Source of the DNA: a virus
Length of the DNA: 64,000 bases
Virus record (IMG/VR): IMGVR_UViG_3300017917_001616
Span: 1 to 64,000 of that record
Reading direction: 5' to 3' (one strand)
The notes under the pieces were generated by a model that saw only the letters and a program-made list of their open reading frames with translations, was not told where the DNA came from and did no database searches. Every line of letters begins with the position of its first letter. The first letter of the stretch is position 1. A program made the translations under genes and the position numbers. Positions 1 through 64,000 of the stretch are shown here, piece after piece.

Positions 1-1
1 A

Positions 2-1186
2 ACTATCGGTTGGGTAACACACGACAATACTGACCAAACTTCACAACGTGGTGTATTATTTGCAGATATAACTAAAACTGCCGGAAACGCTGGTACATTA
101 CTAGACGGCGCACCGAGCCCAGGGCTTTATCCAAATGGCATGATCGCTATTAACATGGCAAAAAGCAAAAATACACTACGAGTGTATAATTCAACAGACG
201 GAGCATGGAGAAATGCCGTAAGCAATCATGCAGACGGTAGCGGAAGATTCGGTCGTTTTGCACAACGCCAATATATTGCTAATGCAATGCAAGCGGCTGC
301 AGCGGGTGAAGATTTAAGAGATCCACAATACACCTTTAGCTTACTTGCTGCACCAGGCTATCCTGAACTAACTGATGAACTAGTATCACTTAACAGTGAT
401 CGTGGCGAAACTGCGTTCATCATCATTGACTCGCCAATGCGTAAAAATCCAACACAAGTTGTGCAATGGGTTCAAAACGCAGATGTTGCAACAGAAAATG
501 GTGAAGATGGACTTGTAACAAATAACACATACAGTGCGGTTTATTACCCTGCAGCAACTACAACTGAACCAGTAAACGGTAACACAGTAGTTGTTCCTCC
601 AAGCCATGTTGCGTTGTATACATATGCATATAATGATAATATTAGCTATGTATGGTTCCCGCCAGCAGGAACAACACGTGGTGTAGTTCAAAACGCAAGC
701 GCAGTTGGTTATTTGACTACAGAGAACGAGTTTAAAGCAATTTCTCTAACACAAGGTCAACGTGACGCAATGTATCAAAATAAACTTAATCCGATTACTA
801 CATTTGTTGGTAACGGAACAGTTGTTTTTGGTCAAAAAACACTGCACACTTCAACTAGTGCGCTAGATCGTGTTAACGTTGCAAGACTTGTTGCGTATCT
901 AAGAGAGCGGTTCGATGCTTTAGCTCGTCCTTTCTTGTTTGAATTAAACGATGCACAAACTAGAGAAAGAGCAAAGCTAGTATTTGAAAAGTTCTTAGCT
1001 GATATTTTAGCAAAGCGTGGTGTTTATGACTATGCTGTTGTTTGTGATGAATCAAACAATACCCCTGCTAGAATTGATCGTAACGAACTATGGATTGATA
1101 TTGCAATTGAACCAGCTAAAGCTGTTGAATTTATCTATATCCCAATCCGTATTGTCAATACAGGAACACTTTCAACTACTGTATAA
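2..1186 (+). CDS. Tail sheath protein (T4 gp18-like), C-terminal part; frame is open from the window start
   Basis: Sheath C-terminal motifs (WFPPAG..RG, LNPI, FGQKT, RVNVARL, VVCDESNNTP, IEPAKAVEFIYI); no stop upstream of 140 in this frame. Confidence 0.93.
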   Translation, partial: TIGWVTHDNTDQTSQRGVLFADITKTAGNAGTLLDGAPSPGLYPNGMIAINMAKSKNTLRVYNSTDGAWRNAVSNHADGSGRFGRFAQRQYIANAMQAAAAGEDLRDPQYTFSLLAAPGYPELTDELVSLNSDRGETAFIIIDSPMRKNPTQVVQWVQNADVATENGEDGLVTNNTYSAVYYPAATTTEPVNGNTVVVPPSHVALYTYAYNDNISYVWFPPAGTTRGVVQNASAVGYLTTENEFKAISLTQGQRDAMYQNKLNPITTFVGNGTVVFGQKTLHTSTSALDRVNVARLVAYLRERFDALARPFLFELNDAQTRERAKLVFEKFLADILAKRGVYDYAVVCDESNNTPARIDRNELWIDIAIEPAKAVEFIYIPIRIVNTGTLSTTV

Positions 1187-1208
1187 TATATACTATTAAC
1201 ATAGTATT

Positions 1209-1239
1209 TAATGGGCGATTTCGGTCGCCCATTTTTTTT
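1209..1239 (+). terminator. Rho-independent terminator after the sheath gene
   Basis: aatgggcga-tttcgg-tcgcccatt hairpin followed by a T run. Confidence 0.85.
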
Positions 1240-1252
1240 CACTAAATTTTAA

Positions 1253-1258
1253 TAAATA
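1253..1258 (+). promoter_or_regulatory. T4-like late promoter core TAAATA (also at 3549, 7106, 17821, 21569, 27349, 45051, 52118, 52522, 53801, 56315, 61665)
   Basis: Recurs shortly upstream of structural-gene starts; resembles the T4 late TATAAATA box. Confidence 0.65.
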
Positions 1259-1287
1259 CATACAGCCAGTATTAAGAGGAGATTAAA

Positions 1288-1878
1288 ATGGCAGTTTTAA
1301 CAACACTAGGCGTTCCTGATAACACAGGTAACACTACAACACTTATGCCAAAACTAGCATACCGCTTCCGTGTAACATTTATCGGCGGTGCGTTCACTGC
1401 AACACCTACTCGTAGCGTCATTAGCGCAGGACGTCCGTCACTACAACACGATCCAGTTCAACTTGATGCATATAACAGCAGAATATATCTAGCTGGTAAG
1501 CACACATGGCAAGAAGTTGGTATTATGCTAAGAGACGATATTGATGGAATTATTGTAAGAGAACTTAACGCTCAAATGAATCGTCAGATTGACCATGCAA
1601 ATCAATCAAGTCCAAGAGCAGGATCTGCATATAAGTTTACAACTGTAGTTGAAAACCTTGACGGTGCAAGTCCTAACCCAGGCGTTCTTAACAGATACGA
1701 ATTGTCAGGTTGCTATATTAGTAGCATTTCATACGGTGATATGAATTACGCATCCAGTGACCAAGTTGCAATACAGATTAGTATTCGCTACGACAATGCA
1801 GAAATTTACGATGCAGCAGGTCTACCAACGCTAACAGGCGCTACAATTGACCAAACTGCAGGACTAGCAACAGGTTAA
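1288..1878 (+). CDS. Tail tube protein (gp19-like)
   Basis: Follows the sheath gene; PKLAYRFRVTF, YLAGKHTW, GCYI..ISYGDMNY pattern. Confidence 0.85.
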   Translation: MAVLTTLGVPDNTGNTTTLMPKLAYRFRVTFIGGAFTATPTRSVISAGRPSLQHDPVQLDAYNSRIYLAGKHTWQEVGIMLRDDIDGIIVRELNAQMNRQIDHANQSSPRAGSAYKFTTVVENLDGASPNPGVLNRYELSGCYISSISYGDMNYASSDQVAIQISIRYDNAEIYDAAGLPTLTGATIDQTAGLATG

Positions 1879-1894
1879 TAGATAGATTTAAACA

Positions 1895-2590
1895 ATGGTT
1901 GGAGCAATTTTTAATACTGGCCCTTTTAACGCTGCCGCTGCAGTATACGGTGCAGATTCAGATCCGCAAATATTCATGCCAAGGCAGCGTTTTCAGTTCC
2001 AACTTCAATTGGGTATTAACCCATCTATAAGTATACCTGGTTTAGATGATTTAAAAGCAGAAAACTTTATATTTCATCGAGTTCAATCAGTTGCATTACC
2101 AGATTATCAACATAACGTAGTGCCTGTTAATCAATATAACAGGATACGTTATGTTCCGACACGTATGACTCCTACGCCTTTCAATGTTGTATTTTATGAT
2201 ACAAGAGACAATATGTTTCAAATCATATTAGAATCATATAATAAACATTATTTTCACGGAGCAAACTTAGATCCTAATCAGATTTTTAATTACGATGCGT
2301 TGTCGGATCAAACAAATAATGTATACGGAACAAAACTATTAACAACTGCTACACGCTATTTCTTTGACTTTGTAAGAATTAGAACAAGAGATACTCCTAC
2401 AACAGGTAGAGAAATTACTTGCTTTAATTGCACAATATCAAGTGTCAATCATGACATGGTAAATTATAGCGATAGTAATCCAGTGACATGGCAAGTGCAG
2501 TTTCAACCAGAGCAAGTTAATATTGTTTCGGTCGTTATTGATAGTAACGGAGTTGCATCAACTTCTCCTACATCAAATGCTATAAGGTAA
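1895..2590 (+). CDS. Tail tube-like / baseplate tube initiator protein
   Basis: Tube-fold pattern (VALP..NQYNR, VFYDT, CTISSVNHD..Y) and position. Confidence 0.55.
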   Translation: MVGAIFNTGPFNAAAAVYGADSDPQIFMPRQRFQFQLQLGINPSISIPGLDDLKAENFIFHRVQSVALPDYQHNVVPVNQYNRIRYVPTRMTPTPFNVVFYDTRDNMFQIILESYNKHYFHGANLDPNQIFNYDALSDQTNNVYGTKLLTTATRYFFDFVRIRTRDTPTTGREITCFNCTISSVNHDMVNYSDSNPVTWQVQFQPEQVNIVSVVIDSNGVASTSPTSNAIR

Positions 2591-2592
2591 TA

Positions 2593-3024
2593 ATGTCCAA
2601 GTTTCAGCAAGGAATATTTGAACCTAAAAATCCTACCAAGTATATAGGTAAACACACACCTAGATATCGATCTAGTTGGGAATTAAAATTTATGCGAGTG
2701 CTAGATTCGCACCCATACGTCTTAGCGTGGGCAAGCGAAAGCCATCGAATCCCTTACTTTAATCCGTTAACAAACAGACATACAGTTTATGTCCCTGATT
2801 TTTTCATGATATACGAAGACAAAATGGGGAAGCGTCATGCTGAGTTTATCGAAATAAAACCTGCTGGCCAAGTATTAGGAAAAGCTAAGAGCCAACAACA
2901 AAAAGCACAAGCAATTGTAAACGAAGCAAAATGGAAGGCTGCAAAAACGTTTGCAGAAAAGCAAGGAGTAGGTTTTAGAGTCCTAACTGAAAACGAACTC
3001 TTTAATAATCCAGGAAAAAGATAA
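2593..3024 (+). CDS. Head completion nuclease (T4 gp4 / TnsA N-terminal-like)
   Basis: PKNPTKYIG, YRSSWE, WASE, YVPDF, IEIKP, NEAKW..A motifs. Confidence 0.85.
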   Translation: MSKFQQGIFEPKNPTKYIGKHTPRYRSSWELKFMRVLDSHPYVLAWASESHRIPYFNPLTNRHTVYVPDFFMIYEDKMGKRHAEFIEIKPAGQVLGKAKSQQQKAQAIVNEAKWKAAKTFAEKQGVGFRVLTENELFNNPGKR

Positions 3025-3548
3025 TGTCAAGAAAAATAGAAGAAGTTTTTAACTTACCGCCAAATGAAGAAGTTGACGATAGTGAAATTGATAAGCCAAT
3101 AGCTGATGATGAGACTGGTTTTGATTTAATGTCTCTGCAGCATACTTTAGACGTAGCGGATAAGATAGACCAAGCATTGCCCGTTGTTCGTGATCTAGAA
3201 ACATTAGACAAAGACATGGACAAGTATGCAGAAGAAGCAATGAAAGCATTTAAAGACTTAATGGATTTAGGTCAAAATGTTGACGACAGGAATGCCGCTG
3301 CTATCTTCGACGTTGCGGGTAAAATGATGAGCAATGCTATTGTTGCAAAACAAACAAAGTTAGATAAAAAATTAAAAATGATTGAATTGCAGATGCGTAA
3401 AGCGAAACTTGATCTCGATACACGTAAAGTAGATGCAGCACTTAAAGAAAAAGAGGACAGCCCACTCGAAGGTCAAGCAGAAGAATTTGAAGATAGAAAT
3501 AGTTTAATCAATGCTGTCATCGAACGAATGAAAACAGGCAAAGCGTGA
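3024..3548 (+). CDS. Hypothetical coiled-coil protein, possibly small terminase subunit
   Basis: Helical 174 aa protein with a DRNSLI C-terminal motif, upstream of TerL. Confidence 0.4.
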   Translation: MSRKIEEVFNLPPNEEVDDSEIDKPIADDETGFDLMSLQHTLDVADKIDQALPVVRDLETLDKDMDKYAEEAMKAFKDLMDLGQNVDDRNAAAIFDVAGKMMSNAIVAKQTKLDKKLKMIELQMRKAKLDLDTRKVDAALKEKEDSPLEGQAEEFEDRNSLINAVIERMKTGKA

Positions 3549-3575
3549 TAAATAATTACAACAGGTAGGATTATC

Positions 3576-4073
3576 ATGAAGAGTCTAAAACATTATTTGG
3601 CAGAAAATGAAAAGAGCTACGAATTTAGAATTCGCACAGTAGTCGAAATGTCAAGCGAACAACTTGACAAGTTAGAACAACATCTGATGAAGTATAACGT
3701 TGAAAGCGTTAGTGCTCCAAAGAAAACTATTATGCAAAAGTCACCATATGGCTTTGCTGAATGGGGGCCTGCAGAGGTTTACATATTTGACATTACAGCA
3801 AAGTTACCGGTTACAAGTAACGTTCTTCATGAAGAAATATCAAAGGCAACCGGTTTGCCAATGCAAGCAATTCTAGTTCGTAATAAATTAGAAGATGAAA
3901 ATATTAGTGCAGTTCAAGAAGAGCCTGCAGATTCAAAAAGCGTGTTAGCAGATGCAGACTATAGCGATTCCGCTAAAGTAAAGCACGATGATTATTATGG
4001 TAACGGCTTTGTTGCAAAGTTTGTAAAAAACTTACCAAAGACTGAGTTGTCAAAAGAGTATAAGGTAAAATAA
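3576..4073 (+). CDS. Hypothetical late/virion protein
   Basis: ORF preceded by TAAATA and an SD; MKSLKHYLAE N-terminus. Confidence 0.6.
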   Translation: MKSLKHYLAENEKSYEFRIRTVVEMSSEQLDKLEQHLMKYNVESVSAPKKTIMQKSPYGFAEWGPAEVYIFDITAKLPVTSNVLHEEISKATGLPMQAILVRNKLEDENISAVQEEPADSKSVLADADYSDSAKVKHDDYYGNGFVAKFVKNLPKTELSKEYKVK

Positions 4074-4074
4074 A

Positions 4075-4644
4075 ATGGACTTAATGGATCTATTAAAATT
4101 AGCAGGCATCAGTGTTCAAATGCAACCAGCAGACGAACCATCATGTGGCTGCGGCGGCACATGCGGATGCGGCATGAGTGAATCGGAAGGTGCAGGGTTT
4201 GATGACGCAACAACTGAACCAAACCCAGAAGAATTTCCGGACGGTATTAGCACACTTGGTAGTGTAAGTGATACTAGCTTACGTCGTTATTTGAAAGCAA
4301 GAGGCGATCATGTAACTGTTGATGAAGACATTTATCCAGATTATACAGTTGAAGATATAGCAGAATCTTATAAGTCATTTACAGAAAAAGCAAAGAGTCC
4401 ATATGCAGTTGGCATGGCACAGGCAATGAAATCAACAGGTGACGAACCACCACTCAAGAAATCGACAATCAAAAAAGCACATGATATTGCAAAGGCAGTT
4501 GACGAAGCAGCAAAACCAGATTATATTGATATTGATGGCGATGGGGATAAGAAGGAGCCGATGAAAAAAGCGGCTAAAGATAAAGAAGAAACTAAGGCAA
4601 ACGAATCACTCGAATACCTAAAAAAACTAGCAGGAGTAGCATAA
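4075..4644 (+). CDS. Acidic head-associated hypothetical protein
   Basis: LLKLAGI and NESLEYLKKLAGV motifs; DIDGDGD motif. Confidence 0.55.
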   Translation: MDLMDLLKLAGISVQMQPADEPSCGCGGTCGCGMSESEGAGFDDATTEPNPEEFPDGISTLGSVSDTSLRRYLKARGDHVTVDEDIYPDYTVEDIAESYKSFTEKAKSPYAVGMAQAMKSTGDEPPLKKSTIKKAHDIAKAVDEAAKPDYIDIDGDGDKKEPMKKAAKDKEETKANESLEYLKKLAGVA

Positions 4645-4645
4645 G

Positions 4646-5497
4646 ATGTCAGAGCAGAAAATCGCAAACACATTTGAAAAAATGAGAACTACTATCGATC
4701 AATATACTACTGTTGTTCGTCAGGGTGGTGCTCTTTGGAAATCGATCGAAGAACTTGGCGGCGACCCTGCGTGGCTTAATGACATTAAAACTGCGCTCGA
4801 CGCAGTGTATAGTGCAATCGACGAAGCAGACATGGGTGCAAGAATGCATTTAGATATGCAAGACGAGTCTGCAGACTTAAGCGAAGAGCCAAATGAAGGT
4901 AACGAATTCAGTGGTGCATTGGCACAAGCAAAGCAAGCAGGAAAAAAAGAATTCGAAGTAGACGGCAAAAAATACAAAGTGCAAGAAGGCGCAACTATTA
5001 GCCCAACTTATATCAAACATTTAAAATTTAAATACGGCGATAAGCAAAGCCTAACACCTAAAGAACAGCGTGAAATTGTTAAAGACATTCTAAATAGATG
5101 GGACTTTAAAAATATTGAAACTATCATGAACGCAGACATTCCGCACGTAAGTCAAATGGCAAAAATGTATTTGAAAAAGAGAACACCGGGCGGTATGAAC
5201 AAATACAACGAAAATAACATGTTTATGGGCGCAGTTGGCAAGCCATATGAAGACGAAGACAATCCAGTAAAAGATGCTATCATACATCGACTAAGTGTAA
5301 GTTATGGCATGGAAGATTTACTAAAGAAATACGGGCTAGATCGTGTAGAAGCTGCAATTGATGATGTTGCTGGTTTCCATGACGATGTAGAAGAACTAGG
5401 CTCAAGCGATATTAGTATTATGGTTAAACAAGTAATGAATAACCTAGAATCAACTAACGAAAGTTTAGATTACCTTAAAAAACTCGCAGGCATTTAA
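4646..5497 (+). CDS. Acidic head-associated hypothetical protein
   Basis: Ends in NESLDYLKKLAGI, shared with the upstream ORF. Confidence 0.55.
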   Translation: MSEQKIANTFEKMRTTIDQYTTVVRQGGALWKSIEELGGDPAWLNDIKTALDAVYSAIDEADMGARMHLDMQDESADLSEEPNEGNEFSGALAQAKQAGKKEFEVDGKKYKVQEGATISPTYIKHLKFKYGDKQSLTPKEQREIVKDILNRWDFKNIETIMNADIPHVSQMAKMYLKKRTPGGMNKYNENNMFMGAVGKPYEDEDNPVKDAIIHRLSVSYGMEDLLKKYGLDRVEAAIDDVAGFHDDVEELGSSDISIMVKQVMNNLESTNESLDYLKKLAGI

Positions 5498-5557
5498 GGT
5501 TAGTTTACAGGTAGGGGCAGTGTATTAACACTGCCTCTTATCTTGATAAGTAGTTAT

Positions 5558-7108
5558 ATGTCAGTTGATACAAATTTAATCAAAAAACCCTATAGTAAAG
5601 AAAAGTTTACACCCCAGCAGCTACAAGAACTTGCAATGTCGGCTGTTGATCCCCAATATTTTATCAAAAATTTTTGTTATATTCAACATCCTACTAAAGG
5701 TAGGATGAAGTTTATGCTGTTTGAATATCAAGAACGATTAGTAGATGTATATCACAACTATCGTTATAGTATTGCAATGTTGCCCAGACAGACAGGTAAG
5801 TCTACGTGTGCAGCGGCATATTTGCTATGGTATGCAATGTTTAAGCCAGATAGCACTATTCTCATTGCAGCACACAAAATGAGCGGTGCTCAAGAAATTA
5901 TGCAACGTATACGTTTTATGTATGAATGTTGCCCTAATCATATACGTGCAGGTTCTACTGCGTATAACAAAGGTTCGTTGGAATTTGACAACGGCAGTCG
6001 TATTATTGCACAAGCCACTACAGAAAATACAGGTCGTGGGTTATCGCTCACCTTAGTTTACTTAGACGAATTTGCATTCGTTCCGCCACGCATTGCTAGC
6101 GAGTTTTGGACATCGCTATCGCCCACATTAAGCACAGGTGGTAAGTGTTTTATTACATCAACCCCAAACCAAGACAACGACCAGTTTGCACAAATTTGGA
6201 AGCAAGCAAATAAAACACAAGACGAATATGGTAACGAGACAGATGTTGGAGTTAACGGGTTTAAGAGTATACTTGTTGATTGGCGTGAACACCCAGACAG
6301 AGATGAAAAGTGGGCAGCAGAAGAACAAGGCAAAATCGGCGAAGAACGTTTCAGACGTGAACACGGTTGCGAGTTTATTACTGCAGACGAAACATTAATT
6401 AGCAGCCTTAAACTTAGTGTTATGGAAGGCAGAGACCCGTATCAGAGAACAGGCCAAGTTCGTTGGTATAAGAACATACAAAAAGGAAAAACATATATTG
6501 CAGGACTAGACCCGAGTTTAGGAACTGGCGGCGACAATGCTGCAATACAAGTATACGAACTGCCTGGCATGAAACAAGTTGCAGAATGGAAGCACAACAA
6601 AACAGCAATCACAGAGCAAATACGTATATTGAAAAGCATACTGCAAGCAATAAAAGATGAAGCACCGGACGCTGAAATATATTGGAGTGTAGAAAATAAT
6701 ACCCTAGGAGAGGCAGCGTTAGTTGTTATTAATGAAGTGGGTGAGGACAATATTCCGGGAACGTTTATTAGTCAGCCTAAATCTGCAGGTAGAATTCATA
6801 GAAAAGGATTCACAACAACTAACAAGTCGAAGTTGAGTGCATGTAGTAAATTGAAAACTTGGGTTGAAGGTAACAAGATCGAAATATCTAGTAACGCATT
6901 ATTAAGAGAACTAAAAACATTTGTTTCACGTGGTAGTAGTTTCTCTGCTAAAGATGGCGAAACAGACGATTTAGTAATGGCACTATTGTTAGTAGTCAGA
7001 ATTGCTCAACAAGTTGCACAGTATGATGAAACCACTTACAACGAATTAAAAGATACATTTGATGAGGATGAAGATCTTGCCCCTATGCCTTTTGTGTTTT
7101 TAACATAA
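5558..7108 (+). CDS. terL: Terminase large subunit (gp17-like)
   Basis: Walker A PRQTGKST, Walker B VYLDEFAF, ITSTP motif, nuclease GLDPS...DDLVMA. Confidence 0.95.
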   Translation: MSVDTNLIKKPYSKEKFTPQQLQELAMSAVDPQYFIKNFCYIQHPTKGRMKFMLFEYQERLVDVYHNYRYSIAMLPRQTGKSTCAAAYLLWYAMFKPDSTILIAAHKMSGAQEIMQRIRFMYECCPNHIRAGSTAYNKGSLEFDNGSRIIAQATTENTGRGLSLTLVYLDEFAFVPPRIASEFWTSLSPTLSTGGKCFITSTPNQDNDQFAQIWKQANKTQDEYGNETDVGVNGFKSILVDWREHPDRDEKWAAEEQGKIGEERFRREHGCEFITADETLISSLKLSVMEGRDPYQRTGQVRWYKNIQKGKTYIAGLDPSLGTGGDNAAIQVYELPGMKQVAEWKHNKTAITEQIRILKSILQAIKDEAPDAEIYWSVENNTLGEAALVVINEVGEDNIPGTFISQPKSAGRIHRKGFTTTNKSKLSACSKLKTWVEGNKIEISSNALLRELKTFVSRGSSFSAKDGETDDLVMALLLVVRIAQQVAQYDETTYNELKDTFDEDEDLAPMPFVFLT

Positions 7109-7130
7109 ATATAACAAAGGAATAATGTAA

Positions 7131-8495
7131 ATGTTAAGTTCGGAATCAGTTGCAGAAAAAGTTTTTAAAATCATTAAAGGCAATGGCTTTAATGTAGAGT
7201 TGTTCACTGACGAAGGTAAAAATACAGTAGATCCACAAGAAGCTCGTCGTTTTTATATACCTGATACTTTTACTATGGTGAATTTAGATGAAACTGATAG
7301 TAAGCGTGAACTCAAAGTTAGCTTGAGTGCAGGCACACAAATGGATCAAGTTAAAGATGTAATCAGACAACTTAAAACTTTGGCCAACCAAAGTATTATC
7401 GAATACACCTTAAAAACATTTACAAAAGAAATTACTCCAAAAGACTTTGATTATCAAGCACAGAAAGTTAGAGACATGAACGTTCAAGAATCCATCGGTG
7501 TAGCATACGGCAGCACAAAAAGCAGCTACCAAAAATTAGAAAATGCAAAACTTATCATTAAACACAAAAAGCCAGTAAATGAGGAACAACGTGGTAGCCG
7601 TAGTCGTAACATCAGTGCCATTTATATTGAAAATGCAGATGGAGAACGCTACAAATTTCCTAGCAATAACCTTGCTGGCGGTCGTGCAATGTTACGTCAT
7701 GTTAAAGAAGGCGGTAACCCATATGATGAGCTTGGACAACACATCATCGAAATGTGCGACGAATTAAAGCAGTTAAAAGAATTCAAGCGTTACAGTTTGC
7801 GTAACAATTTAGTAAGCGAAGACACATTTGATATTATCGAAGCAGTTTCGTCTAGAATAGTTTCTGTTCGTGAAAAATTAAATAAAAGCAAGGGCAGTAA
7901 AGGTTATGCTCGTATGGCGGAAGAGTTTAAAGCTGAAGAACAAACTATTAACGAAGATGACATTGCTACCATCAAAGATAAATTCACTGTAAGAACATTT
8001 GATGAAGGTCTTGACAGTGCGCTACCGTATGTCAATGCACTAATCAAAGAAATGGAAGCAGTGCGTGAGCGTGATGACTTTGCAAAAGAAACACTAGATA
8101 ATTTAACAAATTTAGTTAACAGAGTATCTAAAGTAAATTTAAGAGCTGGGGTGGAAATTAAATCAGATCCTGAAAATCCGATGAATAATACTACTTTAGC
8201 AAAAGCACCTTACCAACAACAATTGGGTGCAATATTCGAATACCTCAGCGGTATAATTGCTGGCGGTAAAGACGACGACGAATTATCAGTCACTCTCGCA
8301 AGAATGGGTGATTTGGTTGACAAAATTACAGACCGTGCTATGCTAGTGAAAGCAGCAAATGCTATTAAAGCACTGATGCCTAAGCTACAGCAAGGTGGTA
8401 ATGAGTCAATTGAAAGAGAATCAGTTATTACAACTGTCGAAAGCAAAATTAATAAAGTGTTCGACGGCTATAATTTTAAGAAACTTTTTAATTGA
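7131..8495 (+). CDS. Conserved hypothetical phage protein (late)
   Basis: 454 aa ORF with TAAATA and an AAGGA SD. Confidence 0.6.
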   Translation: MLSSESVAEKVFKIIKGNGFNVELFTDEGKNTVDPQEARRFYIPDTFTMVNLDETDSKRELKVSLSAGTQMDQVKDVIRQLKTLANQSIIEYTLKTFTKEITPKDFDYQAQKVRDMNVQESIGVAYGSTKSSYQKLENAKLIIKHKKPVNEEQRGSRSRNISAIYIENADGERYKFPSNNLAGGRAMLRHVKEGGNPYDELGQHIIEMCDELKQLKEFKRYSLRNNLVSEDTFDIIEAVSSRIVSVREKLNKSKGSKGYARMAEEFKAEEQTINEDDIATIKDKFTVRTFDEGLDSALPYVNALIKEMEAVRERDDFAKETLDNLTNLVNRVSKVNLRAGVEIKSDPENPMNNTTLAKAPYQQQLGAIFEYLSGIIAGGKDDDELSVTLARMGDLVDKITDRAMLVKAANAIKALMPKLQQGGNESIERESVITTVESKINKVFDGYNFKKLFN

Positions 8496-8595
8496 CAAGA
8501 TAAATAAAACACGTTACATTAGTGGTAATAAGTATTTTGCCACTAAGGTATACTTAGGCACAAAACATTATAGGCACATATAAGGAGAAAAAACT

Positions 8596-9624
8596 ATGGC
8601 TACATTGGCAGAAATTCGTGCAAAACTAAAAGAACAAGAAGCTCGCTCACAAGGAGCGTCTACCGGTGGAACAAGCGATAACGCTATCTTCCCATTTTGG
8701 AATATCCCAGAAAATTCAACAAGTGTGATTCGTTTCCTACCAGACGGAGATGCATCTAACACATACTTCTGGCGTGAACGTCTGATGATTAAAATTGAAT
8801 TTAACGGTGTTAAAGGTCAGCCAGATTCACGTAAAGTTACAGTAAATGTTCCATGTAACGAAATGTGGGGTCCTGTGGGCAGTTGCCCAGTTCTTAGCGA
8901 AGTTCGTGGGTGGTTTAAAGATCCTAACCTAGAAGAACTTGGTCGCAAATACTGGAAGAAAAAGAGCTATGTGTTCCAAGGCTTTGTAACAGAAAACAGC
9001 CTACAAGAAGAATCTGTTCCAGAAAATCCAATTCGCAGATTCATCATTAATCCAAGCATCTTTAAGATTATCAAAGGTGCGCTAATGGATACAGACTTTG
9101 AAAACATTCCAACTGATTATGAAGCTGGAACAGACTTCCGTCTTACTAAGTCACAAAAAGGTCAATATGCTGACTATAGCACTAGCTCTTGGGCCCGTCG
9201 TGAACGTAGCCTGAATAGCGAAGAACGTGCAGCTATTGAAAAGTTTGGTCTATTTAATCTTAACGATTATCTGCCAAAGCAGCCTAGCGAAGATGAGCTA
9301 CGTGCAATTCAAGAAATGTTTGAAGCAAGTGTTGACGGTCAAATGTATGACCCTGATCGTTGGGGTAACTTCTATCGTCCTGCAGGCGTTCAAATTGATA
9401 CTAGCAATAGTGCAGCAAACAACAGTGCATCTAAGCCGGCACCAAAGAGTATAGCGCAACCTTCACGTCCTGCGCCTGAAGCTCATGTTGACGAGGATGA
9501 CGAAATCCCTTTTGAAGGATCGGCTCCAAAGCCCAGTGCGCCGATTGTTAAGCCGGCCACAAGTGACGCTAAACCTAGCGCACAAGACATTCTAGCAGCG
9601 ATTCGTGCTAGAGGTTCAAACTAA
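8596..9624 (+). CDS. Single-stranded DNA-binding protein (T4 gp32-like)
   Basis: IRFLPD, CPV, YWKKKSY, G.DF.L.K...YADYSTS motifs; directly upstream of UvsX. Confidence 0.88.
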   Translation: MATLAEIRAKLKEQEARSQGASTGGTSDNAIFPFWNIPENSTSVIRFLPDGDASNTYFWRERLMIKIEFNGVKGQPDSRKVTVNVPCNEMWGPVGSCPVLSEVRGWFKDPNLEELGRKYWKKKSYVFQGFVTENSLQEESVPENPIRRFIINPSIFKIIKGALMDTDFENIPTDYEAGTDFRLTKSQKGQYADYSTSSWARRERSLNSEERAAIEKFGLFNLNDYLPKQPSEDELRAIQEMFEASVDGQMYDPDRWGNFYRPAGVQIDTSNSAANNSASKPAPKSIAQPSRPAPEAHVDEDDEIPFEGSAPKPSAPIVKPATSDAKPSAQDILAAIRARGSN

Positions 9625-9638
9625 TAAAATTTGAAAAT

Positions 9639-9672
9639 ATATAGGGCGGCATCAGTCGCCCTATATGTCTTT
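9639..9672 (+). terminator. Hairpin / probable terminator after the SSB gene
   Basis: atatagggcg...cgccctatat inverted repeat. Confidence 0.55.
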
Positions 9673-9689
9673 CTAATAGGAGATATATT

Positions 9690-10808
9690 GTGGCTAAGCC
9701 TTTTGATATTAGTAAATTCCGTAAAAGTATTACTAAAAGTGTTCCTGGTATGAGTATCGGATTTCGTGATCCGGATACTTGGATTAGCACAGGTAACTAT
9801 ACATTAAACAAGCTAATCAGTGGTAGATTTGATGGCGGTGTTCCGCTTGGTAAGGTAACTGTATTTGCAGGCGAATCTGGTGCAGGTAAATCATTTATTT
9901 GTTCTGGTAACTTAGTTCGTGAAGCACAACGTCAAGGCATCTTTGTTGTGCTTGTTGATACTGAAAACGCACTCGACGAGCAATGGCTTCGTGCATTGGA
10001 TGTAGATACTGCTGAAGATAAACTACTTAAACTAAACGTTGCTATGATCGATGATGTTGCAAAAATCATCAACGATTTTATGACAGATTATAAAAAAGAA
10101 TATGCAGACAAGACAGCAAACGAACGTCCTAAAATTCTTTTCGTTTTAGATTCTTTAGGCATGATGCTTACGCCCACTGATGTTAATCAGTTTCAATCAG
10201 GTGACCTTAAAGGCGATATGGGTCGTAAACCCAAAGCACTAACTGCACTTGTTAGGAACTGTGTAAATATGTTCGGCGATTATAACGTCGGGCTTGTTGC
10301 TACGAACCATACTTATGCAAGCCAGGATATGTTTGATCCAGATGACAAGATCAGTGGCGGGTCTGGCTTTATCTATGCATCTTCTATTGTTGTAGCGATG
10401 AAAAAACTAAAACTTAAAGAAGATGAAGACGGTAACAAAATTAGCGAAGTTAGAGGTATCCGTGCTTCGTGTAAGATTATGAAAACACGTTATGCAAAAC
10501 CTTTCGAATCTGTCCAAGTTAAAATTCCTTATGAAACAGGTATGAGCCCATACAGTGGATTGGTCGACTTTTGTGAAGCTAAAGGCGTGTTAACTAAAAG
10601 CGGCAATAGACTACAATACATCGACAAAGAAACAGGAGAAGCAATTCTTAAGTTTCGTAAAGCATGGGAATCTAATGAAGGAAACTCGCTAGATTTGATC
10701 ATGAAGCAGTGGAACGACCACGATACAGATTCTGTTGTTGAAGAACTAAATATCCAGGATGAAAATCAAACCATCTTGGAGGAACGCACTAATTATGAAA
10801 CTGAATGA
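9690..10808 (+). CDS. uvsX: RecA/UvsX recombinase
   Basis: Walker A AGESGAGKS, VDTENA, LDSLG, TNHTY, SGGSG motifs. Confidence 0.93.
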   Translation: MAKPFDISKFRKSITKSVPGMSIGFRDPDTWISTGNYTLNKLISGRFDGGVPLGKVTVFAGESGAGKSFICSGNLVREAQRQGIFVVLVDTENALDEQWLRALDVDTAEDKLLKLNVAMIDDVAKIINDFMTDYKKEYADKTANERPKILFVLDSLGMMLTPTDVNQFQSGDLKGDMGRKPKALTALVRNCVNMFGDYNVGLVATNHTYASQDMFDPDDKISGGSGFIYASSIVVAMKKLKLKEDEDGNKISEVRGIRASCKIMKTRYAKPFESVQVKIPYETGMSPYSGLVDFCEAKGVLTKSGNRLQYIDKETGEAILKFRKAWESNEGNSLDLIMKQWNDHDTDSVVEELNIQDENQTILEERTNYETE

Positions 10809-11049
10809 AACCGAAATCCAAACATATGTCGATATTTGGATGGCAATGAAATCATACCTTAACCCTAAAGAAAAAGACACTGCATGTGAAAAGTTTCTAG
10901 ACATTATAAATGAAAACGTGTGCGACTTGTCAGAAACTGCAGATGAATGGGTAGGGTATGATAGCACACTTGACAGAGTCTTAAGAGAAGTATATATTGA
11001 TAGTGAAAACTATGAAGATTATGACTCAGATGACGAAGATAAATGGTAA
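10795..11049 (+). CDS. Hypothetical protein
   Basis: ORF between uvsX and uvsY with an acidic tail. Confidence 0.6.
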   Translation: MKLNETEIQTYVDIWMAMKSYLNPKEKDTACEKFLDIINENVCDLSETADEWVGYDSTLDRVLREVYIDSENYEDYDSDDEDKW

Positions 11050-11052
11050 GTA

Positions 11053-11508
11053 ATGAACTGGTTTAGAGAAATCCGTCAGGACATATCTCAAATTATTCCT
11101 GCAATTGATTATTACGAGTCGCAACTTGCACAAGCTCGTATTGAGTGCGGTCTTAAAGGCAATGTCGAAAAACATAGCCGTGACATGCCGGGTATAGTTG
11201 AACATAGGTTTAATCAATTGCAGGAAATCGAAGCAATATTAGAATATCTAAATATTGAACTTCGTAAAAAAAGAACCGAGCATTACAAGAAATTTTTAGA
11301 ACACTATAACCGTGCATTGACCAGTCGTGATGCTGAAAAGTATGTAGACGGCGTCCAAGAAGTTGTAGATCAACAGCACATCGTAAATGAATTTGCACTC
11401 ATCCGTAACAAGTATATGGGTTTAATCAAAGCCCTTGATGCGAAGCAATTTCAGATTAATAACATAGTAAAATTAAGAGCAGCAGGACTAGAAGATGTCT
11501 CATTATAA
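11053..11508 (+). CDS. uvsY: UvsY recombination mediator
   Basis: Helical 151 aa protein ending KQFQINNIVKLRAAG; synteny with uvsX. Confidence 0.8.
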   Translation: MNWFREIRQDISQIIPAIDYYESQLAQARIECGLKGNVEKHSRDMPGIVEHRFNQLQEIEAILEYLNIELRKKRTEHYKKFLEHYNRALTSRDAEKYVDGVQEVVDQQHIVNEFALIRNKYMGLIKALDAKQFQINNIVKLRAAGLEDVSL

Positions 11509-11944
11509 TATTGCAATCGGTTCCGATCACGGGGGCTATGAACTAAAAACTGCCATTGTAAAGCATCTGTCGGGCCGAGATCCGTTTGCAGACTTTTATA
11601 CATGCAGCGTGACTGATTTCGGATGTTATAGCACTGAAAGTGTAGATTATCCAGACTACGCTCATGCAGTGTGTGGCGCAGTTGGCGAGCATGACAATTT
11701 TGGTATTTTAATTTGTGGAACTGGCATTGGGATTAGTATTGCAGCCAACCGTCATGCCCACATTCGGGCAGGACTTTGCCATACTGTCGAAACTGCAAAG
11801 CTAACGAGACAGCACAACAATGCAAATGTGTTGTGTTTAGGCGGTCGCATTACTTCAGTTGAAGATGCTATTAAGATAGTTGATGCATTTTTGACTACCG
11901 AGTTTGAAGGTGGACGACACCAAAAAAGATTAGATAAATTGTAA
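11495..11944 (+). CDS. rpiB: Ribose-5-phosphate isomerase B
   Basis: GSDHGG, DYPD, ICGTGIG, ANR, HNNANVLCLGGR, FEGGRH motifs. Confidence 0.95.
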   Translation: MSHYNIAIGSDHGGYELKTAIVKHLSGRDPFADFYTCSVTDFGCYSTESVDYPDYAHAVCGAVGEHDNFGILICGTGIGISIAANRHAHIRAGLCHTVETAKLTRQHNNANVLCLGGRITSVEDAIKIVDAFLTTEFEGGRHQKRLDKL

Positions 11945-11952
11945 AATAGTTC

Positions 11953-11981
11953 TTGCAATCCAAGAGCTCATACACTATATT
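11953..11981 (+). promoter_or_regulatory. Sigma70-like early promoter with conserved spacer
   Basis: TTGCAA-17-TATATT; spacer contains caagagctca. Confidence 0.7.
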
Positions 11982-12010
11982 ATAAATGTAGGCGATAGAG
12001 GAGACTGCCA

Positions 12011-12298
12011 ATGACGAAACCCGCTCGTAAGACTGTTGAAGTTGGTAAAGTTCTTAAGATTGCAAATAACTTCCTTGCTGCGAAGCACACCACTGCCGAC
12101 GAGCGTGAAGCTGTTGCTGCAGTGATGGAAGCTATCCTGTTTGAAACAGGTAACTATCGTGGGTATGCATACCTTCCCAAGGAGAACTACCCCGACGAAG
12201 TTGACGGGCTCGGCACTCGTCGTCGTTACTTTGTAAGCGGCACTATCGACGCTGACTACGAGGCAGAAGACCGCAACATCAACAAGATTCGTGTGTGA
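12011..12298 (+). CDS. Hypothetical early protein
   Basis: GAGGAG SD, upstream promoter. Confidence 0.7.
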   Translation: MTKPARKTVEVGKVLKIANNFLAAKHTTADEREAVAAVMEAILFETGNYRGYAYLPKENYPDEVDGLGTRRRYFVSGTIDADYEAEDRNINKIRV

Positions 12299-12309
12299 GG
12301 AGAATAAAC

Positions 12310-12543
12310 ATGCGTAACTTTGGCCATAGGAAAGATGGAATGGACTGGTTCTTTGACAGGGTGTTTCCTAAATTGTTTATGACAATTTTTGCAATTGCCT
12401 TTATCGCTATCCTTGTGCAGTTTGCAGTCATTGGATATGCCGGCTATAAGTTGGTAACCGATCCTAGCGGAACTGCCAACTTCGTAGGAACGATTGCAGG
12501 CGAGGCTATCCGTCCTGTTGCTGACGCTGTTCGTGGAGAATGA
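12310..12543 (+). CDS. Small membrane protein
   Basis: GAGGAG SD; one hydrophobic TM segment. Confidence 0.65.
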   Translation: MRNFGHRKDGMDWFFDRVFPKLFMTIFAIAFIAILVQFAVIGYAGYKLVTDPSGTANFVGTIAGEAIRPVADAVRGE

Positions 12544-12823
12544 TTTTGAGATATACTGTTGCAATTGACTATGCAGATAACAGTCCTACTAAGTGGCACT
12601 CTGCAATTTTAGAGTGGCAAATGTTAAGTAACACTCTTTATTTACGTGGTAGTGATATTGAAATTTTGATTCCTATGACAGAAAATATCATTAACGTTAA
12701 TATAACTAAAGACGAGGACTGACATGGACTGGACCATCGAAGAATATCTAGCGTTCGAGAGACACCTACTTGAGCAAATGGAAGAAGACGAAGAAGACGA
12801 AGAACCCATCTACTGGTGCTAAT

Positions 12824-13153
12824 ATGTCGGAATTTCTTATCTCATGGGATATAAATGGCATCGAAGCTATTATTCCCATTGGTGAACAACGCAATGTAAA
12901 TTTAGTAGCTAAGTTGTCTGGGCAACGAGAACCCTATAACATTGGATCGACATACAATATGCTATGTATGCGAGCTCGATTCAACCCGCAACGTTCTCCA
13001 CAAATTTGGGGTATCAATGTAGACGACAGTATCACCGAAGCAATGCTTCGTGAGATTGCAGACGCCGACCCACAAGTTCTTGTTGATCTTGTGAAGGAAA
13101 AAGGAGTCAAACTTTACGGAGATAAAATCCAAAAAAGTGTGATTTCTTATTGA
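12824..13153 (+). CDS. Hypothetical protein
   Basis: ORF; probable start MSEFLISW. Confidence 0.6.
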   Translation: MSEFLISWDINGIEAIIPIGEQRNVNLVAKLSGQREPYNIGSTYNMLCMRARFNPQRSPQIWGINVDDSITEAMLREIADADPQVLVDLVKEKGVKLYGDKIQKSVISY

Positions 13154-13160
13154 ATAGCGG

Positions 13161-13189
13161 TTGACATTCAAGAGCTCTTACACTATATA
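13161..13189 (+). promoter_or_regulatory. Sigma70-like early promoter with palindromic spacer AAGAGCTCTT
   Basis: TTGACA-17-TATATA; identical to 37512-37540. Confidence 0.8.
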
Positions 13190-13223
13190 TAATATGTAGG
13201 CAGAAAAGAAGAGGACTTCAAAG

Positions 13224-13637
13224 ATGGCTTATGTGTCCCAAGAAATGAAACGTGCTAAAGCCCCTGCTATCAAAGCAGTGCTTAAAAAGTATGGCATGAA
13301 AGGCACGATCAGTGTTGATAACCATTCGTCGCTTGTTGTGACTCTTAAAGAAGGTGTGCTGGATCTGATCGGCGAAGCTAACCGTTCCAACAAAGAATAC
13401 GCCGAACGGCGCAATGAACGTTTTTACCCTGTAGAGGGTAACTACAGCGTTAACACTTACTGGATCGATGAAAACTACAAAGGTAAGATCCGGTCGTTCT
13501 TTAAAGAGCTGCTTGCTGCTATGCGGGGCGATGACTGGTTTGATGAGAGCGATGCGATGACCGATTACTTCCACACTGCGTTCTACATCAACATCAATGT
13601 TGGTCGTTGGAACAAGCCCTACGTTCATTCGAAATAA
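13224..13637 (+). CDS. Hypothetical early protein
   Basis: GAGGA SD; D.SD.MTDYF motif common in phage early proteins. Confidence 0.7.
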   Translation: MAYVSQEMKRAKAPAIKAVLKKYGMKGTISVDNHSSLVVTLKEGVLDLIGEANRSNKEYAERRNERFYPVEGNYSVNTYWIDENYKGKIRSFFKELLAAMRGDDWFDESDAMTDYFHTAFYININVGRWNKPYVHSK

Positions 13638-13648
13638 GGAGAAATAAA

Positions 13649-13984
13649 ATGCCTTGCAGATCTGATGGTTGGGATACTCCTGAAACTCCGAAACGTAACG
13701 GTCTAGATATTGATCAGTTTGAAGCAACCCTCTGTGCGTTGTTCACTATGATTGAAGTTAATGCCCCAGAGGGCGAAAGCCTAAAAGAAGCTCTTGACAA
13801 GGTCGACTGGCGAGAAGCAGGCGTAAAGCGTGGACATGTTGAGGCGTGGTGGACACGCCACAAGCGCCAAGATGAAGATCGCCGCAAGCGTGAAGCTGCT
13901 GAAAAGCGTAAGGCTGAATTGCGTAAAGTTGCTATCGGAAAACTAACGCCAGAAGAACTTGACGTCCTCGGTATTCGACTATAA
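13649..13984 (+). CDS. Hypothetical protein
   Basis: AAGGAG SD, MPCRSD start. Confidence 0.65.
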   Translation: MPCRSDGWDTPETPKRNGLDIDQFEATLCALFTMIEVNAPEGESLKEALDKVDWREAGVKRGHVEAWWTRHKRQDEDRRKREAAEKRKAELRKVAIGKLTPEELDVLGIRL

Positions 13985-14355
13985 TATAATGACACAAGCA
14001 ACGGAGAAGACTATGGAAAATATTCACAGTGGTTATCTTCCTTACCTAACTCGTTTGCAACGGACGAAATACGGTAAGCACAAATACTGGATGAAAATGC
14101 TGAAGCAATGGTCTGACGGAAGAATGACTGTCCAGTTTATTCCATACGAAACGGGAGACAACTAATGGCATATTATATCCGTATTGAAGGTGAAATTATT
14201 GCCGTTGCAACCGATGAAAAGGATGCAGTTGCTATTGCTACCGGTATGGCTATTGATCCCGATAAAAAAGATAAAAAAGTTACAGTTACAAAAGAATAAC
14301 GTTGACAAACTAGCGAAAACAAGATATAAATAATACTGTAACAAGAGATACAAAA

Positions 14356-14649
14356 ATGAAACTAGCAGATTACTTTATGATTCGAAAAGATTTGTTTAGA
14401 GAAGGTAACCAAGTTCTACTGGACTTCGGTAACTATCATCTAAGCATTGTTGACGACGGCATGGGTAAAACTGCAAATCTCTTTGAAATCGCAACCTTTA
14501 ATTCCAATGACGGAATTGCATCGGACTTTGTTGAACTGCCTGGCATTACTGATAAGCGTGGTGTTCGTGGTTACTTGACAGAAGACGATGTTGACGCTAT
14601 TATTAAAAAGATGTATAGTGTAACTGGTCGATTACCTGTTCAGATATAA
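14356..14649 (+). CDS. Hypothetical protein
   Basis: ORF downstream of a TTGACA promoter at 14302. Confidence 0.6.
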   Translation: MKLADYFMIRKDLFREGNQVLLDFGNYHLSIVDDGMGKTANLFEIATFNSNDGIASDFVELPGITDKRGVRGYLTEDDVDAIIKKMYSVTGRLPVQI

Positions 14650-14684
14650 AAGTTGTTTTTTGCTGGTTTGGGAGTTTTTCTGAT

Positions 14685-14761
14685 CTGCCCGTAGCACAAC
14701 TGGATGGTGCAAGGCACTTCTAATGCCAAGGTTGGGGGTTCGAGTCCCTCCGGGCAGGCCA
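14685..14761 (+). tRNA. tRNA-Arg(TCT)
   Basis: Cloverleaf, loop CTTCTAA, TTCGA T-loop, CCA. Confidence 0.9.
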
Positions 14762-14814
14762 AAAAAACTTCTTATCTTGCGCTCTTATTATAAATATAAT
14801 AAAAGGAGTGCAAG

Positions 14815-15294
14815 ATGCCAGGACCAAAACCTACTGTATCTAAAGAAGATATTATTGATCTTATAAGCCAAGGATATCTCAAAAAAGAAATTGCTACTAA
14901 GTTAAATGTATCGTTATCGACTATTAAAAGACACAGTTCGGGACTAATTACAAAAAGAATAAGCTCTAAATATATTTGTCGAACATGTAGTATAGAAGGT
15001 AAAGAACATTTTTATAAAGATGCAAAGTATCAATGTAAATCTTGTTGGAATAAAAGATCATATACTGCTACTAAATCTAGAATTGCAGAATATATGGAAT
15101 CTAGAGGTGGTGCAAAATGTCAAATATGTGGTTATGATAAATGTGTAGCTGCTTTAGATTTTCATCATAGAGATCCTAATGAAAAGGATCCGTCATGGAA
15201 CAGAAGTTGGAGTATTAAAAGATTAAAAACTGAACTTGACAAATGTGATATATTATGTTCAAATTGTCATAGAGAATTACATTGGTTAAGTTAA
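14815..15294 (+). CDS. HNH homing endonuclease with N-terminal HTH, inserted in the tRNA block
   Basis: HTH (KEIATKLNVSLSTIKR), CxxC pairs, LDFHH...LCSNCHRELH. Confidence 0.85.
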   Translation: MPGPKPTVSKEDIIDLISQGYLKKEIATKLNVSLSTIKRHSSGLITKRISSKYICRTCSIEGKEHFYKDAKYQCKSCWNKRSYTATKSRIAEYMESRGGAKCQICGYDKCVAALDFHHRDPNEKDPSWNRSWSIKRLKTELDKCDILCSNCHRELHWLS

Positions 15295-15298
15295 AAAT

Positions 15299-15381
15299 GC
15301 GGGCATGGTGAAATGGTAGCCACGAGAGACTTAAAATCTCTTGCTCAATGCGTCCCGGTTCGAGTCCGGGTGCCCGCACCA
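15299..15381 (+). tRNA. tRNA-Leu(TAA), long variable region
   Basis: Cloverleaf, loop CTTAAAA, CCA. Confidence 0.9.
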
Positions 15382-15388
15382 GAAATAC

Positions 15389-15465
15389 GCCCTTGTAGCC
15401 CAACCGGTAGAGGCAGGAGACTTAAAATCTCTGTGTTGTTGGTTCGAATCCGACCAGGGGCACCA
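15389..15465 (+). tRNA. tRNA-Leu(TAA), short variable loop
   Basis: 77-nt cloverleaf, loop CTTAAAA, A73, CCA. Confidence 0.88.
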
Positions 15466-15471
15466 AAGTTT

Positions 15472-15548
15472 GGGGGATTAGCTCAATTGGTTAGAGCGTC
15501 CGACTCATAATCGGCAGGTTATCGGTTCAAGTCCGGTATCCCCTACCA
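15472..15548 (+). tRNA. tRNA-CAT (probably Ile2/lysidine, or Met)
   Basis: Loop CTCATAA; adjacent to tilS. Confidence 0.85.
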
Positions 15549-15552
15549 AAAC

Positions 15553-15629
15553 GGAAGGATAGTATAATTGGTGAATGCATACGTCTCATAAACGTAACTA
15601 TCTGGGTTCGAGTCCCAGTCCTTCCACCA
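15553..15629 (+). tRNA. tRNA-CAT (Met or Ile2)
   Basis: Cloverleaf, loop CTCATAA, CCA. Confidence 0.85.
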
Positions 15630-15644
15630 AAATAGAGTAATACG

Positions 15645-16250
15645 ATGATTAAAGTCCAAGGCAAACTTCCTAGAGACGTAGTAGTTGCTTGCAGCGGCGG
15701 CGTTGATAGTATGGCTATTGTTGATTTTCTAAAAAGAAATCATCGTATTACTCTACAGTTTGTGCATCATGGCACGGAAACTAGTGAACAAGCACACCAG
15801 TTTCTAGTGCAATATGCTGCAGATAATCAACTTAAACTATACACGTCACATATCAACACTGATCTTCCTAAAGGCGTAAGTCAAGAAGAACACTGGAGAA
15901 ACGAACGTTATAAAATTTTTAATGCTTGGCAGAAACCGGTTATTACTTGTCATCATTTAGATGATTGTGTAGAGACTTGGATTTGGTCAAGTATGCACGG
16001 CGAGGGTAAAGTTATTCCCTACCAAAATGAAAATGTAATTAGGCCTTTTAGACTAAACAAAAAACATGAGTTTATCAATTGGTGTAAACGAAAAAATGTA
16101 AGTTGGATTGAAGATAAATCAAATCTTGACACATCATATATTAGAAACTATATTCGTAACAATATTGTAGAACAACTGTTAGTTATTAATCCAGGCTTAC
16201 ATAAAGTAATCGCAAAGAAAATTGAACAAGAACACAAAGGACACATGTAA
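15645..16250 (+). CDS. tilS: tRNA(Ile)-lysidine synthetase, minimal catalytic domain
   Basis: PP-loop SGGVDS, R..RY, HHLDD.ET, IRP, WIEDKSN...RN.IR. Confidence 0.9.
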   Translation: MIKVQGKLPRDVVVACSGGVDSMAIVDFLKRNHRITLQFVHHGTETSEQAHQFLVQYAADNQLKLYTSHINTDLPKGVSQEEHWRNERYKIFNAWQKPVITCHHLDDCVETWIWSSMHGEGKVIPYQNENVIRPFRLNKKHEFINWCKRKNVSWIEDKSNLDTSYIRNYIRNNIVEQLLVINPGLHKVIAKKIEQEHKGHM

Positions 16251-16822
16251 TGGAAATCTCACTACGTAAAGCAAACGCACTACAACACGCCATCAACGAG
16301 ATGCTAGGCACACTAGACCTTAGCACTGAAGTCTCGATTAATGAATTCGAGAAGCCAAGCGAAAAGGTAACCGAAGCAACTGCTCGCTTTGCTACACACA
16401 TGGCTACTCGTAGCAAGCTAATTGCTGTGCTTTACGAGATTCGCAAGGCTGTTGCAGATGCAAATGCAGCGTCTGGGATCGACGGGCACCTTGCAGACGT
16501 AGCAATGCTAGACAAAGATATCCAGCTATATGGGCGTCTAAGCAAGCTAGAGCCTGCAGTGGCTAACGATGTGCTAGTCGGTAAGCTAGGCAAGATTAAG
16601 GGACGTGACAAAGCAGACGTTTACGGGCGTTTCGGCGACGACACTGTCACAACTAACATCTTCGATAAGGAAAAGATCGAAGAATTCAAGTCAGAGCTTG
16701 CTCGTCTGAAGCGAGCAAAGACTGCACTGCAAGATGAATTGCTAGAGCTTAACGTAAGCACTACAATCACACTGGACGACGAAACAGAGCGTTTCCTTGT
16801 TCGTGCAGGAATCGTAGAATAA
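16250..16822 (+). CDS. Hypothetical coiled-coil protein
   Basis: 190 aa ORF translationally coupled to tilS. Confidence 0.7.
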   Translation: MEISLRKANALQHAINEMLGTLDLSTEVSINEFEKPSEKVTEATARFATHMATRSKLIAVLYEIRKAVADANAASGIDGHLADVAMLDKDIQLYGRLSKLEPAVANDVLVGKLGKIKGRDKADVYGRFGDDTVTTNIFDKEKIEEFKSELARLKRAKTALQDELLELNVSTTITLDDETERFLVRAGIVE

Positions 16823-17112
16823 GTTTTGGTAGATGCAGGGCAAGGTAACTTGCCCGAAACTACCCGGAGTAGGAGAGAGAAACGAGAATAAAGGCGGGCA
16901 AGCGTTACTTGCATATTCAAACGATCGGTTTTTGATCTCCGCTGTGTGTTCCGATTTTATTATATTCGTCTTAATTGACACTGCATTTTGATAATCGGAA
17001 ATATAGGCATTGTAGATTGCGTGTTGTTTGTTGCAAAAGTAGGTCTGTATACCACGCTACATGCACTTTGCTGGATCTTTATTACTCACTCTTTCCTCTC
17101 TGTTTTAGTTTA

Positions 17113-17189
17113 GCCCTTGTAGGCCAATTGGTAGAGTCGGCGGATTCAAAATCCGCATAGTGTCGGTTCGAGTCCGACCAAGGGCACCA
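17113..17189 (+). tRNA. tRNA-Leu(CAA), short variable loop
   Basis: 77-nt cloverleaf, loop TTCAAAA, CCA. Confidence 0.88.
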
Positions 17190-17239
17190 AATATTTTGTA
17201 TTAAGGAAGTATAATATGCGTAGAGATGGGAGAAATGCA

Positions 17240-17599
17240 ATGCGTAGTGTTAAGATGAATCGTGACGAACTTTTAAAGATTGTCAAAGAAAATAAGATTA
17301 AGCACGTTGCCGAATACGAAGAAGCAGTGAATGATTATAAAGCACTTGCTGTTAAGATTACAAAAGAAAATGTGAAGCTAGCAAACACCGGCGACTTGGA
17401 TAAAATTAAAGATATCAAAAGCATTCCGTCTGCACCACGTAGCTACGAGAACGATTACAATCGTGCAGCACGTATGCTTGAACTAAGCGTAGAAGACGTT
17501 ATCGAACTTGAAGATGATGTATTCAACCAACTAGTGCTTGACGAATGGTCTTGGAAACAATCATTTACTGTAAGCAACAGTATGTATAAATCAATGTAA
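17240..17599 (+). CDS. Hypothetical protein
   Basis: GGAG SD, 119 aa ORF. Confidence 0.7.
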   Translation: MRSVKMNRDELLKIVKENKIKHVAEYEEAVNDYKALAVKITKENVKLANTGDLDKIKDIKSIPSAPRSYENDYNRAARMLELSVEDVIELEDDVFNQLVLDEWSWKQSFTVSNSMYKSM

Positions 17600-17852
17600 T
17601 ACTCTGTAAAGAGTAACCAAGTTTAGTCTGCGTCTTGTAGTTTATAACTGAGATTCACTACTTAAGGCGTAACAATGGACCGATAAGAACATTCGAAGTA
17701 AGAAGTCCTAACACTGCTGGTAAAACCGTTAAATGCTTTCTCAGGCTGTGCAGTTGCCGGACGCAGACTAAATAATTTAAGATGATAAATAAAAGTGTAA
17801 GATAATTTTATCTCAGATGATAAATAAACTTATATAAGGAATACAAAGTTCA

Positions 17853-17942
17853 ATGATTACATGCGGAACCACAGCACAGAATACATGGTCACTAGGGGGC
17901 AATCCTAGTGTCGATTCCGTGCGGGCGGGCCGAGGTAGTTAA
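17853..17942 (+). CDS. Putative attenuator leader peptide 1 (MITCGTTAQNTWSLGGNPSVDSVRAGRGS, 29 aa)
   Basis: AAGGA SD at 17836; terminator 25 nt after the stop; codons match the downstream tRNAs. Confidence 0.7.
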   Translation: MITCGTTAQNTWSLGGNPSVDSVRAGRGS

Positions 17943-17967
17943 GAACAAACCAAAAAGTTCGAACACC

Positions 17968-17999
17968 AAGGCCCCAAGCGAAAGCAGAGGGGCTTTTTT
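17968..17999 (+). terminator. Attenuator terminator 1
   Basis: aaggcccc-aa-gc-gaaa-gc-aga-ggggcttt plus T run; 5' arm can instead pair with leader 17896-17914. Confidence 0.8.
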
Positions 18000-18037
18000 A
18001 ATGGCTCAAAAAAAGATAAAAAAAGACAAAATAACAG

Positions 18038-18196
18038 TTGACAGGCAAGAACTCATACACTATATGTAACTAGTAAGGAACGCAGACGCAGCAACGCAGA
18101 GCTTCCAAACAAAAAAGAAAAAAGTTGTTGACAAGGCAAAAACAAGACGCTAAGTTAACAAGGTAAGCAAGAAGTTGTTTACACGCTCTTTGACAA
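18038..18196 (+). promoter_or_regulatory. Tandem sigma70 promoters with A-tract UP elements and a boxA-like element (18184-18196)
   Basis: TTGACA-17-TATATG (18038), TTGACA-17-TAAGTT (18128), CGCTCTTTGACAA. Confidence 0.7.
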
Positions 18197-18297
18197 TTTA
18201 GACGTATTACGGTAAGCTATAGTAGCTTATCACATTCCTTAGCGAAAGCGATGATAGGGATTGTAAGTAGACAATGTATGCACCAACATACATTAAC

Positions 18298-18431
18298 TAA
18301 CTCTACTTACACGTATGTTAGAAATGGGGGTAGCACGGTTCGACTCCGTGCGTGGTTGGGTTGACCTATGCAAAAAGCCGGCGGGCGCTCGCTGTTTCGA
18401 AGACAGACTAACATACTTGTAAGTAGAGTTA
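18298..18431 (+). ncRNA. Stem-enclosed RNA cassette containing a T-arm-like hairpin
   Basis: 24-nt terminal inverted repeat with 1 mismatch; internal gcacgg-ttcgact-ccgtgc. Confidence 0.6.
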
Positions 18432-18541
18432 ATAACTAGCGCAGGGGGATGACCCCGTAAGACGCAAGAGACTCGGCACTGCTAGGCTTATAGCAGCTAA
18501 GTCGCCCTTGTTGCCTGGGGTAGAGCCCATAACTGTTATGT

Positions 18542-18617
18542 TCCGTCTTAGCTCAGTTGGTAGAGCAGGTGACTGTTAATCACCGGGTCGCTGGTTCGAG
18601 CCCAGCAGACGGAGCCA
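18542..18617 (+). tRNA. tRNA-Asn(GTT)
   Basis: Canonical cloverleaf, CCA. Confidence 0.95.
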
Positions 18618-18625
18618 AAAATTAT

Positions 18626-18704
18626 CTGGGTGTAGCTCAGCTTGTGTTAGAGTGCTCGCCTTGGAAGCGAGAGGTCGAAGGTTCAAATCCTTTCACCCAG
18701 ACCA
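18626..18704 (+). tRNA. tRNA-Pro(TGG)
   Basis: Loop CTTGGAA, CCA. Confidence 0.92.
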
Positions 18705-18792
18705 GATACATCACGGTGCTGCATAAGCGAGGCTTAATCATAAATGCAGTTAAATCACTAACGGGCAGCGGTTAGCAGAGCCAAAAACATAC

Positions 18793-18880
18793 GGAGCGGG
18801 GGCAGGATGGTAATGCAGCAGATTGCTAATCTGTAGAGGGGGCAACTCCTCACTGGGTTCGACTCCCAGTCGCTCCGCCA
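18793..18880 (+). tRNA. tRNA-Ser(GCT)
   Basis: Loop TTGCTAA, long V arm, G73, CCA. Confidence 0.92.
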
Positions 18881-18952
18881 ATGGCACACTAGCATCAGGC
18901 TAGTCCAGACCGTAAGGTTAACGGTGACAAGCAGGGAGAGTCCTGCACACAC

Positions 18953-19062
18953 ATTCTACTTTAAACTATGCACAAGGCGTAGGCCACGCCGATGTTATGG
19001 CAACAGGTTGGCATTTGCTGACTAGGTGGTTCGATTCCACAGTGTATAGTTTAAAGTAGAAT
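18953..19062 (+). ncRNA. Stem-enclosed tRNA-like cassette
   Basis: 21-bp terminal stem with one G-U; internal gtgg-ttcgatt-ccac. Confidence 0.6.
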
Positions 19063-19064
19063 AT

Positions 19065-19141
19065 TGCGGGGTAGAGAAGTGGTCATCTCGCTTGGCTCAT
19101 AACCAAGAGATCGCTGGTTCGAATCCAGCCCAACGCAACCA
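19065..19141 (+). tRNA. tRNA-Met(CAT), initiator-like
   Basis: TGCGGGG start, fMet-like D arm, loop CTCATAA; imperfect acceptor stem. Confidence 0.8.
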
Positions 19142-19244
19142 AATTTCCAGTCTTAGTTACTAGGATCTCTCAGTTAAAAGCTGTCCTAGTGTAAAGCAAT
19201 GTCCTAAATGGCTTGCTTCTAAGGTAGCTGGAAAGCCAACAGTT

Positions 19245-19335
19245 GGACACTTGGCAGAGATGGATTATTGCACCGGTCTTGAAAACCGACGACGCTGAAA
19301 GGCGTCCCAGGGTTCGAATCCCTGAGTGTCCGCCA
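19245..19335 (+). tRNA. tRNA-Ser(TGA)
   Basis: Loop CTTGAAA, long V arm, G73, CCA. Confidence 0.92.
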
Positions 19336-19341
19336 TAAATT

Positions 19342-19415
19342 GGCCCTATGGTATATGGGTATTACACTAGGCTGTCTACCTGGTGAACGGGGTTCGAGTC
19401 CCCGTAGGGTCGCCA
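19342..19415 (+). tRNA. tRNA-Asp(GTC)
   Basis: Loop CTGTCTA, G73, CCA. Confidence 0.9.
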
Positions 19416-19616
19416 AGATACTTGAGTGTTAGTAAGTGAAAGGTGCAACAGTTTAGCGGCTGTTGTAACAAGGAGATATGCAATCCTCCGAGTAACTGTA
19501 ATAACGGACCCCAAGGACGCAAGTCCATAACTGCACGGCCGAAAATTTGCAGATAATGCTGTTGATGTTGTGGCAACAGGCTCAAGTAATAAAATAAAAA
19601 AAAGATAAAAAAAGTG

Positions 19617-19689
19617 TTGACAATGACAACAACACATACTATATTAAGAACATAAGCAGCAAACGTGTTGTTTATGCGCTCTTTGAAAA
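19617..19689 (+). promoter_or_regulatory. Sigma70 promoter, hairpin and boxA-like element
   Basis: TTGACA-17-TATATT, hairpin 19652-19675, CGCTCTTTGAAAA at 19677. Confidence 0.7.
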
Positions 19690-19699
19690 TTTGGTAAAC

Positions 19700-19884
19700 A
19701 CTGTGTTTAAAACTAACACGATACTAGATACTGTGTATAATGCACCGTTGGTTAGTGACCAGGTATTAGTAGGCTGAACAGCGTTGGGACGCAACTGTCG
19801 CAAAGACAGGAGGACTGGTTCGATTCCAGCAGTAGCAATTTACTCTCGAGGTGGGTTGCTTATTGTGTTAGTTTTAAACACAGT
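19700..19884 (+). ncRNA. Stem-enclosed RNA cassette with T-arm
   Basis: 24-bp terminal stem with one G-U; internal ctgg-ttcgatt-ccag. Confidence 0.6.
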
Positions 19885-19889
19885 ATAAC

Positions 19890-20746
19890 ATGGGCGGTAT
19901 AGCGTCCGACTTAAGGGTAAGTGCAGTAATGCACCCAAAGCAAGGTTTCCTATAAACTTGCGCTGTAGCAATACAGTCCATCTATGCAAGCCTGAACTAG
20001 AGTTGACTCGGTTATCCGAAAGCAACTCCCGTCCGTAGAAAGGCGGTAGGCAGTAAGTTAGGAATGGTGTCCGAAAGGATAGTCGCAGAGCCAGTCGGTG
20101 AGCGATAAGAGGGTTGGCGCCCAAACACCGTTCAGCCAAACTAACGAATGCTGAAAGTTAACAGGTAGCTACAGAGTCTGAGCCCGCAAGCAAAGGCATG
20201 GTAGCATCTTGAGAGTGGAAGGGTTAGGCCCCGGATACTTGAAAAGACGTTGAGTAGTCCGCAAGACGAAAGACAGTTGGTGTGTTGTATTCTGTATCTA
20301 ACAAGATATGGAGCAACTGGGGCAGCACATCGAAGTAGGTTCGCAATATTGCATAACGGTAATGCAATCGTATTATCAAACGACAGACTGTGGGTTCGAT
20401 TCCCACTGTTGCACACAAAAGCGAAAGACTGTCCCGGTATACTACGAAAGGTGGTTAATGCCACACTCGAAAGAGAATGTGGTCTACAGATGCTCGCAAG
20501 GCGGACGTAGTTGTTCGGAAAGATAGCGTAACTTCTTAGCGGAAGTGAACTGCTCGCAAGGCAGGCGAAGGATAGAAGGACGAGTAGTAGTATGCGACGA
20601 GAGAAACGCCACTCTCCAAAAAAGGCACCACTGGAAGATACAGGATGACCGTAAAAGGCTCCTGTGGATAACGAGAGAACGTGGCTCGCAAGGCTAACGG
20701 TAATGCTCAAAGGCTTCCATCCTATGCTGTAATCTCAAGCTAGGCA
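19890..20746 (+). ncRNA. Large ornate ncRNA, GOLLD-like, with a nested tRNA-like element (20342-20413)
   Basis: About 860 nt, GC-richer, no credible ORF, many GNRA-capped hairpins (gcaa, gaaa), located among tRNAs; boundaries approximate. Confidence 0.6.
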
Positions 20747-20851
20747 AAACATTACGTTTTGATGATACACATATATACTAACAGAGGCTTAGTCCGGAGA
20801 GCGTTATGCCAAGTTTATGTGTATCTTCTAAGCGTAAAATAAATACTTTAC

Positions 20852-20927
20852 GGGCTCTTAGCTCAGTTGGGAGAGCGGTAGCTTTGCAAGCTTCAGGTCA
20901 GCGGTTCGATCCCGCTAGGGTCCACCA
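20852..20927 (+). tRNA. tRNA-Ala(TGC)
   Basis: G3-U70, loop TTTGCAA, CCA. Confidence 0.93.
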
Positions 20928-20934
20928 AAATAAT

Positions 20935-21009
20935 GCGGGTGTAGCTCAGGGGTAGAGCGGCTGCTTGCCAAGCACCAGGTCACGGGTTCGAATCCCGTTA
21001 CCCGCTCCA
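20935..21009 (+). tRNA. tRNA-Gly(GCC)
   Basis: Loop TTGCCAA, U73, CCA. Confidence 0.93.
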
Positions 21010-21063
21010 AGTTAGGTTTTCGGTTAAGCCATTTAAAACCGTAAATGTATGTGAGAGGACAAT

Positions 21064-21318
21064 ATGAAAACTTTAGAAGAAAAAGAACAGTTTTACACTA
21101 AATGTGGAGAACTATTGGGAATAGAACACGTTTACACTACACCGGTTCCTAGACGTAACAGATGGAATACAAGACGATTAGGTAACGGTCGGTATCCCGG
21201 GTTTGGGTTGATACACTGTTATGGTAGTAGTGTGCGAGTTATGAGTAAACACGGAACACGTATGTTTAGCTCATACGAAGCGGTATATGAATATTTGTTA
21301 AAAGTTTTGCCCTTATAG
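21064..21318 (+). CDS. Hypothetical protein; stop codon lies inside tRNA-Thr
   Basis: GAGGA SD, 84 aa. Confidence 0.65.
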   Translation: MKTLEEKEQFYTKCGELLGIEHVYTTPVPRRNRWNTRRLGNGRYPGFGLIHCYGSSVRVMSKHGTRMFSSYEAVYEYLLKVLPL

Positions 21319-21384
21319 CTCAGCTGGTAGAGCATCTGATTTGTAATCAGAGGGTCGGGAGTTCAAGTCTCTCTGGGGGCACCA
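21309..21384 (+). tRNA. tRNA-Thr(TGT)
   Basis: Loop TTTGTAA, CCA. Confidence 0.93.
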
Positions 21385-21390
21385 AAATTT

Positions 21391-21466
21391 GGCTCGGTAG
21401 CAAAAGCGTCGAATGCGTGATCTTGCAAAGATCGAGGTGGTGGTTAAAGTCCATCCTGAGCCTCCA
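21391..21466 (+). tRNA. tRNA-Cys(GCA), atypical D and T loops
   Basis: Loop TTGCAAA, U73, CCA; T-loop TTAAAGT. Confidence 0.75.
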
Positions 21467-21476
21467 AAAACTAAAT

Positions 21477-21560
21477 GGTCGGTGGCCCGGATGGTAAGGG
21501 GATGGACTGCAACTCCATAGCACTGCAAAGTAATGTGTTCGATTCACATACCGACCTCCA
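21477..21560 (+). tRNA. tRNA-Cys(GCA) with long variable arm
   Basis: Loop CTGCAAC, extra arm act-gcaa-agt, U73, CCA. Confidence 0.82.
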
Positions 21561-21579
21561 AGTTTTTATAAATATATGT

Positions 21580-21969
21580 ATGAAGATATTTGAGATCACA
21601 GCAAAACTTGTAAACAAGTATTATCCAGAGCCGGATGAGACTGAAGTTGGGTCTGATGTAAAGAATGTAAGAAATGAAGTAAATCGAGTTGTTACATTGC
21701 CAATGAATCAAATTAAGTCTAGATTCGAAGGCGACGATAAAGCAGATCCTGCGTGGACTACAGCTAGAGCAAATATCGAAAACATTAAAAAACAAATTAA
21801 AAAAGATGTCAAACAGCTACCTCCAATAGTTGTGAGAAGGCTTCCAAGAGAAAATACGTATCAAGTAATAGATGGTCACCATCGTTACTTTGCATTTCGT
21901 GAAATGAATATTAAACTTATACCAGCTATAATACTAAATGCTGGACAAGTTACTGGTGACAAATATTAA
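21580..21969 (+). CDS. ParB/Srx N-terminal (ParBc-like) domain protein
   Basis: PPIVVR...YQVIDGHHR motif; TAAATA upstream; MKIFEI start. Confidence 0.8.
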   Translation: MKIFEITAKLVNKYYPEPDETEVGSDVKNVRNEVNRVVTLPMNQIKSRFEGDDKADPAWTTARANIENIKKQIKKDVKQLPPIVVRRLPRENTYQVIDGHHRYFAFREMNIKLIPAIILNAGQVTGDKY

Positions 21970-21978
21970 AAATACAAT

Positions 21979-22055
21979 GCGGATGTAGGCCAATTGGTAG
22001 AGTCGCTGCGCTTAGAACGCAGATGTTGGGGGTTCGAGTCCCTCCATCCGCACCA
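21979..22055 (+). tRNA. tRNA-Leu(TAG), short variable loop
   Basis: Loop CTTAGAA, A73, CCA. Confidence 0.88.
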
Positions 22056-22063
22056 AAGGTTGA

Positions 22064-22138
22064 TGGGAAGTAGTTCAGTGGTAGAATAACTGACTTTGAA
22101 TCAGCAGGTCGGAGGTTCGAGCCCTCCCTTCCCAACCA
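22064..22138 (+). tRNA. tRNA-Gln(TTG)
   Basis: U1-A72, loop CTTTGAA, CCA. Confidence 0.92.
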
Positions 22139-22146
22139 AAAAATAT

Positions 22147-22223
22147 CCGAGTGTAGCTCAGTTTGGTAGAGCGCCTGGTTTGGGACCAGGATGTCGTGGG
22201 TTCAAATCCTGCTACTCGGACCA
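22147..22223 (+). tRNA. tRNA-Pro(TGG)
   Basis: Loop TTTGGGA, CCA. Confidence 0.92.
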
Positions 22224-22519
22224 ATAAATTGTAGTGTTGAGCAACGACAACAAGACTGCTACAGCGGTCTACTACATTCGGTAAGCGGGACCGTTCGTTG
22301 TAACAGCCAAACAAGACGACCGAAGTAAACTAGTTTAGACCTAGCGAAAAGGGCCAGCTGCCTGTGACGTGCATTCCGGGGTTAGAGAAGCTGGGGATAT
22401 GGTTTCGGTGTTTACCTGAACAAAATATACTGTGGAATGTCGTTTTCTGTCTAAGAATAATCTGTTACAACGAAATAGTAACTCCGGATGATAGTAACCG
22501 GTTTATATAGAGATTCAAT

Positions 22520-22594
22520 GCGGGTGTAACTCAGAGGTAGAGTGTCAGCCTTCCAAGCTGTTCGTCGAGGGTTCGATTCCCTTCGCCCGCTCCA
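22520..22594 (+). tRNA. tRNA-Gly(TCC)
   Basis: Loop CTTCCAA, U73, CCA. Confidence 0.93.
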
Positions 22595-22598
22595 AATT

Positions 22599-22673
22599 GC
22601 CGGTGTAGCTCAGTGGTAGAGCGACGGTCTCCAAAACCGTGCGTAGTGGGTTCGATTCCTACCTCCGGCGCCA
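22599..22673 (+). tRNA. tRNA-Trp(CCA)
   Basis: Loop CTCCAAA, G73, CCA. Confidence 0.93.
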
Positions 22674-22924
22674 AACTTGGGAGTTAGCCGCCCAAAACCA
22701 GTGTCAACGACTTCTCATACAACTTGACACTCTAATAAACTTTTGTATCTGAGACGAGGCCATCTGCGTAGTGATGGCAGGCGTTGGTTGTGTTGGTCTT
22801 GAAAGAAACGCAACGGGTATTGATGCATGCCTAAGGAAAGGGTTGGCCCCCAGCATCGACTATTTTATGACCTAGCGTCACTGTATTGGTCTAGTCACCC
22901 TTATACACCTAGGTCTTCTTATTT

Positions 22925-22999
22925 GCGCCCTTGGACAAGATGGATTGTCAGAGGATTCTAACCCTTAGTAGACGGGATCGTTACCCGTAGGGCGCACCA
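22925..22999 (+). tRNA. Atypical tRNA; anticodon CTA (amber suppressor) in canonical register, TCT (Arg) in shifted register
   Basis: Perfect acceptor, D and T stems; weak anticodon stem around TTCTAAC; CCA. Confidence 0.7.
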
Positions 23000-23128
23000 A
23001 ATATTTCTGGGTTATCCGAGACAATCTCCGCCACGGGCGGCTTGGCTGTTTATAAGTCTAGCAAAGCTAGTTAGATACTATAGGACATAGACGGTAACTT
23101 GGGGCGCTATAAATAAAAGGAGCAATAC

Positions 23129-23305
23129 ATGAGAATGACCAAAGAAGAAATTGAAACCGCAGTTCGAGTTTGGCCAGCTAATGTAAAGGCTCCGATAACT
23201 CGAGACGAACAAATACAACTAATTATTACAGCACGTGAACGTCACGCTGCTAACAGAGAAAAAATTCGACAACTTTTAAAGGAGAATAATAATGTCGTAG
23301 ATTGA
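23129..23305 (+). CDS. Small hypothetical protein (58 aa)
   Basis: TATAAATA and AAGGAG SD upstream. Confidence 0.55.
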   Translation: MRMTKEEIETAVRVWPANVKAPITRDEQIQLIITARERHAANREKIRQLLKENNNVVD

Positions 23306-23885
23306 ATATGCTTGTAAGGAACTAGTTTTCCATTTCAACAAAAAACACTTAGAAGATGATACTATCCCGATGTGGGTTATCAAGTTTCGTGGTGAAACAT
23401 ATTATGTTAACCATGTAGATTGCAGCGTTCCGTGGTCAACCAAAGAAACGCCAGATAACAATCACACCAAAGGCAGTATTAAAGTTAAAAACTGCTTAGT
23501 AGTAATTGATGATTCAAACACAGCAATTATTACACCATTGACTGAAGCAGATAAGAAAAAACTCGAAAGTAAGAAAAAATTTACACGTATTATTACTAGC
23601 TATGGTGCAAAGTTGAAGGCAGCAATCAACGACTTAGGACTTGAAACTGGTTATATTAAAAAAGCAGGCGGTGGCTGTAGCACGTTATGGTTCATCACCG
23701 AGTTGTATAATTACGATGAGTTTTTTCAACTTAAGTTTGCTATGACAGGCACAGACTTGCGAGTGTTAAAAGAAAACGAAGACTACTTCAAAGCGTATGG
23801 TTCATCAACAGATGACCAAGAATATATCGACGACGAAGAAGATTTGTATGATGACGAGGATTACGAATCATTATACGAAACTTAG
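23292..23885 (+). CDS. Hypothetical protein; probable true start 23292 with in-frame TAG at codon 3 (ORF track starts at 23370)
   Basis: AAGGAG SD before ATG TCG TAG ATT GAA...; frame continues open into 23370-23885. Confidence 0.6.
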
Positions 23886-23967
23886 ACTACAAACGTAGCA
23901 GTAACTAGGTTACTGCCCGTATAAAACCCCCGCTGTGATCCCGAGATAAGAACACAGAGGACCAGCA

Positions 23968-23993
23968 CCCCACGCTTTCGAGCGTGGGTTTTT
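23968..23993 (+). terminator. Rho-independent terminator
   Basis: cccacgct-ttcg-agcgtggg followed by TTTTT. Confidence 0.75.
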
Positions 23994-24068
23994 GCGGGAT
24001 TAGCTCAGTGGTAGAGCCGCTCGTTTACACCGAGAAGGTCGGGAGTTCGAACCTCTCATCCCGCACCA
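23994..24068 (+). tRNA. tRNA-Val(TAC)
   Basis: Loop TTTACAC, CCA. Confidence 0.92.
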
Positions 24069-24090
24069 ATTATTTTTATGGACGTTATAT

Positions 24091-24717
24091 ATGGTTAAAA
24101 TGACTTGTTACTCGGATGTTCCTGGATGGGGAGATTTTCCGATAGTATACCGTGATTTAGTTGCGTCACTGCCTGCTAACGCTAGTATACTTGAATTAGG
24201 TGTTGGGTTTGGACGTGGAACATGGACAATGCTCGACGCAATGACGGATACCATGTCACTTTATATAATTGATAGTTTTAATGCAGTAGACACAGTAGAT
24301 TTGTGGGAAAATTATTTCGAAACAGGTAGTCCGGTAACACTAAGTCGGGAAAATATATTAGAGTATGGAAATATGACTAAAATATATAACCACTACGAAA
24401 TCTTTTTACATAATATATGTCAACACACACGTTACTCTCAAATACAAGCAATACATGCTATATCAAGCGACGAGTATATTGCTTCGAATTTTAAGAATGA
24501 TTTTGATCTTGTATTCCTAGACGGCGAGCATTCATATGAAGCTGTAAAGCAAGAACTTGAATACTTTAAAAATTCTGGCATAATTTCTGGACATGACTAC
24601 AATATTGAAACTTGGCCGGGTGTAATACAAGCGGTAACCGAATTTCTTGATAGTAACCCCGATCGGTATTTAAAAGTATACGAAGAAAATGAAGTATTTG
24701 TGATTTGCCGTCGTTAA
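24091..24717 (+). CDS. Class I SAM-dependent methyltransferase (Methyltransf_24-like)
   Basis: ILELGVGFGR, FLDGEHSYE, ISGHDY...WPGV motifs. Confidence 0.85.
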   Translation: MVKMTCYSDVPGWGDFPIVYRDLVASLPANASILELGVGFGRGTWTMLDAMTDTMSLYIIDSFNAVDTVDLWENYFETGSPVTLSRENILEYGNMTKIYNHYEIFLHNICQHTRYSQIQAIHAISSDEYIASNFKNDFDLVFLDGEHSYEAVKQELEYFKNSGIISGHDYNIETWPGVIQAVTEFLDSNPDRYLKVYEENEVFVICRR

Positions 24718-24755
24718 ACTGAATAATAAATAGTTTTAATTACGGAGATTACAAT

Positions 24756-25619
24756 ATGGTCTATCATTTAGAAAATTCTATCTGGAATAAAAAAAATCAT
24801 CCAGAAGGACTTTCGCTGCCTATGATCGAAGATTTACCTAGGGTCAACTTATTATTAAAGCCTGCAATAGAAAGAAAGGCAAAAGACAAGATTGTTATTG
24901 ACCTTGGGTGCGGCAGCGGATTATTGGGACTATATGCTTTTGACTACGGTGCAAAATTTGTTTATTTTGTTGAACAAGACCCTTTCATGATTGATACATT
25001 ACGTAACAGTTTGCCTAAAATACTAGATCCTAACAAATTTAAAATTATTCATAAGTATGCACAAGACTTAACTTATGATGATTTTGATTGTGGCGAACCA
25101 GAGTTATGTGTTAGTGAGTTACAAGGGCCGCAACTGTATGACGAAGGTTGCTATCAATGCACAATTCCTATACGAAGCATGTATCAAAACTTAGTATTCA
25201 TACCAGAAGTGTATCGACTCGATATCATTGAATCAGATGTAGACTATAGCAAATGGCCGTGGCCTCAAAGCGAAACACGTTTGTTAGAGCATTACAAATA
25301 TATGTATTCTAAAATAGGTTGGACAAATGGGTTTATCGGATTAGACCGTCCTATCGAATTAGTAAATCCGAAAAAAATAGGTGAGCTTGTATACGACACA
25401 AGATCTGGTATTTTTAAAAACACATTTTCTACTGTTATTACTGCGCCAGAAGGCAAAATGATTAACATGTTTGGTTTTTGCCAATCTGACGAATTAGAAA
25501 ATGTTACAACTAAATTTGGTTGGTATGTTTATCCCAGACAGGAACAGATGTTATTGACAGTTCATAATCCCAATACAGCTATTGATTCTAGGATTATGTT
25601 TTCTTTAGCATTACAATGA
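24756..25619 (+). CDS. SAM-dependent methyltransferase, PRMT-like
   Basis: M..D..R, VIDLGCGSGLL, GAK.VY.VE, SE..G..L.DEG double-E-like loop. Confidence 0.7.
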   Translation: MVYHLENSIWNKKNHPEGLSLPMIEDLPRVNLLLKPAIERKAKDKIVIDLGCGSGLLGLYAFDYGAKFVYFVEQDPFMIDTLRNSLPKILDPNKFKIIHKYAQDLTYDDFDCGEPELCVSELQGPQLYDEGCYQCTIPIRSMYQNLVFIPEVYRLDIIESDVDYSKWPWPQSETRLLEHYKYMYSKIGWTNGFIGLDRPIELVNPKKIGELVYDTRSGIFKNTFSTVITAPEGKMINMFGFCQSDELENVTTKFGWYVYPRQEQMLLTVHNPNTAIDSRIMFSLALQ

Positions 25620-25625
25620 AATTAT

Positions 25626-25699
25626 GCCGGTATAGCTGAGTGGTTTAGCAGCTGATTAGTAATCAGCCGACGGGAGTTCGATTCTCTCTACCGGCACCA
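25626..25699 (+). tRNA. tRNA-Thr(AGT)
   Basis: Perfect stem gctga/tcagc around loop TTAGTAA, CCA. Confidence 0.88.
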
Positions 25700-25717
25700 A
25701 TACTAAATACATGATAC

Positions 25718-26530
25718 ATGTTTGTAAAGGAATCGGCAATGGGTGTAAAATTTGTAATAGGGTTAACAGATGTAACAATACATGAATCGTTTTATCCGAC
25801 TCCGGACGTTGTTAACACATATCAAGGTCCCGCAGATCAATTTGAAAAAGTGGCATATTATGTTTTACAAAATAATAACGCTTCAATTGAGAAAGCATCG
25901 ATAGAATGGACATTGGATACAACTCTTCCTGCTGTCAATACTGTGTTAGATATCATTGATACTGTAAAAATATCGCCCTTAAATGTTACACACATATATG
26001 CTCACAAGTATACACAAGAAGTATTGCCTAGTTTGTTTGACACAGACTTTATCATTGAAATGAAAAATTTGGTCCCAGTGGATGGGTTAGTGTTCCCTGA
26101 GTATACTAGTGTTGATTATGATAATATTTCAACAAACAAACCTCCGATGTATTGCAGTTTAGAATTAGACGGCACATGTGCTACATTAACAAGTCAGGTT
26201 GAAGATGCACAAACACTTGCATACGCTATGTTTAACAATGATTTATCATATTTGGTTAACGGGCCTATGATAAAATATGTTTATCCTACGTTTAGGGTAA
26301 ATTTTAGACATAATGGAGAAACAGTGTTAAACAAATCTATGTCAGTGCAACAAACACAATGGATGCGTGATAACAAAGATTTTCTTGAATCTAAAGGATA
26401 TTTCGAGTCTGATAATAAAAACAAATTAGGATCTCTTGTGATAGGTCAACTTGTAGGTAGCTATCAAGATGCATTTGCAAAAGCACAACAGTATACCAGA
26501 ATTTGCAGAGTTGAAATAATAAGGGATTAA
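25718..26530 (+). CDS. Hypothetical protein (paralog of the next ORF)
   Basis: KFVIGLTDV...EKASIEW...RICR. Confidence 0.7.
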   Translation: MFVKESAMGVKFVIGLTDVTIHESFYPTPDVVNTYQGPADQFEKVAYYVLQNNNASIEKASIEWTLDTTLPAVNTVLDIIDTVKISPLNVTHIYAHKYTQEVLPSLFDTDFIIEMKNLVPVDGLVFPEYTSVDYDNISTNKPPMYCSLELDGTCATLTSQVEDAQTLAYAMFNNDLSYLVNGPMIKYVYPTFRVNFRHNGETVLNKSMSVQQTQWMRDNKDFLESKGYFESDNKNKLGSLVIGQLVGSYQDAFAKAQQYTRICRVEIIRD

Positions 26531-26536
26531 TATTAC

Positions 26537-27298
26537 ATGCTAAAATTTGTAGTAGGCTTAACAGATGTAGTTGATTACGAAGGGTTTGTATACAACGAGT
26601 CAAACAAAGATGATCCAGGTGTATATTACAACATACGTAAAGCATCTGTAGAAATAGAAAAAGCAAAATTAGAATGGAAGATATACACAGATATTGATGC
26701 TGCTAAAAATTCCATTATGCTTTGGGAAAAAATAATAAGAATACCTCATTTGTGCATGATCGGTTCTCATTCACAAGAATACAAGTTTTATCCAGAGTTT
26801 AAAGAATATAATTTTTCTATCTCTTATGTTAACTTATTGCCAATGGGATTAGAATACGTAAAGAAGTTTACAGATGATGATTATGATAAGTGTAATGGCG
26901 AACCTGACTTTGGAGATCTATGTATACATATGTGCGAAGACATAAACGGGTTACCACAGCACGATTCTAATATTATCGGTGCCTTTAGTGCAAATGATAT
27001 AAATTTGTTACCGGATGCATCAATAAGAGGTGATGTATTACCTAGATACTTTATTAATTTTCCGTTACGTGGAAATTCAAAACCAAATCGTTGGATCAAG
27101 CAAGCAAATTTTGCAGAGTTTGTTGACAACAATAAAGAAACCATCATATCAAAAGGGTATGATATAAGTTCTAATAGAATCGAAAATTATGGTCCTATTA
27201 CAATTGGTAAACTGCTTAACGACCCAAACGAAACTTACGATTTCTTAACAAAATATCCGAGGATATGCAGAACAAGTTTTGTCCAAACAGAAGAATAA
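26537..27298 (+). CDS. Hypothetical protein (paralog of the previous ORF)
   Basis: KFVVGLTDV...EKAKLEW...RICR. Confidence 0.7.
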   Translation: MLKFVVGLTDVVDYEGFVYNESNKDDPGVYYNIRKASVEIEKAKLEWKIYTDIDAAKNSIMLWEKIIRIPHLCMIGSHSQEYKFYPEFKEYNFSISYVNLLPMGLEYVKKFTDDDYDKCNGEPDFGDLCIHMCEDINGLPQHDSNIIGAFSANDINLLPDASIRGDVLPRYFINFPLRGNSKPNRWIKQANFAEFVDNNKETIISKGYDISSNRIENYGPITIGKLLNDPNETYDFLTKYPRICRTSFVQTEE

Positions 27299-27338
27299 TT
27301 TTTTTTGTGTAATACGTCTAAATTGTCAAAGAAAACGG

Positions 27339-27367
27339 TTGACGAAGATAAATAAAAGCACTATATT
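27339..27367 (+). promoter_or_regulatory. Sigma70 promoter with a late TAAATA box embedded in its spacer
   Basis: TTGACG-aagataaataaaagcac-TATATT. Confidence 0.75.
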
Positions 27368-27395
27368 ACTAACATAAGCAAAAGGAAATCAAGAG

Positions 27396-27485
27396 ATGAC
27401 TCACAATACTAAACACATGATTAGCATTAAGCGTTTTGAACGCCACGAGTATCTCTTTGGATTCTCGGAGGGTTATAGCGGATAA
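27396..27485 (+). CDS. Putative attenuator leader peptide 2 (MTHNTKHMISIKRFERHEYLFGFSEGYSG, 29 aa)
   Basis: AAGGA SD, own promoter, terminator 26 nt after the stop, two segments complementary to the terminator. Confidence 0.78.
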   Translation: MTHNTKHMISIKRFERHEYLFGFSEGYSG

Positions 27486-27511
27486 GTGTATATACACATA
27501 AACGCAATGAC

Positions 27512-27543
27512 ACCCTCCAGTAGAGATACTAGGAGGGTTTTTT
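27512..27543 (+). terminator. Attenuator terminator 2
   Basis: accctcc-agta-gaga-tact-a-ggagggt plus T run. Confidence 0.88.
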
Positions 27544-27679
27544 ATTAGGCTAAAGTGGAAATGCGGAACGAGACTGCGAGTAACCACTATAAACAAACTC
27601 AAATGGGCGTGTTAGAAGATGAAACGACCGGTGGTAACGGCGGAGTAAAAATCTAGCAGCAAGCTAATAATTTTGTTTT

Positions 27680-27750
27680 GGCGACACGGCAAGTGCCGAC
27701 TCGGCTCTCATAAGGCTGATGATTTGGAGCGTTACCAAATGTCGCTACCA
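27680..27750 (+). tRNA. tRNA-Met(CAT)-like with reduced D arm
   Basis: Acceptor ggcgaca/tgtcgct, loop CTCATAA, atypical T-loop, CCA. Confidence 0.65.
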
Positions 27751-27752
27751 AC

Positions 27753-27878
27753 AACTCTATTTTTAGAATAGGCAGAGCAAGTAAGCAAAAGTAGTTACAT
27801 TCCCTAGTGTAGCGAAAAGAGGAGCAGGTTTAGGGACCCGGAGCATATCCCCTCGCTGCCTTTTGTAAAAGTAGAGTT
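27753..27878 (+). ncRNA. Stem-enclosed RNA cassette
   Basis: aactctatttttagaataggcag / ctgccttttgtaaaagtagagtt terminal stem. Confidence 0.55.
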
Positions 27879-27882
27879 TTAT

Positions 27883-27957
27883 TGCCTCTTAGCTCAGTGG
27901 TAGAGCAATCCCCTGATAAGGGATAGGTCACTAGTTCGAATCTAGTAGGGGCAACCA
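27883..27957 (+). tRNA. tRNA-Ile(GAT)
   Basis: Loop CTGATAA, CCA. Confidence 0.92.
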
Positions 27958-27964
27958 ATTATAT

Positions 27965-28041
27965 CTCGCATAGGACTACTCGGTGATGGTCGCTGGCCTT
28001 TCAAGTCGGAGAAACGGGTTCGAAACCCGTATGCGGGACCA
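27965..28041 (+). tRNA. tRNA-Glu(TTC)
   Basis: Loop CTTTCAA, T arm, CCA. Confidence 0.85.
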
Positions 28042-28046
28042 ATAAC

Positions 28047-28122
28047 GCTTCTAACTGTCTAATGGAAAGGCAGGCGCCCGATAAGCGTCTAGAAGGAAGT
28101 TCGATTCTTCCTAGAAGCACCA
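28047..28122 (+). tRNA. tRNA-Ile(GAT), C33 variant
   Basis: Loop CCGATAA, CCA. Confidence 0.78.
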
Positions 28123-28129
28123 AACACAT

Positions 28130-28215
28130 GTGCAGGTGGGTGAGTGGCTTAAACCAGCAGACTGTAACTCTGCCGCTGAGAAGCAACGTTGGTTCGAATC
28201 CAACCCTGCACACCA
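28130..28215 (+). tRNA. tRNA-Tyr(GTA)
   Basis: Loop CTGTAAC, V arm, CCA. Confidence 0.9.
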
Positions 28216-28257
28216 AATATAGATCAAGCCTAGTTGATCTCGAAAGTCGCTAGGCCC

Positions 28258-28322
28258 GCCCTTGCAAGAGGTTATAGAAAGGATCGAGACTTTCTATGTG
28301 GGATCGTTCCCCACCAAGGGTA
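28258..28322 (+). ncRNA. D-armless tRNA-like element (possible CGA anticodon), no CCA
   Basis: gcccttg/caagggt acceptor, 8-bp anticodon stem, gtggg-atcgttc-cccac T arm. Confidence 0.5.
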
Positions 28323-28329
28323 TCGTTAC

Positions 28330-28421
28330 GGGGGATGCAAGTAAGGCTAGGTGGTCCTGGCGGCTGGCTGTAAACCAGTCCCTGCAAAGGCAAGGCGTTC
28401 GAATCGTCCCATTCCCCACCA
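28330..28421 (+). tRNA. tRNA-Tyr(GTA), atypical (8-bp acceptor, 6-bp D stem)
   Basis: Loop CTGTAAA, V arm, CCA. Confidence 0.75.
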
Positions 28422-28426
28422 AATAT

Positions 28427-28502
28427 CCCTAGGTAGTTCAGTTGGTAGAACACATGCCTGAAGAGCATGGTGTCGGCGGTTCGATTCCGTCCCTAGGGGC
28501 CA
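28427..28502 (+). tRNA. tRNA-Phe(GAA)
   Basis: Loop CTGAAGA, CCA. Confidence 0.9.
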
Positions 28503-28505
28503 TAT

Positions 28506-28581
28506 CTGTCTGTAGCTCAACTGGAAGAGCAAGGGATTTCTACTCCCTAGGTTGCGAGTTCGACTCTTGCCAGGCAGGCCA
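28506..28581 (+). tRNA. tRNA-Arg(TCT)
   Basis: Loop TTTCTAC, A20, CCA. Confidence 0.9.
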
Positions 28582-28583
28582 AT

Positions 28584-28658
28584 CCTGATGTAGTGATAAT
28601 GGTAGCACACTGAGCTGTGGACTCAGTAGAGTTGGATCGTAACCAACCGTCAGGACCA
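28584..28658 (+). tRNA. tRNA-His(GTG), A73, no G-1
   Basis: Loop CTGTGGA; preceded by T; ends GG-A-CCA. Confidence 0.88.
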
Positions 28659-28748
28659 AAAAAATTAAAAAAAGATGAAAATAGTTGTTGACTCCAAGAT
28701 GTCTTGAATGTAGTGTGTATATGTAAGTTGAGAACAACGGAGACAACA

Positions 28749-29105
28749 ATGAAAGTTATCGTCCAGCATATCGACCAAGATCGTGATACTGGTGCTGTTT
28801 TGGGCTTTACTAATGTTGCAGAAGTTAACGTGTGGCACACCGAAGACATCGACGAAGCACTCGAATACGCTTATCGTTGGACCAACAACGTGTCAGGTTC
28901 GTGGAGCATCAAGTTGCGAGATATGCGACTGCGTGATGGCACTATGTTTGAGAATGGTGACTACAACGATGATGTAACTGTGCTTGTTCCCTTGCATAAG
29001 GGCGGAGTTGGTTTGCGTAGCACTTCGATGTTTGACCGTATGATTCTTAACGGCAAGACATACAAAGTATCGATGGTTGGGTTTACTGAAATGGAGACTG
29101 CATAA
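28749..29105 (+). CDS. Hypothetical early protein
   Basis: GGAG SD, promoter at 28688. Confidence 0.7.
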   Translation: MKVIVQHIDQDRDTGAVLGFTNVAEVNVWHTEDIDEALEYAYRWTNNVSGSWSIKLRDMRLRDGTMFENGDYNDDVTVLVPLHKGGVGLRSTSMFDRMILNGKTYKVSMVGFTEMETA

Positions 29106-29510
29106 TGTCGGACGTTACTAAGTTTTTTGCAATCGCACTTAATAGTGCGCTAGCAATTGTTGTAATCGGGATGGTGGTTAACTACGATCCCATGCGGGCA
29201 GCAATCGATCATGCTGTGCTAGTTGCAATTATGAGCGAGTAATGAAGTTAGACCCCGAAGAAAGAATACTGTTAACAAAGGAGGAAGCTGAGCGTATTGA
29301 AGACATATGTAAAAATCCTCCCGAGCCGACCGACTACGTAAGACGATATATTAACGCATATAGGAAGAAAGATGAAACGAAAACGCCAAAAGGTTCCTAA
29401 GGAAAGGAACGTGTTTGTAGCTGCCGCATTGTTTCGCAAGGCAGGCGCACACACTAAAACAAACAAAGCGAAACGAAAACGTGAAAAACAAGACTTCACA
29501 GAAAACATTA

Positions 29511-29597
29511 GGACCGGTGCCCGAGAGGCCGATGGGGACAGACTTTTAATCTGTAGCAGCAATGCCAACGAAGGTTCGAATCCTTCCCGGTTCACCA
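29511..29597 (+). tRNA. tRNA-Lys(TTT) on a Tyr-like long-V-arm body
   Basis: Loop CTTTTAA in acaga/tctgt stem, long V region, CCA. Confidence 0.85.
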
Positions 29598-29908
29598 TTA
29601 CTTTGATGATACGTAAAATATGGGTTCGATTCCCGGCACTATACCTCGCAAGGGTGAAGGGCTCCTTTAAGGTAGGATTGAACGTATCTTCTAAGTAATG
29701 ATTATTTTGACGATAACAGAATAGCAGATCCTGGGTAATTAAGTTTGCTTTAGAGTGGGATCAGGGATATGTTGCGAGCCCTGCTGTTATCTTCTAAGTA
29801 ATGACATTGTTTTGATGATATATTGATACCGAAGGGCACGACGGTTTGGTTAGTAACCCTGATGCCGGGTGAACGGTTCGAATCCAACAATATATCTTCT
29901 AAGTAATG
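29596..29908 (+). repeat. Three tandem ~104-nt stem-enclosed RNA units with shared termini TTTGA(T/C)GATA...TATCTTCTAAGTAATG
   Basis: TATCTTCTAAGTAATG ends at 29700, 29803 and 29908; a related unit lies at 20752-20837. Confidence 0.8.
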
Positions 29909-29982
29909 CGCCGGTAGCTCAGAGGCAGAGCAGGGGGCTCTTAATCCCAAGGTCGAGGTTTCGAAATCCTCCCGGCACACCA
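29908..29982 (+). tRNA. tRNA-Lys(CTT)
   Basis: Loop CTCTTAA, CCA. Confidence 0.88.
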
Positions 29983-29990
29983 AAGAATAT

Positions 29991-30068
29991 TGTCCTAGAG
30001 TCGTCCAGGTGACGGCACCTGGCTGTTAACCAGGATGGAGAGAGGTTCGAGTCCTCTTAGGACAGCCA
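29991..30068 (+). tRNA. tRNA-Asn(GTT), atypical D arm
   Basis: Loop CTGTTAA, G73, CCA. Confidence 0.85.
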
Positions 30069-30270
30069 AAATAGAATAGTGAACTCGAGAGGATAAAAAC
30101 TAAAACACTGCAAGCTGATCACTTGCTGATTTAAAAAAACAATACTAAATCAGTTTTAGTTTGACTTTCGATGTAGCTTAGTAGGGCGGCCACTAAAACT
30201 CCGGAGAGATGGCTCATTACCATCCAGTGCCCTACGACCAATTACTGTGTTATAAATAAAATTAAAAGGT

Positions 30271-30816
30271 ATGTTTATGACACTAAGACACGTTTTTCTA
30301 GACTACGATTTTTCATTATTTCTAGGTGCAAACTATCACATACACGAAGGAAGTTGCATTAAGCATCAAGTGTATGAACTCACTGATATTCACAATGAAT
30401 ACGGCGGCTTTCCTGACTCTTACAGTTTTGAAAATACACGTATTCATCAGCTCTGGTGGAATGAAGAACAAGTTGATTTTGTCGAGTTAGGAAATCAACT
30501 TGGCATGGATGTAGTGACTATAAGCACTATACTGCAGCCGCCGGGAAATGTTATTCCTATACACCGAGATACGTTTTTTCAAATAAAAAACAAATATCCA
30601 GATGACAGTAGAGTTAAGGTCAGGGCTAACATATACTTAGAAGAATGGGCAGTCGGTCACCTTATACAATACAAAGAGAACGGTGAGTGGAAAAATTCTA
30701 CACATTGGAAGGCTGGCGAAGGCTGGTTATGGGATAGCAGTATTTTGCATCTTAGTGCCAATGCAGGAATGAAAAACAAATATACTATGCAAATAAGCGG
30801 CTTCTTACGAGAATGA
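30271..30816 (+). CDS. Cupin / 2OG-Fe(II) oxygenase-like protein
   Basis: PGNVIPIHRD ... HLSANAG (HxD...H triad). Confidence 0.6.
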   Translation: MFMTLRHVFLDYDFSLFLGANYHIHEGSCIKHQVYELTDIHNEYGGFPDSYSFENTRIHQLWWNEEQVDFVELGNQLGMDVVTISTILQPPGNVIPIHRDTFFQIKNKYPDDSRVKVRANIYLEEWAVGHLIQYKENGEWKNSTHWKAGEGWLWDSSILHLSANAGMKNKYTMQISGFLRE

Positions 30817-32012
30817 TTTCTAAGGATGTTTTTGTTGTGTTAAGCAACACTGTTGAAAGTTATCATTCTTTTTTATCTGTTAAAAATGAACGTATAAACA
30901 GCATAGAAAATACTTTAGGTTTTTATCCAGGGTTTGACTATAACTTACTTGTAAATTTTAAATTTGCAAAGTTTTTACCCGTCGATTCGTTAAAGTTAGT
31001 ATTAAATTTAACTATGTTACCAAATTACGTTAATATATACCTAGATAGTGAAGTAATCGATTATATAAATCAAACAGACAACGTATATCTTTGGTTATAT
31101 TCGCCGCACGAATCTACATTACGATTTGATTTATTGTTCGACGAATTACAAAAACATAATATAAAATTTGAAAAAGTCATTATATCTAACAGTAGTGATC
31201 GCTATCATCATAAAATAGTAGATGGTGTAAAGTTTACTTGTTTATATAATTGGTGGGAACAATATTATAAGTTTCATTTACAGACCTTTACAGACGTTTC
31301 CTTTGTGACTCCGGAACAAAGATTAGCAACTATTAGCACTGCAAATAAAAAGTTCTTAAACTTAAACCGGAATTTAAAAAACTTCAGAGTTTGGTTCTAT
31401 TACAAAATGATAGAACACGGCGTCGTAGATCAAGGACATGTAAGTTACCATTTGCCTACAATAGCAAATAGTTTTGAAGATTATAATTTGTTTTTAGAAA
31501 AAGAACTATCTAAACTAAACAACAATACATTAAAAAATAAAATTTTACTAACACCTGAAATTTATAAAGTCAAAGAACTTGATGCGTTAAACCATAATAT
31601 GATAATCAATTACCAAAATAGTATTGCAGATTATTATAATGACAGTTTAGTATCTTTTACTTGCGAAAGTTTATTAGAAGAAAACTTTATAACGGAAAAA
31701 ACATTTAAGTCTATAACACATTCGCATCCGTTTATAATGATAGGCAACGATAAGATAACACAACGATTAAGATTAGCGGGCTATAAAACCTTTGAATCAA
31801 TATTTGGGTTAGATCACGTATCTACCTTAGATGCTGCAGATGAATTGTTATATGCAGTAAAGAATACAACGTTAGACAATTTAAAGAAAATTGTTAGAGA
31901 AGAATGTTTTGAAGATGTGACGTATAATTACAATCATTTTTTTAATCGAAAAGTTCATTTCAACGAAATACTCGACGATATTAAAAAAGTGGTTGACTTC
32001 AAGACATCATGA
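30813..32012 (+). CDS. Hypothetical glycosyltransferase-like protein
   Basis: FLNLNR, ES...FITEKTFK...HPF..G motif reminiscent of GT10-like enzymes. Confidence 0.5.
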   Translation: MISKDVFVVLSNTVESYHSFLSVKNERINSIENTLGFYPGFDYNLLVNFKFAKFLPVDSLKLVLNLTMLPNYVNIYLDSEVIDYINQTDNVYLWLYSPHESTLRFDLLFDELQKHNIKFEKVIISNSSDRYHHKIVDGVKFTCLYNWWEQYYKFHLQTFTDVSFVTPEQRLATISTANKKFLNLNRNLKNFRVWFYYKMIEHGVVDQGHVSYHLPTIANSFEDYNLFLEKELSKLNNNTLKNKILLTPEIYKVKELDALNHNMIINYQNSIADYYNDSLVSFTCESLLEENFITEKTFKSITHSHPFIMIGNDKITQRLRLAGYKTFESIFGLDHVSTLDAADELLYAVKNTTLDNLKKIVREECFEDVTYNYNHFFNRKVHFNEILDDIKKVVDFKTS

Positions 32013-32034
32013 AAGTATATATAAATTAACAAAT

Positions 32035-32109
32035 GCCTCTGTAGCTCAGTGGAAGAGCTCTGGTCTTCGAAACCAAGGGTCGGGAGTTCGAATCTCTCTA
32101 GGGGCACCA
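32035..32109 (+). tRNA. tRNA-Arg(TCG)
   Basis: Loop CTTCGAA, CCA. Confidence 0.9.
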
Positions 32110-32114
32110 AATAT

Positions 32115-32190
32115 ACTTCCGTAGCTCAATTGGAAGAGTGCCGCCCTACGAAGGCGATTGTTGGGGGTTCGAGTCCCTCCGGGAGTGCCA
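32115..32190 (+). tRNA. tRNA-Arg(ACG)
   Basis: Loop CTACGAA, CCA. Confidence 0.9.
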
Positions 32191-32197
32191 ATTTTAT

Positions 32198-32273
32198 AGG
32201 CCGTAACTATGGTGTAGTCGGACAATATGACATGTTGTCGTCGGAGATGGGTTCGATCCCCGCAGGCCTACCA
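32198..32273 (+). tRNA. Atypical tRNA-Val(GAC)-like
   Basis: gacaat-ATGACAT-gttgtc arm, T-loop TTCGATC, CCA; irregular acceptor and D arm. Confidence 0.55.
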
Positions 32274-32277
32274 ATTT

Positions 32278-32351
32278 GCTGCTATAGTATAAAGGTATTA
32301 TGCGTCTTTGGTAAGGACGAGACGGAGGATCGTTACCTCCTAGCAGCACCA
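32278..32351 (+). tRNA. tRNA-Thr(GGT)
   Basis: Loop TTGGTAA, CCA; T-loop ATCGTTA. Confidence 0.87.
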
Positions 32352-32371
32352 GAAAAAAGATAAAAAAGATG

Positions 32372-32433
32372 TTGACATTTATAACGTCTTACTTTAAATG
32401 TAACATGTAGACGATGAAGATGCTCTTTGACAA
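32372..32433 (+). promoter_or_regulatory. Promoter and boxA-like element ahead of an ncRNA block
   Basis: A-tract, TTGACA, TGCTCTTTGACAA at 32421. Confidence 0.65.
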
Positions 32434-33101
32434 ATTAAACAAATGACTTGGTTGTGTGCAGAACACGTAAACCCAAGTTGCGTAAATAACAGAAGCTGGT
32501 GACTATAGCATATTGTTAATGCGCTACATTGAAGGAAAGATGGCGTGGCGACCATCCAGAGCAAAGGCTCTGCAAGCACAAATCAGCTAACATGTGCGTC
32601 AGTTGTAGAGAAACTTGTCGATTCAAGTCAATGGTCGCTTCTGTTTTCACATGCACATGCGGTAGGCGCCGCTTCGAAAAGGTATGAAAGACCTAACGCC
32701 GAAAGGATAGCGAAAGACACTCTGCAGGGTGGCTCGAGTAACTAACATGTGCAGCTGAAAGCAGAAATACCTGGGCGATGACTCGAGTAAAGCAATCTTT
32801 ACCAGAGGTTGTTTGAAAGACGGCGTCAGGCTCGATACTCTAATTGTAGGGGTGCATAACGTCTACTACTACGGGCATCGGGCGGCAAGATAAGGTGCTG
32901 GTAACACTGGACTTGCTGGTGGGTTCAACTTCCCATGCCTTGGTCAAAATAATAGATTGGCCTGAGTTTGATGTTTCTCGAGATAAATCATTCCAGGACG
33001 ACGTCGGCCTGTGTTCCCACCGTGCTTGAGCCGACGATAAAAAAGCAGAGTGAAAATGCTTGAGAGACTGTTCAGTTAACGGTGGGCCGTAATTTAGTTA
33101 C

Positions 33102-33207
33102 GCTGGGTCTAGCATGGTGCTGTCGAAGAGGTTGATCTCTCCTAGACGAAGTAGAGAAATGAAACGCTCATGTGCTTCATCCCGTTCGAATCGGACGCCC
33201 GGCGCCA
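33102..33207 (+). ncRNA. CCA-ended tRNA-like RNA with a Y-RNA-like GUCGAAG/CUAGAC helix
   Basis: gctgggt/gcccggc-G-CCA acceptor, ccg-ttcgaat-cgg T arm. Confidence 0.55.
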
Positions 33208-33409
33208 ATTAACACCCATGTTCGTCTTGCTTAGTTTAGCATGTATGACTTGGGCACCAAATATTCACTATACAGGGGGTCGACATTCTGTGTAGAGAGA
33301 ACACTGCCTAGCCCGTGGGACCTCGGGGTAGCATTAAGGCGAAATACCAGTTCGTGCAGGGGTAAAAGTCCTAACGGGGGGTCCCAGGAAATTTTTAAGG
33401 TAATAGAAG

Positions 33410-33931
33410 ATGAAAGAAGCACGTAAATACCTAGTATTTTTGGATGTTGATGGCGTGTTTACTTCGTCACGTGTTCATTATGGTCACAATGCTAGCTACG
33501 ATATGTGGCACAGGTTTGATCCAGTTGCAGTAGACTTTATGAATAAGATTCATGATCGGTATCCAGTTGAGTTTGTTCTAATGTCAACTTGGAAAAACTA
33601 TATCGATGTAAAAAGTCATATGATCCAGCATTGGGTTCGTGCTGCATTTGGTAATAGCGGTTTCAGGGGGCAACTTGCAACTCCGTGGAAAACAGATCCT
33701 GACGAACTTTGGATCAACAGAAAAAACTTTGACCGAGGCGACGAAGTAAAAGAGTATTTAGATGTATACGGACAGGATGTCAACGATTTCATCTTATTTG
33801 ACGACAATGCTTATAACTTCGATAAAGCACTAGGAGTTAAGCGGCTAGTAAGAACAGATCATGAAAATGGACTGTTATACAAGCATATGCTACATGCCCA
33901 GAGTATCATGGGACAATGGCATGAACGATAG
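33410..33931 (+). CDS. HAD-family phosphatase (RNA-repair-associated type)
   Basis: FLDVDGV, MSTW, RG.E, ILFDD motifs. Confidence 0.8.
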   Translation: MKEARKYLVFLDVDGVFTSSRVHYGHNASYDMWHRFDPVAVDFMNKIHDRYPVEFVLMSTWKNYIDVKSHMIQHWVRAAFGNSGFRGQLATPWKTDPDELWINRKNFDRGDEVKEYLDVYGQDVNDFILFDDNAYNFDKALGVKRLVRTDHENGLLYKHMLHAQSIMGQWHER

Positions 33932-33995
33932 GTAGCTGCAACTACCTTGGCTAGGAGACTATCTTTAACGAACTTTGCAGAGTTGTTGATAGGTA

Positions 33996-34067
33996 GACTG
34001 TTTCGTCTAACGGAGAGGACGCTGCCTAGAGGTGGCAGAGATATAGGTTCGAATCCTGTAGCAGTTT
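33996..34067 (+). pseudogene. tRNA pseudogene / tRNA-like element (Glu/Asp-type D arm, no U33, no CCA)
   Basis: Cloverleaf with loop TAGAGGT. Confidence 0.55.
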
Positions 34068-34086
34068 TGCTCTTAGCCAGAAATTA

Positions 34087-34165
34087 GTCCTTGTAACGGA
34101 AATTGGTAAACCTCTTCCGTCGAGAGCGGCAGGATTTGTGGGTTCGAGTCCCACCAAGGACACCA
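34087..34165 (+). tRNA. tRNA-Leu(GAG), short variable region
   Basis: Loop TCGAGAG, A73, CCA. Confidence 0.75.
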
Positions 34166-34228
34166 ATTAATATCTTGACATTATACCAAATGTAATTTAC
34201 AATTTAGTAGAAATATGAAAGGTATAGC

Positions 34229-34795
34229 ATGACAAAAGATATTTGGGTTATTAGTGATACGCACTTTAACCACGCAAACATTCTAAAATTTACAGATAGT
34301 AACACAGGCGAATTGATTCGTGGCGCTAAATTTCAGTCAGTGACTGAAATGGACGAATATATGGTAGACCGTTGGAACAGCACAGTAAAGCCCGGGGATA
34401 AGGTTTATCATCTAGGCGATGTTATGTTCGGAGATAAAGAGTATTTCCAAAAGCTATGGCCTAAGCTACACGGACAAAAGCGTCTTATTGTGGGAAACCA
34501 TGACGACATTAAGTATCTATCTAGTGGCGGGTTCTTTGCAAAGGTTCATATGTGGCGTATGATGACTGAGTTTGGCTTGCTGCTAACACATGTTCCTGTT
34601 CATCCTAGCAACTTGCGAGTATACGCTGTAGAAGGCGAATACAACGAGGGTGATGTAGGAACAGTTCAAAAGACGTTTCTTAATGTTCATGGACATATTC
34701 ACCAAAATCCAAGCCCAGAAGGGCCATATCGCAATATGAGCGTAGAGGCCATTGATTATACTCCTGTTAACATCGAAGAACTGAGGATTAAGTAA
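34229..34795 (+). CDS. Calcineurin-like metallophosphoesterase
   Basis: SDTH, LGD, GNHD, THVP, HGHIH motifs. Confidence 0.9.
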   Translation: MTKDIWVISDTHFNHANILKFTDSNTGELIRGAKFQSVTEMDEYMVDRWNSTVKPGDKVYHLGDVMFGDKEYFQKLWPKLHGQKRLIVGNHDDIKYLSSGGFFAKVHMWRMMTEFGLLLTHVPVHPSNLRVYAVEGEYNEGDVGTVQKTFLNVHGHIHQNPSPEGPYRNMSVEAIDYTPVNIEELRIK

Positions 34796-34953
34796 ATGCT
34801 AGAAATTATTCTGTGGTATGTGTTGCCTAATGTTGCACTGTTTGGCAGTCTTTATCTACTTGGTAAAGGCATTGAGCGAGCAACATGGTTTTTTATTGAA
34901 AACTATGACGATATTGTCTCTGGTAAACTCACTCTAAAAAAGAATCGTTAATA

Positions 34954-35190
34954 ATGCGTTGGAAATCATATCAAGGGCCCAAGTCGGGTGAGAAGCGTGT
35001 AGTAGAATGTTTTGCAATTCTTCCAACAAGACTAGATGATGGTTATACAGTATGGTTAGAAAAATACTATGCTGTAGAAACATGGGATGATGGCACAACT
35101 AGCACTGGGTTCGGTTATTGGAAAACAAATAGCACTTCGTCAGAACATCCACACAAACCTGACACTGGAAGTAATTATCGGAGAACATAA
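34954..35190 (+). CDS. Hypothetical protein
   Basis: 78 aa ORF within an operon. Confidence 0.55.
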   Translation: MRWKSYQGPKSGEKRVVECFAILPTRLDDGYTVWLEKYYAVETWDDGTTSTGFGYWKTNSTSSEHPHKPDTGSNYRRT

Positions 35191-35840
35191 TGACACTAAC
35201 AAGACTAATCGGCGACATTCACGGAATGGTAAATGATTATAAGGCATACTCCATTGGAGATTTCGCCGGGCCTACTATCCAAATAGGAGACTTTGGCATT
35301 GGCTTTGGTCAGAGCGATTACTGGCATGAAAGCGTTAATGAGTTTCACACTATTGGTGGGCATCGTTTTATTCGTGGCAATCACGATAATCCTGCAACTT
35401 GTAAGACAATGTCTGGATATATCCCAGATGGTCTAGTAGAAAACGATGTGATGTTTATCGGCGGCGCATGGAGTATCGATAACCCAAATGCTCCTCCGGG
35501 GTGGTATCGCAGAACTGCTAATTATGACTGGTGGGACGATGAAGAATGTTCGGATAAACAATTTCGACATTTCCTTGAAATTTATGCTACTGTAAAGCCT
35601 CGAGTTATGATTACACATGACTGTCCTGCTAAAGTTTCTTACCCTATGTTTTGGGGAAGCGGCTTTATCAAAGGACCGGTGTATCCTAACCGCACTAGCG
35701 CATGGTTTGATAAGTTTATCGATGTTCACGAGCCTGAAGAATGGTATTTTGGACATTGGCACAAAACCATGGCACACAAACACGGTCGCACAATGTTTCA
35801 GTGTATTGGCGAACTAGATTATATGGATGTAGAGCTATGA
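35190..35840 (+). CDS. Metallophosphoesterase
   Basis: GDIHG, GDFG, GNHD, THDCP, FGHWH motifs. Confidence 0.9.
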   Translation: MTLTRLIGDIHGMVNDYKAYSIGDFAGPTIQIGDFGIGFGQSDYWHESVNEFHTIGGHRFIRGNHDNPATCKTMSGYIPDGLVENDVMFIGGAWSIDNPNAPPGWYRRTANYDWWDDEECSDKQFRHFLEIYATVKPRVMITHDCPAKVSYPMFWGSGFIKGPVYPNRTSAWFDKFIDVHEPEEWYFGHWHKTMAHKHGRTMFQCIGELDYMDVEL

Positions 35841-36013
35841 TACATGGCGGTCATTTGCTGTTATTTTGTATCTTGTTTTGGGTGCTTGTGATTTTCTTTA
35901 GTTTTCAGTATATCGGTTGTTCAAATTACTTACTTATGTGGTATCAAATTACAGAATGTGTGTTGACTACAAATCAAACACCATTCTTTAAGTAAAGATT
36001 ACAATATTTTCTA

Positions 36014-36042
36014 TTGACAACCGAGATGTCTTACACTATATT
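36014..36042 (+). promoter_or_regulatory. Sigma70-like early promoter
   Basis: TTGACA-17-TATATT; spacer gagatgtcttacac. Confidence 0.75.
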
Positions 36043-36072
36043 ATAAGTGTAGACAGCGAAGAGAGGCACTAG

Positions 36073-36468
36073 ATGGCTTGGGGCGATTTCGAAACTGCGG
36101 TCGGTAAAGAAGTTGGCATCGTTCGTCGTAACCGTTCCTATGGCGGCTTGTCGCTTGCCAAGTTTGGCACTGTGACCAAGATCAACGGTCATGGTCACAT
36201 TTTTGTCAAAGCTGGAGATAAAGAATTTCGTTTCACTCGGCGGGGCGATGCTTACAAAGATAATTGGGGCCCGCACTTGTGTCATGCAGATCAGCTTCGT
36301 GAAGAAGTTGCTCGTGAAGAACGGCGTAAAGCAGTCAACACTGTTGCTCGTGAGATTGAGCAGACGCTGAAGAATGGTTGGGGATACAGCGGCACGTTTC
36401 ATGCTAGTAAAGAAACTGTTGCTGAACTCGAAGCACTCGTTGCTAAACTTAAAGAAAATGTAAAATAA
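36073..36468 (+). CDS. Hypothetical early protein
   Basis: GAGG SD downstream of a promoter. Confidence 0.7.
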   Translation: MAWGDFETAVGKEVGIVRRNRSYGGLSLAKFGTVTKINGHGHIFVKAGDKEFRFTRRGDAYKDNWGPHLCHADQLREEVAREERRKAVNTVAREIEQTLKNGWGYSGTFHASKETVAELEALVAKLKENVK

Positions 36469-36858
36469 ATGGAACCTAGACTTTATATCATTATGCGCCG
36501 TGACCTGTGGGATATGAACCCAGGTAAAGGTATGGCACAAGCCGCTCACGCTCAAGCAGACTTTGACGCACATCTGTTTCCAATGGATATTCCAGATGCA
36601 GATGAATTTCAAGCTGCTGTAATGGCTTGGCGTGAAAACCGTAATTTTGGCACCACGCTAGTTCTTCACGAACCGCTTGATAAGTTTGGGCTGATTTCGA
36701 TGAATGTAGCACATTGGGGATTCGTCACTGATCCTACATATCCATACCGTAACTACTACGGCGAAGTGTTTACTCGCAGCGAAGTTACTTGCATGTGGGT
36801 ATTTGTGTATACAGAGGAAGAACTGGAATATATGCGTCAATGGGATCTACATAAGTGA
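36469..36858 (+). CDS. Peptidyl-tRNA hydrolase, Pth2 family
   Basis: YIIMRRDL..MNPGK.MAQAAHA, V.D...T motif. Confidence 0.8.
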   Translation: MEPRLYIIMRRDLWDMNPGKGMAQAAHAQADFDAHLFPMDIPDADEFQAAVMAWRENRNFGTTLVLHEPLDKFGLISMNVAHWGFVTDPTYPYRNYYGEVFTRSEVTCMWVFVYTEEELEYMRQWDLHK

Positions 36859-37226
36859 GTGAAGATATATACCAATTCCTAGCTTGCGATTACTATGCCA
36901 CCGGTGAAGGGAGAACTATTATGCTTCTTATCACTCGTGCATATCCACGATCAGACGACTACGAATATCACGGACATATTGACGAAAATGGCCAATGGGT
37001 CAGCGGCAAACTAAAAGATCATCATACGCCTAAGGTGATTGCTGCTAAAGAATTTATCGAACAGTTCGGTGACTATTTTGCACAAGGGGCTGAAAACCTG
37101 CCACGGGAAGAATTTTTAAAACGATTTGGACATCACCTTCCGGAATATATTAAAAAGATGCTATCAGAATCTGATCAGCCAGGAAATTTGCATTTTGTGC
37201 AATCATTCCATTTTAACTTTTCATGA
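36855..37226 (+). CDS. Hypothetical protein
   Basis: ORF coupled to the Pth2 gene. Confidence 0.6.
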   Translation: MSEDIYQFLACDYYATGEGRTIMLLITRAYPRSDDYEYHGHIDENGQWVSGKLKDHHTPKVIAAKEFIEQFGDYFAQGAENLPREEFLKRFGHHLPEYIKKMLSESDQPGNLHFVQSFHFNFS

Positions 37227-37281
37227 TGCCATAAATATCCTTATACGTTTAATCGTATAATCAATCATGTGAGGATACCAA

Positions 37282-37506
37282 ATGAAAGCTCTTTCTACTT
37301 TTACCAGTGATTGCGGCAGCAAAAAAGCTGTTATTCGCATTTCAAAAGAAACTCTTGTAGTTGACTTTTATCACAACGGACAACGTATCGGAGAAATCGA
37401 ATACCCTAATTACAGTTATCCTTATGTAAGAGATGCTGCTGATAATTGGGTAACCGGTGTTATGACCGAAGAGACAATTCAAAAATATTCACAATTTGCT
37501 GCATAA
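37282..37506 (+). CDS. Hypothetical protein
   Basis: GAGGA SD. Confidence 0.6.
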   Translation: MKALSTFTSDCGSKKAVIRISKETLVVDFYHNGQRIGEIEYPNYSYPYVRDAADNWVTGVMTEETIQKYSQFAA

Positions 37507-37511
37507 ACAGG

Positions 37512-37540
37512 TTGACATTCAAGAGCTCTTACACTATATA
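37512..37540 (+). promoter_or_regulatory. Sigma70-like early promoter, copy of 13161
   Basis: ttgacattcaagagctcttacactatata. Confidence 0.8.
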
Positions 37541-37565
37541 TAACATGTAGACAGCGAAACAAAGG

Positions 37566-38003
37566 GTGATGCAGATGACCTATACCTTCGATGAGCAGAT
37601 CGTTTCCGACCTTCACAAAGACGCCTACGGTTATCGTCCTTCCTCTTACTGGTGGAGCCTGTGGATGACCTCCACAGACGACGAGAAGCAGTCGACTTGG
37701 GACAACCTACTTGTTGAACTTCGCCACTCGATGGACGAAGAGCGTGATCGTCACGCTCGTGCCGAAGCTCGTTTTGGCGAGCTTATTGCTAAGAATATGC
37801 AGCTCGGTGCCCGAGACGAAGAGACCGCCGTCCGTTGGATCCTCGACGCCGAAGAACTGAGTGACGTGGACCGGATGTATGGCTCGGACTATGTGGCCTA
37901 CCTGTTCGACCTGCCCTACAAGGGCCGCTACGATAACATGATCCAAACGGTGCTGGCAGGGATGGAACCTGCCCGCCGCATCGCTGAAGAAGTCGACCTC
38001 TAA
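37566..38003 (+). CDS. Hypothetical early protein (GC-rich codons)
   Basis: SDLHKDAYGYRP motif. Confidence 0.7.
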   Translation: MMQMTYTFDEQIVSDLHKDAYGYRPSSYWWSLWMTSTDDEKQSTWDNLLVELRHSMDEERDRHARAEARFGELIAKNMQLGARDEETAVRWILDAEELSDVDRMYGSDYVAYLFDLPYKGRYDNMIQTVLAGMEPARRIAEEVDL

Positions 38004-38018
38004 CCAAAGGAACACACC

Positions 38019-38246
38019 GTGAACGTCTCCGATAAGCGACTGAACACTCTGATCGACAATTCCATCAACGCCGCAATGGCTGTGCTTACTGTGGGTCTGC
38101 CTGAGTTCCCCAAAGCCTTGCTGAAACAACTGCGAGAGGATATCGAGATGCACCTCTCGGACACAATCGAAAGCCACGTGGCTGGGCTGACCGAAGAAGA
38201 GTATCGCAAGCCCAAAGAACCGCACCCGTTTGAGGCTGAAGAATAA
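38019..38246 (+). CDS. Hypothetical protein
   Basis: AAGGA SD, GTG start. Confidence 0.55.
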   Translation: MNVSDKRLNTLIDNSINAAMAVLTVGLPEFPKALLKQLREDIEMHLSDTIESHVAGLTEEEYRKPKEPHPFEAEE

Positions 38247-38313
38247 CGGTTGACAACCACGCAGAATGCGTGTTAACTTAGTATTATAGCTGGACAAGAA
38301 AACCTAGGATAAG

Positions 38314-39015
38314 ATGAAAATGAAAGTATCTAAGACTACGTATAACACAGATTCGGTTCTTGCGCTGTCTGTTGCAATTGACCGTGAACAAGGCTTTATT
38401 AAGAGCGGGTTTGGATACTACGATTACGGTCGTGGAGTTCAAATTCATGATAACAAAACAGCTATCTCGCTGGCACTTACTGCAACGGAAAAAACTGTTG
38501 TCGTAACTGACGAAGACCGTGAGCTTGCACAAGTGATTAAAACTTCTTTCAAAGAAGAACTCATTGCTAAGAAGCTAATGAATAAGCTGAACCAGTTCGA
38601 GGAAAGCGTTCTTAATTCTATTGCAAATGATAATGTAGATAACTTTGGGGTTAGCATTCTTGCAAGCCTGCCCAATAGTTATCGTGTGCAAAAGAAGCGG
38701 CAGACCCTGGACAACTGGTTTGATGCACACCGTGCTACTAGTGAGTTTGTTGGAAAGATCGGCGACCGTGTGAAATTTGAAGTCGAAGTTAAGGATGTCA
38801 AGTTCATTGCCAAGTTTGGCATTCACCTTGTTACTTGCATCAACGATGATGGTAACATCGTAAAATTCTTCTTCAATCGGGAACCTGACATTGCAGGGCT
38901 GCTCGAAGGCAAGCGCATTGTTCTGACCGGCAAAGTTAAGACACACGATGTTAGCAAGTTTAGCGACTGTAAAGAAACAGTGCTGAATTATGTAAAGATC
39001 GAAAATAAAGGTTGA
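38314..39015 (+). CDS. Hypothetical protein with C-terminal OB-fold-like region
   Basis: SEFVGKIGDR...GKVK.H...ETVLNYV. Confidence 0.6.
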   Translation: MKMKVSKTTYNTDSVLALSVAIDREQGFIKSGFGYYDYGRGVQIHDNKTAISLALTATEKTVVVTDEDRELAQVIKTSFKEELIAKKLMNKLNQFEESVLNSIANDNVDNFGVSILASLPNSYRVQKKRQTLDNWFDAHRATSEFVGKIGDRVKFEVEVKDVKFIAKFGIHLVTCINDDGNIVKFFFNREPDIAGLLEGKRIVLTGKVKTHDVSKFSDCKETVLNYVKIENKG

Positions 39016-39071
39016 CTCTACTGTCGCATATGTTAATGTAAATTGTAGGCAGAAAAAAGAGGGTGACACCG

Positions 39072-40082
39072 ATGCAAAAAGTTCTAGTTCATAGCGGCAG
39101 CTATCGCAATCTTGAGATTAAGGATACCGTTTTTACTTTGGTTAAAGAATACACAGAAGGCAAAGACAGCAACTACATTACTGTCGACGGTGCTGAACAC
39201 GCCGGTCTTCCGAATTCCAAAGTTCGTATCAAAGTAAATCCTGAGGACTTCGAAATTCTCGAGGGCGAATACGAAGCACCGCACCCTGTCAAAGCTAAGG
39301 CAGAGTCGGACGAAGAGATTATGGATCGGCTTCGTGAACGATTCCAGATCCTAGACGACATGAGCTATGCTGCATGTGACGGTGTTGTGCGGGGTATGAT
39401 TGTTTCAGGTCCTCCGGGCGTGGGTAAATCATATGGCGTCGAGAAAGTCATGCGTGAAGCAGAAATGATGAACAAGATGAGCGGCAGTCAAAGCACTACC
39501 GGGCGTAAGTTCGGTGTAGAGAAGGGTGCTGCTAGTCCGATCGGCTTGTATAAACTGCTTTACGAATACTCGGGTGCAGGCAGTGTGCTTGTTATGGACG
39601 ACTGCGATAGTGTGCTGTATGACGAACAGTCGCTGAACTTGCTCAAGGCAGCACTGGACAGCGGCACCAAGCGTTGGTTGAGCTGGCGTTCAGAAAGCCG
39701 TGTGCTTAAAAATGAAGGCATCCCTGACAAGTTTGAGTTCAAGGGTTCGATCATCTTTATTACCAACCTTAAGTTCGATAAAGTAAAAGGTAAAATTGGT
39801 CACCATCTTGAGGCTGTCATGTCACGTTGTCACTATATTGATCTCACTATCGAGACCTTCCGTGACAAGTTTCTTCGCTGCCGTCAAATTGTGCAAGATG
39901 GTATGCTGTATCAATACGGATTTAATCAAGTAGAGCAAGACGAACTGCTAGATTACATTTACGATAACCGGAACAAGTTGCGTGAAATCAGCTTGCGTAT
40001 GGTTCTAAAAATTGCCGATCTCAAGAAGATGAACGGCAATAAATGGAAACGTTATGCAGAGACGACCTGCATGAGGCGTTAA
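39072..40082 (+). CDS. AAA+ ATPase
   Basis: Walker A GPPGVGKS, Walker B VMDDCD, FITN sensor, SR finger. Confidence 0.85.
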   Translation: MQKVLVHSGSYRNLEIKDTVFTLVKEYTEGKDSNYITVDGAEHAGLPNSKVRIKVNPEDFEILEGEYEAPHPVKAKAESDEEIMDRLRERFQILDDMSYAACDGVVRGMIVSGPPGVGKSYGVEKVMREAEMMNKMSGSQSTTGRKFGVEKGAASPIGLYKLLYEYSGAGSVLVMDDCDSVLYDEQSLNLLKAALDSGTKRWLSWRSESRVLKNEGIPDKFEFKGSIIFITNLKFDKVKGKIGHHLEAVMSRCHYIDLTIETFRDKFLRCRQIVQDGMLYQYGFNQVEQDELLDYIYDNRNKLREISLRMVLKIADLKKMNGNKWKRYAETTCMRR

Positions 40083-40150
40083 TCCAGACCGCTCCGGCAG
40101 TGGCTCCTCTGTCACTGTCACTCTCACTCAACCACTGTCGGGGCTACCTA

Positions 40151-40184
40151 AGGGCTAGTAAGATGTCTTACTAGCCCTTCTTTT
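40151..40184 (+). terminator. Terminator hairpin
   Basis: agggctagtaag-atgt-cttactagccct plus T run. Confidence 0.75.
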
Positions 40185-40240
40185 ATATAAGTATTTACGT
40201 AAAGATTGACAAATATTAACAGTTGCTTTATATTGATAAA

Positions 40241-41743
40241 ATGAAGTGTAACATTATTTTAAAAGACGAAGTTAATTGTAAAATAGAAAACCTGCAATTA
40301 ACAACTCGTCGCAAATTAGAAAAAAAACTAAAGTTTCTCTTACCGTATGCGTTTCATAGTCCTGCATATAAACTAGGGCGTTGGGATGGCTGTGTAGGCT
40401 TTTTCACTACGGGCGGTAATACTTTTATCAACTGTTTGCCTACCATTCTGCCTGTGTTAGAGGAAGATGGTTACAGTATTGATATTGAAGATCAGAGAAC
40501 ACCGTGGAAACTTGAATTTCCAGAAATACAAGAAGACCATTTTAGTCATAAAGTCTGGCCTGCAAAACACCCTGCTGCAGGTGAGCCTGTTGTGTTGCGA
40601 GACTATCAGGTTGAGATTATTAACAAGTTTTTAGCTAACCCACAATCGCTACAGGAGATTGCAACAGGCGCTGGGAAAACATTGATTACTGCCGCATTGA
40701 GCAACTTAGTTGAAACTTCAATTGATCTTGATACTAAAGTGCAACTAAAACTGTCAACAGGCAAAAGCGGCGCTCGTAGTATTGTAGTTGTCCCCAATAA
40801 AGACCTTGTTGTCCAGACCGAAGCAGATTACATCAACTTAGGGCTAGATGTGGGTGTATACTTTGGTGACCGCAAAGACTTAAACAAAACACATACAATT
40901 TGCACTTGGCAAAGTCTTAACGTTATCGACAAGAGATTTAAAGACGGCGAAAGCGACTACAGTTTAGCAGATTTTGCAGAAGGTGTAGTTTGTATTATTG
41001 TAGACGAAGTTCACCAAGCAAAAGCAGATGTATTAAAAAAGCTACTAACAGGGCCGTTTAGTAACATACCAATACGTTGGGGACTGACAGGAACCGTTCC
41101 TAAAGAGCAGTGGGAACGACTATCGCTTGAAGTTAGCTTAGGCGAAGTTGTTCATCAGTTAGCAGCAAGTGAACTGCAAGAGCAAGGAGTTCTTGCACAA
41201 TGCGAAGTTAATATATTACAGTTACAAGACAACGTTACATATAATAACTACCAAAGCGAACTTACTTATCTTACCACTAACGCACAACGGCTAGATTACT
41301 TAGCAAATCTTATACAAACGTTAGCCCAAGACGGAAACACGTTAGTTCTTGTTGACCGTATCAAAACAGGCGAAGGTCTATTAGAACGGCTAGGCGACGA
41401 TGTAGTGTTTATTAGCGGTAGTATGAAAAGCAAAGATCGTAAAGACGAGTATGATGGAGTATCGGAAGCAAACAACAAGATCATCGTCGCTACATATGGT
41501 GTAGCGGCAGTTGGTATTAACATACCAAGAATTTTCAATCTTGTATTACTTGAACCAGGTAAAAGTTTTGTAAGAGTTATCCAAAGTATTGGTCGTGGTA
41601 TCCGTAAAGCAAAAGATAAAGATAGTGTCCGTATATGGGATATTACTAGCAGTGCAAAGTTCAGCAAGCGACATTTAACTGAACGTAAAAAATTCTACAA
41701 AGAAGCGAATTATCCTTTTGTAGTAGACAAGGTAAACTATTAA
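40241..41743 (+). CDS. uvsW: UvsW-like SF2 DNA helicase
   Basis: LRDYQ, ATGAGKT, DEVH, LTGT, GINIP, QSIGRGIR. Confidence 0.9.
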   Translation: MKCNIILKDEVNCKIENLQLTTRRKLEKKLKFLLPYAFHSPAYKLGRWDGCVGFFTTGGNTFINCLPTILPVLEEDGYSIDIEDQRTPWKLEFPEIQEDHFSHKVWPAKHPAAGEPVVLRDYQVEIINKFLANPQSLQEIATGAGKTLITAALSNLVETSIDLDTKVQLKLSTGKSGARSIVVVPNKDLVVQTEADYINLGLDVGVYFGDRKDLNKTHTICTWQSLNVIDKRFKDGESDYSLADFAEGVVCIIVDEVHQAKADVLKKLLTGPFSNIPIRWGLTGTVPKEQWERLSLEVSLGEVVHQLAASELQEQGVLAQCEVNILQLQDNVTYNNYQSELTYLTTNAQRLDYLANLIQTLAQDGNTLVLVDRIKTGEGLLERLGDDVVFISGSMKSKDRKDEYDGVSEANNKIIVATYGVAAVGINIPRIFNLVLLEPGKSFVRVIQSIGRGIRKAKDKDSVRIWDITSSAKFSKRHLTERKKFYKEANYPFVVDKVNY

Positions 41744-42243
41744 TGAAAATTTTAACAGTAGAAAATAAGCCATACGACTTAGATTACGTCCCGGAAGAAA
41801 TTGACGATATCCGATACTGTGTGTTAGACTATAGCGATAAGGATAATGCAGATTACATATTTGTGCCGCTTGTCTTTTTGGAAAGTTTCAATAGTCCGGC
41901 TGCAGTATTGAGGTTAGGAAAACACACGATAACTGTTCCACTAGATTGGAGTCTTATAGTATGTGACCCCGAAGTAGGCGATCCGGAAGTGTTGCCTATT
42001 ACAAGTTTAAACGACAGGGGATTTAAAGCATTCTTGTTTAACCCGATTACAGGATTTATTCCAGATTTTGTAGAAATTGAAATTGTCAATATATACCAAG
42101 ATATGAGATGGTATTTTCCTAAACTAAAGTATGGACATATTTTAACTATTCCTGTTCAAACAACAGATAACCCGAAGTGTGCATTTTTTGTTAAAGAGAC
42201 AAGCAAAGTGCCGGACGTATTAAGCACAGATGACCTATGGTAA
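41743..42243 (+). CDS. Conserved hypothetical protein
   Basis: 166 aa ORF coupled to uvsW. Confidence 0.65.
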   Translation: MKILTVENKPYDLDYVPEEIDDIRYCVLDYSDKDNADYIFVPLVFLESFNSPAAVLRLGKHTITVPLDWSLIVCDPEVGDPEVLPITSLNDRGFKAFLFNPITGFIPDFVEIEIVNIYQDMRWYFPKLKYGHILTIPVQTTDNPKCAFFVKETSKVPDVLSTDDLW

Positions 42244-42701
42244 ACAAACTAGACATCAAAGAAGAGATGCGAGCAATAGATTGCCGAGACAAGTCTTGGT
42301 GGGATAGCTTAACAGAAGAAGAACAAGGCAAAGTTAGTATCTTTGTTCTTATGCGATATACTAGTGCTGTTGATAGCAAAAACTTCGACATCCAAGCGCA
42401 TTATTTGACAATGACAAATGAATTTGTTAATGTTCATAATAATATATTGCGCCATCATCCGCAACTGCAGCATCAGTTACTACAACTGGTGGGCATAGGG
42501 GCACCGCAGTATCACCCTTGGATTGCGCCAGGTAAACGTGGTAAGAAAAACAAATTACTAGAATGGCTTGCTGCACAATATCCAATATATAATGACGATG
42601 AGCTAGATTTACTTGTTGCAACAAACACTAAAGAAGATTTGATCGATTTAATGGAGCAACAAGGCATGACTACTAAGGAAATTAAAGAACTGTTCAAATG
42701 A
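42237..42701 (+). CDS. Clamp-loader small subunit-like (T4 gp62-like)
   Basis: LMRY.S, NE.VN, HPQLQ..LL, W pattern; replication-gene context. Confidence 0.55.
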   Translation: MVNKLDIKEEMRAIDCRDKSWWDSLTEEEQGKVSIFVLMRYTSAVDSKNFDIQAHYLTMTNEFVNVHNNILRHHPQLQHQLLQLVGIGAPQYHPWIAPGKRGKKNKLLEWLAAQYPIYNDDELDLLVATNTKEDLIDLMEQQGMTTKEIKELFK

Positions 42702-43348
42702 TTACATGTGAATACTGCAAACAAACATTTAAAACAGAGCGCACCGCAGCGGTGCATATGTGTGATAAAAAACGCAGATGGATGCAAAAGTCTATGCCCG
42801 AATCAATTGCCGGATTCGATGCATTTGATTTGTTTTATAGGTTGGGTATGCAAAGTAAACCTAAAACATTTGATGACTTTGCAAATAGTCAGTATTATAG
42901 TGCATTTGTTAAATTTGGTAGTTATTGTATTAACACTCGTGTTATTGATGCTGAAGCATATGCCCGTTGGCTAATCCGTAATCAAGCAAAACTTAAAGAT
43001 TGGCCCACTGATCGAATGTATGGATTATTTGTCAAAGAACATTTGAAGAAAGAAACTGTAGAACGGGCATTAGAACGTTTTGTAGAACATGCAAGCGAGC
43101 TATCGTATTTCGATACATTTTGGGAAGATGCGAGCGGATATTTAATTGCAGATTGGACAGAAACTGGAAAAATTAGTCCATGGCTACTTATATGCAGTAA
43201 ACGTGGTCAAGCTGCAATTGAGCGCCTTAATAACGAACAACTAGACAGAGTAGCAGCATGTGTTGATGCTGACTACTGGGCCCGTAAACGTGATCTTAAT
43301 CCAGCAGATGCTGCATGGGTCAGCCATATTATTGATGGGACAACATAA
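42698..43348 (+). CDS. Zn-finger hypothetical protein
   Basis: CEYC...H.C N-terminus. Confidence 0.6.
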   Translation: MITCEYCKQTFKTERTAAVHMCDKKRRWMQKSMPESIAGFDAFDLFYRLGMQSKPKTFDDFANSQYYSAFVKFGSYCINTRVIDAEAYARWLIRNQAKLKDWPTDRMYGLFVKEHLKKETVERALERFVEHASELSYFDTFWEDASGYLIADWTETGKISPWLLICSKRGQAAIERLNNEQLDRVAACVDADYWARKRDLNPADAAWVSHIIDGTT

Positions 43349-43905
43349 TGGATATTGATATCGACTTAGCAAATCGTAACGACATTTTGAAATTACTTAA
43401 ACATGTTCCTGCAAGACTAGGAGACCGTAAACATAACACAGGTGTTTATTTTCATCGTGTCCCAGTTGATCCTTTTAAAAATGTTTGCACAATAGATCAT
43501 AAAGATGGTGAGGGTCACGGTTATTTTAAAATCGACTTGCTCAATGTAAATATATATAAAGAAGTTCAAAACGAAACACATCTTAACACATTAATGAATA
43601 CTGAGCCATTATGGGAATTATTAGAACACGACGAATTTTGCTCGCAAGTATTTCACTTAGCAGGTAACGAAGATTTAGTAAAACGGCTAGCGCCTAAGAA
43701 TTTAGAACAATTAGCTGTTACTTTGGCATTGATTAGACCGTCGAAACGATACTTAACAAGAGATATTGATTGGAATCGTATACAAAAGGAAGTATGGCTC
43801 AAACCCTCGGACGGTAGTTATTATTTTAAAAAGGCACACGCCTTTAGTTATGCAATGGCAGTAGTAGTGCATATGAATTTGATATGTGAAAAGTTACAAA
43901 GGTAA
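43348..43905 (+). CDS. Miniature DNA polymerase III alpha (DnaE) catalytic-core fragment
   Basis: DIDID, H.TGV, GYFKIDLL, LALIRP, Y.FKKAHA.SY motifs. Confidence 0.8.
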   Translation: MDIDIDLANRNDILKLLKHVPARLGDRKHNTGVYFHRVPVDPFKNVCTIDHKDGEGHGYFKIDLLNVNIYKEVQNETHLNTLMNTEPLWELLEHDEFCSQVFHLAGNEDLVKRLAPKNLEQLAVTLALIRPSKRYLTRDIDWNRIQKEVWLKPSDGSYYFKKAHAFSYAMAVVVHMNLICEKLQR

Positions 43906-43913
43906 ATAAATTT

Positions 43914-44657
43914 ATGGAAGTAGATAGAGAAAAATTTATTAGGGAAATAACAGATATTGGATTTACTACACATGAGTCTGTGTTTCCAATTGAAATGATA
44001 CAAGAACTGAATATCTATGCAGAAACATTAAAGCCAGAGCGTGGTCATGACATGAATCATAAATGGCACGGGTGGAATGAAGTTGAAAAATTACAAGATC
44101 CGTTCAGCGTAAATTGGGCATATTACTGGACTCCCCATGCAGAGCACCCTCATATAGAAACAATTAAACAGACGCTGGAACCGTTAGCTGATGCTGCCTT
44201 TGGAAAAGACAATTGGGTATGGCATGTTCAAGATTTCATTACTACTATGCCGGGAATGAATTTTTATAGGCCTCATATTGATACGCCTTATAGATTTAAA
44301 GAATTTCGTTATGCTACCGAGCTGTTAGGGTTGCAGTTTATGGTCATGATGTGCGACTTCAACGAGTGGTCAGGTGCAACAGGTTACGTTCCGGGAACTC
44401 ACAAATATACATATGATGGTATTCATATGCGTGATAAACAAGAAAGTTGGAAAATATTTTTTGGTGATAATTATCAGCAATTTACAGCACCGGCCGGAAG
44501 TTTTGTGTGCTGGCACCCTAGATTAATTCACAGCACTATGCCTAATAGAACTAAACAACCCAGACGTGCGTTGTTAATACATGCTGCGGAACGTGTTACT
44601 GCAAGACGACTAGATGTAATAGATCCGCAAGTAAACAGTGTGTTGAGAACAACCTAA
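43914..44657 (+). CDS. Phytanoyl-CoA dioxygenase-family 2OG-Fe(II) oxygenase
   Basis: PHIDTPY, GAT..VPGTH, H.R..H...N...RR. Confidence 0.85.
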   Translation: MEVDREKFIREITDIGFTTHESVFPIEMIQELNIYAETLKPERGHDMNHKWHGWNEVEKLQDPFSVNWAYYWTPHAEHPHIETIKQTLEPLADAAFGKDNWVWHVQDFITTMPGMNFYRPHIDTPYRFKEFRYATELLGLQFMVMMCDFNEWSGATGYVPGTHKYTYDGIHMRDKQESWKIFFGDNYQQFTAPAGSFVCWHPRLIHSTMPNRTKQPRRALLIHAAERVTARRLDVIDPQVNSVLRTT

Positions 44658-45034
44658 AGTTTTCGTATAAGCTGAATGTTTCTGCGCTTAACCCGGCGCT
44701 GAATAATATTACTCAAACTAACAACAGGCCCGTGTATTACTTCAAAGTCTTTAAGACTGAATGTAACTAATGCGGGCCTAAACTTTTCAAACCGGGCTTT
44801 AAAGATAATGTTGATGGGTATCATCCTGTTGGTCCCCCACCACCATTCCTCGCCTAATTCTAAAAATTCTTTTCGGTCGTCTAATGTCTTAACATTTTCA
44901 AAATTATACATACTTGCTAGATTGTTATCTACATTTTGTATAATACCTATATACTCGTTTCCACCATAAGAAACTAGTGTTAAGAACGGAAAATCATCTA
45001 AAAGTGTTTGATATTTTTTTGGCAGTGTTGTCAT
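44654..45034 (-). CDS. Conserved hypothetical protein
   Basis: Clear minus-strand gene; WWWGTNRMIPINI. Confidence 0.7.
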   Translation of the reverse strand: MTTLPKKYQTLLDDFPFLTLVSYGGNEYIGIIQNVDNNLASMYNFENVKTLDDRKEFLELGEEWWWGTNRMIPINIIFKARFEKFRPALVTFSLKDFEVIHGPVVSLSNIIQRRVKRRNIQLIRKL

Positions 45035-45074
45035 ATTATTACTTAGCAAATAAATAGTATTGGAGATTTAAAAA

Positions 45075-45869
45075 ATGAATTATCAAGGCACCGCATACAG
45101 CTATAACCAACGAGCAGAAATACTTGTTCCTAATAGAAAAGGAACAACATACTTTGTTCCGCAAAATGCAAGAAATTTAGTTATATATACCGGTCTAGAT
45201 ACTGATATTGAATTTTTTATAGCCGACAGTAGCAGAAAACCAGTTAACCTTAGCGGCAAGACTTTTGTAGCCCAATTAGTAGATAGAACTACTGATACTG
45301 TTCGTTTGACAGAAACCCTTGTTCCAATTAATTACGAAACTAGTAATCTAGTTATGCGTGTTTCACAAGATGATACAGTTGACTTAACTGAAGGACTATA
45401 CGATCTTGTAATTACTTATACAGACGCACAAAACAGAACTTTTGGACTTTTAAGTGACCAAAACAATAGAATAACTTTTGTTCTAGAAGTTAAAGAAAAC
45501 CCACTGCCTGAATTAAGAGAGAGCGCAACACTTAATACTTTCACAACAATCAGCGGCGGCTATTATACAAGCAGAACTGCAGGAACAGCGCAATCATTCA
45601 ACAAGGACGGCACTAACACTTGTGCAGTATACTTAGATGGTTATACAGGTGTGTTTTATGCACAAGGCACACTGGAATTAAATCCAACAGAATCGGACTG
45701 GTTTACTATACAGTTAGATCCAGAAAATGCAGAAGACGGTTATACGTTTACCAATGAATCAGGTGTTATCCCGTTTACATGGGACGGTATGTTCATGTGG
45801 GTAAGATTCTATCATATGCCAGATGTTGCTAACACCGGAACACTTGACAAAGTATTATATAGAAACTAA
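45075..45869 (+). CDS. Probable virion/baseplate protein
   Basis: TAAATA and GGAG SD; beta-rich, Thr-rich. Confidence 0.55.
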   Translation: MNYQGTAYSYNQRAEILVPNRKGTTYFVPQNARNLVIYTGLDTDIEFFIADSSRKPVNLSGKTFVAQLVDRTTDTVRLTETLVPINYETSNLVMRVSQDDTVDLTEGLYDLVITYTDAQNRTFGLLSDQNNRITFVLEVKENPLPELRESATLNTFTTISGGYYTSRTAGTAQSFNKDGTNTCAVYLDGYTGVFYAQGTLELNPTESDWFTIQLDPENAEDGYTFTNESGVIPFTWDGMFMWVRFYHMPDVANTGTLDKVLYRN

Positions 45870-45878
45870 TATTATTGC

Positions 45879-46895
45879 ATGTTAGCCTTAGAATTTATTC
45901 GACAGCAAATACCACACGGCTGGCGGCAAACGCCTAGCGGTTGGATCAGTGGAAACTGTCCAATGTGTGCTACTCGTGGTCATCGCCCCGACACTCGTCG
46001 GCGTGGCGGTATCATGTTTGTTGACGACAAGTTCCAATACAATTGCTTTAACTGCAGTTATAAAACAGGTTGGAGTCCAGGTAAGCGTATCAATGATAGA
46101 TTGAAAGACTTACTTGTGCAGTTTGGAACTGATCCTGCACAAATCCAACGAGTCAATTTCGAACTTCTTAAAGAAGCCGACGCTGAAAATATTGCTAAAC
46201 AGTTTCTTCCTGTCGCTACAGTTGAAGAAGTAAAGGTATATTGGAAAGAATACGAACTACCTCCTCATTCGAAGTTGCTGCAAGAAGTAGATACAACAGA
46301 ACTCACTGACGAACAATTAGAAAAGTTCATCGTTGCATGTGAATATGTTGCAAGTCGTAGTTTAGACTTTTACGATAAATGGCATTGGTCCCCGCATAGT
46401 CATTTTGTAAATCGGGTCATCTTGCCCTTTTATCATAATGACATGGTAGTCGGTTATACTGCTCGGTGGACGTTACCTGACCGCTCGGCAGAAATGCCTA
46501 AGTATTATTTGCAAAGTCCAAAAAACTTTGTGTATAACTTAGATGCACAAGGTGATCATGAATATGTTATTGTTACTGAAGGTCAGCTAGACGCACTGCT
46601 AGTTGGTGGCGTTGCACTGAATGGTAATACTCCAAATCCGACACAATGTAGCATTATTGACCAGTTAAACAAAAAAGTTATTTTGTTGCCGGATTTTGAC
46701 AAGCCAGGGCTCGAAACAGTTAAGATTGCAATTAAGAGAAACTGGTCAGTTAGTTTCCCTCCATGGGAGAACTGCAAGGACGCAGGCGATGCGGTTGCTA
46801 AATATGGCAGACTGTTCACTGTGCGTAGTATCTTAGATAGTGCTGAGACTAGCAGCACAAAGATTCAGATTTTAGCAAAGCAATATTGTAGATGA
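45879..46895 (+). CDS. DNA primase
   Basis: Zn finger CPMC...CFNC; TOPRIM VTEG.LDA, PDFD, KDAGD. Confidence 0.88.
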   Translation: MLALEFIRQQIPHGWRQTPSGWISGNCPMCATRGHRPDTRRRGGIMFVDDKFQYNCFNCSYKTGWSPGKRINDRLKDLLVQFGTDPAQIQRVNFELLKEADAENIAKQFLPVATVEEVKVYWKEYELPPHSKLLQEVDTTELTDEQLEKFIVACEYVASRSLDFYDKWHWSPHSHFVNRVILPFYHNDMVVGYTARWTLPDRSAEMPKYYLQSPKNFVYNLDAQGDHEYVIVTEGQLDALLVGGVALNGNTPNPTQCSIIDQLNKKVILLPDFDKPGLETVKIAIKRNWSVSFPPWENCKDAGDAVAKYGRLFTVRSILDSAETSSTKIQILAKQYCR

Positions 46896-47094
46896 AATAT
46901 GTGGGTGTTATGGGAATACATTGGGCAGGAGATAAACGATTTGCGTGGCGACCAATAAAGCTAGATTCGAACAAATATGTTTGGTTGACACATTATTATG
47001 TAGTTGTTACATTTACAGGGTTAACTAATTATTACGAAATATTAGATTGTGAAAAGTTGTCAGTAGACGAATACATTGTTAGGAAGTTGTCGAG

Positions 47095-48492
47095 ATGAGT
47101 GAAGAATATACAGATGAATTACAAAAATTATATATTGAGTTCTTGTTAGCCGAGAAGGATCTGTATGTTCGGTGTAATGCGATCACGAACCCAAAATACT
47201 TTTCTAGGAAGTTTCAACCTACTATTACGTTTATTGACGAGCATGTTAGAAAATATAACGACTTGCCTACACTTGAACAAATCAAAGCAAAAACACAACA
47301 GCAGTTCGACGACATCACTGGTAAAGTAACAGATGACCACAAAAAGTGGTTTATGGACGAATACGAAAAGTTTTGTCGACATAAGGCACTTGAAAACGCA
47401 ATTTTACAAAGTGCTGATAAACTCGAGAAACACGAATACGGTGCAGTTGAACAATTAATCAAAGATGCAGTAGGCATTGGTCTTGCTAAAAACTTTGGTC
47501 TTAACTACTGGGATGACCCTGCAGGACGTATTCAAAAGATTAAAGACAATAGAGGTCAAAACAGCACTGGCTGGGCAAGCCTTGATAAAATTTTGTATGG
47601 TGGATTTAACCCGGGCGAATTAAATATTTTCGCAGGTGGTTCTGGATCCGGTAAATCGTTGTTCATGCAAAACATGGCATTGAACTGGGCGCTACAAGGT
47701 AAGAACGTTGTTTACGTAAGTTTAGAACTTAGCGAAGAACTATGCTCTATGCGTCTTGATGCTATGCTTACAAACATGAGCACCGTCAATGTTATGCGTA
47801 ATCCAGAAGATGTAGAACTTAAAGTTAAGATAGCATCTAAAAAAGCAGGCATATTACAGATCATTCAAATGCCTAACGGTTCTACTGTCAACGACATTAG
47901 AGCTTATATTAAAGAGTATCAGATACAAAAGCGTATCAAAGTCGATGCGCTGTTCGTTGACTACCTGGACCTTATGATGCCAGTTAGTGTAAAAGTAAAT
48001 CCTAGCGATCAGTTTATTAAAGACAAGTATGTATCGGAAGAGTTACGTAACTTGGCAATTGAATTGCATATCTTGTTTGTTACGGCATCGCAGTTAAACC
48101 GTAGCGCAGTTGATGAAATTGAGTTTGACCATAGCCACATTGCAGGTGGTATTTCTAAGATCAATACAGCAGATAACTTGATTGGTATTTTTAGTAGCCG
48201 TGCAATGCGTGAGCGTGGTCGTGTTCAAATTCAGTTTATGAAAACACGTAGTAGCAGTGGTGTGGGCACCAAGCTGGACTTAGGTTACAACATGGAAACG
48301 TTGCGTATTACTGATTTGGATGAAGATGAACAAGACAGCAGTGAAAACCAAGTAACTAGCATTTATCAAAAGCTAAAAACAAAAAGCTCTATTACACCAG
48401 GAGAGCAAGCTGCACAGCCAGCAGCGCCTGTAATGACACATTCTAATGTTAATACAGATAAACTAAAAAGTTTACTTAAACGAAGAGAGTAA
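47095..48492 (+). CDS. Replicative DnaB/gp41-like helicase
   Basis: GGSGSGKS, SLEL, VDYLDL, TASQLNR, KTR. Confidence 0.93.
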   Translation: MSEEYTDELQKLYIEFLLAEKDLYVRCNAITNPKYFSRKFQPTITFIDEHVRKYNDLPTLEQIKAKTQQQFDDITGKVTDDHKKWFMDEYEKFCRHKALENAILQSADKLEKHEYGAVEQLIKDAVGIGLAKNFGLNYWDDPAGRIQKIKDNRGQNSTGWASLDKILYGGFNPGELNIFAGGSGSGKSLFMQNMALNWALQGKNVVYVSLELSEELCSMRLDAMLTNMSTVNVMRNPEDVELKVKIASKKAGILQIIQMPNGSTVNDIRAYIKEYQIQKRIKVDALFVDYLDLMMPVSVKVNPSDQFIKDKYVSEELRNLAIELHILFVTASQLNRSAVDEIEFDHSHIAGGISKINTADNLIGIFSSRAMRERGRVQIQFMKTRSSSGVGTKLDLGYNMETLRITDLDEDEQDSSENQVTSIYQKLKTKSSITPGEQAAQPAAPVMTHSNVNTDKLKSLLKRRE

Positions 48493-48755
48493 GTGCTGAA
48501 GCAAAGATGTTGTTGACCTTATCTTTATCTATATATGATTCTGAACGACGAGCAGAGCCAAACGGAGTCAATAAGTATGAGCCTGTGTGTGCCAAATCGT
48601 AAGCCTGTATTTTGCTCGCCTGTCATTGATGTTCTAGTTCTTATAAGCAATGAATCTGTTGTCCAGGTATCAGGTTGTCCGTAACTGCCATAAGTGCTGA
48701 TCATCAATGCTTCAGCTAAAAATATTTACCAGCTAAACCGCTAAATAGTGTTATA

Positions 48756-49028
48756 ATGAAGAAAAATACGAGATCTATTTTAGAAGAAATCAATGCAATG
48801 TCTCCCAAAAGAGACAAAAAGCAAATTGTTGAATCTAATGCACAGCAAGTTATCATTACTGCGATTAATCTTATAAAGTTGATTAATGAAAGTTTTGATC
48901 CAGAAGTTGCAGAAGATTTAAACAAGCGTTTGCTAGCTAGTATTCGACTACAGGATCCGAAAAAATTTAGTAGAGGAATAGCAAAAATTGAAGATAAGAG
49001 ACATCCTAAGTGGGACAAAGAAGCGTAG
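48756..49028 (+). CDS. Hypothetical protein
   Basis: TAAATA upstream. Confidence 0.6.
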   Translation: MKKNTRSILEEINAMSPKRDKKQIVESNAQQVIITAINLIKLINESFDPEVAEDLNKRLLASIRLQDPKKFSRGIAKIEDKRHPKWDKEA

Positions 49029-49749
49029 GGCAGGACGTGGCCCACGTGTTAAGCGTCTACTTCAACACGATTTGATAATTAAAGAAGGCGGCAACGTCTT
49101 CTCAGATGCACAGCCTTTTGCACACGAAATGATTCCTACTATTGTTGCAACAGTTAATAAAGTGCTGGCGCAAACAGGAGCAAAAGCTATTCCGATTGGC
49201 AGTGGTGCTACACCAACGCCTGGTAAAGTTAGCGGCGACTTAGATTTAATCGTCGATCAAGATACACTAGCCCGTGAATTCAAATTAGAAGATCCAAAAT
49301 TAATAAGAAAAAAATTACGTCAAGTATTTGACCTTGCAGGTTTGCAAACAGGTCAAAGCGGTGTTAGTGTTCATGTTAGAGTGCCAATGGAAGATCACTC
49401 GCATCAAGTTGACATTATGGTTGTTCCTAATGCAGAAGATGTTTCTAAATTCCATACACATGCTATTCCCCAAGGTAGTCCTTTTAAAGGTGTTAATAAA
49501 CATATTGCAATGTCATACCTTGCAAAACAAAAAGGCTTAAAGTGGAGCGGTTTTAAAGGTTTACTAAAGCGTGACGACGACAGTATGGTATCAAAAGATG
49601 TTAACGATGTTGCTAAAATATTATTAGGACCGTCTGCGTCGGCTGCAGATTTAGGTAGCGTCGAAGCAATTATGAATGCGTTGCCAGATAAAGGACAACA
49701 AATGCTAGCGGATTTGAGAGCAGATCCGAACTGGAAGGAAATAGCGTAA
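48988..49749 (+). CDS. Nucleotidyltransferase-like protein (Pol beta superfamily)
   Basis: GS...SGDLDL...QVDIM motif. Confidence 0.6.
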   Translation: MKIRDILSGTKKRRAGRGPRVKRLLQHDLIIKEGGNVFSDAQPFAHEMIPTIVATVNKVLAQTGAKAIPIGSGATPTPGKVSGDLDLIVDQDTLAREFKLEDPKLIRKKLRQVFDLAGLQTGQSGVSVHVRVPMEDHSHQVDIMVVPNAEDVSKFHTHAIPQGSPFKGVNKHIAMSYLAKQKGLKWSGFKGLLKRDDDSMVSKDVNDVAKILLGPSASAADLGSVEAIMNALPDKGQQMLADLRADPNWKEIA

Positions 49750-50931
49750 ATGAAAGCCAATGAGTTTTTAGCAGAAGCATGGAGCGAAAAATACAAGCGT
49801 AGTATTAATTGCAACAACCCGAAAGGATTTTCGCAAAAAGCTCATTGCGCTGGCCGTAAAAAAAATGAAAGTGTAACCGAAGCAACAAAGGTCGGCCGTG
49901 AATGGCAACACTTGGAAGACCTAGTATTTGTTGATGGAAGTCAAGGCGCATTGCAAGCTGCAAAAATATTGCAAGATATGGGTAGCGGGGCTACCGCACT
50001 CAACATCAAGTGGGACGGTAGAATTGCAGTTTATTGGGGTCGTGAACCAGACGGCACATTTGTATTAGTCGGAAAAAATGGATGGGGTAAAGACAAATAC
50101 ACATCTCCCGAAGAAATGCAAACCGCTATAACAACTGCAGGAAAAGGCGAAGAATGGCGGCAAAAGCTAGGTGCAGACATGGCACAAGTATTTGCTATCA
50201 TGGAGCGTAACACACCTGCTAATTTTAAAGGGTATGCGTTCGGCGACTTGCTATGGTATCCCGGAGAACCGTTTGCTGTAACTAAACAAGGCATTTCATT
50301 TACCCCAAACAAAGTTACATATACCGTCAATCCTCAAAGTGAATTAGGTAAGCGTGTTGCAAATAGTAGTGTAGGAATCGCTGCACATTTATACTATAAA
50401 AATTTCGGCGATGCAGAAGGCTCGCCTTTAACTGATGTAACAGCATTAAACTCTGCAGACGCTGTTGTGTTAAATTCTAGAATCACTTCATACAAAACAA
50501 AAATAGATACAAGTGCAGTTAACGAGATTGTATCCCTAGCTAAAGCACATGCAAATGAAATCGACGACTTGTTAGCACCACAGCCTGGGTTAAGTGATAT
50601 GAAAAATATCATATACACTTATGTTAATCAAATGAGCAGAGCAGGACGCTTAAATGAACTTGCGACCGGATTTACAGACTGGCTTAAAACTAGCAAAGTA
50701 AGTCCGCAAAAGCAAGCTAAAATTCTTGCAATGCCACAAAGCAAGTCTATACCTTTGCTCTTTGAACTAGTGTTAAAAGTGCAAAGTGTTAAAAACGATA
50801 TTATTGACCAATTGGATCAGCAAACAGCAGATATAACTGCTACTACTGACGGACAACCAGGCGGCGAAGGTTACGCAGCAAACATAGAAAAAGTTAAACT
50901 GGTGCCACGTCACCGCTGGACCCCAAGCTAA
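49750..50931 (+). CDS. Hypothetical protein with ligase-like KWDG motif
   Basis: HLEDL, KWDG, GDLL, GEGY, KLV.R. Confidence 0.55.
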   Translation: MKANEFLAEAWSEKYKRSINCNNPKGFSQKAHCAGRKKNESVTEATKVGREWQHLEDLVFVDGSQGALQAAKILQDMGSGATALNIKWDGRIAVYWGREPDGTFVLVGKNGWGKDKYTSPEEMQTAITTAGKGEEWRQKLGADMAQVFAIMERNTPANFKGYAFGDLLWYPGEPFAVTKQGISFTPNKVTYTVNPQSELGKRVANSSVGIAAHLYYKNFGDAEGSPLTDVTALNSADAVVLNSRITSYKTKIDTSAVNEIVSLAKAHANEIDDLLAPQPGLSDMKNIIYTYVNQMSRAGRLNELATGFTDWLKTSKVSPQKQAKILAMPQSKSIPLLFELVLKVQSVKNDIIDQLDQQTADITATTDGQPGGEGYAANIEKVKLVPRHRWTPS

Positions 50932-50944
50932 GGTAAATATCGAT

Positions 50945-51664
50945 ATGGAACAACGATACACAGCAAATGAATATGCACAATTAGCAGGCGGACACACTGT
51001 AGAAGAAACTAAACCTTCACTACAACTAAGTATCATTTCGGATTTAAATGAAAGCACTATGTTCAGATCAAAGCAACAAGTGCAAACAACAGACGCAAGA
51101 TTTATGATTGATTTTGCGTTTATCAATCTGTTAACAATCGAGTTATTATTCAACGAAGGCGAAACTAATTCATCTGCACAGTCGTATGCAGCTAAGACAA
51201 TACAGTATCAAAACTTTAATAGTTACCAACAATCAGGAACAGATTTGTATATTGCATTGAATAGTATTTTGACAAAAAAATTAGTAGGTGACCGTCTTGT
51301 TGCTAGCAAAATAAACAAACTAGCTGTTCCGTATAGTAAAATTAAAGATTACTTAATAAAGTTAAGCAATGGTGTTTCTTATCCGGGCGCTAATGCATTT
51401 TTCTTTTCGTTAGAGCGTAGTTTCGATATTACTAACTCGAACTATAAAGATTTGAGAAGATTAATTACTAACTGGTCAAATTTAGACGATAATCAACAAA
51501 AGTTAGTAGTAACTCGTTTATTACAGTTTTATAGAACAACTGCAATACGTAGCGAATTATATCAAGTGCTAAATGATTACGCAAGAGAACAGGATCTAGA
51601 ATTGAAAAATGTTAAAAACGCAGAACAACCAAGATCATCAGTTTCTCCGTTAAGTAAACTTTAA
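50945..51664 (+). CDS. Hypothetical late protein
   Basis: TAAATA upstream. Confidence 0.6.
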   Translation: MEQRYTANEYAQLAGGHTVEETKPSLQLSIISDLNESTMFRSKQQVQTTDARFMIDFAFINLLTIELLFNEGETNSSAQSYAAKTIQYQNFNSYQQSGTDLYIALNSILTKKLVGDRLVASKINKLAVPYSKIKDYLIKLSNGVSYPGANAFFFSLERSFDITNSNYKDLRRLITNWSNLDDNQQKLVVTRLLQFYRTTAIRSELYQVLNDYAREQDLELKNVKNAEQPRSSVSPLSKL

Positions 51665-51692
51665 TAGTTCGTGATATTTTATAGGTTACTAG

Positions 51693-52109
51693 TTGACACA
51701 GCAATTCACAGCATACACGTTAGTTGATATTACAGAAACAAATGTTTTTAATAGTAAAACTTTAGATACTAAAGGTTACAATCAACAACAAAATTTAAAC
51801 ACATTGATACAATTAATAAGTATGCGTAGTCAGCCTATTAATATCCGTGTGACTGCATTACAGACACAAGATTTAGTTAATTTTAGATTCGGAAAACAAT
51901 TTTCAGGACTACATAGTGTGTGGAAACTCGACTTTGCATCTGAGCATACGGATGTATACAATCATAATGAAGATGCTGTTTATTTTTTAAAAGAAGATAG
52001 TGATGGTGCTGCATTTGTATCTAATTTAACTGAAACTGTTAAGTTTAAGCGTGGCACGTTCGAAACTAAAAATAAACATAGTATAAACTTATACTTTTTA
52101 AATTGGTAG
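51693..52109 (+). CDS. Hypothetical protein
   Basis: YTLVDIT.T...QQQN motif. Confidence 0.6.
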   Translation: MTQQFTAYTLVDITETNVFNSKTLDTKGYNQQQNLNTLIQLISMRSQPINIRVTALQTQDLVNFRFGKQFSGLHSVWKLDFASEHTDVYNHNEDAVYFLKEDSDGAAFVSNLTETVKFKRGTFETKNKHSINLYFLNW

Positions 52110-52216
52110 TAAAGTAATAAATATATTAATAAAATTAGGCACAACATTTAGGCACAACATCTAAGGCTCCTATAAACAAATTAGCTAGAAGCTAATGAAG
52201 AAGTAGGCAGTGAACC

Positions 52217-52507
52217 ATGTCTGTTACAATGACAACACAATTAGAGAAAACTAATTTGGAAGCACATGTTGACCTATGCGCTGAAAGATATCGTGTCTTG
52301 GAAGAAAAAGTAAAAAATATTAGTGACCGGTTAGATAACATAGAAGACAAAGTCACTGCCTTACGTGAAGAAGGCATCAAAGCATTTGCACAAATGCGTG
52401 AAGATAACCTTAAGCAAAACCAAACAACTAATAAAATATTGCTAGGCTCTGCAGCAAGCGTTGTTGCAGGCATACTAACAACCATCGTTGTTATATTAAT
52501 GAGCTGA
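52217..52507 (+). CDS. Coiled-coil protein with C-terminal TM helix (holin/XhlA-like architecture)
   Basis: LEAHVDLCAERY, coiled coil, hydrophobic C-terminus. Confidence 0.55.
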   Translation: MSVTMTTQLEKTNLEAHVDLCAERYRVLEEKVKNISDRLDNIEDKVTALREEGIKAFAQMREDNLKQNQTTNKILLGSAASVVAGILTTIVVILMS

Positions 52508-52532
52508 GCATGTAACTGTAATAAATAGTTAT

Positions 52533-52820
52533 ATGGATTTAGATGATTTAACACCAAACAAACCAATTGTCGAGGCACAACTAGTTTGGGCCCGTAAAGG
52601 TAAAACATTGGCTAGAAAATACCGCTGTAGCGTTGGACATAGATCCGGAAGACTAGTTAGCAACCCGGGGCAATGCACACAGCCAGTTGATCTAAAAAAG
52701 CAAATTATATTGCGTAGAACTAAAGCAAAAATGGGTGTAAGATTACAAAAGAAAGCAAAGTTTACTAAACGATTTAATCCGGCAAGCATTGCAGTTCGTA
52801 AACTTAATAAGGTGAAATAA
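52533..52820 (+). CDS. Basic hypothetical protein
   Basis: TAAATA upstream; K/R-rich. Confidence 0.6.
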   Translation: MDLDDLTPNKPIVEAQLVWARKGKTLARKYRCSVGHRSGRLVSNPGQCTQPVDLKKQIILRRTKAKMGVRLQKKAKFTKRFNPASIAVRKLNKVK

Positions 52821-52821
52821 A

Positions 52822-53097
52822 ATGAAAGTTAGTGATATAGTCGAAGCATACGGATTAAATGATGAACCAAATCGAGGCATTTCTAGTGCTTCTATTAGAC
52901 AACAACAATCCGGCGATCCTGCAAATCAGAATAAACGTGCTAATAATGATAACAAAAATGCAAACGACGAAGCTAACATCAAAGCAGCACACGAATATTA
53001 TAAAGAAAAGCGTAGACAATACGCACCCACCGGAATTCCTAATAGGTTATTAAATCCACAGCCCGCCGCTGCACCTGCACAAGGACAGCAAAAATGA
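52822..53097 (+). CDS. Hypothetical protein
   Basis: MKVSDIVE start. Confidence 0.55.
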   Translation: MKVSDIVEAYGLNDEPNRGISSASIRQQQSGDPANQNKRANNDNKNANDEANIKAAHEYYKEKRRQYAPTGIPNRLLNPQPAAAPAQGQQK

Positions 53098-53321
53098 AAA
53101 CATTTGTTACAAAGGGCGGATTTCATACATGGATTAATAGTAGAGAAAGCAAGTTTCTCGAAGAACATTTTAACGACAAAGAGTTACTAGATAAAAAAGA
53201 CTTAAACGAACGTGATGAGTATATTGCCCAAACACTTGTTAGTAGAGGAGTGTTGGACAAAGTTGTAGACCGTAAGTCGGTTAATTATAAGTTAAATGTT
53301 AATAATCTAAATAGGGAATAA
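53094..53321 (+). CDS. Hypothetical protein
   Basis: Translationally coupled ORF. Confidence 0.6.
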   Translation: MKTFVTKGGFHTWINSRESKFLEEHFNDKELLDKKDLNERDEYIAQTLVSRGVLDKVVDRKSVNYKLNVNNLNRE

Positions 53322-53803
53322 TGAAAGATTTACTTAAAGAGCTAGACAAACTAAGTCACGTGATTGATAAGCAATTGCGTGAAGCTGTTGATGACTTGGC
53401 TAAAGAAGCGTTAAAAGATGTTGAGCTTTCGATAGCTATGACTCAAGTAGTAACCGAAAACAGTATAGAAGTTCAGAATTACAGAGTAGATATAGTAGAA
53501 CACGATTTTGCAGGTCGTAAAAAAAAGTTTTATAATATAATTGATACTGAAATTAATGAAACATTGCAAACAGAACTAGGGTTATTTGAAACTGCATTAG
53601 CAATGGTCAAAGCGTATATGTTAGGTAAGTCTAATACAATTCTAGAATTAGAAAAGCATGATCTAGATTATTGTAATGCGTTATATGAAGTATACATGTA
53701 TAAGAATAAACCATACTTGTCAGAAGACATCAGTTTAGCTAAAATCGATAACGCTACTCGTAAGTTGCAAGAAGCGAAACGGAAAATTATTAGAAAACTA
53801 TAA
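53321..53803 (+). CDS. Hypothetical protein
   Basis: Translationally coupled ORF. Confidence 0.6.
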   Translation: MKDLLKELDKLSHVIDKQLREAVDDLAKEALKDVELSIAMTQVVTENSIEVQNYRVDIVEHDFAGRKKKFYNIIDTEINETLQTELGLFETALAMVKAYMLGKSNTILELEKHDLDYCNALYEVYMYKNKPYLSEDISLAKIDNATRKLQEAKRKIIRKL

Positions 53804-53834
53804 ATATACTATAACAGAATCAGGAACCACTATC

Positions 53835-54677
53835 ATGTATTTAAATGACTTAAATTCATCACAGCATAATGTCCAAAAGATTAATAGTGTTCTTGCAAAC
53901 ACTTTTGGGCATAATGTAAATTTGGAAGAAATGAGCACCGATGCATTGCACCGTATGCTAAGAACTACAAACGCTAAAATGGAAGCTATTAAAGAGAGCG
54001 ACCTCAAGTATTGGGAAAATGCACAATACAATAAATTAAACTTAATCGCACACTCATTGAAAACATATATTAGTGAAGTTGCGCCAGCAAGAAAAGATGG
54101 AAAAGCTATGAAAAAGAAAACAATGGAAAGCAGACGAATAATGGAACAAGATTTAGCACAAGCTGAAGTTCTATTAGCAGCACAAGAATTGGTAGACAAG
54201 CTACAAAAAATGGTCGAAGATGTTGCAGCAATGCAAGTTCAAGAACTAATGCCAATTACTGATGCGATGAAAGAGCAAATTGGTTTTGATGTAGCTGAAC
54301 AATACAACAGCGCAGCAGATTCAGCATTGGGATCATTATTAGATCAACTAAAAGCAGCTAAAGAATCACTTGAAAATGCTACACTTCAGGCACAAGGAAA
54401 GCCAGTTAATGCACCTGCACCAACTGACATGGGGCCAGCAGCACCTGAAGATATGGACATGGACATGGGCGACGATTTCGAAGGCGATGATGCTGCCGCA
54501 GGCGCAGACAACACTGTCGGCCGTGAATTAAAAGCTGAAAGTGTTATGGACCGTATGGAAAAAGATGCACTTAAAGAGCAAAGAGTTATCAATGCTAAGA
54601 AAAAAGTGTTAGAAGCAGCAAGAGCAGCAGGCTATACAAGACCACAACTAGAAAAACTATTAAAGCAAATCAGATGA
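53835..54677 (+). CDS. Helical acidic late protein (scaffold/prohead-core-like)
   Basis: TATAAATA upstream; coiled coil plus acidic linker. Confidence 0.5.
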   Translation: MYLNDLNSSQHNVQKINSVLANTFGHNVNLEEMSTDALHRMLRTTNAKMEAIKESDLKYWENAQYNKLNLIAHSLKTYISEVAPARKDGKAMKKKTMESRRIMEQDLAQAEVLLAAQELVDKLQKMVEDVAAMQVQELMPITDAMKEQIGFDVAEQYNSAADSALGSLLDQLKAAKESLENATLQAQGKPVNAPAPTDMGPAAPEDMDMDMGDDFEGDDAAAGADNTVGRELKAESVMDRMEKDALKEQRVINAKKKVLEAARAAGYTRPQLEKLLKQIR

Positions 54678-55000
54678 GATTTTCAGATTTAGTTGAATCC
54701 ACAGTTGAGCAAGATGATATTGCTAACGATCTTGAGGAAATAATCACTCGAGCAAAGGCTCGTGGATACACTAAACTCAATACACCATCCGTGTTATCTA
54801 AATTACAAACAATGGGCTATAGTGTAGATATTATTAGTTTAAAAAGTTTGTTGAAAGATATAAAAAGTGTAGGCGCAGCATCTGATACTGAAATCACTCT
54901 TGATACAGCGGTTCCTGATTCACCAAACGCTGATAAAGAAAAAGACAAAGATACAGTTAGTAAGTTAGCTAACAAGCAAATTAAGAAAAGAATGCCATGA
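54674..55000 (+). CDS. Hypothetical protein
   Basis: MRFSDLVE start. Confidence 0.6.
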   Translation: MRFSDLVESTVEQDDIANDLEEIITRAKARGYTKLNTPSVLSKLQTMGYSVDIISLKSLLKDIKSVGAASDTEITLDTAVPDSPNADKEKDKDTVSKLANKQIKKRMP

Positions 55001-55611
55001 CATATAGTTTTAATAGTAAACAAGCATTAACAGTAGCAAGGAATGATCTTGTAATATTCCGTGAAATAAACACAATCATGGAGCAAGTTATATCCGACGC
55101 AAGCAATGGTTTATATGAAACTACAATAAGCGACGGAACAACAATGACAGAATCAACTCCTGACATTGTTGTTACTGGCACGGTATCAAACCCTACTATT
55201 ACAGTTGGTCAGACTCTTATACTTAATGGCACAACACTTACACTTGGAACTACTGGCACTAGTTTAAAAGCAATCATTGCTGATATCAACGGATATTTTC
55301 CTGGGGTAGTAGCAAGTGCAAATGCTTCTAATAGACTTGTGCTTACAAAAACTACTACTGCAGGTGCATGGACATTTACTGTAGGCGCAGGCACTGCAAA
55401 TACTGCACTTGGGTTAACTGCTACAACACATACTGCAACAAACCCAGACAGCGTATCATATTTCAATGTTTGGAATGGCTCAACAACTGATCGTTCAAAA
55501 ACAGATCAAATGAGCCAAGTTATTGCACATTTTGAAAGTTTAGGGTATAGCATCGAACAACAAACAAATGCATCTACCACTAACACATTCAAATGGGTAA
55601 TTACTTATTGA
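54997..55611 (+). CDS. Probable virion structural protein
   Basis: Thr/Gly/Ala-rich beta protein. Confidence 0.55.
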   Translation: MTYSFNSKQALTVARNDLVIFREINTIMEQVISDASNGLYETTISDGTTMTESTPDIVVTGTVSNPTITVGQTLILNGTTLTLGTTGTSLKAIIADINGYFPGVVASANASNRLVLTKTTTAGAWTFTVGAGTANTALGLTATTHTATNPDSVSYFNVWNGSTTDRSKTDQMSQVIAHFESLGYSIEQQTNASTTNTFKWVITY

Positions 55612-55642
55612 CAATATTGTTACAATACTATATTGTCAAAAC

Positions 55643-56317
55643 ATGTTAACAATAACCACACCATATCCATATCAAGAATTAAAGCGTAAATCGTTAAACG
55701 GAAAGCGCCTATATGAGAACCCATGGGGCGAACCTGTTCCTAGTGTCACTACTATTCTCGACAAAACAAAGCCAAAAGAAAAACGTGAAGCTTTAAACAA
55801 TTGGAAACAACGAGTTGGTGAAGAAGAAGCCCAACGTGTGGTTACTGAGGCAGCAAATACAGGAACGTATATGCATGCCATATTAGAGCATTGGGTCAAA
55901 AACGAAACATATACAGGTGAAGCAACTGTTCAGTCTAAACTCATGGCTGATACAGTAATTAAAAATATTCAGCCGCATATTTCAGAAGTTTGGGGAAGCG
56001 AAGTTAATCTTTGTTATCCTGGACTATACGCAGGGACTACTGACCTTGTTGGAGTGTGGAAAGGCAAGCCTGCTATAATGGATTTTAAACAAACCAATAA
56101 GCCAAAAAAACGAGAATGGATTGAAGATTATTTTATGCAAGCTGCCGCATATGGAATGGCACATAACGAGCTATACAAAACAAATATTGAACATGCTGCA
56201 ATTTTTATGTGCAGTAGAGATTGCGAATGGCAACTGTTCGAAGTAGAGCCCGACGAGTTTAAATTTTGGGAAGAAAAATGGGCTACTCGAGTTGCTGAGT
56301 TTTATAAACTCAACTAA
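55643..56317 (+). CDS. PD-(D/E)XK exonuclease (RecB/Cas4-like fold)
   Basis: PSVTTIL, GT.MH, E, AGTTD, IMDFK, Q.AAY. Confidence 0.88.
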   Translation: MLTITTPYPYQELKRKSLNGKRLYENPWGEPVPSVTTILDKTKPKEKREALNNWKQRVGEEEAQRVVTEAANTGTYMHAILEHWVKNETYTGEATVQSKLMADTVIKNIQPHISEVWGSEVNLCYPGLYAGTTDLVGVWKGKPAIMDFKQTNKPKKREWIEDYFMQAAAYGMAHNELYKTNIEHAAIFMCSRDCEWQLFEVEPDEFKFWEEKWATRVAEFYKLN

Positions 56318-56340
56318 ATATGTTATCGAGGGAATAAAAA

Positions 56341-57000
56341 ATGGCAACTACACGTATTAGTAAAATGAAAGTAAAGCAAGGTAATTTTGCAGATTTGCCT
56401 TTGTTAGATGCGGGCGAGTTTGGATATGCAAAAGACCAACGTAGATTATTCATAGGCAACGATACGATTGCAGTAGGCACAGGTAACGGGTCTACCACTG
56501 CATTTGTTCTTCCTGTGGATTTTAGTAATCACAACGTTATCGGTGTTTACTTAAACGGAACAATTACAACTGCATACACTATATCTGGAACTACAATAAC
56601 ATTTAACACTGCACCAGGATCAGGTGTTGCCATTACTGCAAAGTTCAATGGTGAACTTGACTTCTTAAACGATATTGTAACACCTAGCAGTATTCAGTTA
56701 GCTGCAAATGGATCTGCAGCAAACACAGGCTTTAGTTTTAATACAACTGTTGCGGATGTGTGTATTATTGATTACACACTAAAATCAGCAAATGGACTTA
56801 GAGTAGGTCAATTGCGTATCGCAGTAAACACAACGGGGCCTACTGCAGCTATTGATGACAACTATACTGAAGTAGGCACAGTTGATATATCATTCGGAAC
56901 TAACGTTGCAACTGCAAATACACTAAGATTGACATATACAGATAATGCCAACGCCGTAGCAAAATTCAAATATACATATCAACTTTGGAACAGCAATTAA
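56341..57000 (+). CDS. Virion/tail-fibre-associated protein
   Basis: LP.L.AGEFGYA.D.RRLFIG N-terminal module. Confidence 0.65.
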   Translation: MATTRISKMKVKQGNFADLPLLDAGEFGYAKDQRRLFIGNDTIAVGTGNGSTTAFVLPVDFSNHNVIGVYLNGTITTAYTISGTTITFNTAPGSGVAITAKFNGELDFLNDIVTPSSIQLAANGSAANTGFSFNTTVADVCIIDYTLKSANGLRVGQLRIAVNTTGPTAAIDDNYTEVGTVDISFGTNVATANTLRLTYTDNANAVAKFKYTYQLWNSN

Positions 57001-57440
57001 GACATAGAGCATGGTTTGAATCTCCTAGCGTAAGATTAAATCGCTGGAGAGAATTCAGACGTGGATTAGATACAACAAACACACTTGATGTGTGTAAGAC
57101 TGTAGTGACTTGGTGGGAGACTGCACCGTTGGTTAGTATAACTATCGATCCTGTCGACTGCCGTCAGTGGCCAACTCCTTGGGAAATGTTACACCAAGGA
57201 GATTTTTGTGAAAATAGTTTAGCGTTAGGAATGGCATACACAATATATTATGCTAATCAAGAAATACCAAACGAACTAGTTTATGTAACATGCAATGGCA
57301 GAAGTTTCCAAAAACTTTGTGCCTTAATAGATAATAAACACTTGCTTAATTATGAGCGAGGAACGATAAGTAGTTTTCACGACAGCGAATGTTCGATATC
57401 TTATCGTATTTCCGTTAACGATATTATAAAAAATTTATAA
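56985..57440 (+). CDS. Conserved hypothetical protein
   Basis: WPTPWE...FC...LGM.YT (transglutaminase-like pattern). Confidence 0.6.
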   Translation: MEQQLRHRAWFESPSVRLNRWREFRRGLDTTNTLDVCKTVVTWWETAPLVSITIDPVDCRQWPTPWEMLHQGDFCENSLALGMAYTIYYANQEIPNELVYVTCNGRSFQKLCALIDNKHLLNYERGTISSFHDSECSISYRISVNDIIKNL

Positions 57441-57504
57441 TTTAAACCTTGCGTTATACTAACGCATAGGAAGCCTATTTTATTCTAAAAGGGAAAAGTA
57501 TGTT

Positions 57505-59817
57505 ATGAGCAATATACAAGTAATTAAACGAAATGGTTCGAAAGAAATTTTAAACTTAGACAAGCTACACAAAGTAGTATTCCACGCCTGCGAAGGCATA
57601 TCCGGCGTTAGCCCCAGCGAAGTTGAATTAAAAAGTGCTATTCAATTTTACAATGGCATCACAACTGACGAAATTCAAGAAACTTTAATAAAAGCTGCGG
57701 CAGATTTAATTAGTGAAGAAACACCAAACTATCAATCTGTTGCAGGCAGACTAATTGTATACCACCTACGTAAAATGGTATACGGATCATACGAACCATG
57801 CCACATACTTGAGCTTATTAAGAGAAACATTGCAGAAGGATTTTACGATCCAGAATTGCTCACTGCATACACTGAAAATGAATGGAACGAATTAAATAGC
57901 TACGTAAGACACGACAGAGACGAATCACTAACCTATGTTAGCATGGAACAGTGGCGTGGAAAGTATCTTGTTCAAAACAGAGTGACAAACGAGATAAAAG
58001 AAACGCCCCAAATGGCATACATGCTGATAGCAGCAACGCTATTCAGTAATTATCCAACTGAAACCCGTCTCCGCTGGGTGAAGGATTATTACGATGCTAT
58101 TAGTATGCACGATATTAGTTTGCCTACTCCTATTATGGCGGGAGTCAGAACTCCGCAAAGGCAATTTTCTAGTTGCGTTCTCATTGAAACTGGCGATTCT
58201 CTCGATAGTATTAACGCTACTACTAGCAGTATCGTTAAGTATGTATCTCAAAAAGCAGGGATTGGTATCGGAGCAGGATCAATTAGAGCTATTGGCTCCC
58301 CAATTCGTAAAGGAGATGCTTACCACACAGGAGTAATTCCTTTTTATAAAATGTTCCAGGCAGCAACTCGTTCTTGCAGCCAAGGCGGCGTCCGCAATGG
58401 TGCAGCTACATTATATTACCCTATATGGCATTTAGAAGTCGAAGATTTACTTGTTTTGAAAAACAATAAAGGCATCGAGGATAACCGTGTTCGTCATATG
58501 GACTACGGGGTTCAGTTTAACAAGCTAATGTATGAGCGTCTAATCACTGGCGGTAATATTACACTGTTTTCGCCGAGCGATGTTCCCGGACTTTACGATG
58601 CGTTCTTTGCTGACCAAGATAAGTTTAAAGAACTATACGAAACTGCTGAACGCAATACAAGACTACGTAAGAAGGTAGTTAGTGCATTAGAACTTTTCAG
58701 TTCATTTATGAGCGAACGTAAAGATACTGGTCGCATTTACTTAATGAATGTTGACCATGCAAACACACACGGTTCGTTTAAACCTGATCTTGCACCAATT
58801 AAGCAAAGCAACCTTTGCACTGAAATCGACTTACCGACCAAGCCGTTGAATGATTTCAACGATGAAGAAGGTGAAATTGCACTTTGCACTCTGTCGGCAA
58901 TTAATTGGGGTAATATCAAAAAACCTTCCGACTTTGCAAAAATATGCGAACTTGCTGTCCGTGGACTAGACGCATTGTTAAGTTACCAGAGCTATCCTGT
59001 TAAAGCAGCATACCGTGCAACAATGGGTAGACGTCCATTGGGTATTGGTATCATTAACCTTGCATACTGGATGGCTAAAAATGACATGACTTATAGCAAT
59101 CCAAATCTAGCAATGATTGACGAGTATGCAGAGGCTTGGAGTTATTACCTAATTAAAGCTAGTGCCGATTTGGCGGCAGAGCAAGGTGCATGTATATGGA
59201 ACGATCAGACAAAGTATAGTGATGGTATATTGCCAATTGATACTTATAAGCGTGATGTCGACGAACTCGTTGCACATCAAGAACGCATGGATTGGGACGG
59301 TTTAAGAAAACAATTGCGTAACACTGGTATTCGCAATTCAACTCTTATGGCGCTAATGCCAGCAGAAACATCTGCACAGATTTCAAACTCAACAAACGGC
59401 ATCGAACCTCCACGCTCCTTAGTGTCAGTGAAGCAGTCAAAGCACGGCGTATTGAAACAAGTTGTGCCTGGTATTCATAAACTAAAAAACAAATACGAAT
59501 TACTATGGGAGCAAAAGAGTCCAGAAGGCTATCTAAAGATTATGGCAATACTACAAAAATATATTGACCAAGGTATCTCTGTAAACACTTCTTATAATCC
59601 ACAGTTTTTCGAAGACGAAAAAATTCCGATGTCTACAATGATCCAGCACATGTTAATGTTCTATAAGTATGGCGGCAAACAATTGTATTACTTCAATACA
59701 TATGACGGCGCAGGCGAAATTGACATTGACAAATTTGCACAATCAAATATAGTGGTCGAAACAGAAAATGTAAATGGTTTCGCAGATGAAGCCGCTTGCG
59801 ATAGTTGCACAATTTAA
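57505..59817 (+). CDS. nrdA: Ribonucleotide reductase class Ia alpha subunit
   Basis: ATP cone, SSCVL, SNLCTEI, LYY, C-terminal CDSC. Confidence 0.97.
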   Translation: MSNIQVIKRNGSKEILNLDKLHKVVFHACEGISGVSPSEVELKSAIQFYNGITTDEIQETLIKAAADLISEETPNYQSVAGRLIVYHLRKMVYGSYEPCHILELIKRNIAEGFYDPELLTAYTENEWNELNSYVRHDRDESLTYVSMEQWRGKYLVQNRVTNEIKETPQMAYMLIAATLFSNYPTETRLRWVKDYYDAISMHDISLPTPIMAGVRTPQRQFSSCVLIETGDSLDSINATTSSIVKYVSQKAGIGIGAGSIRAIGSPIRKGDAYHTGVIPFYKMFQAATRSCSQGGVRNGAATLYYPIWHLEVEDLLVLKNNKGIEDNRVRHMDYGVQFNKLMYERLITGGNITLFSPSDVPGLYDAFFADQDKFKELYETAERNTRLRKKVVSALELFSSFMSERKDTGRIYLMNVDHANTHGSFKPDLAPIKQSNLCTEIDLPTKPLNDFNDEEGEIALCTLSAINWGNIKKPSDFAKICELAVRGLDALLSYQSYPVKAAYRATMGRRPLGIGIINLAYWMAKNDMTYSNPNLAMIDEYAEAWSYYLIKASADLAAEQGACIWNDQTKYSDGILPIDTYKRDVDELVAHQERMDWDGLRKQLRNTGIRNSTLMALMPAETSAQISNSTNGIEPPRSLVSVKQSKHGVLKQVVPGIHKLKNKYELLWEQKSPEGYLKIMAILQKYIDQGISVNTSYNPQFFEDEKIPMSTMIQHMLMFYKYGGKQLYYFNTYDGAGEIDIDKFAQSNIVVETENVNGFADEAACDSCTI

Positions 59818-59826
59818 GGAAACATT

Positions 59827-60957
59827 ATGACATCAGTATTTGATATTAACAACAAAAGTGATCACACAACAGTAAAGGCCTTCCTCGATCCAAGCGGAGG
59901 GCCAACTATTCAACGTTACGATACAATGAAGTATCCTAGCTTTGACAAGTTTACAGATAAGCAGTTGGGGTTCTTTTGGCGTCCCGAAGAAGTAGATGTT
60001 ATGAAGGATGCAAAAGACTTCAAAGCACTTACAGAACACGAACAACATATTTTTACATCAAACCTAAAGCGTCAAATTCTACTTGATTCTGTGCAAGGTC
60101 GAGCACCAGTCGAAGCCTTCGGCAGTATTGTTAGTCTGCCTGAACTTGAAAACTGGATTATGACTTGGACTTTCAGCGAAACAATTCATAGTCGCAGTTA
60201 TACTCATATTATTCGAAACATTTATAGTAATCCTAGTAAAATTTTCGATGGGATGATGGACATCGAAGAAATCGTTGATTGTGCAGAAGACATTTCTAAA
60301 AATTATGATGAACTAATTGAGCTTGCAGGTTACTACAACCTATTAGGCGAAGGAACACACACTGTAAATGGCAACACAGTTGTTGTGGATCTATATGAAC
60401 TAAAAAAGAAGCTATGGCTTGCACTTATGAGTGTAAACATTCTTGAAGGCGTTCGTTTCTATGTTAGCTTTGCATGTAGCTGGGCATTTGCTGAATTGAA
60501 AAAGATGGAAGGCAATGCTAAGATCATCAAGCTAATTGCTCGTGATGAAAACTTGCATCTTGGTAGCACACAGTTGCTACTAAAAACACTACGCAAGGAC
60601 GATTCTGATTTCGAGAAAATTGCAGTTGAAACAGAAGAAGCGTGTATCAAAATGTTTGTTGACGCAGTTGAGCAAGAAAAAGCATGGGCAGAATACTTGT
60701 TTAAAGACGGTAGCATGTTAGGCCTTAACAAGCAATTACTATGCGAATATATTGAACATATTGCAGCAAAGCGTATGTCGCATGTATCTTTGCCTAAAGT
60801 ATACAGCCAAGCAACCAACCCACTACCATGGACACAAAAATGGATTGCTGGGGCAGAAGTCCAAGTTGCACCACAAGAAACCGAGATTAGTTCGTATACT
60901 ATCGGTGCAGTTAAACAAGATGTTAGTGGCGACACATTTAAAGGATTTAGTCTATAA
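59827..60957 (+). CDS. nrdB: Ribonucleotide reductase class Ia beta subunit
   Basis: FFWRPEE, ETIHSRSY, EGVRFY, RDENLH. Confidence 0.97.
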   Translation: MTSVFDINNKSDHTTVKAFLDPSGGPTIQRYDTMKYPSFDKFTDKQLGFFWRPEEVDVMKDAKDFKALTEHEQHIFTSNLKRQILLDSVQGRAPVEAFGSIVSLPELENWIMTWTFSETIHSRSYTHIIRNIYSNPSKIFDGMMDIEEIVDCAEDISKNYDELIELAGYYNLLGEGTHTVNGNTVVVDLYELKKKLWLALMSVNILEGVRFYVSFACSWAFAELKKMEGNAKIIKLIARDENLHLGSTQLLLKTLRKDDSDFEKIAVETEEACIKMFVDAVEQEKAWAEYLFKDGSMLGLNKQLLCEYIEHIAAKRMSHVSLPKVYSQATNPLPWTQKWIAGAEVQVAPQETEISSYTIGAVKQDVSGDTFKGFSL

Positions 60958-61090
60958 TGGAAATATTGCTAGGAATGCTTATTGCATGGTTAGTGCCAAG
61001 ACCGGCATTTATCGGCAAGATCGAAAGAGCTATTTGGGAACCAGTTAAACAAAAGTTACCAGATAGCTTTAGAAAGTTATGGGGATAAAA

Positions 61091-61354
61091 ATGATTACAG
61101 TTTATAGTAAAGCAGGATGCGGGTATTGTGACCTTGCAAAAAACTATCTTACTAAAAATAATATTCAATTCGAAGAAATTAGAGTTGACCTGGACGCTGC
61201 TCAACGAGAGTGGATTATGGCGCAAGGACACAAGACTGTTCCACAAATTTATTATAAAGGAAAGGTTTTAGTTGAAGGCGGCGGCATGCCATTGAGCAAG
61301 ATGAATCCAGCAGAGGTAAAACAATTAATGGAAAATATTGATGCTCAATCTTAA
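61091..61354 (+). CDS. Glutaredoxin
   Basis: CGYC, TVPQI. Confidence 0.9.
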   Translation: MITVYSKAGCGYCDLAKNYLTKNNIQFEEIRVDLDAAQREWIMAQGHKTVPQIYYKGKVLVEGGGMPLSKMNPAEVKQLMENIDAQS

Positions 61355-61664
61355 ACCAACTTATGTTGTAAATGACGTAGTCACACTTAAATTAGTTACC
61401 GGTGAAGAAATTATCGGTAAACTAATCGAAAATAAAGCCGATGCGTTGACACTCACTCGGCCATTGGTCTTTACAGTTAATCCACAAAATGGTCAAGCAA
61501 TGCTTATTCCGTGGTTAATGAGTATCGATCCTAAGGATACTACGCCTATCGACATTTACAAAAACAATGTTGTTATGGTTACAAAAACAGTTAAACAAAT
61601 ATCTGACAATTATACACAAGCTACATCTGGTATTGTAGCAGCACCTGCAGGTCTTGTTCTGTAA
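61338..61664 (+). CDS. Hypothetical Sm-like fold protein
   Basis: VTLKLVTGEEIIGK motif. Confidence 0.55.
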   Translation: MMLNLKPTYVVNDVVTLKLVTGEEIIGKLIENKADALTLTRPLVFTVNPQNGQAMLIPWLMSIDPKDTTPIDIYKNNVVMVTKTVKQISDNYTQATSGIVAAPAGLVL

Positions 61665-61675
61665 TAAATATATGC

Positions 61676-61963
61676 ATGGGATACGTGCATAGAGACAGGG
61701 ATTCGAGAAGTTGCGGCGCACAAACTATCGCAACAGGTGTTAACGTTAGAGTAAACGGTAAAACTGTTGCAGTAGATGGTGATAAAAATACACACGGCGG
61801 CGGTGCGCTAATTACATCTAATCCAAAAATTCGAATCGGTGGGAAGCCAATTATTGTTTTAAACGATAATGCTTCCCCTGACCGATTATGCCCGATAGTC
61901 GGCCCGCCTCATTGCAATCCTAAGGCAACAGGTGCAAGTGGCAATGTAAGAGCAGGTGGATAA
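61676..61963 (+). CDS. PAAR-like spike tip protein
   Basis: R..D...CG, NVRVNG, H, GS.NV.AG. Confidence 0.8.
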   Translation: MGYVHRDRDSRSCGAQTIATGVNVRVNGKTVAVDGDKNTHGGGALITSNPKIRIGGKPIIVLNDNASPDRLCPIVGPPHCNPKATGASGNVRAGG

Positions 61964-61965
61964 CA

Positions 61966-63531
61966 ATGACTACATTTACAGATTTCCAAGCAGGTTTGCA
62001 AAATGCAAACGATTATTTAGATGCAACACAATTTGGCGGGGGTATTGGTATAGATGCCGGCCCTGTGAAAATTATTGCATCGGCTGAGTATAGTTTTACA
62101 CTCAGAGAACTTATTTGTGGATTGCTAAGTGGTAGCGGGTTTAAGTTGCCTAACTTGCAAATTTGTATGTATGCTAACATACAAGAATTACTAGGTTTGC
62201 CAAACTTACAAGCTGCATTGTATTCTGCGTTAGACAAACTTGCAGGTGCATTGCAGTCATTTATGGATCACACTAAAATAGATGATATTTTAGGCAGACT
62301 AAATGCCATTATTGCAGAGGCTCAAAACGTTGCAGCAATGATTAACTTTTGTGCTTCTCCTGTAAATCCTATTGCTATTCCAAATATTATCGGAAATGCG
62401 TTTGGTAGTTTTCTCGGTGCAGGCAAAGCTATAATTGATCAGATCGGCAGTATTGTTCCAGGTCAAGTATGCGGTTGCTTAAGCACAGGCGGATTTAATA
62501 CCGGCGTGTTCAATGGCGGTATTTTAGGAACAATTGCAGACAACTTTGAAGCTGTTAGCCTTGGAACTTTAAGTCAAAGTGTTATTGACAGCATCACAAA
62601 TGACGTAAATGTTGTTGCAGATGCTATATCTAACATAATTAGTTTTGAGAACAATATACTAGGTTCTTATAACACAGGCGGCAGCAACTTTACTTCTGGA
62701 GCATGTAATACTGAAGTAGGTGTAATGTATAACTCTGGCGGATCGATAACATCAACTGCTAGTGTTGTTTCATCCCTGAAAAGTGTTTACGATAATCTAG
62801 CATCGTATCCTGTTACTTACAAGTATAATTACAACCCAGTGACCGGCGGTCCGTTATTTACAAATACACAAACTGTTATCGGTGAGCCAATAACATACCC
62901 TAACATATTTCACTTATTAGTAGAACCTGAGATTTTAGATATCTTAGACAGAGACGACGAACCTAATCCTAATATATCTCAGCAGGTGCCTATATATGAT
63001 TATTGTGGAACTATAACCGGTTACCGAACTGTTTACTCACAAAAGCAAACTGAAAGAAGCACAGGCGCAGAACCTGTTGAATCTACCAATCCGGGCTTCA
63101 ACGGCGGCGACATAGTAACTACAACACCGCTTACTTCTACTAGTGCAGTTATACAAACAGATACAGTTTCGGGCAGCGATCCTTATACAAAATATTCTAT
63201 TAAAACCGTCGGTGCTTCACAGTCTGTGGTAAAATTTGACAATGTAGAGATGACACCTGCTTTAAATAAAATATGGTCTTATACCGTAGAAGCTGTTGGA
63301 TCAAATAATGCAAGAACTGAATTGCAAAAAATAAAAATAGAAGGCGTTGTTCAAAATAATAACGGCGGATATGTCTTACCAGTGACTCCTACTAAAACAT
63401 ATACCTTTTCTAATGCAAACGGGTGGGATATAGACACAGTAATAGATAACGGTCAGTTCAAAATTTATGCGAACGGGTCTGCTACCGCAGATGTTACATG
63501 GTCATTAAAGTTTTCGTATATCGAACTTTAA
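61966..63531 (+). CDS. Probable virion/baseplate protein
   Basis: 521 aa ORF directly after the PAAR gene. Confidence 0.55.
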   Translation: MTTFTDFQAGLQNANDYLDATQFGGGIGIDAGPVKIIASAEYSFTLRELICGLLSGSGFKLPNLQICMYANIQELLGLPNLQAALYSALDKLAGALQSFMDHTKIDDILGRLNAIIAEAQNVAAMINFCASPVNPIAIPNIIGNAFGSFLGAGKAIIDQIGSIVPGQVCGCLSTGGFNTGVFNGGILGTIADNFEAVSLGTLSQSVIDSITNDVNVVADAISNIISFENNILGSYNTGGSNFTSGACNTEVGVMYNSGGSITSTASVVSSLKSVYDNLASYPVTYKYNYNPVTGGPLFTNTQTVIGEPITYPNIFHLLVEPEILDILDRDDEPNPNISQQVPIYDYCGTITGYRTVYSQKQTERSTGAEPVESTNPGFNGGDIVTTTPLTSTSAVIQTDTVSGSDPYTKYSIKTVGASQSVVKFDNVEMTPALNKIWSYTVEAVGSNNARTELQKIKIEGVVQNNNGGYVLPVTPTKTYTFSNANGWDIDTVIDNGQFKIYANGSATADVTWSLKFSYIEL

Positions 63532-63661
63532 ATAAATACTATAACCAAACATTATTGGTTGACAAGTAAGTCATCTTGCCATAGTATCTTAATACAAGAT
63601 AATCATGGAGAGATGTCATGGCACATCAGAATTTAACATATTGGCAACGAAAGGCATAACT

Positions 63662-63952
63662 ATGAGGTCAAAAGATACTGGCACTGGGCGAAAGATTTTA
63701 GCTAAAGTAGAAGTCCCACTTAGCGTAAAAGATATTACTGTATATGCATTGCGATATCTAGATGATATCGGCGACAATGATATGCAAGACACACTACTCC
63801 AAAGCAATAAACGAGAAATTTTTGGATTTGCGAAAAACGCAATTTTTCGTTGGGGAACAGAAGAACCCCATGTTTACGTGAAAAATAAACTCAATGGGCA
63901 TTTTTCTGGCATGGAGCAAATTGTAAAACATAAGTTTCCTGAATGTGACTGA
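63662..63952 (+). CDS. Hypothetical protein
   Basis: ORF downstream of a TTGACA promoter at 63559. Confidence 0.6.
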   Translation: MRSKDTGTGRKILAKVEVPLSVKDITVYALRYLDDIGDNDMQDTLLQSNKREIFGFAKNAIFRWGTEEPHVYVKNKLNGHFSGMEQIVKHKFPECD

Positions 63953-64000
63953 ACTAATTGTTTTTTGCTTTCAAAGAACTGGATCGAGTGTATTTGGCAA

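What the first reader, a model, noticed from the sequence alone, without database searches (positions are those of the whole stretch)
29596..29908. Tandem array of three ~104-nt RNA cassettes with a conserved closing stem and unrelated cargo
Seen: each unit opens with TTTGA(T/C)GATA and closes with TATCTTCTAAGTAATG, forming a stem with two conserved non-canonical pairs (mostly U-U). The inner stem extensions differ but stay complementary (acgt/acgt, acag/ctgt, atattg/caatat). The cargos differ, and two contain GGTTCGA T-loops. A fourth unit lies at 20752-20837. Inference: a standard processing handle (RNase III or a phage nuclease) that releases diverse small RNAs, such as tRNA decoys or antitoxin/anti-defence RNAs.
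Basis: partly seen in the sequence, partly recalled or inferred. Interest (0 to 1): 0.7.

Follow-up and report, generated by a model that had tools for sequence, protein, structure and literature searches.

The report
Clamp-stem RNA cassettes between phage tRNAs
A giant uncultured phage carries, wedged exactly between its tRNA genes, small RNA units that all share one near-invariant 22-base-pair closing stem but enclose unrelated, freely swapped structured inserts; no catalogue or paper I could search describes this RNA family, and its job is unknown.

Summary
The window is a fragment of a huge uncultured phage with 41 tRNA genes and a GOLLD RNA. It holds four units on the tRNA strand (20751-20838, 29595-29701, 29699-29804, 29804-29909).

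Each unit is closed by UUUGAYGAUA paired with UAUCUUCUAA, with two pyrimidine-pyrimidine mismatches. Covarying inner and outer helices extend this to about 22 positions.

The outer helix starts on C75-A76 of the upstream tRNA and ends on U(-1)/G(+1) of the next tRNA. No single-stranded linker is left.

The same handle occurs in more than 60 viral and metagenomic contigs, including three complete genomes of 201-519 kb. It encloses at least 34 unrelated cargo classes.

Of 37 tRNA-abutting units, 32 start exactly 4 nt after tRNA-Lys(UUU). In 5 of 6 GOLLD-bearing contigs a unit follows GOLLD directly. Cargos are swapped between phages whose flanking tRNAs are 99-100% identical. About a third carry T-loop hairpins.

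There is no Rfam family and no tRNA call. The complete genomes encode no Ro60, RNase III or RtcB.

Best reading: a new family of tRNA-linked phage small RNAs with a handle and exchangeable cargo. A double-strand-specific nuclease probably releases them (inferred). Cargo function is unknown.

The parts
29595..29701 (+). Unit 1. The outer helix starts on C75-A76 of tRNA-Lys(UUU). Core 5' strand 29602-29611, core 3' strand 29685-29694. The cargo has a T-loop hairpin (GGGUUCGAUUCCC) near its 5' side and a CUCGCAAGG hairpin.
   Evidence: (58.6 bits)
29699..29804 (+). Unit 2 (UUUGACGAUA variant, C-U inner mismatch). Cargo class 5 is shared with the 519-kb phage G003 and contig L182. Its hairpin CAGGG/CCCUG covaries to CAAGG/CCUUG.
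   Evidence: (48.2 bits)
29804..29909 (+). Unit 3. Cargo class 6 is shared with L064/L133, where the inner stem is different but still complementary. GGUUCGAAUCC abuts the 3' strand of the stem. The last pairs of the outer helix use U(-1)/G(+1) of tRNA-Lys(CUU).
   Evidence: (64 bits)
20751..20838 (+). Unit 4 has a short 54-nt cargo. It lies 9 nt after the GOLLD RNA and 13 nt before tRNA-Ala. Its outer helix is UUACGU/GCGUAA.
   Evidence: z = -4.2; 56 bits
29511..29597 (+). tRNA-Lys(UUU). Its CCA end is the first part of the outer helix of unit 1. It is the conserved upstream neighbour of the family.
   Evidence: 32 of 37 abutting units
29908..29982 (+). tRNA-Lys(CUU). It is the conserved downstream neighbour. 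Its 5' end (the RNase P site) coincides with the 3' end of the outer helix of unit 3.
   Evidence: 15 of 31
20277..20741 (+). GOLLD RNA, the upstream neighbour of unit 4. This arrangement recurs in 5 of 6 GOLLD-bearing contigs of the set.

Best explanation
Shown. These are genes for a previously uncatalogued family of phage small RNAs of about 85-125 nt. They are co-oriented with the tRNA array and butt-joined to it. Each RNA is a long irregular helix, the 'handle', with a median of 22 positions: an outer 5-6 bp, then the near-invariant 10-position core UUUGAYGAUA/UAUCUUCUAA with two Y-Y mismatches, then an inner 5-8 bp. The handle clamps a variable structured cargo of 50-90 nt. The handle is selected as an RNA helix. 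The cargo is an exchangeable module, replaced between phages whose flanks are nearly identical. The preferred slot is tRNA-Lys(UUU) -> cassette(s) -> tRNA-Lys(CUU) or tRNA-Ile(GAU). A second slot lies directly 3' of GOLLD RNA.

Inferred.
1. The units are transcribed as part of the tRNA polycistron.
2. RNase P cleavage of the downstream tRNA makes the 3' end of the last unit.
3. No single-stranded linker exists between the CCA of the upstream tRNA, successive units and the next tRNA, and a blunt 22-bp helix would block 3' exonucleases. Maturation of tRNA-Lys(UUU) and separation of units therefore require a cut inside the helix by a double-strand-specific endonuclease. Host RNase III is the obvious candidate, and the mismatches may position the cut.
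4. This would release each cargo on a stub of stem. The cargos would then act in trans. About a third present a tRNA 'elbow' (a T-loop hairpin stacked on the stem) without any aminoacylatable end, so they could bind tRNA-recognising factors without entering translation.
5. The hypervariability at a fixed slot points to a host-phage conflict role, but this is not demonstrated.
For: - Stem: 19 pairs, 96.8% of cells paired, 12 pairs with double changes, 0 of 500 shuffles as good; slid controls pair 34-49%.
- Core covariation in diverged copies: G4-C7' becomes A-U (L012b, L096c, L161b) or U-A (L160c); U9-A2' becomes C-G (L135b); the outer U-U becomes C-C (L229).
- Inner/outer helices hold 34 G-U against 7 A-C pairs. 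Orientation relative to the flanking tRNAs is fixed. Both point to RNA of the tRNA strand.
- Distribution: 22 viral contigs confirmed with covariance model R1, including complete genomes of 342, 519 and 201 kb; 45 metagenome contigs.
- Cargo: 56 non-redundant units fall into at least 34 cargo classes. Covariation inside cargos occurs in classes 0, 1, 2, 5 and 9.
- Context: 32 of 37 abutting units lie 4 nt after tRNA-Lys(UUU); downstream is tRNA-Lys(CUU) 15 times and tRNA-Ile 11 times. Units sit 7-9 nt after GOLLD in 5 of 6 contigs.
- Cassette swap: flanks 99/99% identical with unrelated cargo (u007 vs u008); upstream tRNA 100% identical with unrelated cargo (u000 vs u013); cargo 95% identical with flanks only 86/71% (u008 vs u011).
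- The handle core is identical in phages whose proteins are 29-93% identical.
- T-loop hairpins: 10 of 34 classes against 0.27 in shuffles; six of them abut the 3' strand of the stem as in tRNA.
- Stem length has a median of 22 positions. From my own knowledge, that is about the minimal RNase III substrate.
- No terminator-like site lies inside the arrays.
Against: - Transcription, processing and release are all inferred.
- Bacterial RNase III has little sequence specificity (my knowledge). It does not explain why 20 nt are invariant across diverged phages. A sequence-specific partner, or homogenisation by recombination, would explain that better.
- No phage RNase III gene is present in 5 contigs, including 3 complete genomes.
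- Two thirds of cargos have no T-loop, and none shows an anticodon-loop copy, so there is no common cargo function.
- The sets were collected with patterns that fix the core. Core invariance is therefore partly ascertainment. Only about 10 diverged copies were found independently.
Confidence: 0.5

Rival explanations
1. The handle is a sequence-specific protein-binding site, so the units are the RNA subunits of an RNP. That would be Y-RNA-like logic: a constant stem binds one protein, and a variable module recruits or mimics substrates. The partner could be a Ro60-like DUF2828/DUF7788 ring protein, a host Ro60, or an unidentified phage protein.
For: - Both strands of a 10-position helix with two conserved Y-Y mismatches are invariant in phages with 29-93% protein identity. 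That is typical of protein operators rather than of RNase III sites.
- The architecture (long 5'/3' stem plus a tRNA-like module) parallels YrlA (PMC4201824).
- A DUF2828+DUF7788 ORF of 472-476 aa lies about 2 kb downstream of cassettes, in the same orientation, in 3 contigs.
- Earlier notes of this scan report other handle RNAs next to such proteins.
Against: - TROVE is found in 0 of 10 contigs.
- DUF2828 and DUF7788 are found in only 3 of 22 contigs and in none of the 3 complete genomes.
- The handle lacks the GNCGAAN0-1G motif of bacterial Y RNAs, and there is no RF02553 hit on any unit.
- No gene is consistently adjacent.
Confidence: 0.25
2. The handle is a passive clamp and recombination module. 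It only insulates neighbouring RNAs from misfolding and caps them against exonucleases. Its sequence is kept uniform because cassettes are continually exchanged by homologous recombination at the handles (concerted evolution). The units may stay attached to the upstream RNA, and many cargos may be relics with no trans function.
For: - Clear cassette exchange at the handle boundaries.
- Units follow two unrelated RNAs (tRNA and GOLLD) at a fixed short distance.
- The cargos share no feature common to all.
- A RecA-like recombinase is encoded in the window.
Against: - Cargo classes are conserved (88-98% identity) across backgrounds whose tRNAs are 69-86% identical, and they show compensatory changes. 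This indicates selection on the cargos.
- Y-Y mismatches are retained, even by a U-U to C-C double change. A mere clamp should drift to full pairing.
- A unit left on tRNA-Lys would block its CCA end.
Confidence: 0.17
3. The units are a DNA-level element: a MITE, inverted recombination sites, or a CRISPR-like array whose 31-nt 'repeat' is the junction of two handles.
For: The ends are imperfect inverted repeats. In tandem arrays the 3' half of one unit and the 5' half of the next could form an alternative repeat hairpin.
Against: - Most units are solitary between two tRNAs.
- Interiors are unrelated, unlike MITE copies.
- Unit-specific inner and outer helices covary across the cargo.
- The G-U over A-C excess and the fixed strand relative to the tRNAs argue for RNA.
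- The would-be spacers of 72 nt are structured and conserved.
Confidence: 0.04
4. The units encode small peptides: the ATG inside UUUGAUGAUA as start and the TAA inside UCUAAGUAAUG as stop.
For: Unit 1 reads as a 30-codon open frame from 29606 to the TAA at 29696-29698 (read directly from the sequence).
Against: The ATG is ACG in unit 2 and in many homologues. Cargo lengths are not in a common frame (54, 72, 72 and 73 nt). Substitutions are compensatory for pairing, not synonymous.
Confidence: 0.01

Closest known systems
Bacterial and phage Y RNAs of the YrlA type with Ro60/Rsr (Rfam RF02553; Chen et al. 2014, PMC4201824)
   Same: A small RNA whose 5' and 3' ends form a long conserved stem carrying a variable module. 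That module often mimics tRNA (T-arm stacked on an acceptor-like helix). Such RNAs occur in phages and can be several per locus.
   Different: The handle sequence is different, with no GNCGAAN0-1G motif. No RF02553 match falls on any unit. There is no Ro60/TROVE gene in 10 contigs, including 3 complete genomes. These units are butt-joined to tRNAs rather than placed next to rsr. Their cargos are far more diverse, and most are not tRNA-like.
Stable non-tRNA small RNAs of phage tRNA clusters: T4 RNAC and RNAD (species 1 and 2), roles unknown (PMC3014915); T5 stable RNAs
   Same: Non-coding RNAs co-transcribed with phage tRNAs and released by tRNA-processing enzymes. Their function is unknown after decades.
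   Different: No sequence relation was found: the handle is absent from 50,697 cultured-phage records, T4 and T5 included. No conserved handle with swappable cargo is described for them.
RNase III processing stems of bacterial rRNA operons and T7 early mRNAs (my knowledge)
   Same: The 5' and 3' flanks pair into a helix of about 20 bp, with internal mismatches, that encloses the product. The helix is cut by a double-strand-specific nuclease within a polycistronic transcript that also holds tRNAs.
   Different: Cleavage here is only inferred. The cargo is 50-90 nt rather than an rRNA. The stem sequence is conserved far beyond what RNase III is known to need.
tRNA-linked viral small RNAs: murid gammaherpesvirus 68 TMERs, in which a tRNA-like element is followed by hairpins freed by tRNase Z (my knowledge)
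   Same: A hairpin RNA abuts the 3' end of a tRNA-shaped element, so tRNA-processing enzymes define its end.
   Different: TMERs are made in a eukaryotic Pol III context and yield miRNAs. Here real decoding tRNAs with encoded CCA lie on both sides.

Membership tests
tRNA (Rfam RF00005 / ARAGORN) | Cloverleaf with a 7-bp acceptor stem, an anticodon loop, and a free 3' end after the discriminator | tested here: not met
   There is no ARAGORN call and no RF00005 hit at E<=10 over the window units. None at E<=0.5 falls over units in 12 other loci. Class 1 cargos are cloverleaf-shaped but have an 8-nt 'anticodon' loop and a closed 22-position stem.
YrlA / Y RNA | Match to RF02553; GNCGAAN0-1G Rsr-binding motif in the 5' strand of the stem | tested here: not met
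   The only sub-threshold RF02553 hits (23-31 bits against a cutoff of 69) lie on ordinary tRNA pairs, never on a unit. The motif is absent from the handle.
YrlA / Y RNA | Encoded next to a Ro60/Rsr (TROVE) gene | tested here: not met
   PF05731 is found in 0 of 10 contigs; the control found it in D. radiodurans and B. thetaiotaomicron. The distant DUF2828/DUF7788 protein is present in 3 of 22 contigs and 0 of 3 complete genomes.
YrlA / Y RNA | Long stem formed by the 5' and 3' ends plus a tRNA-like module with a T-arm | tested here: inconclusive
   The stem is always present. A T-loop hairpin is present in 10 of 34 cargo classes only.
RNase III processing stem | Helix of about 20 bp or more formed by the flanks of the product | tested here: met
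   Median 22 positions, range 15-29; covariation.
RNase III processing stem | Staggered cleavage in the helix that depends on rnc | not testable with these tools
   No reads were available. No phage rnc gene was found.
CRISPR array | Direct repeats of 28-37 nt, unstructured spacers of about 30-40 nt, cas genes or a leader | tested here: not met
   Most units are solitary between tRNAs. The 'spacers' are 50-90 nt, structured and conserved. Helices pair across the cargo. cas genes were not searched for.
MITE | Copies share their interior as well as their terminal inverted repeats; target-site duplication | tested here: not met
   Interiors fall into at least 34 unrelated classes. Insertion is always at an RNA gene boundary.
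Any Rfam 15 family | Covariance-model match | tested here: not met
   The best hit over the array is mir-4524 at 13.5 bits, E = 6.

The most novel reading that the evidence does not exclude
The slot behind tRNA-Lys(UUU) is an RNA counterpart of a phage anti-defence 'accessory' locus. It would be a hypervariable array of exchangeable small structured RNAs, each mounted on one standard handle. The handle would serve three purposes: as a processing signal, as a protective clamp, and as the homology for cassette shuffling between phages. The cargos (tRNA-elbow mimics and other folds) would each neutralise a different host factor, for example tRNA-targeting nucleases or other RNA-sensing defences.
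Probability: 0.25. Interest if true: 0.9.

Novelty: new variant of a known kind. Interest (0 to 1): 0.72.

Why it matters
Phage tRNA arrays are now seen as weapons against tRNA-cleaving host defences (PMC10264068, PMC11555353). The non-tRNA RNAs embedded in them have been unexplained since T4 RNAC and RNAD (PMC3014915).

This family gives a sharply defined and widespread example, with a testable anatomy:
- an invariant 22-position handle that physically joins the CCA end of one tRNA to the RNase P site of the next;
- a fixed genomic slot;
- cargos that are swapped like cassettes yet individually conserved.

It would allow direct tests of how tRNAs are matured when no single-stranded spacer exists. 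It would also allow tests of whether huge phages use libraries of small structured RNAs in conflicts with their hosts. The tight link to GOLLD RNA gives a second handle on that still function-less giant RNA.

Tried and rejected
- K-turn or C/D-box reading of UGAUGA: rejected. The 3' strand has no GA, so no tandem sheared pairs can form (read from the sequence).
- Hammerhead-like CUGAUGA: rejected. There is no conserved GAAA or three-way junction, and no Rfam ribozyme hit.
- UAA/GAN motif: the strands do not face each other that way.
- Permuted or split tRNA for unit 1: blastn-short of the cargos against the window finds only T-arm 11-14-mers.
- Anticodon-loop decoys: no cargo has a tRNA-Lys-like anticodon loop.
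- Coding: rejected (see rivals).
- Ro60 partner: TROVE absent. DUF2828/DUF7788 is present in only 3 of 22 contigs. The window's 399-aa ORF downstream of the array is unrelated to it.
- Phage RNase III and RtcB: absent.
- Neighbouring ORFs in Pfam and PHROGs: nothing RNA-binding stands out.
- Conserved neighbour gene by tblastn: none is universal.
- Cultured phages: no copy in INPHARED, in a search limited to near-exact 18-20-mers.
- Bacterial genomes: one 2-kb contig of a Flavobacteriaceae MAG only.
- Literature: three full-text searches found no description.
- ArfA-like idea for the stop-less ORF at 29372: no Pfam support.

Full report
**What the window is.** ARAGORN finds 41 tRNA genes, all on the + strand between 14.6 and 34.2 kb. 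Rfam adds a full-length GOLLD RNA at 20277-20741 (195 bits). The record is a 74,982-bp IMG/VR contig rated 19% complete, so it is a fragment of a very large phage. It encodes a T4-type terminase, a tail sheath, a RecA-like protein, ribonucleotide reductase, a PP-loop enzyme, methyltransferases, an RNA-repair-type HAD domain and two metallophosphoesterases.

**The observation.**
- Four + strand units open with TTTGAYGATA and close with TATCTTCTAAG.
- The paired pattern occurs four times forward and never in the reversed control.
- The core pairs as U1-A10', U2-A9', U3·U8', G4-C7', A5-U6', Y6·U5', G7-C4', A8-U3', U9-A2', A10-U1'.
- Unit-specific inner helices extend the core inward.
- Every MFE fold recovers the whole stem.
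- In unit 1 the outer helix begins on C75-A76 of tRNA-Lys(UUU). In unit 3 it ends on U(-1)/G(+1) of tRNA-Lys(CUU). Units are separated by 0-1 nt.

**It is a family.**
- Pattern scans found the handle in many viral contigs, in 45 metagenome contigs and in one 2-kb contig of a MAG.
- It was not found in 50,697 cultured-phage records.
- On 28 non-identical units the 19-pair stem has 96.8% of cells paired, 12 pairs with changes on both sides, and 0 of 500 shuffles as good. Slid controls fall to 34-49% paired.
- Covariance model R1 scored units in all 22 contigs tested. These include complete or near-complete genomes of 519, 342 and 201 kb. It also found diverged copies not selected by the pattern.

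**Variation in diverged copies.** These copies change the core in compensatory fashion.
- G4-C7' becomes A-U, U-A or G·U.
- U9-A2' becomes C-G.
- The inner Y·U mismatch is kept in 9 of about 10 diverged copies.
- The outer mismatch is kept in about 6 of 10, and in L229 it is changed on both strands to C·C.
- In the variable helices G-U outnumbers A-C by 34 to 7. This count is somewhat favoured by my filter.
- The 5' half always follows the tRNA on the tRNA strand. The selected object is therefore an RNA helix of that strand.

**Ascertainment caveat.** Core invariance among pattern-selected units is partly ascertainment. It is still notable that the core is identical in phages whose neighbouring proteins are 29-93% identical to the window's.

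**Context.**
- Of 56 non-redundant units, 37 have a co-oriented tRNA ending within 8 nt upstream.
- In 32 of those 37 the tRNA is tRNA-Lys(UUU), at exactly 4 nt.
- Downstream, 31 have a tRNA within 12 nt: tRNA-Lys(CUU) 15 times and tRNA-Ile(GAU) 11 times (also visible).
- The other recurrent position is 7-9 nt after GOLLD RNA. This holds in 5 of the 6 contigs of the set that have GOLLD. In the sixth, GOLLD ends in a terminator.
- No terminator-like site lies within the arrays.

**Cargo.**
- The 56 units fall into at least 34 classes with no detectable similarity to each other.
- Classes recur in different contigs with little change and with compensatory substitutions (classes 0, 1, 2, 5 and 9). 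The window's unit 2 (class 5) and unit 3 (class 6) are examples. No homologue was found for the cargos of units 1 and 4.
- Cargos are exchanged independently of their surroundings. L138 and L139 have flanking tRNAs that are 99% and 99% identical but unrelated cargos. u000 and u013 share a 100% identical tRNA-Lys(UUU) but not the cargo. Conversely, class 0 cargos are 88-95% identical in contigs whose flanking tRNAs are only 69-87% identical.
- T-loop hairpins (stem of at least 4 bp, loop U[U/G]N[R]A N Y) occur in 10 of 34 classes, against 0.27 (maximum 3) in dinucleotide shuffles. In six of them the hairpin abuts the 3' strand of the closing stem, as the T-arm abuts the acceptor stem in tRNA.
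- Class 1 is a whole cloverleaf look-alike.
- No cargo copies an anticodon loop. Similarity to the window's tRNAs is confined to T-arm 11-14-mers.
- Neither Rfam nor ARAGORN recognises any unit.

**Mechanism.** What follows is inference. The precursor leaves no unpaired nucleotides except A73-C74 between the upstream acceptor stem and the handle, and none between units or before the next tRNA.
- RNase P can free the downstream tRNA and so create the 3' end of the last unit.
- The product would then be tRNA-Lys(UUU) fused to one or more blunt helices of about 22 positions. From established knowledge, such helices stall the 3' exonucleases that normally trim tRNA trailers. RNase E also needs single-stranded RNA.
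- A cut inside the helix by a double-strand-specific enzyme is therefore the most economical way to mature tRNA-Lys and to separate units. The stem has the size of a minimal RNase III substrate, and its mismatches could position the cut.
- The enzyme would have to be the host's: three complete genomes encode no RNase III, RtcB or Ro60.

**The main rival.** The invariance of 20 nucleotides, and the retention of Y·Y mismatches even through a double change, is more than RNase III is known to require. That keeps a sequence-specific binding protein in play.
- A Ro60-like DUF2828/DUF7788 protein lies about 2 kb from cassettes in three contigs.
- It is absent from the complete genomes, so it cannot be the general partner.
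- Homogenisation by recombination at the handles probably also contributes to the uniformity.

**Comparison with known systems.** The units work most like Y RNAs of the YrlA type in architecture (PMC4201824). In biogenesis logic they resemble RNase III processing stems and tRNA-linked viral small RNAs. In genomic setting they resemble T4 RNAC and RNAD, whose roles are still unknown (PMC3014915). They fail the membership tests for tRNA, YrlA, CRISPR, MITE and every Rfam family.

**Novelty.** Three full-text searches found no description. From that description the scan has probably met this family before. I could not compare sequences. Other notes prompted the DUF2828 test, which came out largely negative here.

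**Verdict.** This is a real, widespread, uncatalogued RNA family with an unusual cassette-exchange behaviour at a fixed slot next to tRNA-Lys(UUU) and next to GOLLD RNA.

Noticed in passing
window 29372-29510 (+): An ATG-started, very basic reading frame (MKRKRQKVPKERNVFVAAALFRKAGAHTKTNKAKRKREKQDF...) has no stop codon before it runs into tRNA-Lys(UUU). RNase P cleavage would leave a non-stop mRNA. There is no ArfA or other Pfam support. A weak terminator-like hairpin lies at 29393-29410.
   Followed up: partly
window 29511-29597; also L229 (382-kb contig): The tRNA with anticodon UUU is 87 nt long and has a long variable arm and a Leu/Ser-like D-arm (class II shape), which is unusual for tRNA-Lys. 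Related phages have a normal 77-78 nt tRNA-Lys(UUU) at the same place.
   Followed up: no
window 33410-35840 (+): An HAD domain of 'Swiss Army Knife' RNA-repair proteins plus two metallophosphoesterases sit at the end of the tRNA array. Homologues recur near cassettes in 4-7 related loci.
   Followed up: partly
L208:982-2412 (+), L209:859-2289 (-), L210:868-2286 (-): Ro60-like DUF2828+DUF7788 proteins (472-476 aa) lie about 2 kb downstream of cassettes in three related contigs. In one they sit next to a Methyltransf_24 gene like the window's 24091-24717.
   Followed up: yes
L160 3520-3594 (+); L162 4738-4812 (-): tRNAs with anticodon CUA (called 'Pyl' by ARAGORN) sit in the arrays of the 519-kb and 342-kb relatives. 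They are possible amber suppressors and may point to TAG recoding.
   Followed up: no
window 29641-29649 and 20492-20500, 20553-20561, 20686-20694: The hairpin CUCGCAAGG in the cargo of unit 1 occurs three more times inside the GOLLD RNA of the same phage. It may be a shared structural module.
   Followed up: no
L150 1910-2113 (-): A sub-threshold manA RNA match (43.9 bits against a cutoff of 55.2) lies between a cassette and the tRNAs in a related contig.
   Followed up: no
window 15645-16250 (+): A PP-loop ATPase (TilS/TtcA-like tRNA-modification family, E = 3e-31) sits inside the tRNA array.
   Followed up: no
L218 621-716 (+): The only copy in 185,579 species genomes lies on a 2-kb contig binned into a Flavobacteriaceae MAG. 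It is a weak host hint or a binning artefact.
   Followed up: no
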